64,000 nt of DNA. It comes from Phaeosaccion multiseriatum. Its lineage: Eukaryota; Protista; Ochrophyta, other classes. Location of the stretch: NCBI GenBank assembly GCA_965112735.1, contig OZ218952.1, positions 4,774,001-4,838,000 on the forward strand, read 5' to 3'. This document shows, piece by piece, positions 1 to 64,000 of this stretch (the first letter of the stretch is position 1; every line of letters starts with the position of its first letter). The notes beneath the pieces were generated by a model. It saw only the letters and a list, made by a program, of their open reading frames with translations, searched no databases and was not told the DNA's origin. Both the position numbers and the translations under genes were made by a program.

Positions 1-3000
1 ACAGATGGGCCATTTCAACCCCACAGAACAGAGTGTACAATCCCACCGAGCACACCAGAGACGCCCGGTGGACTCATGACGACCATGGTGGGACCATTTC
101 AACCCCGCTGGCCCAGAGAAAGCACACTTCAACCCTCCCGTGTCGCGATCGGGCGCCAGATGACCCACCGGGGCTCACAGATGGGCCATTTCAACCCCAC
201 AGAACAGAGTGTACAACCACACCGAGCACACCAGAGACGCCCGGCAGACTCATGACGACCATGGTGGGACCATTTCAACCCCACTGGCCCAGAGAAAGCA
301 CTCTTCAACCCTCCCGTGTCGAAATCAGGCGCCAGATGACCCACCGGGGCTCACAGATGGGCCATTTCAACCCCACAGGACAGAGTGTACAATCACACCA
401 AGCACACCAGAGACGCAAGGCAGACTCATGACGACCATGGTGGGACCATTTCAACCCCGCTGGCCCAGAGAAAGCACACGTCAACCCTCCCGTGTCGAAA
501 TCTGGCGCCAGATGACCCACCGGGGCTCACAGATGGGCCATTTCAACCCCACAGAACAGAGTGTACAACCCCACCGAGCACACCAGAGACGCCCGGCGGA
601 CTCATGACGACCATGGTGGGACCACTTCACCACCAATGGCCCAGAGAAAGCACTCTTCAACCCTCCCGTGTCGAAATCTGGTGCCAGATGACCCACCGGG
701 GCTCACAGATGGGCCATTTCAACCCCACAGAACAGAGTGTACAACCACACCGAGCACACCAGAAACGCACGGCAGACTCATGACGATCATGGTGGGACAA
801 TTTCACCACCACTGGCCCAGAGAAAGCACAGTTCAACCCTCCCGTGTCGCGATCGGGCGCCAGATGACCCACCGGGGCTCACAGATGGGCCATTTCAACC
901 CCACAGAACAGAGTGTACAACCATACAGGGCACACCAGAGACGCACGGCAGACTCATGACGACCATGGTGGGACCATTTCACCACCACTGGCCCAGAGAA
1001 AGCACACTTCAACCCTCCCGTGTCGAAATCAGGCGCCAGATGACCCACCGGGGCTCACAGATGGGCCATTTCAACCCCATACAACAGAGTGTACAACCAC
1101 ACCGAGCACACCAGAGACGCACGGCAGACTCATGACGACCATGGTGGGACCATTTCAACCCCGCTGGCCCAAAGAAAGCACACTTCAACCCTCCCGTGTC
1201 GAAATCGGGCGCCAGATGACCCACCGGGGCTCACAGATGGGCCATTTCAACCCCACCGAACAGAGTGTACAACCACACCGAGCACACCAGAGACGCCCGG
1301 CGGTCTCATGACGACCATGGTGGGACCACTTCACCACCAATGGCCCAGAGAAAGCACTCTTCAACCCTCCCGTGTCGAAATCGGGCGCCAGATGACCCAC
1401 CGGGGCTCACAGACGGGCCATTTCAACCCCATAGAACAGAGTGTACAATCACACCGAGCACACCAGAGACGCCCGGCGGACTCATGACGACCATGGGGGG
1501 ACCATTTCAACCCCGCAGGCCCAGAGAAAGCACAGTTCAACCCTCCCGTGTCGAAATCAGGCGCCAGATGACCCACCGGGGCTCACAGATAGGCCATTTC
1601 AACCCCACAGAACAGAGTGTACAATCACACCGAGCACACCAGAGACGCCCGGCGGACTCATGACGACCATGGTGGGACCATTTCAACCCCGCTGGCCCAG
1701 AGAAAGCACACTTCAACCCTCCCGTGTCAAAATCAGGCGCCAAATGACCCACCGGGGCTCACAGATGGGCCATTTCAACCCCACAGAACTGAGTGTACAA
1801 TCACACCGAGCACACCAGAGAGGCCTGATAGACTTATGACGACCATGGTGGGACCATTTCAACCCCGCTGGCCCAAAGAAAGCCCTCTTCAACCCTCCCG
1901 TGTCGAAATCAGGCGCCAGATGACCCACCGGGCTCACAGATGTACCATTTCAACCCCATACAACAGAGTGTACAACCACACCGAGCACACCCGAGACGCC
2001 CGGCAGACTCATGACGACTATGGTGGGACCATTTTACCACCACTGGCCCGGACAAAGCGCACTTCAACCCTTCCGTGTCGCGATCGGGCGCCAGATGGCC
2101 CCCCGGGGCTCACAGATGGGCCATTTCAACCCCACAGAACAGAGTGTACAATCACACCGAGCACACCAGAGAGGCCTGATAGACTCATGACGATCATTGT
2201 GGGACCATTTCACCCCCACTGGCCCAGAGAAAGCACACTTCAACCCTCCCGTGTCGAAATCAGGCGCCAGATGACCCCCCGGGGCTCACAGATGGGCCAT
2301 TTCAACCCCACCGAACAGAGTGTACAACCACACCGAGCACACCAGAGACGCCCGGCGGACTCATGACGACCATGGTGGGACCATTTCAACCCCACTGGCT
2401 CAGAGAAAGCACTCTTCAACCCTCCCGTGTCGAAATCAGGCGCCAGATGACCCACCGGGGCTCACAGATGGGCCATTTCAACCCCACAGAACAGAGTGTA
2501 CAACCACACCGAGCACACCACAGAGGCCTGATAGACTCATGACGACTATGGGGGGACCATTTTAACCCCGCTGGCCCAGAGAAAGCACAGTTCAACCCTC
2601 CCGTGTCGAAATCAGGCGCCAAATGACCCACCGGGGCTCACAGATGGGCCATTTCAACCCCACAGAACAGAGTGTACAATCACACTGAGCACACCAGAGA
2701 CGCACGGCAGACTCATGACGATCATGGTGGGACCATTTCAACCCCACCGACCCAGAGAAAGCACACTTCAACCCTCCCGTGTCGAAATCAGGCGCCAGAT
2801 GACCCACCGGGGCTCACAGATGGGCCATTTCAACCCCACAGAACGGAGTGTACAACCGCACCGAGCACACCAGAGACGCACCGCAGACTCATGACGCCCA
2901 TGGTGGGACCATTTCAACCTTGCTGGCCCAGAGAAAGCACACTTCAACCCTCCCGTGTCGAAATCAGGCGCCAGATGGCCCCCCGGGGCTCACAGACGGG

Positions 3001-6000
3001 CCATTTCAACCCCACCGAACAGAGTGTACAACCACACCGAGCACACCAGAGACGCCCGGCGGCCTCATGACGACCATGGTGGGACCATTTCACCCCCACT
3101 GGCCCAGAGAAAGCACACTTCAACCCTCCCGTGTCGAAATCAGGCGCCAGATGACCCCCCGGGGCTCACAGATGGGCCATTTCAACCCCACAGAACAGAG
3201 TGTACAATCACACCGAGCACACCAGAAACGCCCGGCAGACTCATGACGACCATGGTGGGACCATTTCAACCCCACCGACCCAGAGAAAGCACACTTCAAC
3301 CCCCCCGTGTCCAAAATCACTAGGCGCCAGAAGACCCACCGGGGCTCACAGATGGGCCATTTCAACCCCATAGAACAGAGTGTACAACCACACCGAGCAC
3401 ACTAGAGACGCACGGCGGACCCATGACGAGCGTGGTGGGACTATTTCACCACCACTGGCCCAGAGAAAGCACAGTTCAACCCTCCCGTGTCGAAATCGGG
3501 CGCCAGATGACCCACCGGGGCTCACAGATGTACCATTTCAACCCCATACAACAGAGTGTACAACCACACCGAGCACACCCGAGACGCCCGCCAAACTCAT
3601 GACGACCATGGTGGGACCATTTTACCACCACTGGCCCGGACAAAGCGCACTTCAACCCTCCCGTGTCGCGATCGGGCGCCAGATGGCCCCCCGGGGCTCA
3701 CAGATGGGCCATTTCAACCCCACAGAACAGAGTGTACAACCACACCGAGCACTCCAGAGACGCACGGTAGACTCATGATGACCATGGTGGGACCATTTCA
3801 ACCCCACTGGCCCAGAGAAAGCACCATTCAACCCTCCCGTGTCGCGATCGGGCGCCAGATGGCCCACCGGGGCTCACAGATGGGCCATTTCAACCCCACA
3901 GAACAGAGTGTACAATCACACCGAGCACACCAGAAACGCACGGCAGACTCATGACGACCATGGTGGGACCATTTCAACCCCGCTGGCCCAGAGAAAGCAC
4001 ACTTCAACCCTCCCGTGTCGAAATCAGGCGCCAGATGACCCACCGGGGCTCACAGATGGGCCATTTCAACCCCACCGAACAGAGTGTACAACCACACCGA
4101 GCACACCAGAGACGCACGGCTGACCCATGACGACCATGGTGGGACCATTTCAACCCCGCTGGCCCAGAGAAAGCACACTTCAACCCTCCCGTGTCGAAAT
4201 CAGGCGCCAGATGACCCACCGGGGCTCACAGATGGGCCATTTCAACCCCACAGAACAGAGTGTACAACCACACCGAGCACACCAGAGACGCACCGCAGAC
4301 TCATGACGCCCATGGTGGGACCATTTCAACCCCGCTGGCCCAGAGAAAGCACACTTCAACCCTCCCGTGTCGAAATCAGGCGCCAGATGGCCAACCGGGG
4401 CTCACAGATGGGCCATTTCAACCCCACCGAACAGAGTGTACAACCACACCGAGCACACCAGAGACGCACGGCGGCCTCATGACGACCATGGTGGGACCAT
4501 TTCACCCCCACTGGCCCAGAGAAAGCACAGTTCAACCCTCCCGTGTCGAAATCAGTAGGCGCCAGATGACCCACCGGGGCTCACAGATGGGCCATTTCAA
4601 CCCCACAGAACAGAGTGTACAACCACACCGAGCACACCAGAGGGGCCCGGCGGACTCATGACGATCATGGTGGGACCATTTCACCCCCACTGGCCCAGAG
4701 AAAGCACACTTCAACCCTCCCGTGTCGAAATCAGGCGCCAGATGACCCACCGGGGCTCACAGATGGGCCATTTCAACCCCATAGAACAGAGTGTACAACC
4801 ACACCGAGCACACCAGAAACGCCCGGCGGACTCATGACGACCATGGTGGGACCATTTCACCCCCGCCGGCCCAGAGAAAGCCCAGTTCAACCCTCCCGTG
4901 TCGAAATCGGGTGCCAGATGACCCACCGGGGCTCACAGATGGGTTATTTCAACCCCACAGAACAGAGTGTACAACCACACCGGGCACACCAGAGACGCAC
5001 GGGAGACTCATGACGACCATGGTGGGACCATTTCACCCCCACTGGCCCAGAGAAAGCACAGTTCAACCCTCCCGTGTCGAAATCGGGCGCCAGATGACCC
5101 ACCGGGGCTCACAGATGGGCCATTTCAACCCCACAGAACAGAGTGTACAACCACACCGGGCACACCAGAGACACACGGCAGACTCATGCCGACCATGGTG
5201 GGACCATTTCACCCCCACTGGCCCAGAGAAAGCACACTTCAACCCTCCCGTGTCGAAATCAGGCGCCAGATGACCCCCGGGGGCTCACAGATGGGCCATT
5301 TCAACCCCACAGAACAGAGTGTACAACCACTCCGAGCACACCAGAGACGCCCGGCAGACTCATGACGACCATGGTGGGACCATTTCAACACCACTGGCCC
5401 AGAGAAAGCACAGTTCAACCCTCCCGTGTCGAAATCAGGCGCCAGATGACCCACCGGGGCTCACAGATGGGCCATTTCAACCCCACAGAACAGAGTGTAC
5501 AACCACACCGAGCACACCAGAGACGCCCGGCGGACTCATGACGATCATGGTGGGACCATTTCAACCCCGCTGGCCCAGAGAAAGCACACTTCAACCCTCC
5601 CGTGTCGAAATCAGGCGCCAGATGACCCACCGGGGCTCACAGATGGGCCATTTCAACCCCACCGAACAGAGTGTACAACCACACCGAGCACACCAGAGAC
5701 GCACGGCTGACCCATGACGACCATGGTGGGACCATTTCAACCCCGCTGGCCCAGAGAAAGCACACTTCAACCCTCCCGTGTCAAAATCAGGCGCCAAATG
5801 ACCCACCGGGGCTCACAGATGGGCCATTTCAACCCCACAGAACTGAGTGTACAATCACACCGAGCACACCAGAGAGGCCTGATAGACTCATGACGACCAT
5901 GGTGGGACCATTTCAACCCCGCTGGCCCAAAGAAAGCCCTCTTCAACCCTCCCGTGTCGAAATCAGGCGCCAGATGACCCACCGGGCTCACAGATGTACC

Positions 6001-6824
6001 ATTTCAACCCCATACAACAGAGTGTACAACCACACCGAGCACACCCGAGACGCCCGGCAGACTCATGACGACTATGGTGGGACCATTTTACCACCACTGG
6101 CCCGGACAAAGCGCACTTCAACCCTTCCGTGTCGCGATCGGGCGCCAGATGGCCCCCCGGGGCTCACAGATGGGCCATTTCAACCCCACAGAACAGAGTG
6201 TACAATCACACCGAGCACACCAGAGAGGCCTGATAGACTCATGACGATCATTGTGGGACCATTTCACCCCCGCCGGCCCAGAGAAAGCCCAGTTCAACCC
6301 TCCCGTGTCGAAATCGGGCGCCAGATGACCCACCGGGGCTCACAGATGGGCCATTTCAACCCCACAGAACAGAGTGTACAATCACACCGAGCACGCCAGA
6401 GACGCACGGGAGACTCATTACGACCATGGTGTGACCATTTCACCCCCACTGGCCCAGAGAAAGCCCTCTTCAACCCTCCCGTGTCGAAATCAGGCGCCAG
6501 ATGACCCCCCGAGGCTCACAGATGGGCCATTTCAACCCCACAGAACAGAGTGTACAACCACACCGAGCACACCAGAGACGCCCGGCAGACTCATGACGAC
6601 CATGGGGGGACCATTTCAACCACACCGGCCCAGAGAAAGCACACTTCAACCCTCCCGTGTCGAAATCAGGCGCCAGATGACCCACCGGGGCTCACAGATG
6701 GGCCATTTCAACCCCACAGAACAGAGTGTACAACCACACCGAGCACACCAGAGACGCACGGCAGACTCATGCCGACCATGGCGGAACCATTTCAACCCCA
6801 CCGGCCCAGAGAAAGCACAGTTCA
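1..6824. repeat. 176-bp tandem satellite array, block 1 (about 39 monomers; begins before the window)
   Basis: Consensus ACAGATGGGCCATTTCAACCCCACAGAACAGAGTGTACAACCACACCGAGCACACCAGAGACGCCCGGCAGACTCATGACGACCATGGTGGGACCATTTCAACCCCGCTGGCCCAGAGAAAGCACACTTCAACCCTCCCGTGTCGAAATCAGGCGCCAGATGACCCACCGGGGCTC. ORF-track starts recur every 176 bp (33, 209, 385, 561...). Confidence 0.98.
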
Positions 6825-7661
6825 TTGTGTATTTACCCATATAAACTCTTCTCTAAGCTACGACTCTTTGCTGTGCCCCGCATGCCCCACCCAGGAAGCC
6901 CTCGGCCTCCACCCATCGGGATTGCACTTCTCCCCCCTCCAAATGAGCTGACCTTCCCTCTCTCACCCCCCCCCCTCAAGCTATACACTTCATCCGTTGG
7001 TCCGTAAGCTACACACGTGACTCCCCTCGCCCCCGGACCCCCTACCTCCTGCCTGTACTCCGACTCCTCTCTGCGACAGAGCATCGCAATCACTTCACCG
7101 CTCTTACACCAAGCCAGTGTGCCATGGGCTGTCTCTCTCTCGCATCGCATCCTGATGTACAGGCTCACTCGCATGAACTGCATGACTGGTGTAAGCGAGC
7201 AAGCTGGAGTGGTACTCTTTCGTTACCAAAGTCGTCGCTGCCCCCACCAGCCCCCACCTCGCACATCCCTCCTACTCGCTCAGCCCATCTCCTCTGCCAT
7301 GCTCTCCCACGTCTCGCTCCCGACACTCCAGGGCCTCTCCAGCGGCAGGATTCCGCTCTCCTTGCCGAAGGTCGGATCCGTCCTTCGCATGAGGTCCAGC
7401 GCGGTTTGGGACCGGAAGAAGGCTGCTGCCGCCTCCATAAGTCGCTGCTCGATGTCCCGGCCGAGCTGACACCGCCGCGCCCCAGCCAAGGCCTTGTCCA
7501 CCGAAGCAGCGGCCGAGAGAAGCTGCCGCGCAGTCCCGTGGTGGTCTCTGAATATGGCAGCAAGGAGAGGATTGACACCGTCTGATGCCGTGATATCGAT
7601 GGGGGATCCCGCAGAGATGAGACAAGCGACGACGGCCTCGTGTCCATTCTGCGCTGCAATG
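6825..7661. other. Unique 837-bp insert within the satellite, flanked by a 39-bp direct duplication
   Basis: ACCATTTCAACCCCACCGGCCCAGAGAA(A/C)GCACAGTTCA occurs at 6786-6824 and 7662-7700 (1 mismatch) on either side of non-satellite sequence. Confidence 0.85.
7490..7661 (-). pseudogene. 5'-truncated ankyrin-repeat gene fragment
   Basis: Translation IAAQNGHEAVVACLISAGSPIDITASDGVNPLLAAIFRDHHGTARQLLSAAASVDKA matches about two ankyrin repeats. It starts mid-repeat at the satellite junction, and the ORF-track ATG comes from satellite sequence. Confidence 0.8.
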
Positions 7662-7759
7662 ACCATTTCAACCCCACCGGCCCAGAGAACGCACAGTTCA
7701 ACCCTCCCGGGTAGAAATCAGGCGCCAGATGACCTACCGGGGCCCACAGATGGGCCATT

Positions 7760-8111
7760 CAGTCAGAGAGGAGGACGAGTCTTTGTGCGCGCGACACCGC
7801 CCCCCTGGCGGTCCCGCACACACTTCAACCCCTCCCATCTGTCTCCCCGCGGTAGATACCAATGGTTACCCGTCCAATATCTCCCCACTGAGTACACCAT
7901 TCCCCCGGGCCGGGTGAATGCCGCGTTAGCTGCTTTCAGGGCAGCGACTCCTACTCCTCTCCTGCCGATCCTCCTCCGTAACCTATCCCCACCACACCAC
8001 ACCACAAGCACACGAGATATACTCCTGCGCCCCACACCTCTAGTTTCTGACCATCGTCCCTCCCTTGCCAGTCCGCGAAAAAACGTTTTCCCGAGGGGCA
8101 GCGAGAAACAT
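7760..8111. other. Second unique insert (about 350 bp) within the satellite
   Basis: Non-satellite sequence between GGGCCATT (ends 7759) and CCATTTCAACCCC (starts 8112). Contains an internal satellite-like motif GCACACACTTCAACCCCTCCC at 7816-7836. Confidence 0.75.
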
Positions 8112-10170
8112 CCATTTCAACCCCACAGAACAGAGTGTACAATCACACCGAGCACACCAGAGACGCACGGATGACTCATGACGACCATGGTGGGACCATT
8201 TCACCCCCACTGGCCCAGAGAAAGCACACTTCAACCCTCCCGTGTCGAAATCAGGCGCCAGATGACCCACCGGGGCTCACAGATGGGCCATTTCAACCCC
8301 ACAGAACGGAGTGTACAACCACACAGGGCACACCAGAGACGCCCGGCAGACTCATGACGACCATGGTGGGACCATTTCGGCCCCACTGGCCCAGAGAAAG
8401 CACTCTTCAACCCTCCCGTGTCGAAATCAGTAGGCGCCAGATGACCCACCGGGGCTCACAGATGGGCCATTTCAACCCCACAGAACAGAGTGTACAACCA
8501 CACCGACCACACCAGAGACGCCCGGAAGACTCATGACGATCATGGTGAGACAATTTCAGCCCCACCGGCCCAGAGAAAGCACAGTTCAACCCTCCCGGGT
8601 CCGGGGCCCACAGAGGGTGGCCATTTCAACCCCACAGAACGGAGTGCACAACCGCACCGGGCACACCAGAGACGCACGGCAGACTCATGACGACCATGGC
8701 GGGACCATTTCAACCCCGCTGGCCCAGAGAAAGCACACTTCAACCCTCCCGTGTCGAAATCTGGCGCCAGATGACCCACCGGGGCTCACAGATGGGCCAT
8801 TTCAACCCCACCGAACAGAGTGTACAACCACACCGAGCACACCAGAGACGCCCGGCGGACTCATGACGACCATGGTGGGACCACTTCACCACCAATGGCC
8901 CAGAGAAAGCACTTTTCAACCCTCCCGTGTCGAAATCAGGCGCCAGATGACCCACCGGGGCTCACAGATGGGCCATTTCAACCCCACAGAACAGAGTGTA
9001 CAACCACACCGAGCACACCAGAGACGCCCGGCGGACTCATGACGACCATGGTGGGACCATTTCAACCCCGCTGGCCCAGAGAAAGCGCACTTCAACCCTC
9101 CCGTGTCGAAATCAGGCGCCAAATGACCCACCGGGGCTCACAGATGGGCCATTTCAACCCCATAGAACAGAGTGTACAACCACTCCGAGCACACCAGAGA
9201 CGCACGGCAGACTCATGACGACCATGGTGGGACCATTTCAACCCCGCTGGCCCAGAGAAAGCACAGTTCAACCCTCCCGTGTCGAAATCTGGCGCCAGAT
9301 GACCCACCGGGGCTCACAGATGGGCCATTTCAACCCCATAGAACAGAGTGTACAACCACACCGAGCACACCAGAGACGCACGGCGGACCCATGACGACCA
9401 TGGTGGGACCATTTCACCACCACCGGACCAGAGAAAGCACACTTCAACCCTCCCGTGTCCAAATCGGGCGCCAGATGACCCCCCGGGGCTCACAGATGGG
9501 CCATTTCAACCCCATAGAACAGAGTGTACAACCACACCGAGCACACCAGAGACGCCCGGCAGACTCATGCCGACCATGGTGGGACCATTTTAACCCCACT
9601 GGCCCAGAGAAAGCACACTTCAACCCTCCCATATCGAAATCAGGCGCCAGATGACCCACCGGGGCTCACAGATGGGCCATTTCAACCCCACAGAACAGAG
9701 TGTACAACCACACCGAGCACACCAGAGACGCCCGGCGGACTCATGACGACCATGGTGGGACCATTTCAACCCCGCTGGCCCAGAGAAAGCACAGTTCAAT
9801 CCTCCCGTGTCGAAATCAGGCGCCAGATGACCCACCGGGGCTCACAGATGGGCCATTTCAACCCCACAGAACAGAGTGTACAACCACACCGAGCACCCCA
9901 AAGACGCCCGGCAGACTCATGCCGACCGTGGTGGGGCCATTTCAACCCCACCGGCCCAGAGAATGTACAGTTCAACCCTCCCGTGTCGAAATCAGGCGCC
10001 AGATGACCCACTGGGGCCCACAGATGGGCCATTTCAACCACACAGAACAGAGTGTACAACCGCACCGGGTGCACTAGAGACGCAGACTCATGACGACCAT
10101 GGTGGGACCCACCGGCCCAGAGAAAGCACAGTTCAACCCTCCCGCGTCGAAATCAGGCGCCAGATGGCCC
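8112..10170. repeat. 176-bp tandem satellite array, block 2 (about 12 monomers, degenerating at the right edge)
   Basis: Same monomer. Internal deletions near 8590-8620 and 10080-10115. Confidence 0.97.
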
Positions 10171-10749
10171 ACACGCAGGCACCCGCTCCAAACCCCTTGC
10201 ACCCATCCAGACAGACTCGTGTGCCGTACTCGCCCGCTCAAGCAGCGCCGCAGACTCGACCCGCTGTGGAACGGGCGCTCCTGCGTGCTGCTGCGCCGTC
10301 AGCGACTCTGCAGGCGGCGAAAGGGCTGCCTCCTCGCGCACAACCGCCACAACTGCCTCGACAGCACGGCACGGCTGCTGCGCCTGCTGCTCCGCCGTCT
10401 GCTGTACAGCAGGACGCTGCGGCTGCTCCTGCTGCTCCTTGTGCTGCTGCCGTGGCAGTGACGGCGGCTCCACCGCTGAAGGCAGTAGTGTTGCCTCCTT
10501 GTGCACAGCCTCCTCTCCTCTACTACCACATGACACTGCTGCTGCTCCTGCTGTTGCTGCTGCTGCTTCTCCGGCGGCGGCAGCTGCTCGGCCGCGGAAG
10601 GCGCTAGCGCAGCCTCCTTGTGCGCACCCTCCACGACTACCTCGACAGCACGGCACTGCTGCTGCGCCTGCTGCTGCGCCGCCGCCATCTCCGTGTGCGC
10701 ACCCGCAACAACTGCATGCTCCTGACGCAGAGGCTGCTGCAGCTCTGCA

Positions 10750-10784
<35 letters not shown>

Positions 10785-11105
10785 CATTACTGGTGCGACA
10801 GCTCGATCGCAGCGCCGTGCTGCTGTGCTTCGACCCAACACTGAGCGTGGCACCGCGCCGCCCTCAATACTCTGTTGCTGCTGCGGCTCTGCACTCTGCT
10901 GCTGCTGCCGCCGTCGCCGAGCAAGTCTTCTACCACTCCAAGGAACTCTGGTGGCAGGTGACTCCTGCTCTACACGAGCTCTACACTGCTAGCAAGCCAG
11001 CTGTGATCGAGACGTGGAGACATAACACGTGCAGCTTAGGCGTTTTCGATGATATATCGACGAGGTGCAGGACACGATAAAGTAACAAAGAAAGTTGGGT
11101 CCATC

Positions 11106-11228
11106 ATGTCGGAGGACGACAGGAGTCCCTACGCCTATGTGCGACCTAGCACCTGCTTTCGCAATACGTGAGTAACTTATCCTTTGCTCCCTTCTCTTTT
11201 TTATTCCTTCCCTCATCTCCCCCCCCCT

Positions 11229-11270
<42 letters not shown>

Positions 11271-13235
11271 TATCTCTCTCTTCTCTCTTCTGCACGCATA
11301 AAACCAGGGCTTCTTATGCGCCTCCCACGACTCCACGAGTGAGGAAATTCAAGAGCAGGCCGAACATCGACAAGTGCAAAGAGCCCGAGGTGAGTGAGGT
11401 GTTGCCATCATCGCCCATCTTTCTCTGTTCCAATGTTTCGGTGTTCTTTGCAACGACGACAGGCTCCAGTGATTGGCATGTTTGAGAACGCCTTCCTGAA
11501 TAGGGCGAGATACGACTACGGCAGCGCCTTCAGAGGGCCTACAGGCGATAGATACTGTAAGCATGCAAGGAAAGCACCGACGAGAGGGGGTTGTGAGGGT
11601 GGGCTACCAATCTTGTCTTTCGGAGTCAGGCTCAGGGCCGAGGGCTAGGCTCTGTCGCTATCAACTTCCCTGCAACGGCGTGGTGGCTCTGACGCTTTCA
11701 ACCTCCTCCTCCCTGTATGTATCTCCATCCATTTTTTCTCGCACTCACGTACACACATACACTCACACTTGCAGCTTACGTGCAAGACGACGGCACTCCC
11801 GGGCCTCTGGCCTACAACACCTGGCGGCACAAACAAGGCGTGACTGTCAAGAGGCCCCACAGCAGCTCCCCCGTCTTCTCTTCCGACGTGGCTGCGAGGA
11901 GACAGCTCGCTTGCCAGGTACGTGCAAAGGCAGGTCTCTTTTCTGGAAGGGACGCCACTGCTAACCAAACGTCCGAGCGAACGCGAGGGCCTTCTGGTAT
12001 CCGGTTAGATGACTGCTCGGTCCTCGTTTACTTACTTTCTCTCGCCTCCTTCCTTCCCTCTGCAAGGCTGCAAACCGGGTGCGGCACTCAGATCTCCCGC
12101 TACCCTTCGCGGACTCCCATCGGACGGTGGGTCACGAGATGCAGCAGTCCCCTCTCCGGTACAGCAGCTTCAGGAGCGCGGCTGAGCGGATCCCTGCCAG
12201 CGACAGGGAGGCCCGCACAGACAAGAACATCGGGCCCGGCACATATGACGTCACAAAGGATGGCAGGTGAGGCGAGTGTTTCTTAAGCCAGGCGGAAAAG
12301 CGCGTACAGTCAGGAGCAAAGGAGGGGCACAAGGCACAGTGGGTTACCGTATACGTACGGCATAGTCAGTCCACGCACAGTCCACGCACGGCTCGCTGAG
12401 TGACCGCGGGGCCCCTTCTCTCTGACGGTCTCCTTGCGGGAGGACACAGGATAGGCGAAGAGACTTTGTCTGCGCTTCGTAGCTTCGAGCTGTGCCTTCG
12501 TCGAGTGCTGCTGCTGCTGCTGCTGCTGGTGATGCTGCTGCTGGTGCTTGTCGTTGGCCTTACCACCTCTGTCCCCTGACACGGCCCCTCCCCTCAGGTC
12601 GGTGGGTGTGAAGGTCGAGTACTACTATGGACGCGCACCGAGTCGCTTTTACCCGCAGAGCTTCCACGCCCAGCAGCAGCACCGCCGCCGCGGCAGCAGA
12701 TCGAGACGGCGGCCTCAGACGGCAGGGGCAGTGGGGGGGAGAAGGGGTAACAGCTCCAGGGGGGCAGAGGAGGAGGAGCTCAGGGGTGGGCGAGGCAGTG
12801 GGGGGGAGGGCAGGGAGCGAGAAGAGCTCTCTCGGGGACGGCCAGGGGGGGAGGGCCGCGGTAGCCACATTCGACGAGGCAGCATGGTGCACGGGACCCA
12901 CAGCCGGATACGACACAAAAGCACCAACTTCCTCGCTGGTGCAGAGGAAGGAGGAGGAGGAGGAGGGTGTGGTAGGGACGGCGGTGCTTTCAGGGAGGCG
13001 CAGCAGCGCGATGATGATATTGACGATGATGAGGATGAAGATCCGACGGCGTGGAGGATGGTGGTGGAGCAGGTGCAGCTGAGTAGGAGGGGGGGGGCAG
13101 GGGCGGGCCAGCAGGGGCAGCAGGGGAGGGGCTCAGGGGCAGTAAGTGAGCACTCTGCTTCTTCTTTCCTCAGTTCGAGCCTGGTGCTGCAGCGCAAGGG
13201 GCTGGCCTGTGCTCAGCCTGGCCCAGCGGAGGCAC

Positions 13236-13276
<41 letters not shown>

Positions 13277-13321
13277 ACAACAATTGACTCGAGTCGTCAC
13301 ACTTGTGGTCCCGTGCACCTT

Positions 13322-13358
<37 letters not shown>

Positions 13359-13657
13359 GGCGGCAATTTTTGATGCAGCAGCACCGGGAGGCCCCTCGGA
13401 CAGCTCAGTCACCACCGCGACGACCGCTCAGCGCGCGACAGTCTCCACGGCCTCTGTTGTCCCCCACTGGCATCGGCACACAAAGGCACGAGCCCACTGA
13501 GCGGCCGCCACGACCGCAACCTGTTCCTTCGTCTTCTTACTCTTCTCCTCGCCCGCCTCTGCCTCGGCCTGCTTCCTCATCGGGTGTCAGGACACGCAGG
13601 CCGGTGTCAAGTGAAGGCCCGTCCTTCGTTCGCCGCACGGAGGTGCGCGTGCACTGA
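11106..13657 (+). CDS. Six-exon hypothetical protein with PGP-x-x-Y (SHIPPO/STPG-like) motifs and a low-complexity C-terminus; possibly flagellar
   Basis: ATG at 11106. GT-AG exons at about 11106-11167, 11308-11389, 11463-11556, 11775-11917, 12067-12266 and 12598-13657 join in frame. Motifs TPGPLAYN and IGPGTYDV. Confidence 0.6.
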
Positions 13658-14918
13658 GCTGCCAGTGTGTCAGTGTTTCGGTTTCAGTTTGTTAGAGCGA
13701 CCCACTATGTGAGGAACGATTGGATTCGATAGCAAAGACGAAGCTAGTCCTCAAGCGCCAGCTGTAGCTTCGCAGTCTCACCCCCCTGAGGGTGGGACAG
13801 ATTGGCTGTGGCCGGCGCAAACCAATTAGCGGGCAGCTCCTTTCGGGCCAGCCATTGGTTTGAGGTCTACTAAACGGAAACTGATTCAACAGGTCGGACA
13901 GGGTAGGCCACTCTTCCTTCTATGCTTCTAAGCTTTTTAAGAGTCTGCCTACTTCGCAGCAAGAATCTCGAACCAATCCCCAGACATACCGTTCTCTTTT
14001 TCCCTCTCAAGGACGCACAGTTCATCCCCGCCAGGAGCGGCTCCGCAAAGTCACGGCTAAGCGCCTCAGTCTCAGGTTTTGCACTAATCACACCTGCGGA
14101 CGTAGGCCGCCAAGTCGCCTCTTGACTCCTGACGGTGAACAGTACGTGCACGTGTATTTGCCAGCTGTGAGACTGCTGCTCCACGCACTCATCTGCGGCA
14201 CGGACTGCTCATGGCCGCCACCCCCCTCCACCATTCCAGGATCTTGTGTGAGGCATAAAACTAATTTGGTGTATATTCGAAGGAATGATTAGCAACACTT
14301 TCGGGCCCGGCGCCGAGTCTTTTGTTCAGACTGAGCCGAGGAAACCAACTACGCCTGCTCTTCAGACAGCCAAAGAGTACGAAGAGTAGAAGTAGACCAG
14401 CATCACGCAGGAGCGCATCACGACGAGCGGAGTGGGCACTTGCTTCCTTCCGTCAGAAATTGCCTGGGGGGGTGGGAGTATAACACAGATCACAGCGCAC
14501 AAGCGCTGATGCTTCGGCCGCCGGATGCCCCCCACCAGTCACCAGTCGTAGACAGAGCACAGGATGGCGGCAGGCCTTCGCCAGTAGCCCTAAGCTGAAT
14601 AATCCAAGGGTTGCCCGTTTCCTGACTCCAGCACAGTCTTCAATCTCTAGGGCGGTGCTTTCTCCTCTAATAAGCCAAGAGAAGAGTTGCTCTTCGTTTC
14701 TTGGCTTCCCTATGGGTAACACTACTCTTCCAGGGGAGAAAGTACGCGCCATTTCTGTGTTGCGCTGAGTCGAGATGGTTTGCTCGAGTAAGTCCGCTGA
14801 ACACATGACTAGAAGTATGTCTGTCCGCCCTTCCACCGCAGGTCCTTCCTTCCGTTCCCTTGTCGCTTATCTCAGAGCAAGTGCAACAAAAGAGTCCGTC
14901 CCCATGACCGTTCTGCCT

Positions 14919-16316
14919 TCAATGTCGGATGGTCCTCCACACGGCCGATCCGGGCGCCTTCTCCTCCGAAGCGCCGTAGAGCACTCTGGTGAGCTCCACG
15001 AATTGAGGAGGGCTGAGCTGCTCGGGCCGCTTGGTGGCGAACTCCTCTGGCAGCTCCACACCCTTTTGTGCACACATGGGCTTGAGCGACTGCCGCAGCA
15101 TCTTGCGGCGCTGCTGGAAGGAGCACGACACGACCTTCTTGAGGTGTGCCTGGTCCACTCCCACACCCCGACCCGTGAACTCGAGCGAGATGAGGGCCGA
15201 CTTGACCTTGGGTTGCGGGTAGAAGACTGTGGGGGGGATGACGAACAGAATCTGGGGAAACGAGGCGGGGAGGGGTGGAAGGGGTTGGTGAGTAAGGACA
15301 GGGGGATCACGGGGGGACGTCACCCAGCGCGTCTGCCGAGTCAATCTGGTCTCCGCATGCCCCCACCACACTCGAGCACCCACCCACCCACCGACCCACC
15401 CACCTGAGGATTGGCGTAGAGCTGATAGACCACACTCAAGATGCCGTACTCCTTGGTGTTGGGCTTTGCCACCACGCGCTGCGCCACCTCCAGCTGCATT
15501 GTCACCACCGCGCGGCCGATGGCTCGGTAGTGGTCGCACAGCATAAAGAGGATCTGGCTGGTGATGTGGTAGGGCAGGTTGCCGATTATACTGAGCTTGC
15601 CTCGGATGGCAGCCACTTCCGTGTAGTCGATCTGCAGCACGTCCGAGTGCACCACGGTCAGCTGCGGCAGGCGCTCGTTGAGCTCGCTCACGGCGCGCTG
15701 GTCAATCTCCACCGCTACCATCTTGGGGAACTGCTTCACCAGCACCTGCAGCAGGGGGGAGATAAGAGAGGGAGCGAGACAGGGGGTTAGTTCTTTCAGA
15801 CGGCCGTGGTGGAGGTGGATAGTCACGGAGAGGGGCGGGATTGTGAGCCCCGTGAAAGTACAGTGGCCAGAGCACTGTGTCTGTCTTGATCGAGTCTGGT
15901 CTTGTCAGCCCCCACCTCTCCGTCTCTTTGGCTCGCACCTGACTCAAAGCGCCCATTCCCGGGCCCAGCTCAATGACCGCCTGCCCGTTGGGGCTCCGGT
16001 CCACAAAGTGGTTGCAAATCTTCATCACGTAGTTTTGGTCGCTCAGGTAGTTCTGTCCGAGGGACTGCTTCGGTCGAAACCCCCCCGCCGGCAACGTAGG
16101 CGGCCTCATACTTCCTCCCTCGGAACCTTTTCTCCTCCCTTCTCCCCTCCCTCGCCCTCCTCCCTTCCCGCGCCCTCCTCCTCGCCCTCGACCCCTTCCC
16201 CCACCTCCTCTACCACCTCCTTCTCCGCTGCCGCTGGCCATGAATAGGCCGCTCGCACAGCCCATTCTCCGCCTCGACACTGCTGCTGATGTCACACCCA
16301 ACGAGTCCCTGCTGCA

Positions 16317-16347
<31 letters not shown>

Positions 16348-16607
16348 CTGCTTCTGCTGCTGCTGCTGCTGCTGGCTTGGGCGAGTACTCCACCACCTCT
16401 TCCCACTGGTTGCACCACAAAGGCCGAGCCTTGCTGGGCGAGCAGCGAAGCCACTACAATCGCCCCTACCCTATTGACCGTCCCTCTACATTGGCTGCGT
16501 CGGCTCGTCCTCGAGCTCTGGCTTCGACAAGCAGTACACCATGGCATGCTCGCACTGCCCTCTGTGCGCGGCTGCTGGTGGGTTCCCCGCCGTGCCCGCG
16601 TCACCAT
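14919..16607 (-). CDS. ksgA: Plastid-targeted rRNA adenine dimethyltransferase (KsgA/RsmA/Dim1 family), 3 exons
   Basis: Motifs PKQSLGQNYL, IELGPGMGALS, VAVEIDQR, IIGNLPYHITSQIL, YGILSV, FYPQPKVKSA, FQQRRKMLR and RPEQLS. Hydrophobic leader ends in GSA-FVV (bipartite plastid motif). Start may be 16607 or 16547. Confidence 0.93.
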
Positions 16608-16840
16608 GGCACCTCAGCACCAGCTCCTACGTCTTCCAAGGCTTCTAGGGTCAGCTGCTGCCTCTGCTGCTCGCTGTTGCTCTGTAAAAGCTTGTGTGGC
16701 AGGCGCCAAACTCCAAACTCGGGAGCCGCAGGGTGAGGATGGCAGCAGAAGGCGTCTGCGAGTGGCGGGAGCCGGAAAGAAATACAAGATCTTATCCTCC
16801 TATTGCCCTGCTGCAGGTCGACAGCACTGTATAGAGCGAG

Positions 16841-18840
16841 ATGGAGGGAGATTCTTCACTCCAAGGCGCACTCAAGGCCGGAGGACAGGACCCCGAAGCA
16901 GTGACAGCACGTGCCACCGAGGAAGCTTGTCCTGCAGCAACAGGAGCAGCAGCACCAGAAGCAGGAGCAGGAGGGAATGGGGCCGAGGAGGGCACGCCTC
17001 TGGGAAAGGCGAATCGAAAGCGGCCGAGGGAGGAAAGCACAAGGACAGGCGGCGCCCAACAGGCACCCTCGAAGGCGAGCAAGGGGTCCTCTACGCAGCC
17101 TGCGATACATGACCGTGAAAGCAGAGTCCACAAGGTGAAGAGTCAGGGATCCTACGGGGGGGAAATGATGGAGCAGCTGAGCGAGGCGGAGAGGGAGAGA
17201 GTGGAGGCGGCAATGGCCAGGACCTATCCAGAGGTCACCCTGAAGCGACATGCTCTCTTCCTCCTGGGCTACTTGGGCTCGGGCTTTAGCGGCATGCAGA
17301 TCAACCCCGGGGTGCATACCGTGGAAGCAGAGCTGGAGAAGGCGGTGTTCCTCGCGGGTCTGATGCACCCTCTGAACTTTGGCTTCCCCGCCAAGGTGAG
17401 CTTCTCCCGAGCGGCGAGGACGGACAAGGGTGTGCACGCGGGGGCGCAGGTTTGCTCGATGAAGGTGTCCTTCGAGGCCCTACCCGCCACGACGGCGGCA
17501 CTCGACGCGCGCGACAAGGCCTCAGCGGCCAAGGGGGGCAGCGGCAGGGCCAAAACAGCTGCGGTCAAGGCGGCTGCTCGAGCGGCAACCAAGGCGGAGG
17601 CCGCCCAGTACGAGGTGTTGGTGGGGGAGGTCAATAAGTATCTGCCGGACAGCGTTCGTGTCTTCAGCATGTCCTCAGTGGGCAAAAAGTTCAAGTGAGT
17701 GAGTGAGTGAGTGAGTGAGTGAGAGGCAGCTTCGTTCATGTGCATGATGTCGCCAGCCAGCCGACAGTAGTGCTCATGTGCTACTGCTCCCCCCCCCCCC
17801 TCCCCTTCTCGTCCAAGTTCAAAGACACTGTGCAGTGGGAGGAGGTACGTATACCTCCTGCCTACCTTCTTGTTCATGCCACCCGAAGAGGCGAAGGAGG
17901 TGTTTCAGCGGGCCAGGAGCAGCCAGCTGGGCGAGCAGAGCGAAGCAGATGCCGCAGCAACAGCAGCAGCAGCGGCGGCGGCGGCGGCGCCAGCTGTGGC
18001 GTTAGACTCGGTGGAAGGATCGAGCCCTCCACAGCCCTCTGTGATGGAGCGGGCGAGCTTGGAGCTCGGCAAGTACCGCCTTAGTCCGGAGCGCCTCGCT
18101 GCTCTGCAGGACGTGCTCGCCATGTTCTGCGGAACCAAGAGCTATCACAAGTGAGTATGCACGTCTTCGAGGCGAGGCACAGAGGCATACGGGCAGAGCA
18201 GGCAGAGGAAGATAGAGAGGAGATGGAGCTCAGTCGCCTCCCTCTTCCTTGTTGGGCCTTGGACTCGACTCGCCCTCTCGCCGAGACAAGAGATGGCCGC
18301 TGACGCCCTTCCACCCACCCACCACCTGTCCTCCTCAGCTACACGCCGCGCATGGACTCTTCGGACGCCTCCGCAAAGCGCTACATTACCAAGTTTGCCG
18401 CTGGCGAGCCCTTCCTTGCCCCCTCCGATCCTGACGCAGGGGAACCCGCACAGCCACAGATGGAGTGGATCCACCTGTCCGTCTCGGGGCAGTCCTTCAT
18501 CCTGAACCAAATCCGAATGATGGTGGGCATGACCGTCGAGGTGGTGAGCGGCCGGGTTACGAGCGATGACTTTAACAAGTCATTCAGCGACGCGGCGGTG
18601 CGAGTGTCTGTGGCACCTCCCACCGGGCTCTACCTGGACATGGTCCTCTTCGACTGGTACAACAAGCAGGCGGACAAGCACAAGGCGGAGTGGAGCCCCG
18701 CTGCGGAGCAGGCTCGCGAGGCGTTCGTGGAGGGAAAGATTCGGCCGCACATCATCAAGCAAGAGGCTCTCCACCAGCCCTTCGCCACTTGGCTGGAGGC
18801 GCTTCCGTGCCACGCTGGGAAGAAGGACGCGCACAAGTAG
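16841..18840 (+). CDS. PUS1: tRNA pseudouridine synthase (TruA/PUS1 family), 3 exons
   Basis: GYLGSGFSGMQINP, catalytic AARTDKGVHAGAQV, spliced FNSKTLCSGRRYVYLLPTF, YHNYT and GQSFILNQIRMMVG. Introns at about 17696-17817 and 18151-18338. Confidence 0.93.
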
Positions 18841-19068
18841 ATGGGCCTCGGCTCTTAACGCAAATGAAACACACTTGGTTGATTGATGTGACAAGGCATG
18901 TGCACAGGTGTCAGAAGTTTGATTATATTTACAGCCTACAAAATTGAAGCCCACCACAAAAGAGAGGGTTGCTTGCCTTTGCGAACTACTCAAAACTCTG
19001 GAAACGCCACCGCTGCCCTGCTCTACTGCTCGACAAAGGCGACACTTCCAAGCCCAACCCTGCCATAT

Positions 19069-19899
19069 TTATGAGCTTCCGCCGATGATGGGGGCGAAGA
19101 GGGATGCGAAGATGGTCTTGTTTTGGACAAGCTCCTGAAACGCGGGGAAAGCAAAGAGAGAGAGAAAGTGTGAGTAAGAAATGAAATTTTCAGAGATGCG
19201 TCCCCCGCCGCTCCCCTGCACCCCACATCCCCCCCCTTCCCACGGCCGCCCACATGGCCTCACCTGGGCCCAGATGCCGACGACGGCAAGCATGGCCAGT
19301 CGGCCGTTGTTTCGCTCCTTGGTGCTCCTGGCGTAGCGGCCCTTGGCGTCGGAAGGCATAAGGCCAAGAGGGTCGAAGCCCAGGTCACCGGGGGTGTAGT
19401 CGGGGTTGAGGGCGGCGATGGGGGTGCCGGTCTCCTTCTCCGTCATGCTCCAGCCCCTCATAATCGTGTACGCCTCCACGCCGCCAATCATGGCCACGAG
19501 GACGATGGCGAGGTAAGGGGCATCTGCCTCGATGAGCTGGAAGTGGTTGATGGCAGGGCCCAAGGGTCCCTGTCCCTTGAGGAAGAAGGGGTGGAAGCCC
19601 TCCTGGAGCAGCATGCCCACGGAGGCAAGCATGGCCACACGCCCGTGCTTGATCTCTGCCTCAGCGAACTTGCGCAACAGCTTGTCGTCCTTCCCGTTGC
19701 TAAGTCCCAGAGGGTCGAAGAACCCGAAGGGGGCACACGCTCCGGGCGCGGTGTCCAGGTAGGACATCTGCATGGCGCTGCGGCTGGTGCTGGCCTTGGG
19801 GGCGTTCACCTTGGACAGAGCAAAGCCGGAAGGCGTGACAAAAGCCGAGGCCGTAGCCAGGACTCCTGCGGAGGCGAGGGCGATCTGGTGGCACTTCAT
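19069..19899 (-). CDS. LHCX: LHCX/LI818-type fucoxanthin-chlorophyll a/c light-harvesting protein, copy 1 (one intron, 19135-19263)
   Basis: ASA-FVTP bipartite leader. Motifs PFGFFDPLGL, EAEIKHGRVAMLA, FHPFF...GPAINHFQ, GW...DYTPGDLGFDPLGL and KERNNGRLAMLA...AQELV. Confidence 0.92.
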   Translation of the reverse strand: MKCHQIALASAGVLATASAFVTPSGFALSKVNAPKASTSRSAMQMSYLDTAPGACAPFGFFDPLGLSNGKDDKLLRKFAEAEIKHGRVAMLASVGMLLQEGFHPFFLKGQGPLGPAINHFQLIEADAPYLAIVLVAMIGGVEAYTIMRGWSMTEKETGTPIAALNPDYTPGDLGFDPLGLMPSDAKGRYARSTKERNNGRLAMLAVVGIWAQVRPCGRPWEGGGCGVQGSGGGRISENFISYSHFLSLFAFPAFQELVQNKTIFASLFAPIIGGSS

Positions 19900-20154
19900 G
19901 GTAAGGGGGCTGTAGGGAGAATAAAGATGTGTGGGAGGGCGTGTAGTGATTGGGTCGGCGCGTCTGGTTATTGCCGAATGACTCAGGGGGGCTGCGCGCA
20001 AGGATGATTGAATCTGAAACTGAAATTTCGTTGACATGTGCGATACAGTCATTTCGGCCCCGCCCCCCTGAGTCATTCGGCAATAACCACACGCACAGAC
20101 CCAATCACTACACACCCTCCCACACATATTTATTCTCCCTACAGCCCCCTTACC
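19900..20154. promoter_or_regulatory. Shared bidirectional promoter/5'UTR of the LHCX pair
   Basis: 255 bp between the divergent ATGs. Mirrored TGA(G/C)TCA (19979-19985 and 20069-20075) and CCAAT (20101-20105 and its mirror). Confidence 0.6.
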
Positions 20155-20985
20155 ATGAAGTGCCACCAGATCGCCCTCGCCTCTGCAGGAGTCCTGGCTA
20201 CGGCCTCGGCTTTTGTCACGCCTTCCGGCTTTGCTCTGTCCAAGGTGAACGCCCCCAAGGCCAGCACCAGCCGCAGCGCCATGCAGATGTCCTACCTGGA
20301 CACCGCGCCCGGAGCGTGTGCCCCCTTCGGGTTCTTCGACCCTCTGGGACTTAGCAACGGGAAGGACGACAAGCTGTTGCGCAAGTTCGCTGAGGCAGAG
20401 ATCAAGCACGGGCGTGTGGCCATGCTTGCCTCCGTGGGCATGCTGCTCCAGGAGGGCTTCCACCCCTTCTTCCTCAAGGGACAGGGACCCTTGGGCCCTG
20501 CCATCAACCACTTCCAGCTCATCGAGGCAGATGCCCCTTACCTCGCCATCGTCCTCGTGGCCATGATTGGCGGCGTGGAGGCGTACACGATTATGAGGGG
20601 CTGGAGCATGACGGAGAAGGAGACCGGCACCCCCATCGCCGCCCTCAACCCCGACTACACCCCCGGTGACCTGGGCTTCGACCCTCTTGGCCTTATGCCT
20701 TCCGACGCCAAGGGCCGCTACGCCAGGAGCACCAAGGAGCGAAACAACGGCCGACTGGCCATGCTTGCCGTCGTCGGCATCTGGGCCCAGGTGAGGCCAT
20801 GTGGGCGGCCGTGGGAAGGGGGGGGATGTGGGGTGCAGGGGAGCGGCGGGGGACGCATCTCTGAAAATTTCATTTCTTGCTCACACTTTCTCTCTCTCTT
20901 TGCTTTCCCCGCGTTTCAGGAGCTTGTCCAAAACAAGACCATCTTCGCATCCCTCTTCGCCCCCATCATCGGCGGAAGCTCATAA
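20155..20985 (+). CDS. LHCX: LHCX/LI818-type light-harvesting protein, copy 2 (intron 20791-20919)
   Basis: Spliced protein identical to copy 1. Intron GTGAGG...TTTCAG. Confidence 0.92.
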   Translation: MKCHQIALASAGVLATASAFVTPSGFALSKVNAPKASTSRSAMQMSYLDTAPGACAPFGFFDPLGLSNGKDDKLLRKFAEAEIKHGRVAMLASVGMLLQEGFHPFFLKGQGPLGPAINHFQLIEADAPYLAIVLVAMIGGVEAYTIMRGWSMTEKETGTPIAALNPDYTPGDLGFDPLGLMPSDAKGRYARSTKERNNGRLAMLAVVGIWAQVRPCGRPWEGGGCGVQGSGGGRISENFISCSHFLSLFAFPAFQELVQNKTIFASLFAPIIGGSS

Positions 20986-21340
20986 ATATGGCAGGGTTGG
21001 GCTTGGAAGTGTCGCCTTTGTCGAGCAGTAGAGCAGGGCAGCGGTGGCGTTTCCAGAGTTTTGAGTAGTTCGCAAAGGCAAGCAACCCTCTCTTTTGTGG
21101 TGGGCTTCAATTTTGTAGGCTGTAAATATAATACACAACGTTTGGCAACATACGCTGTCTCTCTCCCAGTGACGACTTTGACCTTGATCTCTCAACCATA
21201 TTCCCTGTGACACCTCGTCAGTAGTCTCCCCATCGATCCCCAACCTCCTCGTCGCCACCCTCCTGTCTTGTGCCTGTGCGCTGAGTCGGCCATTGGTGTC
21301 TGCTTCCAGGCACACCACGGTGGTAGGTCCTGCTCCTCGT

Positions 21341-21601
21341 GGGTCTCGCTGGCTGCTGCTGCCTTTCAAGGCCTGACGTCCGTGTATGGATTCACTGCCA
21401 TCCTGCAAATGTTGTTACTCAGGATGAAATGAGATTAGGGACGAATCCACTGAAGCTGCCATCAACTGCACTTGCAAACCCCTTGCACTCAAGGCGCACA
21501 TGATGGATTTCACCTTGAGTAGCACACCATTTGCAGGACGGCCTTGAATGTATACCACATGGACGTCAGGCCTGGAGCGGCAGCGGCAGCCAGCGAGACC
21601 C
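21341..21601. repeat. Imperfect inverted repeat / long hairpin (arms 21341-21430 and 21507-21601)
   Basis: GGGTCTCGCTGGCTGCTGCTGCC...GGCCTGACGTCC...TCCTGCAAATG...TACTCAGGATGAAAT pairs with ATTTCACCTTGAGTA...CATTTGCAGGA...GGACGTCAGGCC...GGCAGCGGCAGCCAGCGAGACCC. Confidence 0.88.
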
Positions 21602-22011
21602 CAATCACATTACGTAACTCTTAGGTTGATTCCTGTAAGTCAATGGGGCCCCCTTCCCCCACTTGAAGGGACGGAAGCAAATTACGCAGATATGCCGCAC
21701 CACACGGTGCATGGAGGTGAGTGCATACAGCGTCGACCCAGCATCCCCGCTTGGCGTCCCGAAGAAGGTTTGCTGGTCATGCCGCTCACTGATTTGAGGC
21801 TTCTGCTGCCCTTCAATGCGAAGCCTTGAGATGCGGTCCCCTTACCCCTCAGTGAAGCTCCCAATGACTTCTTTGCCTCAAAGACTTTCCCACTCACTTC
21901 CTGCTTGTGTCAATCACGTGCATGCCGGTCTGTTACTTCTTGCCGTGCCCAAGTCCTCCGAAGCTGAGAGAACGCTCACTACAACTGCAGTAGCAGAAGT
22001 GAACAGGCATC

Positions 22012-25000
22012 ATGAAATTGTGGACGAGCAGCACCAGCGCCGGTAGTAAGGGCCAGCCCGGCAGCAATTCCAGAATCACTAGTGAGAGCTCGAGTGGGCT
22101 AGGCATCCCCGAGGCACCGTCGGGTGGGGAAGCATCAGCAGCAGCAGCAGCAACAGCAGGAGGAGCAGGAAGAGCAGGAGAAGGGGAAATCCAGCACCAG
22201 CAGCAGCAGCAGCAGCACCAGCAGCTGACCATAGCGCCAGTGGATGAGGAGGGGGCGTCTGATGCTGCGCCACCCGCCGTTCCTGCTGCAGCTGCGGCTG
22301 CAGCCCCGCCTCCCGCGGGCCCTCTCCCCTCGGGAGGGTCCATACGAAGCAGATTCGGCCTGGCCAAGTCGCAGTCGTCACACGGCCAGGGCCATGGCCA
22401 GGAGTCGCTCGCATCGGCGGGGGGTGCAGGGCCGGCACCAACTGGAGGTGAGTTGGTACCAAGGGGCTCGGTCGAGGGGCTGGGCTGTGCTGTGCTGGGT
22501 GGGTGGGTATGGGGTCTAGCTGGGGCTGGTGGGGCTGGCTACGGCAACATTTTCACTGCTGGAGGGACTGCCCCCGGGCGTGCTAATGGAGGGAGAGAGA
22601 GGGACAAAAGGAGAGGGTATGCGTCTGTCACACCTGCCTCACGTGGCATGACAGGAGGCCACAGGCCCGTGGCCTCCTTCCCTTGGTCAGACAGTTCAGG
22701 GAGGGGGAAGTATGAAAAGGAGGTCCTTCACTCCGGAGGACGTCTTCGCTGACCGCAGGTGTCGGCAAGGATAACCATTTTCTCTAGCCAGCCTAACCCA
22801 ACGCATCTGCATATGCGTGCATCCACCTCCCCCCCCGTGTGGCTCGCACCACATCCTCTGACTGACTGACTTGCTGACCTGTGACAGACGCGAGCACGAA
22901 CTCCTCCTTCCAGCGCTTCAAAAGCTCAATCAGGAACCTCGGCGGGTCTCATAGGAGCCAAAGGAGCAACAGCAACAGTAGTAGCAGTAGCAGCAGCAGT
23001 AGCATGGCAGCAGAAGCAGCAGCAGTGGTTGGTGATACCGCGGCGGCGACCGGCAGCAGCACCACCCCCCCCACTGCTCTGACCACACCCACGCCTACAC
23101 GGAGCGGTGCCCCCGCGGTCGTGAAGCGCGTGCGAAGGACGGGTCCCAGGGAGTATGTACACAGTTGGGAGACGTTCACCATCGATGGGAAGGCGGAGCT
23201 TGCCAAAGTGTGGGCCCCGTGCGAAGCTCAAGGGGGGGGCGATTCAACCGCCAAGGTGGAGCACGGCGGAGCCAAGCCTATGGATATCAGCGATGACGTC
23301 GGTAAGTGAGGGGGGGGGGGGTGACTTGGGCATCATTAGCTTGGAGACAGAGCCACAAGCAGGATGAGGAGGGCGCAGGAAGAGAAGCATCCGCGGGGAG
23401 GAAGCCCGAGGGTGAGGGGAGGGGCAGGGGGGTGTCAGGACACAGCTGCAGAGGGAAGGGGCCAGGGCGATCCCTTGAGAGGCTCAGCTATGGTGTTTGG
23501 GTGTGCTTGGTGCTTGGGGGTGTTTAGGGGCTCTCCGTCTGAGCTGAGTGAGCTCCTTCTCTCACCTGGAGGGAAGGAGAGGGCCTAGACAGACCTCTCG
23601 AGCATTCATTCCGTTGCGATTGTTCATTCCGTTGCTTGTCCCCACCGCGATGCGTATCAGAAGAGAAGTCTGAGCAGGAGCCGCCCCCCGCCTATTTCAG
23701 CCACAAGGGGGCTGTGGACATGAAAGTTTGCGCGTCGGCCAAGACGCATATCGGAGGAGCCAATGAGAACCAGGTGGGTAGTATGTCAATGGGTGGGTAG
23801 GTGTGTGGGTAGGTGGGTGGGTGGGTAGGTGGGTGGGTAGGTGGGTGGGTGGGTGGGTGAGTGGGTGGGTGGGTGGTGGGTTCGCAGGTGGGTTGGATGA
23901 GTCGGATAGTGGGTGCCAGTCCCTCTGTGCTGTGGAGCAATGTGCTCATGCCCAACGGCCAACGATTTGCAGAGAAGAGAAGGTCCCCCTTACAGTCCTG
24001 GAGGCTCCAGCGTCGGAGGGGAAGAGAGCAGAGAGAAGCTTGGCATGTTGGTTGTTCGTGGATTCGGGGGCGTTAGGGCCGCAGGCGGGAGGGGAGGAAG
24101 AGACGATGGAATGGCGGGCAATTTACGCATCTTTCGCACAAGGCTCCATTTTTTCTTCTTCACGGCCAGGGAGGGAAGGAAGAATGGTAGCAAGAGAGGG
24201 GAGGAAAGATGTCAGTGGATGGTCAGCCCCCCCCCCAAGACTCCAAGAGCGTGACCGACGCGTACTGCTTCATCCTTGTGCTTACCCCTCCACCCCTTCA
24301 TCTTCGCATGCTCTCCCTTCCCTTTCCTTTTCCTTCTTTTCCTTTCAGGATGATTTCTTCCTCTGGAAGCCCTGCTACTCTGAAAGCAGCAGTGGTGGCA
24401 GCAGCAGCAGCAGCAGTGGTGGCAGCTTCGTACTCTGTGTTCTCGACGGCCACGGCCGGGACGTGGGGAAGCTTGCGTCAAAGGCGACGAAAGACAGCAT
24501 GATGGACTGGCTCGAGGAGCACTGGGAGGAGGTGGTGAGGGACCCCGCAGAGGCAATGAAGGCAATGTTCTTCTACGTGAGTGGCAGGAGGAGAGAAGGG
24601 CGCTGGCAGCAGCCGCCAATCAAGGACAGGGGTAGAAGGAGGTGCTATCAATAGCCTCAGTCAAGGACAGGGGGGGGGAGAAGACGGGGGTGCCAGGTCA
24701 GACAGGAGCAGTGGGGACTGGTGTCAGGACGCAGAGGCTGTGCGAGTGGGATGGTGTCATGTGCGTGCACCACTGATGCGAGTGAGCGCATCCGCCGCGG
24801 CGTGTGTGTCGCCGCATCACGGTCGTTTCCTTCCTTTTGTTTGCGGAGCATGTGTAGGGCGGTCACGGCCCCTGCAGGGAGTGTTCAGCCCCCCCCCCCG
24901 GCCCGATTTGACCCCACACCGAGGGAGGGAGGGAGGGAGGAAGGAATGACTAGTATCATGGGCAAAGCGCCGTCTGCTCATCCCTTCTTCCCTCCTTGCT

Positions 25001-27710
25001 GGTTTCTCGTCTTGCTTGGTCGATTCTTCCTCTGCCTGCCTGGCCTCGTACACGCGCACACAACACACACACCTCAGGCCCACACGCAGCTCCTGCATCG
25101 CTTCAAGGAGCACATGACGTCGAGCAAATGGTCGGTGGATGTCGTGGAGGGCAACAGCAGAAGCCGCAGCGGCGGCGGCGGCAAGCTAAGCAGCATGCTC
25201 GGCGGCCATAGCAGCAGTTTGGCAAGCATCAAGGGCAATAGAAGCAGGAGTAACAGCGCGGCAAGCAGCAACGACCCCGGCAACATCGGTTACATCGTCA
25301 AGAAGCGCGCCGGAGCCGGCAACACCGCGCAGTGGTCGTGTGTGCATGGAGGCACCAGCGCGTCGGTGATTGTGCACATTGCGGGGAGCGGCAAGCTAGT
25401 CGTCGCCAACGGTGGGTCCCAAGTGATGGGGAGGAGAGAGCCGGGGTTAGGGTTAGAGGGTTGTTAGGGTCTCCGAGTCGGAGTCTGGTGCGGACGGTGT
25501 CGAGGCTAAAGCATTCTTCCCTCGCCTTCAAGTCCCTCTTCCCCTCCCTTCCTTCACCGCATCCATCGTTCGCTTTCCCTTGCCTCCTTCCCTTCTCTCT
25601 CGTGCCCCGCCCCTCTTCGGACTGGCGCCATGTGCTCCTCTCCTCTCCAGTGGGGGACAGCGACTGCCTCGTTGCCGTGTGAGTACTCTGATAGACATGC
25701 ACGTGCTCGTTGCTATGTCGCTCGCTCCGTTGCTGTCAACGGAAGTATCATTTTGTCTGTGGAGAGAGGATAGGAGGGAGAGCAGAGGGAGGGGGGGTGC
25801 GGCGCCGCGCTGTGCAAGAGGTGCTTGTGTTGTGTTGTGTTGTGTTGTGTTGTGACACTCATGCCTGCCTTGCCACGACTGCACACGTTTCGGCGGGGGA
25901 GCCTTGTGGATTGCTCTAAACCGTCCCTCCCCCCTCCGCCCCCCGGCCACCTCCACCCCACTCCTCACGCCCCCCTGTCTTCCTTCCTCCCTCCCCCCTC
26001 TCTTCCTTCCTCCCTCTCCCCTCTCTACCCCCCTTCCTCCCCCCTCTCAGCAAGGGCCGTGAGCTGAGAGCGACCGACCTCATTCAGATGGGCGCCTCCG
26101 CGTGTTGGCCAGGCTGTGGTGGCGCCATCAAGCCCCCCCCCAGCGGCGGCACGGTGCACTCCCCTCATGTCGAGCCGCAGCCCGCCTCTTCCTCCTTGCC
26201 CTCGTGCGTGGTGGTCACAGCCGAGCACTCCCCGGAGAGCGCGAGGGAGTTTGTGAGGATGCGCACGTCCCACCCCAGCCCTAAGAGCCCCATGGAGCCC
26301 GAGTGAGTGCCTTGCCTTGTGCCTTGCCTTATGCCTTGCCTTGTGCCTTGCCTTGTGCCTTGCCTTGTGCCTTGCCTTGTGCCTTGCCTTATGCCTTGCC
26401 ATATGCCTTGCCTTATGCCTTGCCTTATGCCTTGCCTTATGCCTTGCCTTATGCCTTGCCTTATGCCTTGCCTTATGCCCTGTCTGCTCGAGTGAGCGCC
26501 TTGAGTGAGTGCCTTGCCTTATGCTTTGTCTGCTCGCGCTGTCTCTTCCCCCTCACTCACCCACTCACACACACACGTATGAACACATACACCACTCCCG
26601 CGTCCTCCTCACCTCCTCACCTCCTTAGGCTGCTTGTGGTCTACGATGCGCTCACCCCGTACAAGATGAAGTGCTCCCCGTGCTTCCGTGTGGAGCCCGA
26701 CGGAGCGCCGCGAGTGACCAAGGAGGGCAAGTATTTTAAGAATGTGAGGAAGGAGTGGGCCTCGCTCGTGGCCACGCCTGCCAAGGCAAGGTTTCAGGAC
26801 GCGCTGGCATTCACCAGGTGAGGAAGGCATGGAGAGCTCTGCGGGCATCGTACCTGCCGACCAACGCACGTCCATGCACACTGCCGTACACTGCCATGCG
26901 CTGAGGGGGGGCTGCAGCAAGTATATCAACCAACCCTCCCCCCTCCCTCCCTCCCTCCCTCTCCCTCCTAGGAGCATCGGCGACTACCACCTGCAGACGT
27001 ACGGAGTGAGCCACGTGCCCGACGTGCAGGAGCTCGACCTCGCGGACTTGTTGCATAGGCCGCAGCTCTTGGGCGGCCCGGTGGGGGACGAGCTGAGGTG
27101 CTGCATCGCGCTTTGCAGTGACGGAGTGTGGGACAATTGGGAGTACCAACACGTGGGGGCCTATGTCATGAAGCGGGAGAGGCTCGAAGAGGTGCGTAGA
27201 GCGGGGGAGGGGACGGCGCACAGGAGGAGAGGTTGTGGATGGGACTCGATTGGGAGTGTGGCAGAGACAGCGCCGAGGACGGTGGATTTGATTTGTGCTC
27301 ACCCGCTCTCCCTCTCTCTCTCGCTCCCCACGGGTCATGACCGCCCCCTGGGGAGAGTGGTACGAAATAATATATAAGGCCGCGGTAGGTTGGACATGCG
27401 GTGAAATTGCGTCTTCAGGAGGAGCTCTCGTTGCCTCCGCTGCCTCCCATACTCCCCTCCCTTGACTTGCGCCGTCTTGCTTGGTCCTGGGCCTTTCGCC
27501 TCTCTCCTCTCTGGGCAGGTCAAGAGCAAGGGATCAGGCGTGCAACAGAGCTGCGCACATTTCATGAAGGAGAACACCAAGAGGGGCTCGTCCAACTTCG
27601 GCAGTCAGGCCGACAATGCCACCACAGTTCTGTGCTACCTCACCGTCACTGCCAATGGCGGTGGCCCCACGCATGCAGAGGGGCATGTGAGTGCTGAGGG
27701 GCCTCTATAG
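22012..27710 (+). CDS. PP2C/PPM-family protein phosphatase, about 10 exons, long low-complexity N-terminus
   Basis: Spliced motifs ENQ|DDFF, VLDGHG, HGGTSAS, VAN|VGDSDC (about 29-bp micro-exon at 25650), TAEHSP, LAFTR|SIGD, LCSDGVWDN and QADNAT. Confidence 0.9.
26307..26480. repeat. Intronic 12-bp minisatellite (TGCCTTGCCTT[A/G])n
   Basis: About 14 copies directly after the GTGAGT donor. Confidence 0.9.
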
Positions 27711-27975
27711 CCCAGCGGGTGGGGAGCGGCTTCCGTGCCAAGCCGGCATGTAGAGGGGGGGCGGCCAGGGGCCAAGCAGGGGGGGGGGGCAACGATGTGT
27801 TTCACCACCCTTTCCATTTTAGACACGCACTCGGGTTTGTCGGGTTTTGTACATCCATCATATTTAGGGTCAGTTACCCATCATATTTAGGGTCAGTTAC
27901 ATTGGGGAGAGCGCAGCACATGACATCATCGGGTAGAGTGAGGGGGGTATCGAGCTCGACAAGATCACAGAGGGT

Positions 27976-28304
27976 TCAACACACAAGGCTCTTCTCTCTG
28001 TTGCCAGGGGGCGCCTCCTCAAGCTCACGTTCCGCATCGAGGTCAGAGTCACCGCCCCCCCCACTCTCCAAGTGGTCGAGTTGGCTGAGAAGGGCGTCGA
28101 GGTCGCTGGTGAAGGCCTGCAGACTCCCTGCCATTTCGCAGGCATCACACGCGTCCAGCCCGAGGCGGAGGCTGCTGCTGGCGTGGCTGGAGAGAGACGC
28201 GAAGACCGAGGCTGCGGCCTCTTGAGAGGGACTGCTGCTGACCGGCAAGATGCGTCTCTCTCGTGCTCCCTCTGCGGATGTGCTTTGCGCTCCGTCTCCT
28301 TCTC

Positions 28305-28349
<45 letters not shown>

Positions 28350-29817
28350 CTGCTGGTGGTGACGGCGAGGATGAAGCGTTGACCTCGCCCGTCGAACTCA
28401 ACGTCCCGCAAGAGGACGGGGCCCGCTCCTGTGGGAAGGCCTGTGGGAGGGGGCAGCTCCCAAGTAAATCCACCCTCTTCTCCTTGTCGTTGTGACACTC
28501 CGCCGTCGCCAGCAGGGACGCCTCGTGCACAGCCGCGGCCTGCAGCTCCGCCACACACGCGCCCACGCGCAGCCCCTCCAGCGCCTTGTTCTGCATCTGG
28601 TGCCTTCTCGAGAAAGAGAGGTGCTGCTGCTCGAGGTGGGTGGCCCTCTGCTTAGGAGCTGCCTCTCCGTCGTGCCCATATGCTTGCTGCTCCGGCTGCT
28701 GCTCCGGCTGCTCCTCCTCCTCCTGTTGCTCCTGCTGCGGCTGGACGTGTGTGCCATCATCTATGCCGGCTTCAGTCTCTATCTCCCCACTCGCTGCACG
28801 AGACCCTTGACCCCCACCCAAAGCACCAGCTTGACCACCAGGGCCGCAACTCCTCCTCTGTTGGTTGCTGATGAGAAGCCTTTGCAAGACCGAGAGCGGC
28901 GACGACGAGTTCCCTGCAGCCACCACAGCGCCGCTACAGCCCACACTCTCCGAGGAAGACGAGACGCTCCCAGCAGCTGCAGCAGCTTGCTGACTGACTT
29001 CATCGCTTAGGCTCGGGCCCAGCTCGAGTGCCTCAGAGGCTCGATCCTCCTCCTTCTCCTTCTCCTTCTCCTCCTCCTCCTCGTCGTCGTCGTCCTCATC
29101 CTCGTCGCTCGAGTCGTCGTGCTCGCCTTCCTCTAGCAGCAGCCTTCTAATGTCGGCTTCCTTCTTCTGCCTCTGCACTTGCCACTCGCGCAGAGCCCCC
29201 AGCGTGAGGTGAATGTCTTCCAACGCCCCCTGGCTCTCTCTCTGAATGTCGTGAAAACGACTCCAGTCCCCGCCCAGGGTGCGGGAAGCGTCTCGACCAC
29301 CAGTGCCACCCCCCTCCTCTCCTAAGACTGGTGGGGCGCATTGTATGTCTTGCTGCTCGTCGTCGCGCTGATTGGAGGAGCCCATCTCAGCGACCCCAAA
29401 GTCCTCGCCCTCCAGGATGTCATTGTTGTTCTTGCTGCCACCGCTGGGCTCATCTAATGAACGTGTCTCTACTAAAGCTATCTCAGCTCTTTCACTCGCC
29501 GTCGTCGTCGGCATCTCTGCCGTCGCCGCTTCTCCTGCGGCCCCTCCTCCTCCTCCTCCTCCTCCTCCTTCGCCCCGAGCACTTGTGCATCTCACTGCGG
29601 CAGCGCCCTCGAAATGAAAAGGCAAAACTCCCAGCTTTGCTCGGGGAGACATGAGCAAGTCCACATCATCATCCTCGTGTGTGTGAGGGCCTTCCTCGGC
29701 TTCACGCCCCCTCCTCCCTTGGCCGAACCCGCGTCCCGGGCTGCTGCTGTCGCCGCAAAGAACAGCCTCATCGATGGCACACGCTTCCGCCAGGCGCTGT
29801 CTCGGGGTGGACAACAT
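27976..29817 (-). CDS. Hypothetical acidic, low-complexity protein (single exon, about 613 aa)
   Basis: Long stop-free ORF. Likely start MLSTPRQRL at 29817; the upstream extension overlaps the divergent gene. No family recognised. Confidence 0.6.
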
Positions 29818-30121
29818 CTTCGTGCCCCATGCAGGCCATGTGGGGAGAAAAAAAAATGAGGGGAAGAGGAGATGGGCCGGAAGAATCAAAGGACGTAACC
29901 GCCACTCCAACGGATTGTCCAGGTCCATGATGTGCAGATGGGATTGCTGTAACAGGAAAGTAACGGGAGTGGGGGAGTGCAGGGCAGCAGCAGCAGCAGC
30001 AGCAGCAGCAGCCAAAGGACCCAGCCGGTGCGCCTCTTGCCGAAGCAAGCAAATAATAAAAATAAAGGGGAGCAGCAAGGGGGGGGGGGGTTGGGGGGGA
30101 GGGAGTAAAGACAAGGGAGCG

Positions 30122-33527
<3,406 letters not shown>

Positions 33528-35619
33528 TGCCATTTGGTGCCATTTGGTGCCATATAATGCAAGGGACGAGAAGGACGGAGCGAGGCCCGTCAAGGTCAAG
33601 GAGGATAGAGGTCTCGTCTCTCTCTCTCTCCCTACGCTCTCTTCGAGAGAAGAGGTGCGTTGGCGAGAGAGGAGGAGGAGGAGGAGGGAGCTTTGGTCAG
33701 GTGCATCCGCGGGGCAGCGGTGCATTTAGAGGCAACCAGGCAGCAGCAAGTCAACAAGACTCGCTTGGGGCATTGTATTGGATAGTAGAAAAAGAACCCC
33801 CCCCCCCCCGGAGCGGAAGATGTTATTCTTCGCCCTCGAGAGAGGGACGGAAGGAACACACCCTTCGCTGCTGATGGGCAAAACGCTGTGATGCCAAGTA
33901 GTGGAGGAGTAGTAGTAGCGTAGTGACGTCATTACTTTACTTTGAAGCCTTGCCAGAGATGGACCCCATTCGTCTTGGCAAGTCACGCCAAAATAGAAAG
34001 ATTCGCTAACCTCTCCCCTGACGACCATCAATGGAAAGGCGAAAGTCGCTCACCGTAAGCCCAGCCAGGACCCTGGCCCCTGTGTTGGATCAAGGAGCCT
34101 TCCCCACTCACTATTTGAGACAGTGCGTCTCTACTCTTGCGTGAGATTACCTCCGTGTCCAGTGCGGCCGACTGTGTGAGACCATCCACTACCATCCACT
34201 CCTCCTCCTCCTCCTCCACTCCTCTTCCTCTTCCTCGCATGGTGTACTAGACAAGAGCAGGGTCAACTTTTGGAAGAAGACGCCAGTCTTCCCCTGTTCG
34301 GGGCTCTTTCCCCATTCCTCTGCTTCCTTCCTCTGCGGGCCCGCCCTCCCGCCTTCCTCTTCCTTGGGCAGAGCTGAGTGACAAAGAGTGCTGCGGTGTT
34401 TCCCCCAACCCCCCATATGTCGGATGCTTGTTGTACCGCCAATTGGCGGATACTTGCACGACGCAGCCGGCAGGGACATGCGCTGGCCCAGGAGGGTGGC
34501 AGGAAGTGCCTCTTCGACGCTTCATCTGCCAGAGTCGCACGGCCTCTTGCCACCCCTGAATAGAGCGAGCAGACTCCCCCGCTGGCAGGCCACCAGGATG
34601 CCACCACACAACGGAGAGTACAAGAGCATGCTTTTCCGCCGCTTCTCCTGCTGCTGCAGCAGCAGCTGCATATGCAGTCCCAAAGGCAAAAAAAGGGGAG
34701 AGTTTTTCGGCGAAACCCAAGACCTCGACGTGAAGAGCGCCTAAATCAGTTCTCCTTCTACGGGACCGAGAACGGCAGAGCCCTCAAGAGCTCTCCCTTG
34801 TCGCAGTGTCTTTCCTCTCGGCCTTCGTTGCTGGCCTCCCACTCTCCTTATGCTCTCACTTGGTTGATTCCATCCCGAAAGGAGATCGGAGGGGACTTGA
34901 CTACTTCCCGCACAACTACCTTCGGTGCCGCGGGCGCTACGTGCACTCGGTAAGGGTCGATTTCCTTTGGGGACCTCCACTTTACGTCCCGCTTGCCCAG
35001 GTCTGCGCCAGGCGCAACAGGCGAGAGAGGGGACAAATAGCTCTTCTCTCCGTGTATCGTGTGTATCTTGTCCATAACTTGGAAGCTAACCATGACCTGC
35101 ACGTTCTCGTGGAAGGACTCTCGTTTCTCCATCTTCTCTGTTCTTCTTCTGCTCTGCTCTGCTCTGTGTATTTTTTGTTTTGGCAACCGCTGCATCCGGT
35201 GCGGTCAAGGCGATTGGTTCTCCACCGGAATGTGTGAGCTCGTAACTGCCTGGCTGCCTGGCTGGGCTGCTAGGGATGTTCATTCTCTCTTTTTGGTCCT
35301 ATTTGGGAGACAAAGCACGGCAAAGCTTGGCGGCACTCTGCTGGCGCCAACCGCGTCTTCGAGAAACCATGCGGTGACGCTGAACTTGCAAGATGTTGCC
35401 GCGAGGCGGGAGCTCTCTCGCTCCCGATCTCCCATTCGACCTCAGGCCACCATGACTGGGACTGACCGGGGATCTCCGGCCAGTACTGGCACTGGTGGGG
35501 GACTCGGCTTTGGTAGCTGTAAGTGTCTGGTGCCATCTGGCCTAATAGTCAATCTTACATGAACGGGAGAGTGGTAAGAGCTATTGGAGCGTCCGCCCCT
35601 CTCTCCTGCCCGCTCGGCC

Positions 35620-37363
35620 CTATGTGGCGCCGCCATCGAGAGTCATGAGCGTGCCGTACTGCTGAGGGCGCCGGTCGCGGAACAGTCCCCAACCTGCCCG
35701 ATCTATTCGCATGTCGTCGATCCGAAGCGTGGCCACTTTGAAGCCCTCCTCGTCCCTTCCCATCTGCTCCATAACCCCGCCCTTGTGGTCCGTGATGAAG
35801 CTGCTACCGTAGAAGTCGATGAAGGAGGCCGGAGGGCCGGAGAAGGCCTCCCTTCCTATTCTGTTGCTGGCAATCACAGGCACGAGGTTGGCAGCGGCGT
35901 GGCCCTGCATGACGCGCTGCCAGTGGGAGAGGCTGTCCAGAGAAGGGTCCTGCTTACCCGGAGGGGGGAGGGCGGAGGGTGGAGGAGGGGGGGAGGGAGG
36001 GGGGAGGCAAAGGTCGGCGGAGGAGCAGCGCAAACTTAGCGCAGCTTGCCTGCTATTCGGGGAAAGGTGCAAAACCTTGTTCATCGTTGATCGTTGATCG
36101 CTGTTGTGTTGTGTTGTGTTGTGTTCCGCGGCGCATGAGGGGAGCCAAGTGACGGGCAGAGCAGACCAATTTATGCTTCTGCACACGTGCAAACACGGAC
36201 ACGCACACATGCGCACAAGAACAAAGACAAAAACACGTGCACGCGCACACACAAATGCACAGCGCACAGCCGCCTGTGCTGTACCTGTGGTTCCGAGCCA
36301 ATGGCAGTGGGGTACAGCAGCATGTCGGCCCCCTGCAGCGCCATGGCACGAGCCGCCTCCGGAAACCACTGGTCCCAACACACTGCGCACCCCACCCTCC
36401 CGAAGCGCGTGCTCCACACCTTGAAGCCCGTGTCGCCGGGGCTGAAGTAGAACTTCTCCTGGTAGCCCTGAGGAGAGAGGGCGGGGAGGGGACAGGGGGA
36501 TCAAGACGATCAAGACGATCAAGACGATCAAGACGAGTAGTGTGCAAAGCATATGCAGGGGGCTGGTGGGTCCGCGACGAAGCAATGGCCAAGGGGTGGG
36601 AGGGAGATGACTGGCCCCGGCCGTGATGTCAGGATGGGAACGACGGCGTCACAAAAGCCAATGAGGGAGGGAGGGAGGGAGGGAGGGAGGGGGTCACGTA
36701 GGGGCTGGTCAGGGGATGAGCACCAAGGTCAGGCTCAGGCTCATCAAGCTCAGGGTCGCAGAACACGTGAGCGAGCAGTGCCCTCTTTTGAGGGCACAAC
36801 GCACCGGCCCGTCCGGGATGTGCGACTTCCTGTAGAGGCCCAGCTTGGTCCCGTCCGCGTCGATCATGCAGAGGCTGTTGAAGAAGGCGTTGTTGGCCCT
36901 CTCGAAGAAGCTCACTGGAATCACCACTCTGCACGACAAGGGCAGACGGAGGGGTTGGGGGGGGGGGGAATGAGTGAGTAGAGCAAAAAAAGCTTCATTG
37001 CGCAGGTCCAAAGGCCTCTCTCTTCTTGTTAAACAGGTGGGCAGTATCCCTCTCATTCGAGGTCATCACCAGCACGCACCCGAGCTCCTTCGCGAGCGAA
37101 GACATTCTGTCCAAAAGAGGGCAGTCATTGTAGGGCTGGGCCCGCGCGAAGTGCTCTTGCTTCTGCTCTTGGCACCAGTACTCTCCACTGAACAGCTCCT
37201 GCAGTAAGATGACTTGGGCGCCGGCTGCACTCGCTCGCCGCACCAGCTCCTCCGCCTTGGCTTCGTTGACCTTGGTGTCGCCGGAGCAGCGCATCTGCGT
37301 GCAGGCAACGCACACTGTCGCGGTGGGGCTAGAGGAGGACTCTGAGCCGGAAGCTGTGGCCAT
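35620..37363 (-). CDS. aguB: N-carbamoylputrescine amidase (nitrilase superfamily), 4 exons
   Basis: Glu-Lys-Cys triad in LLQELF, YRKSHIPDGP|GYQEKFYFSPGDTGFKV and VCWDQWFPEAARAMALQGA. Also YPTAIGSEPQ, HWQRVMQGHAAAN and WGLFRDRRP. Confidence 0.95.
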
Positions 37364-37470
37364 ATTCAGACGGTGTGATTTAGGGCAACTTGTGATTTAG
37401 GGCTGGTTGGGAAGTTGATGCTCCAATCAGGCCAGCTGTGAGCTCCACAACCAGACAGTCCGCGCTGCGA

Positions 37471-38835
37471 ATGATGGCTTCGCTGCTGCGTCCCCTGGTT
37501 GCTGTGGCTCCACGAACGGCCTTGGCAAGGGCCTGCGGTGGTAGTAATAGTGGCGCGCGCTGCCTGTCTCTCCTAGTGTGTAGTGGCGGAGACGGCGGAG
37601 GTGGAGAAGTGTTGGGGCGGGGTAAGCACCAGCAGCAGCGGTGGTTGGCAACTGCAGTGCCCGGAACCGCGGCGCATGGGGTGAAGAACTGGGGCCATGT
37701 AAGAGACGTGCGTCAGGAGTATGGAGTAGCTCAGCCCGAACCAGCGGGAGGAGAGGGAGCAGCAGGAACAGGAGCAGCCGAGGCAGGAAAAGGAGGAGGG
37801 GCTGCGCGGAGAGTGGTGCGGCGTCCCAAGGCGACCAAAGGTCACACGACCACCATGATCCAAAGAACAAGGAGCGTGGACCAGGAGGGGGCAGCGGTGC
37901 AGGACAAGAAGAGCCAGGAGAAGGCCGAAGACAATACATCGTACTGGGCACCGGTGCGCATGACAGACGAGGCCTTCGACAAGGTGTTCCAGGAGGAGCT
38001 GGACCGCGTGGAGGCGAGCGTGCAGGATATGGCTGAGATGAACGAGGTGTTCACCATCAAGAGGAACAGGACAGAGCTCAAGATAGACCTCGGTGAGCGG
38101 AGGATGGTTGCCGAGAAGCAGTGGCCGGGGCTGGGCTCGAGCGAGTGGGGATCAGTGTGTATGTGTGTATGTATGTGTGTGTGTATGTGTGCATGTGTGT
38201 GTGTATGTGTGTGTGTGTGTAAGTATGTGCTTGTGCGTGTGAAGAGACAAGAGACAGATGCAACCTATTGGGTCGTCCAGAATGTGTTCCGCCCCATCAT
38301 CTGTGACTTTCCTCCGATCTGATGAGTTGCCACCCCCCCCACTCTCCGCTTCCAGGCTCCGAGTTCGGCCCCTATCGGTTCAAGATCGACCCTTGGAATC
38401 AGGTCATCCGCTTCTCGTCGCCCAGGTGAGTCAGATGCACGCGAGGAGGGAAAGCGGGCCCTCGCTCTGTCAGGTCTGCCCCCGCCCCTTCTTCCGCAGC
38501 CAAAGAGCCAACCTTCCATGACCAAGAACCAACCTTCCATGACCAAAGAGCCAACATTCCATGACCAAAGAACCAATGGCGTTATTTTGGGACTGCGCTG
38601 TGCTGCTCTGAATTATTTTGTAACGACCTTTGTAACGAACTGAGTATCGTCATCTGGTTCTGCTTCTGCTCTGCTGCTGCCCCATGAATTCCCCCTCAGA
38701 TCCGGAGGGCTGTTCCCATACAACTACCACCAGGAGACCAAAACGTGGAGGCACCACCTCGACGGGCACGACATGGAGGGGATGCTCGTCAGAGACCTTC
38801 TCTACGAGGCCATGGGCTGCCCCACCTTCAAGTAG
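37471..38835 (+). CDS. Frataxin/CyaY-like protein with a mitochondrial-type presequence, 3 exons
   Basis: Arg/Ala-rich leader. Acidic helix MTDEAFDKVFQEELDRVE, then LKIDLG|SEFGPYRFKIDPWNQVIRFSSP|RSGGLFPYNY...W....DGHDMEGMLVRDL. Confidence 0.75.
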
Positions 38836-39973
38836 TCCAAGAGGGGGGCATTCATTGACTTACAGGAATTATGTGTGAGGGGGGAGGAGGGCTCAAGGGT
38901 TCACACTTCCAAGTACCACTGTACATCAAGTCCAAGTACCACTGTACATCAAGTCCAAGTCGGGAGGGCCCAATGCCTACACTTGAGGCAACACTGAGGC
39001 AGTCAAGCGGGGGGAGGATACGGAAGTGAAGCGGAGGTCATCGGCGAGGGGGCAGGGAAGGCGGGGGGTGGAGGGTGTGGGTGGACCACTCCTGAGCGAG
39101 CGGGGTCGGCTGGCGGGGCCGCTGCCCCTCTTTGCACGACTAACACAACACGAGGAGGCATTTCTTTGGTTCGTACGTAACGGTACATAACGGTGTGGTA
39201 CAGTGGGCAGCTGTTGGTCAGCTGACGTATGCAACATGGCCCACACGCGATGTGTATGCATTGACCAGGAAGGACCAGGAAGCTCAGCACAGATGAGAGA
39301 GACACCAGAGACCTCAGGACAGATACTTGTAAAACTTCCTAACAAAAGTCGGAAAAAGCCAACGCCAACAAGGCCAACAGGGACATGTTCGCGTGTGGGC
39401 GGGTTCAAGACCGCAGCATAGTAGTTCCCAAAAACTAAAAAACAAATGACACCGAAGTGAGAGCCTTAATGCGCAGACCCGCCTGAGGGGGGGGGGGGGG
39501 GCGTAAAGCACCGTAAAGTACCATCTGTCTGGGAGGGCGCCGCATGGGCCCCTCGTGGAACAGCCCAGCGAGGCCCAACCCTAAGGCCTAACCCTAAGGC
39601 CCGCGCTGCTCTGCTCTGCCGCTGTCTCTGATTCACTCCACCACCATCACCATCACATTAACGGGGGCGGAGGGTCGCATTAACGGGGGCGGACCCCTCC
39701 GCCCCGCCCCTCCCCACCATGACCACACACTATCAAAAGCCTTCGCTGGGCTTGTCCGTCATAGTCCCTTTAATTCCTTTTTTTTTAATTTAATTTTTAA
39801 TTAATTTTGATTAAAATAATAATAGACAAAAGCAAAAGAACCGTGCGTCCTTGGTAAGAAAATCAACCGAAAGAACCTTCACGGATGCTCTTGCTGCCAC
39901 ACCACTCTGCAACATATATAGAGCTTACAAAAATTCGCCCCACCAGCGCGGTACCTTAGAGTGCCTTCCTTCC

Positions 39974-42326
39974 TTAGCAAGTGATATCGAACTCCATGAA
40001 GTCCTTGATGGTTCCGTCCTCATTAAACACGCCGAAGTACGCCTCCACAGAGTTTGGGTCTCCCTCGGGGGTCAGGGACGCCCGCGCGAAATTGGAGTCA
40101 AAGGCCGTGAACCAGTAGTACTTGTAGTCCTCCTGCTGCGCCAGGCAGTAGAAGTCCCTCCAGTACTGAGCCATGTTCTCCGGCGAGGCCGTGGAGGAGC
40201 CGGGGTTTGTTCCGCCCGATGCCCAGCCCGTCTCCGAGATGATCACCTCCTTGCCCGCCGCGTCGGCAAGATCGAACACAAGGTCCATGCGCGTCTTGAA
40301 GTACGCAGCCGCGCCGGTCACGTCTGAGGATGAAGATGGCAGTGGGCGGGGGGGGGACAGCAGAGGAGGGGAGGAGAGGCAGAAGGCGGGGTGGTCAGTA
40401 CTTGGCTGTGGCAGGCGTGTGGAGGCAAAGAGCAAGCGCCTCCAGGCGAGGAAAGGCACGCGAAGCGTAGCAACAACCACCCACCCACACCCCGACTCAC
40501 TCACCGTCGTTAATGTTGTTGGGCTCCCAGAAGGGGAAGCTGTTGGCCTGCACCACGTCCACGCCCCCGAACAGGACGGGGTTGCCGAGGTAGATGTCGC
40601 CAATGTCCGCCACCGTGACGGGGACATCCCCATAGCCGCGGTCCACCATGAGATCCTTGACCGCGTCGCGGTAGTCGAGCGTCCTCTCCGCCGTCAGCTC
40701 CCCGCGGTAGATGGCCTCGCTGGAGATGTGGATGCCCTCCATCATGTCGATGTTGTCATCGGTGATGTAGCCCTCGTTCATCATGAAGACGAGCTCACCG
40801 TACTCCGCCCCGAAGGTAGTGTCGTCGATGGTGAACATGCCCATCCACACGCTCAGGCCCTCCTCGCGTGCAATCGTCCACACGTTGCGGCCGGCGAAGC
40901 AGCCCGCGTCGATGAGGCTGTAGATGCGCACTCGGTCGGTCACCTGCTTAAGGATTCGCATCTCCATACGGATTTGGTCGGGCTGCTTGCACCTGTCCAG
41001 CGTGTAGGTGTAGTCCTTGCGCGCAATGTAGTTCATGCCGTAGGCCTTCCAGTTCACGTCCACCATGAGCTCCGGGGGCAAGCTCCCGTCCTCTGGTGGT
41101 ATCTGTGGAGGGAGGGTGGGAGCGGCCGTGGTGGGCACCGGAGTGGGGCCCACTGTAGGAGAAGCAGTGGGGGGCGCCACCGGAGCCGTCGTAGGGGGTG
41201 GCACAGGAGCCGTCGTGGGAGGTGCCACAGGAGCCGTCGTAGGGGGTGCCACAGGAGCCGTTGTGGGAGGTGCCACCGGAGCCGTTGTGGGGGGTGCCAC
41301 AGGAGCCGTCGTGGGAGGTGCCACAGGAGCCGTCGTGGGGGGTGCCACCGGAGCCAACGTGTCGGGCGCCGCCGGAGCCGTCGTGGGAGGTGCCACAGGA
41401 GCCGTCGTGGGAGGTGCCACAGGAGCCGTCGTGGGGGGTGCCACCGGGGCCGCGGTGGGTGGGGTCGGGGTGGGGCCGGAGCCGTCTGGGCAGTCGTTGT
41501 ATGTCGTGCCGCCCGACGTGTAGCCGCAGGCCCTGCAGCCGGCCACTCCTGCAAAGTTGCATCCCAGGCCAGGGCACGTGTCATCCATGAAGCAGGGGGC
41601 GGAGCTGGAGCAGATCGGCGAACAGTAATCGCCAGCCGGGGGGGTGGGTGCCGTCACAGGGGGGGTAGTGGTGGTGGGTGTGGGTGGCGTGACTGTGACT
41701 GGCGGGGTGGTGGTGCTGGGTGTGGGCGTGGAGCCCCCAGTACAAGCGGGGTAAGTGGTGTCGCCCGCAGTGTAGCCGCAGGCCCTGCACTTCTCCACCC
41801 CTCCGAAGTTGCAGCCCAAGCCTGAGGGAGAGAGAAGGAGATGGGGAGGGCGGGACGGTCAGTGGTCACACTCAGTGCATACGATGCCCACATGCGTGAA
41901 TGAGCCCACGGAAGCCCCAACTGCGAGAGTTACCGTGACCCTTGCCCGTTACGCACCGGGGCACGACTCGTCGAGCTCGCAAGGCTGGGCATCCGAGCAC
42001 GTCGCCGCACAGTATCCACCCGCGGGCGTGGGGGCTGCTACAGGGGGAGACGTCGCTGCGACAGGGGGGGATGTCCCTGCTGGAGTTGGCACCGAAGTGG
42101 GTGCACCCTCGCAATCGTGATAGGGAGGGAAGCCGCAGAACTTGCAGTCCTCAATCATCCCCACACCGCACCCCAACCCCGGGCAGTCATCACTTGTAAA
42201 GCAGGGCTCACTCTCCCAGCACACCGGCGAGCAGTACGTGGGAGCTGTCGTCTCAGGCGAGGTGCCAGCGGACGTGGCCGTGAGACAAAGAAGCGCGGCC
42301 AAGGCGCCACATTTCGTAGAGAGCAT
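39974..42326 (-). CDS. Secreted GH17 beta-1,3-glucanase/transglucosylase with three Cys-rich modules and a Pro/Thr linker, 3 exons
   Basis: Signal peptide MLSTKCGALAALLCLTATSA. GH17 motifs RVRIYS, ISSEAIYR (acid/base Glu), ANSFPFWE, IISETGWAS (nucleophile Glu), YYWFTAFD and VEAYFGVF. Confidence 0.9.
41168..41452 (-). repeat. Coding 24-bp tandem repeat (APVAPPTT)n
   Basis: About 12 copies forming the mucin-like linker of the GH17 protein. Confidence 0.9.
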
Positions 42327-43073
42327 TGGTGCCTCGTATTGCTTAGTTTGGTCCTGCACACACAGGGCGAGAGCGGCGGGAGGGTAAGACCGAATAACAA
42401 TAATGAGAGACCCATGGTGCTGGGCTTCCCTGTGTGCCATGGGGCCCCAGTTGAAAGGGTGTTAGCGCATGGCGGGTGATGTTGAAAACGCGAAATTCGT
42501 GGTTAAAGATAGCGCCAATGAGCAGCAGCAGAGCGTGGACCAGACAACACACAGCAGCCACAGAGGACAAACACTTACCTAAGTCGTTGATGTGGTGTGT
42601 AGGAGCTGCGCCGCCTCCTGAACGGATTTGTGAACTTTCAATAGTCGAAATGTCACTGTCACTCGGGTTCTCTCAGTTGGGCCAAAATTCTAAAAATCAA
42701 CAGTCCGACGGTGCATTTCTTGGGCCCCCCCCCCCCCACTGGTCAGACCCTATTTCTTGTTTTTATGCCTTTGTACCGCCAAACCCCCCAACCCCCCAAC
42801 AGCGCACAGGGGGATATAAGACTTGACCGTTCGGCCTTCCGGGTCGGGGTCATGGAGCCCACGGCTCGGGGGGAGTTCGTGAGGAGAAAACGCGTGATAG
42901 GTGCTGTTGTGTGATGTGTGTGTGTGGTGTGTCACTTGAATTCAAAGGGTCACGGCGGATCCGCCAGGCAACAAGCTGCCCAGGCGCCTCTCCCTCTCAC
43001 AAGGGTACAGTTGTATTTGGTATTTGCACCCGAGGCATCTCTGAAGCTTTATTATTTTTTTTTAATAATAAAA

Positions 43074-53143
<10,070 letters not shown>

Positions 53144-54006
53144 GGCTGCCGCCTCGCTGCCCGCTGGAAAGAGCGCACTCAGCTGGTTGGTACTATGCTA
53201 TGCCCCTGTATGTTATTGTTGTTGCTTTTGTTCCTGCTTCTTGGCCCCAGTGCCGTTGCTGAAATGCACCCCTAGCACGTAGCGCCCTCGTCAGGAGACC
53301 GCAGTGGAGACCATGTTTGGTCTTCTTCCTTCAGCGCCCAGGCACAAGCCCTCAGTGTAGTCGGAACTTTCCCATTACGACACTCCCACTGTTCGATGCA
53401 AGTCTATGGCTCCTCGATGGGTCGGAGGAGGCTTTTTTCGCCCGAGTTCTGCCAGGAAAGGACGACGATCGATGTCAAGGGGGACAAGCGGGAGAGTTTA
53501 TCAGCAATGATTAACGAGTTGACTCCGAGAAAGGTAATTGATCTTTGAGCAGCAGCACAGAGACGTTATCAACAGCAGGAAAGAGAGGAGGAGGAGGAAC
53601 AGAAGGAGGAGGAGGATGAGGAAGAGGAGGAGGGAGAGGAGGGAGAGGAGGAGAAGGGGGGAAGAGGAGGGGGCGTTGGAGAAGGAAAAGTCGGCGCAGT
53701 ACACCACCAACATACGCGGTGCAGCCCAACCTTTGGCCTCGAAGAAAGCTGAAAAGCAGCAGGGGCACGAGGTATTGGCACAAAGGGTAAGCAGCTCTCT
53801 TACCTTCAATAGCAGCGCTCTGGGGGAAAAAAAGAGGGGAAAGGACAAAAACCCAGGGGGGTTGCTGACTTACTGTTGACCTGGGAAGCGGCCTCCCTAA
53901 TCACTCACCATCTATCTGTCCACAGGGGCAAGAAGGACTGTTCCACAAAGGCTTCCCCTGTTGCCATCGTGATTGCAATCTGCTCCACCGAAAGTGGGGC
54001 GCGGAG

Positions 54007-55917
54007 ATGGGAGGATGCGTTGCTCCGCCGCCTCATCAGTTGGCTGGTCTGGTGCTGTTCCATCTCCTGCTTGCTTTACTCCTCCACTTCCCAGTCGGTA
54101 CTGATGCAGCGCCAAGAGGAGAGACAGTAGTAGCAGCAGCAGCAGCAGCAGCAGCAGGACCAGGAGGAGGAGCAGCAGCAGCAGGAGGAGGAGGAGGACG
54201 AGAAGGAGGAGGAGGAGGAGGAGGAGCAGGAGGTGGAGGAGGAGGAGGGCGTGAGAGGGGAGGGGGGGGGGCAAGAATAGGAGGACCAAGGCCTGCAAGC
54301 TGCGCAAGCGAGGCACAGTGGCATGAGCATGTACAGTCAGTAGAGGTGAAGCCGCGGCAGCACAGACGACGGAGGCAGCGAGGAGCACCTGCGCCATCTT
54401 GGCTGACCTCCCTGCGGATACCACACCCACACGCGTCCTCGACAGCGAGTGCTGCGGCCGCAGAGGGGGGGCGGGAAGGACAAAGAGGGGAGAGCGGGAG
54501 GAGGCGAAGTGCCACACAGGCTCGTATGAGAAGCAGACTCGCTGCTATGGTTTCGCCCTCCTCTCTCCAACTGGGCGTGACGCGAGAAGCATTAGAAGGT
54601 GAGCTAGCGGCATGCAAGGAGGCTTCCTTCCTATAGGGTGTAAGGGATTGCCCAGGCGCCTTGTGCGACCTCTCTGCTGAATGACGTGCGCGCGAGGCGC
54701 TGACATTGGTGTCTGCACACGCACACACACCTGTGCCCACCCCTTGTGCCCTCTTTTGCCTCTCTCTCCTATTGCCAGGTGCTGAGCGGTGGGTCGCCGA
54801 GGTGGGTGCCCGGCTATCCGGAGGCGGGCGGGGAGGCGGACAGATCAAAGCAGTAGTGTCTAAGAAGGCCCCCGACTCCGACGAAAAGGAGTCGCACCGG
54901 AGCAGGCTGCTGGACGGCTTCAACAACGGGCTGGCAAGTGGGCTTGCCGCCGCCTGTGTCAAAACCATTCTGCAGCCCTTTGACAGCGTCAAGACCCTGC
55001 AGCAGTTCAGCAGCAGCACCGTCAGCACGTTGGAGGCGGGGAGGACCCTTATCGCCAGAGGAGGCCCGCTGGCGCTGTGGAGTGGACTGGGGGTGACCCT
55101 GGTGGGCTCCATGCCGGCCACGGGCATTTACTTTGGCATCTACCAGTACTCCAAGCGCAGACTCGACGGTGTGGAGCGCTGTCCGCGCCTCGCGAGTGTG
55201 GCCATCAGCGCAGGGGTGGGCAACTTTGTGGCTTCGTTCTTCCGCGTACCCTACGAGATTGTCAAGCAGCGGCTGCAGGCCGGGCTGCACGACAACACAT
55301 TTACTGCCATCTCGGCCCTCTACAAGGAAGGAGGGGTGTGGGGCTTCTTCGGGTGAGTCGTGTGTGTCCTGCAGGGGGAGGGGAGGGAAGGAGGGACTCC
55401 TTGCCTGTATGCCTCTGTATGTCTCTGTGTGCTTCTTCTCTTGTCCGACAAGGCCTTCCTCCCCCCCCCCGCCTCCACCCTTTGCTCCGTTGCCAGCGGC
55501 GGAGGGGCCCTTGTGACGCAGTGGGCGCGAGACATCCCCTACGCCATCGTCACGTTGCTCATGTACGAAACGATGCAGCGCTGGGCAAGGCAGAGGAACG
55601 GCGACGGCAAGCCCACGAGCCCTTTGCAGAACATGGTCATCGGCGCCGTGGCGGGCGGCTTCGGCTCTTTCGTCACGAACCCCATGGATGTGCTCAAGAC
55701 GCGCATGATGACGCGCCCCCCGGGAGAGTATAATGGCATCCTCGATGCCGCGTCTCGCACGCTGCAGGAGGAGGGCTGGGACGCCTTCCTCAAAGGAGTG
55801 GTGCCGCGGCTGCTGCACAAGGTGCCGGCCAACGCTACCTTCTTTGTGACTTACGAGCTGCTCAGGAACATGCTCGGAGTGCGTGTTAGCACCGAGGGCA
55901 CCACCTCTAGAAAGTGA
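54007..55917 (+). CDS. Mitochondrial carrier family (SLC25; SAM-carrier-like) protein with an N-terminal signal peptide, 3 exons
   Basis: Three signature motifs PFDSVKT, PYEIVKQRLQ and PMDVLKTRMM, plus RDIPY. Exons at about 54007-54598, 54779-55352 and 55498-55917. Exon 1 assignment is less certain. Confidence 0.85.
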
Positions 55918-56837
55918 CCACCGCACAAGTCGATGGCAGTCGATGGCAGAGTTGGTGGCGCACCCTACAATAGAACCTTTTGGGGTCCCTTTTAGGGGCC
56001 GCTGCCGCTGCAGAAGGAAGGGGAAGGGCTCAAAGCCGCGTGCTCGGCTCGAGGGTATGAGTCTTGCACCTCCTGCACTAGACACTTTCTGCACCACAAT
56101 AGACAACACTAACACTAGATACGTAGTACGTACGTAAGGTCACATAAACTGAACACTGAAACTGAAACTAGACGCTTGCCCATCTGCCCATGGGTTGGCT
56201 CCATCCTCCGGGGGGGTGATTCACACGGCGGCATGGAGCGACTTGTTGCAAGCGTTCTTTCGAGCTGATCTACACAGAATTCATTCCGTATTTCGAGCTC
56301 CCACAGAAGCATTCCGTATAGGCTTTCCGTGGAAGTAAGGGTTCATATCTATCGCTCTCTTGATTGGTGTTGGACGAAGGTCCCTGAACCTGAAGTGAAA
56401 CTAATAAAGTAGACAAGTCTCCTCACTGTGCACAACTTGTGCATGTATCTTGTGGACTCCCTCTGTCCACTTACGTCTAGTTTGTACACAGATGAGGTTT
56501 GAGGTTTGCCTTCCGACTCCGTGCCCCCTCAGAGCCCTCTCAGAACATTCCGTGGGGGTGGTCTTCAAGGGCTCCCACCCCCCCTCCCCCCTCCCGGCCC
56601 TGGTGAGCGGTCGGAAGGGTGTTGTGATATGATCATTATTGGGGTCTGTGGGATACCCAATATTGATAACGTCCACTCTTGGGGATCTTCAACTCTGGGG
56701 CTCTGGGCCCTCCACTACGTTCATGGAGTTCTGTTAAGGACAATTCATTAGTTGACACACACCTCTACTACCTCCTACTACGGTATATCGCGGAAGGGAC
56801 ATCGCAACACGACAATCACAGCTGGTGGTGCTCTATC

Positions 56838-57075
56838 CCATAAATAAGACTTGTCGTTCTTAAATTGAAATGCTTGTGCTTCTTGTTGCCGCACGACACG
56901 ACATGCACCACACGAAGCGCGGCAACAAGAAGCAAAAGCATTCTAAGAACGACAAGTCTTACACGGGCATTTACGTGGGATAGGGCACCACCAGCTGTGA
57001 AAAGACTATGGTGGTCTTCATTCCGGCGTCTCAGCAGTTCATCATCTCCACGGACTACATCATAGAGCAGCACAG
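56838..57075 (+). mobile_element. Degenerate Ty1/copia pol remnant (SH3-like region after integrase)
   Basis: In frame with the 57008 ORF: KSYTGIYVG*GTTSCEKTMVVFIPASQQFIISTDYIIEQH, resembling the copia pattern RA..GIFVGY....K.Y.VY.P....I..SRDV.FDE. TAG at 56981 sits where Tyr is expected. DLSFL lies upstream in another frame. Confidence 0.55.
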
Positions 57076-57433
57076 GCTTTACGATGGCACGCAGTTTGGC
57101 TGCAAAGTGCACACACAGGTGCTGGCGACGGAGGGTGAGGTCGAAGACGATGACGACGACGACTCGCCTCCACCAAAGCGGTTTGTGATTGCGGATGAGC
57201 TCGAGCAGCGCCAGCAGCAGCGGCTGGCAGAGCTCCACTGCATTCACAAGTCACAGAAGGCCATGACCAGGTGCAGGCTGGAGACCCAACAGGCGTAGGC
57301 TGGATGACGCTCCAGTCAGGAAGGGCACAGGAGGGGACAGGGACAGCCCCCGCCAGTCTGTCAGCCAGTCTGTCAGCCAGTCTGTCAGCCAGTCTGTCAG
57401 CCTGCGCCCCCCGCTCCGCACTGGCCGAAGCAC

Positions 57434-60421
57434 TCAGGCCGTGAAGAAGCGATGGAGGGTTGTGAGCCCAGGGGGGCGCTTGCCAGTACCGCTGCCGCCG
57501 CTGCCGCTGCCCTTCCGCCTCCTCTGCTTGGCTTTGGCCGTACCTCCACCGCCGCTTTTGCCGCCCTCGTCTCCGCTGGGAAGCTCCCCCCCCCGCGGTG
57601 TCTGTACCACCAACTGCTGCTGCTGCTCCTCTCGGCGCCGCTGCTGCCGCTGCTGTCGCTCAATGCTGTCAAGCAGTGCCTGTTGCTCTCGAATGAACTT
57701 GCTGCGCCCGTCGTCAACTTGAACAACCTCGCACCCTTCTTCGCTGCTGCCCATACGACTGCTGCTGCTGCTGCCCAGGGTCACCATGGCCAGCGCCTTG
57801 GCGGCTTCGCTTTGCTCAAGGGCGGCACAGTCGAAGCCAACGCTGCTGCCACTGCCACTGCCACTGCAGCTCGACTCGGACACTCTCCTCCTGCAACCGT
57901 CTGGTGCCTTCTTGGGTGTTGAAAGGCTAATTCGCCGCTGCACAGACGCAAGCACGCACCCCTCTTGCCCCCCTTCCCCTGCGCCTTCCCCTGCGTCACT
58001 CCTGCCAGCACCAGCCTCACCCTCCTTCGCTGAACGCCGGCGCCCTTCCTCCCCTTCCTCCCCTTCCTCCCCTTCCTCCCCCCCGCCATCCCACTCCACT
58101 CCGTCCGAAGCCGAGTCCTCACGACCCTCCTGAGCTTCCTCTCCTCCCCCAGCAGCAGCCTCTGCAGCGTCTTGTGCAGCATCATCCTCTACAGCCCCCT
58201 CTGGCATGGCCACTGTGTCGCCCAACACAAAGTCAAGCTCCACGTCCTGCCGCATCCGAAGGCGCTTCCTCCTCTGACTTCCCCCTTCCTTGCTGCTGCC
58301 ACTCTCTCCTCCTCTCCTCCGCCCCCTTTGCTGCTGTGTCTCCTGTACCAGCTGCTGCTCTATCGGCTGAATGCCTCCTCCTTGACCTTTCCCCTCCGCC
58401 CTCGATGCTTCCAATGCCCCAGCGGGCTGTGAGCTTGACTGTCGAGGCTGTCTCCGCCGCCGGAAGAAGTCCTCAGACTGGCGCCGCTGCTCCTTCCGCT
58501 GCTGCTGCTTCTCCTGCGCCTCCCCGCGGATCTCCTCCAGAGTACTCCTCCACTTGCCCTCGCTCTCCACCAACATGTCTTTCCCGCAGAACGACCCAGG
58601 GAGAACAGCAGCAGCACCAGCACCAGCAGTAGCACCGCCACCACCACCACCACCACCACCACCACCACCACCATCATCACCACCACCTGCTGTATAACCA
58701 GCTGCAGAGAGGGTCCGGTTGGGCAACCTTTGGCGAGGAGTTCCCCAGGCGAAGCCATTGTACGGAGTGAGCGATTCTGCGCAGGTGTAAAGGAGAGGAG
58801 GGAGGGTGGGAGGGAGGGAGGGAGAGTGAGGGACGGAGGGAGCCGCGGGGATGACACGTCGGGTGTTTGTTTGCATGCCTCACGGACGGGTCGGGCCGAC
58901 GCGCACACACCCACACACGCCCACACACCGGCCTCACAGAGGACAGAGGGCAATCAGGGGCGTTCTGAGTCCTTAGCGGAGCACACGTCCTCCCGCCATC
59001 TGCGGTGCTGTACACCAAGAGCTGCTCTGTATCACCAACTGCTGTACCTGGGTCTGCATGGCCCGCCGCCACGAGGCCCATGTCGTAGTCCGGGATGCAT
59101 TGGCTGACAAGGACCAGGTTAGAGGCATATGGGGGGAGACCAGGGGAGGGGAGGGGAGGGAGGCAGGGTGAAGAGAGGGAGGAGCGAACAAGACAAAGGT
59201 GCAGCAGAGAGGGAAGGGACGAGAGAGAGAGACGGCAGAGCGCGGAGTGTGGTTATAGACCCGCCTCCTCTCTCCCCTCTCTCGGTGCTCTTATCCTCGA
59301 ACACACAAACAGAGAGCCAAGTAGAGTAAAGTAAAGCAGTGATTAAAAGAAGAGTAAAGGAAAGCAGTGACTCACCCCAAGAAGCTCTCAACGTCGGCGA
59401 AGGCCTCCGCTGAAGGAAAGGCCACACAAGGAGCGGCTCCAACCACCGACAGCGAGCCGCCCCCCGAACCCCCCTGGGGCCCCTCCGTCGCCCCCCCTGG
59501 GGCCCTCTCCGCTCCCCCCTGGGTCCCCTCCGCTGCCCCCCCCCTGAGCTTCTCCGCACCCTCCTGGAGCTTCTCCGCTCCCCCCTGGGCCTGTCCGTTG
59601 CAGAAGTGCACGCATTGCTTCCTGTTTGGGTCGAACACCCAATGCAAATAGAAGAGAGCCTCTGCCTGCAGGGCCCGCTCCAGGTACCCGGGGGGGGCGG
59701 GCTTGCCCTTGTAGAGCAAGAGCCGTAGGGAAGAGGGTTCAGTATTAGCATGACCATTGACATGACCATTAACGTGACCATTAACCTTGACCATGAGTAC
59801 GACCATTACCATGACCATTAGCATGACCTTTAACTGCCATAAACGTACCTTGTGGTGCAAGTGCCTCAGGACCTGGCGAATGCGCACCTCGGGCAAGCAC
59901 CGCCGGCACCTGAGGAAGGCCTGGGGGGGGTGGTGGATGGCAGTCAAAGGGCAGTCGGTCAAGAGCATATCAATTCGCAGGGAGGGCATCGGAGCGCCAT
60001 CGGCGGTAGCCTTTAAAGGGATTGAAGGGAGTAATAGAATCGTTTGGAGTGCAGGAGCAAGAGAAGGAGGAGCAGCGAGAGAGGAAGGAGACCGACTGAT
60101 TGACCGACCGATTGACCGACTCATTCACTGACCTCGAGGCAAGACAAGGGCCCCACCCCTGGCAGGGAGTTGATGTAGTCGCAGCCGCTGAGCACGCACA
60201 GCTGCACGAACAGCCGTCCTCCCCCCCCCGGCGCTGTGCTGCCATCCCCAAAGTGCTCCAGAGCCTTGATGAACTTGCTGCACTTGCTGCTGGCCGCTCG
60301 CTTGCCGTGCTTGGCGAAGAGCGCAGCGCAGTCGAGCGTCAGCCTCTTGCACTTCCCTGTCAGACCATTCGGAATTGATGGATGGATGGATTGATTCATA
60401 GCGTTTGCAGCCAAGAGCAGA

Positions 60422-60452
<31 letters not shown>

Positions 60453-61465
60453 CAAGTGAGGGGAGCCGTGGGGGGGTTGCCTCCTCCCGATTGAATACAA
60501 AATCCCCCCTCCTGCCGTCTAATAAAGCAAGGTCAGAGGTAAGTCAAGTCAATCTCCCTCCTGACACCAAGCACAGGCGCTCTCCCCTCCTACGTGTAGC
60601 CCGGTAGGTAGGCAGACGGCAGGCACGCCGCACCTCCCCCTCTCTATTTCTCTCCCCTCCCTCCTTTCTCCATACTTACCCCCCCCCCCCTCCCTCCCTC
60701 TTCTCTCGCCCCCTCCCCCCTCCCTCCCTCCCTCCTGCCCCTCACCTTCCCGGTCCATCTTGGTGAGCACGGGCACCTTGATCCCTCGGGCCATGAGGTA
60801 CACGAGGATGTCGCTGTCCTCCGTGATGATGCCGTGTGCCCTGCCCAGCGCCACATGGTACGCCACTTGCGGGTCCGCCTCGTAAGGGCTTACAACAAAC
60901 TCCACCTTGCGCTTGCGGAGAGCCTTCATCACCTGAGGGAGGGGAGAGAGACAAACAGGCGGGGAGGGAGGGAGGGAGGTAGGAAGAGTATTTGAGTGAC
61001 GGAGAGGGCCCTGCCCAGGTCCACTGGCAAGCATGCTGCCATCTGCTGCCATCACCAAGCAGTCCTTGGCATGCTGGCCATCCCTTGCCCCGCCCTTGCC
61101 GCTCTCCACTCACCTCCCTGGCCATGCCCTTGGTGACTGTGATGCATCTCTGAAAGGCGACTTCCTTCCTCTTCCGCGCCTCCTCCACCGTCAAGCACGA
61201 GCCCTCCTCGCCACCCCCGTCTCCTCCGCTGCCCTCACCGCTGCCCTCTCCGCTGCCCTCTCCGCTACCCCCCGTCTTAGCCTTCCCTGTCTGCCCCTGC
61301 CCCTGTCCGTCTGACTGCTCCAGCCCCTGACTGCATGACTGCTCCAGGCGGCTGTAGCGCAGGGCCGCCTCCAAATTGGCCTTCTTTGAGTCTCTGCGCG
61401 ATTGGTTTGTCTCTGCCTTCAGGCCCGTCCGCCGACCGTCAAACACAACGATTGGCTGGAGAGAA

Positions 61466-61547
<82 letters not shown>

Positions 61548-62014
61548 AACGGAAAGAGAGGAAGGGGCGGGGTGGTGCGAGCGCGGCTGGGGGTGAGAGA
61601 GAGAATGGTGGCAGAGAGGTGTAAGAGAAGAATGGAAAGAAGAGCCCGAGCTGGAGGGCGGTGCTGGGCCGTTTCCGAGCCACACAGCCCTTGCCTCACG
61701 CTCTCACCTTGACGCCGAAGTGCAGCAGCATGTCAACCCGGTAGGTCACATACGAGACGAAGTCGTCGCAGTCCTGCCCCAGCGCGAGCTTCTCGGCGCA
61801 GCCGTAGGCTCCTCGGTGGATCCAGTGGTAGGCATCTATGATCAGGCTCTGCAATGAGGAGGGGAAAGTGGGGGGGAGAGGCCGTGAGAGGGGAGGGAGG
61901 GATGGAAGGAGGGAGGGAGGGAGGGAAGGCTTCTCTCACCTTTCCTCTGTACTCTTCAATAGAAGCGTCTTCAAAACAGGGCGCCAGGTTCTGGAGCAAC
62001 CCTGTGATGCCCAT
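57434..62014 (-). CDS. EXO1: Exonuclease 1 (XPG/RAD2 family), multi-exon
   Basis: MGITGLLQNL, IDAYHWIHRGAYGCA, PIVVFDG...LK, SPYEADPQVAY, IITEDSDILVY and CVLSGCDYINSLPGVG. Long disordered C-terminus. Confidence 0.95.
61470..61543. repeat. (GA)n microsatellite forming the polypyrimidine tract of an EXO1 intron
   Basis: Perfect GA run next to the acceptor on the minus strand. Confidence 0.95.
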
Positions 62015-62542
62015 CGCGAACGATTGAGCAGGGGAAGGCCCCTATTAGGCCTCAAAGGGGGGGGAATTTTGAACCTGCCCTTGATTGGGCCCCTTCTCTC
62101 CTCCTGGCCCTATTCTAGACTGAAGACTTGGCGAAAGTCCAGCGGAATAGTCCCTGCGGAGGAGATGAAAGTCCTTTGGTCACATCACTAGCAAGCGAAG
62201 TGGCAAAAAAAAAAAGGGAAGAGGAGAAATCTGAAATCCAGGGAAGGTGGAGGTTTGCGATTATTATACGCCGTTTCTTCCTTTCGCGGGTTGCCGTGAT
62301 GGGTGAGGGATGAGGGGGGCTCATGAATTCAAGGAATGGCCTCAGATCTTCAGTAGAGATCTTCAGTAGCAATCGGTTCCCCGATGAGCGGCCTCAGAGG
62401 CCTCAGAGGCCTCAGATCTTCAGCGGCCGGTCATTCAAAGGGAAACTGGCACACGCACGCACGAACACTCAGCTCCTCAATAGCTCAATAGCTCAATAAC
62501 TCAATAGCTCAATAATAGCTCAATAGTGTAAAAAAGGAAAGC

Positions 62543-63032
62543 TCAATAGCGGTACCTCAAGGCGTCCCAGAACTGACACACGCATTCGCGATGCGCCGTC
62601 TTGGCCTTGGGAGTGGCCGAAATCTCCAAGAAGTACGGCACCTCCGTCTCCACCTCGCCAGTTGCCAGCAGCCGCTCATCGTCACCCCCCCTACCCCCTA
62701 CCGCCACCTCAATTTCCATCCACCCGTCCTTGCCATGATGTAAACGGCCCTGGCGGTGACCTTCGTGTGTTGGTAATTCGCCTTCTTCTCCTTCGCTGTG
62801 CCCAACCGCCCCTCCAAACCCCCCACCCCTACGCCCCCTCCGCTTGTCCATCAGCCTCTCCTGATACCGCTCCTGCTGGCGAAGGAAGTGCTGCTGCTCG
62901 AGCTCCTGCAGCTGCTTCCTCTCGTTCTGCAGCCTCTCCTTGTCCAGCTCGGCCTGAGTGCATCCCAACAGAGCATCGCAGGAGCGCATCGAGCGCAAGA
63001 GGGGAGAGAGACATGGAGAGGGAATGAGAGAG

Positions 63033-63098
<66 letters not shown>

Positions 63099-63498
63099 TG
63101 ATGAAGGAATGGCCTGGAGCATTGCGCTGCGCTGACCTGATTCTCCGCCCCCCACCGCCGTCTCCCTTTCCACTTCTTCCAGTCTGTGGGCCGCTTGGCG
63201 AAGTTGGGGTCTCCTCTGCAGATTTGGGGGGGGTGGGGTCAGGGCAAACCGTAGAGTAGGGTAGGGTAGGGTGGGGTAGAGTAGGGGAGGGTGGGGTAGG
63301 GTGTAGGGTGAGGTAAGGTGGGTGTAGGGTATGTATGGGGTGTAGGGTAGGGTATAGGGCCAAACCTAGGGTATAGGGTATAGGGTATCACTTACTCATA
63401 CCCAATACCTCACACCCCGCACGCAGTGGCGGGCCTGCCTGCCTGTCTGCCTACCCGCCTGCCTTTGCCTGTCTGCCTGCCAGCCTCCCTGCCTACCC

Positions 63499-63529
<31 letters not shown>

Positions 63530-63924
63530 TGCCTGTCTGCCTGCCTGCCCGCTACATGTACTTACGTCCTTGCGAAGGTAGTCCAGTAGTCTGCCATAAA
63601 GCTCGCCACCTTCGCGTCCTCCCCGCCCTTGGAAGTCACGAGCCCCTTCACCCACTCCCACGCCTCCCTCCACCCACCGCCACTGCTGCTGCTGCTGCTG
63701 CTGCTGCTGTTGGGACTGCCCCCCTCCTCCTCGTCTTCCTCACTCCCTTCTATTGAGCCCTCTCTCTCTCCCCCTCCCTCTCCTCCTCCTGCTGCTACTA
63801 CTCTGTCCTTACCCCCCTCTTCCTCCCCGCCTCCCTCCCTCCTCCGCCTCTTCCACGGCCTCCACCCCCCACCCCTGTGTCTGCCCCCCTCCACTGGGCA
63901 GACTCCCTCTCCATCCCCATCCTC
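62543..63924 (-). CDS. 3' exons of a hypothetical protein that continues beyond the window
   Basis: Exon-like blocks EAWEWVKGLVTSKGGEDAKVASFMADYWTTFART (donor near 63562) and AELDKERLQNERKQLQELEQ...YFLEISATPKAKTAHRECVCQFWDALRYRY*. Family not recognised. Confidence 0.55.
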
Positions 63925-64000
63925 CTGTCGCCAGTCACAGATGGCAGGGAGCAGAGACAGGGGGCGGGGCATTGCAGGAGAGAAGGAACGGCGCGTTAAT

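What the first reader, a model, noticed from the sequence alone, without database searches (positions are those of the whole stretch)
6786..7700. Gene-fragment capture inside the satellite: ankyrin piece flanked by a 39-bp target-site-like duplication
Seen: an 837-bp unique insert sits between two copies of the same 39-bp monomer segment (1 mismatch). Read on the minus strand, it starts mid-ankyrin repeat, loses ankyrin character after VDKA, continues with broken coding-like sequence, and ends in an AT-rich tail (TTTATATGGGTAAATACACAA). There is no RT, transposase, LTR or poly(A). Established: site-specific non-LTR elements of the CRE/SLACS group make long TSDs of tens of bp in tandem arrays, and double-strand-break repair can insert templated patches. 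Inference: the array may act as a landing pad that archives fragments of genes or invaders, possibly as a small-RNA source. A simple template switch within a tandem array would give the same flanks.
Basis: partly seen in the sequence, partly recalled or inferred. Interest (0 to 1): 0.75.

Follow-up and report, generated by a model that had tools for sequence, protein, structure and literature searches.

The report
Ankyrin gene fragment pasted into satellite
An 837-base piece from the end of a highly repeated ankyrin gene was pasted once into a chromosome-end-type satellite repeat of this alga, most likely as a DNA-repair patch; it is a dead gene fragment, and nothing shows that the satellite collects genes.

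Summary
An 837-bp insert (6825-7661) interrupts the 176-bp satellite and is flanked by the same 39-bp monomer segment (6786-6824 and 7662-7700, 1 mismatch).

The insert is not unique. It is a collinear copy of the 3' end of a tandem ankyrin gene family with at least 40 copies (86-93% identity) on contigs C15, C9, C2 and C7. It keeps the last 127 codons, the family's natural stop and about 455 bp of downstream sequence. The "broken coding" part is the family's conserved C-terminal tail. The "AT-rich tail" is copied from one donor subfamily.

Donor homology runs past both ends of the insert. Junctions show 0-2 bp of microhomology. There is no poly(A) tail, and I found no APE-type LINE in the genome.

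I found four other independent interruptions, one more in this window and three in 14 other arrays of this mostly subtelomeric satellite. All are ordinary transposable elements, at assorted monomer phases.

Best reading: a single break-repair capture of an abundant gene sequence. Whether the template was DNA or cDNA is unresolved, and a LINE-like retrocopy is the main rival. The landing-pad or archive idea is not supported.

Earlier notes of this scan already describe the donor ankyrin arrays on other DNA. Interest is low.

The parts
1..6824 (+). 176-bp satellite array, left part (runs off the window start)
   Evidence: TRF period 176, 38.7 copies, 91% matches. The same family forms arrays 4-16 kb from many contig ends.
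6786..6824 (.). Left copy of the 39-bp flanking duplication (monomer segment)
   Evidence: 1 mismatch to 7662-7700. No other monomer is closer than 2 mismatches.
6825..7661 (-). 837-bp captured fragment: the 3' end of a tandem ankyrin gene family (a pseudogene piece)
   Evidence: at least 40 genomic copies at 86-93% identity, collinear over positions 21-835; donors continue past both ends.
7280..7660 (-). Retained coding part: last about 1.7 ankyrin repeats, the conserved 72-residue C-terminal tail and the natural stop (7280-7282)
   Evidence: Three private replacements (R>C, T>N, G>A) fall at scaffold positions that are invariant in 16 donors.
6825..7279 (-). About 455 bp homologous to the donors' sequence downstream of the stop, including the templated AT-rich end
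   Evidence: the end matches the L012/L017 donor subfamily. Donors continue with about 100 more conserved bases.
7662..7700 (.). Right copy of the 39-bp flanking duplication
7701..7761 (+). Satellite continuing in phase after the right copy
   Evidence: monomer positions 3-101.
7762..8110 (+). Separate, unrelated insertion: about 349 bp of a dispersed element family, with a 5-bp flank duplication (CCATT)
   Evidence: about 30 copies at 70-81% identity; it belongs to the terminal region of a larger element with 168-bp split direct repeats; monomer phase is 101 on the left and 97 on the right.
8112..10172 (+). Satellite array, right part

Best explanation
A single chromosome break, or a pair of staggered nicks about 39 bp apart, in one monomer of an interstitial array of the subtelomere-type 176-bp satellite was mended with a patch. 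The patch was 837 bp copied from a member of the very abundant tandem ankyrin gene family. It comprises the last 127 codons, the stop and about 455 bp downstream.

The ends were joined with little or no homology. Filling in the staggered ends, or re-annealing out of register in the tandem array, left the 39-bp monomer segment on both sides.

The fragment has no start, no promoter of its own and no mobility. It is a dead gene piece that has since picked up a few private changes.

Shown: the donor family, the collinearity, the internal (not terminal) position of the piece in the donor unit, the junction sequences, and the uniqueness of the event. Inferred: the break-repair mechanism, and that the duplication arose in the same event. 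Unresolved: whether the patch was copied from DNA or from a transcript.
For: - Donor family: at least 40 copies at 86-93% identity in clusters on C15, C9, C2 and C7, with no other copy in this window.
- Donors are tandem same-strand genes with 460-555-aa ankyrin-repeat ORFs. All 16 compared copies keep the frame, the stop and a near-invariant tail.
- Donor-donor homology continues beyond both ends of the insert, so the piece has no ends of its own.
- Junctions: 2-bp microhomology (CA) on the left; 0-1 bp plus a possible 2-nt filler on the right.
- No tail, TIR, LTR, RT, tRNA or Rfam feature.
- No APE-type LINE in the genome: PF14529 gave 0 hits and PF03372 gave 4 single-locus hits.
- The flank copies are each other's closest relatives among 52 monomer segments.
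- Only 14 of about 830 positions are private to the insert (1.7%), which is compatible with 1 difference in the 39-bp flanks.
- The best donor is only 93% identical, so a mis-assembly of donor reads is excluded.
- DSB repair by patches templated from distant loci is documented in human cells and germline (PMC5110952; PMC2671141).
Against: Classical repair patches (class 2 templated insertions) lack flank duplications and often show microdeletions (PMC5110952). A 39-bp duplication is more typical of nick-pair mechanisms such as target-primed reverse transcription.

The piece is exactly what a 5'-truncated cDNA would look like: the gene's 3' end, in one piece.

The flank similarity alone is only modestly significant.

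No read-level or population evidence was available.
Confidence: 0.55

Rival explanations
1. It is a 5'-truncated retrocopy. An ankyrin mRNA was reverse-transcribed at a nick in the satellite (target-primed reverse transcription) by a non-LTR retrotransposon enzyme acting in trans. Second-strand cleavage 39 bp away gave a true target-site duplication.
For: The 3'-terminal gene piece has one orientation, a 5' truncation and a long flank duplication. Earlier notes of this scan report a young R2-like (restriction-like endonuclease) LINE in this genome (not tested here). From my own knowledge, some elements of that group make TSDs of tens of bp.
Against: There is no poly(A) or other tail. The last bases are templated from donor DNA, and donor homology continues for about 100 bp past the end. 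There is no T-rich nick site. No APE-type LINE was found. The reported R2-like element is site-specific for another target. Intron loss cannot be scored because the donor region is intronless and collinear.
Confidence: 0.25
2. It is a replication template switch (FoSTeS/MMBIR-like). A stalled nascent strand in the array jumped to an ankyrin gene on another chromosome, copied 837 bp, and returned to the array 39 bp behind the point where it left.
For: Both junctions have only 0-2 bp of microhomology. Returning to a tandem array at an offset naturally gives a flank duplication.
Against: A single long inter-chromosomal template with clean return is uncommon for such events. Nothing distinguishes it from the patch model with the present data.
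Confidence: 0.12
3. The satellite is a dedicated landing pad or archive that collects fragments of genes or invaders, possibly to make small RNAs.
For: The window's array holds two unrelated insertions only 100 bp apart. Three of five insertion junctions fall at monomer positions 30-48.
Against: Of the 5 independent interruptions found, 4 are ordinary transposable elements and 1 is this fragment. They lie at different phases, with flank overlaps of 5, 13, about 14-19 and 39 bp, and one 10-bp loss. No other host-gene fragment was found, and most arrays are uninterrupted. Small RNAs are not testable here.
Confidence: 0.04
4. It is an assembly artefact or chimeric join.
For: Repeats are error-prone to assemble, and no reads were available.
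Against: The insert is at most 93% identical to every other copy, with 14 private positions. It therefore cannot be donor reads mis-placed. The satellite phase is coherent on both sides.
Confidence: 0.03

Closest known systems
Templated sequence insertions / DSB-repair patches (class 2 TSIPs, plant 'filler DNA', repair-mediated duplications)
   Same: A stretch copied from a distant genomic locus sits at a break site, with no transposon hallmarks and minimal microhomology or a short filler at the junctions (PMC5110952; PMC2671141).
   Different: It has a 39-bp flank duplication, which class 2 events lack. At 837 bp it is at the long end of the range. The target is a tandem satellite, so the duplication may reflect out-of-register rejoining.
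LINE-mediated processed pseudogenes / class 1 TSIPs
   Same: A 5'-truncated 3' gene piece with a flank duplication of 5 bp or more.
   Different: No poly(A) tail, no T-rich target and no detectable APE-type LINE in the genome. The end is not shown to be a transcript end.
Site-specific RLE non-LTR elements (CRE, SLACS, R2 group)
   Same: A long duplication of tens of bp in a tandem repeat target.
   Different: No RT or nuclease ORF, no element ends, a single occurrence, and no shared insertion site across monomers or arrays.
Gene-fragment capture by Helitrons or Pack-type DNA transposons
   Same: A host gene piece at an ectopic site.
   Different: No terminal inverted repeats, no Helitron termini or hairpin, and no carrier sequence. 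The whole insert is collinear with the donor.

Membership tests
Processed pseudogene / LINE-mediated retrocopy | Target-site duplication flanking the insert | tested here: met
   39 bp with 1 mismatch. The copies are each other's closest relatives among 52 monomer segments. Background for 1 or fewer mismatches is 9-11%.
Processed pseudogene / LINE-mediated retrocopy | Poly(A) or other non-templated 3' tail | tested here: not met
   The sense-strand end ...ACACAA is templated from donors of the L012/L017 type.
Processed pseudogene / LINE-mediated retrocopy | Loss of donor introns | tested here: inconclusive
   The donor is collinear and intronless over the copied 837 bp.
Processed pseudogene / LINE-mediated retrocopy | Insert 3' end coincides with the donor mRNA polyadenylation site | not testable with these tools
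   No transcript data. The family's tail has no relatives in the protein collection.
Processed pseudogene / LINE-mediated retrocopy | Autonomous non-site-specific (APE-type) LINE present in the genome | tested here: not met
   PF14529 gave 0 matches. PF03372 gave 4 single-locus matches.
DSB-repair templated patch (class 2 TSI / filler DNA) | Insert templated from a distant locus, without transposon ends | tested here: met
   Donors lie on C15, C9, C2 and C7. Donor homology passes both insert ends.
DSB-repair templated patch (class 2 TSI / filler DNA) | NHEJ-type junctions (microhomology, short filler) | tested here: met
   Left junction: 2 bp (CA). Right junction: 0-1 bp plus a possible 2-nt filler.
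DSB-repair templated patch (class 2 TSI / filler DNA) | No flank duplication (often a microdeletion) | tested here: not met
   A 39-bp duplication is present. It could equal out-of-register rejoining in the array.
CRE/SLACS/R2-type site-specific non-LTR element | Encodes RT and a restriction-like endonuclease, or is a truncated copy of such an element | tested here: not met
   The only domain is ankyrin. Other ORFs have no Pfam hit.
CRE/SLACS/R2-type site-specific non-LTR element | Recurrent insertion at one position of the repeat unit | tested here: not met
   There is a single occurrence genome-wide. Other arrays carry other elements at other phases.
piRNA-cluster-like archive | Accumulation of many diverse captured fragments in the locus type | tested here: not met
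   5 interruptions in the 15 arrays examined. 4 are whole or partial TEs and 1 is a gene piece.
piRNA-cluster-like archive | Small-RNA production from the locus | not testable with these tools
   No small-RNA data.

The most novel reading that the evidence does not exclude
The subtelomere-type satellite is a preferred target of a nick-pair-making enzyme, for example the genome's R2-like retrotransposon machinery acting off-target. That enzyme occasionally copies abundant host transcripts into the satellite with unusually long target duplications and no poly(A). This would be a poly(A)-independent route to retrocopies in an alga that lacks L1-type elements.
Probability: 0.07. Interest if true: 0.5.

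Novelty: new member of a known kind. Interest (0 to 1): 0.2.

Why it matters
It shows that the striking "gene inside a satellite" is a single dead fragment of the genome's most abundant gene family, not a capture system. The event is a clean natural example of an ectopic 0.8-kb insertion with both junctions readable. It could help in studying break repair in stramenopile algae, and it serves as a presence/absence marker. It has no evident function.

Tried and rejected
- Higher-order repeat test. I tried to use array structure to decide between duplication and 137-bp deletion. The lag-23 signal comes only from one segmental duplication (5731-6257 matches 1677-2203) and does not reach the insertion site.
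- Donor identification by tree. The tree is star-like and the insert is a mosaic of family alleles, so no donor is resolved.
- Transcript 3' ends through protein searches. The full ORF only hit generic ankyrin proteins at 42% identity or less. The family-specific tail hit nothing in either length class.
- Fetching the whole C15 cluster and more arrays. I did not try another route.
- Helitron, Pack-type or integrase-mediated capture. Rejected: no termini, and the duplication is far longer than the 5 bp seen for the neighbouring element.
- Linking inserts A and B as one event. Rejected: each has its own in-phase flank overlap, and their order differs from the donor loci where a B-like element lies beside an ankyrin gene.

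Full report
**Observation.** The window opens in a 176-bp satellite (TRF: 38.7 copies, 91% matches) that runs to 6824, resumes at 7662-7761, and resumes again at 8112-10172. Between 6825 and 7661 lies 837 bp of non-satellite DNA. The 39 bases before it (6786-6824) and after it (7662-7700) are the same monomer segment with one mismatch. Upstream of the right copy and downstream of the left copy there is no further similarity, so the duplicated unit is exactly 39 bp.

**Is the duplication more than chance?** In a tandem array, a resumption 39 bp behind the break point is formally either a 39-bp duplication or a loss of 137+176n bp.
- Among 52 copies of this segment in the window, the two flanks are each other's nearest relatives. 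The next best is 2 mismatches to the left copy and 3 to the right copy, and their joint haplotype occurs nowhere else.
- Against that, 9% of all monomer pairs and 11% of adjacent pairs differ by 1 or fewer in this segment.
- A higher-order-repeat test failed, because the only lag-23 signal is a local segmental duplication far from the site.
- I take the duplication as probable, not proven.

**What the insert is.** On the minus strand, an ORF (7280-7666, whose first two codons are satellite) matches Pfam Ank over its curated cut-off and Ank_2 just under its own. The insert is not unique.
- The assembly holds at least 40 collinear copies at 86-93% identity. They are clustered on C15 (2.34-2.49 Mb), C9 (0.43 and 1.79-1.81 Mb), C2 (2.0-2.2 and 4.80-4.85 Mb) and C7.
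- The donors are same-strand tandem genes 2.3-6 kb apart. A stitched 12-kb piece of C15 has three of them.
- Their ORFs are 460-555 aa and consist of ankyrin repeats.
- All 16 donor copies compared keep the reading frame and the same stop. They share an almost invariant 72-residue tail after the last repeat, and they vary at scattered positions within the repeats.
- This agrees with earlier notes of this scan describing fast-evolving tandem ankyrin arrays in this genome.
- The tail has no relatives in the protein collection. The repeats hit only generic ankyrin proteins.

- The sequence after VDKA is the family's conserved tail, read in frame to the natural stop at 7280-7282. It is not "broken coding".
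- The remaining 455 bp match the donors' downstream sequence.
- The AT-rich end is templated, and matches the donor subfamily of L012 and L017.

**State of the fragment.** It carries three private replacements at scaffold positions invariant in all donors (R>C, T>N, G>A). Only 14 private positions occur in about 830 (1.7%), spread evenly. It therefore looks like an unconstrained, fairly young pseudogene piece. One difference between the 39-bp flanks fits that age.

**Anatomy of the junctions.** Donor copies remain homologous to one another beyond both ends of the insert. On the coding side they run on into further ankyrin repeats. On the downstream side they share about 100 more conserved bases before two spacer types diverge. 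The insert is thus an internal piece of the gene unit with no ends of its own.
- The left junction shares 2 bp (CA) between satellite and the closest donor type.
- The right junction shares 0-1 bp, with perhaps a 2-nt filler.
- There is no poly(A), TIR, LTR, RT, transposase, tRNA or Rfam feature.
- The genome shows no APE-type LINE: PF14529 gave none and PF03372 gave four single loci.
- Earlier notes report a site-specific R2-like LINE with another target. I did not test this.

**The satellite and its other inserts.** The monomer family forms arrays 4-16 kb from the ends of many contigs. These are in plus orientation at left ends and minus at right ends. A few interior arrays exist, including this one at C3:4.77 Mb. 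The right end of C9 carries TTAGGG repeats. I scanned 14 further array loci. Together with the second insertion in this window, the other interruptions are:

| Interruption | Location | Nature | Flank overlap |
|---|---|---|---|
| 349 bp | Window 7762-8110 | Terminal region of a dispersed element with 168-bp split direct repeats | 5 bp (CCATT) |
| 294 bp | C9 array, present twice within a 2594-bp array duplication | Dispersed element with at least 40 copies | 13 bp, 2 mismatches |
| 665 bp | C6 array | Young repeat with at least 50 copies at 95-98% identity | 10-bp loss |
| 6.1 kb | C13 array | Retroelement encoding RT, RNase H, a 3'-5' exonuclease and integrase | Noisy, about 14-19 bp |

This fragment is therefore the only host-gene piece. 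Phases and overlaps are heterogeneous, and most arrays are uninterrupted. That contradicts the landing-pad or archive idea.

**Mechanism.** The best-supported account is a one-off repair of a break or staggered nick pair, with a patch copied from an abundant sequence family and joined by end-joining. This matches the documented templated-insertion and repair-mediated-duplication phenomena (PMC5110952; PMC2671141).
- The 39-bp duplication is atypical for such patches. It fits nick-pair mechanisms or an out-of-register return to the array.
- A trans-acting reverse transcriptase (retrocopy) therefore remains a serious rival. It is weakened by the absent tail, the templated end inside continuing donor homology, and the missing L1-type machinery.
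- A replication template switch is a DNA-only variant that I cannot separate from the patch model.
- Mis-assembly is excluded by the insert's own divergence.

**Limits.** No reads, transcripts or small RNAs were available.

**Verdict.** The object is an ordinary ectopic gene-fragment pseudogene in a satellite: a new instance of a known kind of event. Interest is low.

Noticed in passing
window 7762-8110: A second, unrelated insertion lies 100 bp from the first. It is about 349 bp of a dispersed family (about 30 copies at 70-81% identity) with a 5-bp flank duplication (CCATT). Fuller copies (L025 1404-2000 and onward) have 168-bp split direct repeats and over 1 kb of internal sequence. It may be the non-autonomous partner of the Ngaro-like elements noted earlier in this scan.
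   Followed up: partly
G000 contig ends; L030-L043: The 176-bp satellite is mostly subtelomeric, 4-16 kb from contig ends on C5-C9, C11, C13 and C16. Its polarity is fixed: plus at left ends and minus at right ends. Interior arrays at C3:4.77 Mb (this window), C10:0.85 Mb and C9:2.26 Mb all have the left-end orientation and may mark old chromosome-end events.
   Followed up: partly
L039:2520-8626 (G000:C13:3318520-3324626): A 6.1-kb retroelement sits in a satellite array. It has one 1842-aa ORF carrying RT, RNase H, a DNA_pol_A_exo1 3'-5' exonuclease and integrase, and a long perfect hairpin at its 5' end. The layout was already noted elsewhere in this scan (s1-331321).
   Followed up: partly
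L004:1052-1502 (G000:C15:2376717-2377167) versus window 6825: In one C15 donor, a B-like element is inserted about 8 bp from the donor position where the window's fragment ends. A 25-bp indel polymorphism among donors starts at the same spot. This may be a local breakage hot spot or a functional boundary such as the transcript end.
   Followed up: no
window 5731-6257 and 1677-2203; L030 4245-4903 and 6839-7497: Near-identical multi-monomer segmental duplications occur inside arrays. One spans 23 monomers in the window. One of 2594 bp on C9 carries a 294-bp element, showing recent unequal exchange within arrays.
   Followed up: partly
L031 7590-7893 (G000:C9 right end): The telomere (TTAGGG)n is joined directly to a long (CAGGC)n tract.
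   Followed up: no
monomer positions 30-48: Three of five independent insertion junctions in this satellite fall within the same about 19 bp of the monomer (around AAGCACACTTCAACCCTCC). There are too few events to call this a hot spot.
   Followed up: no
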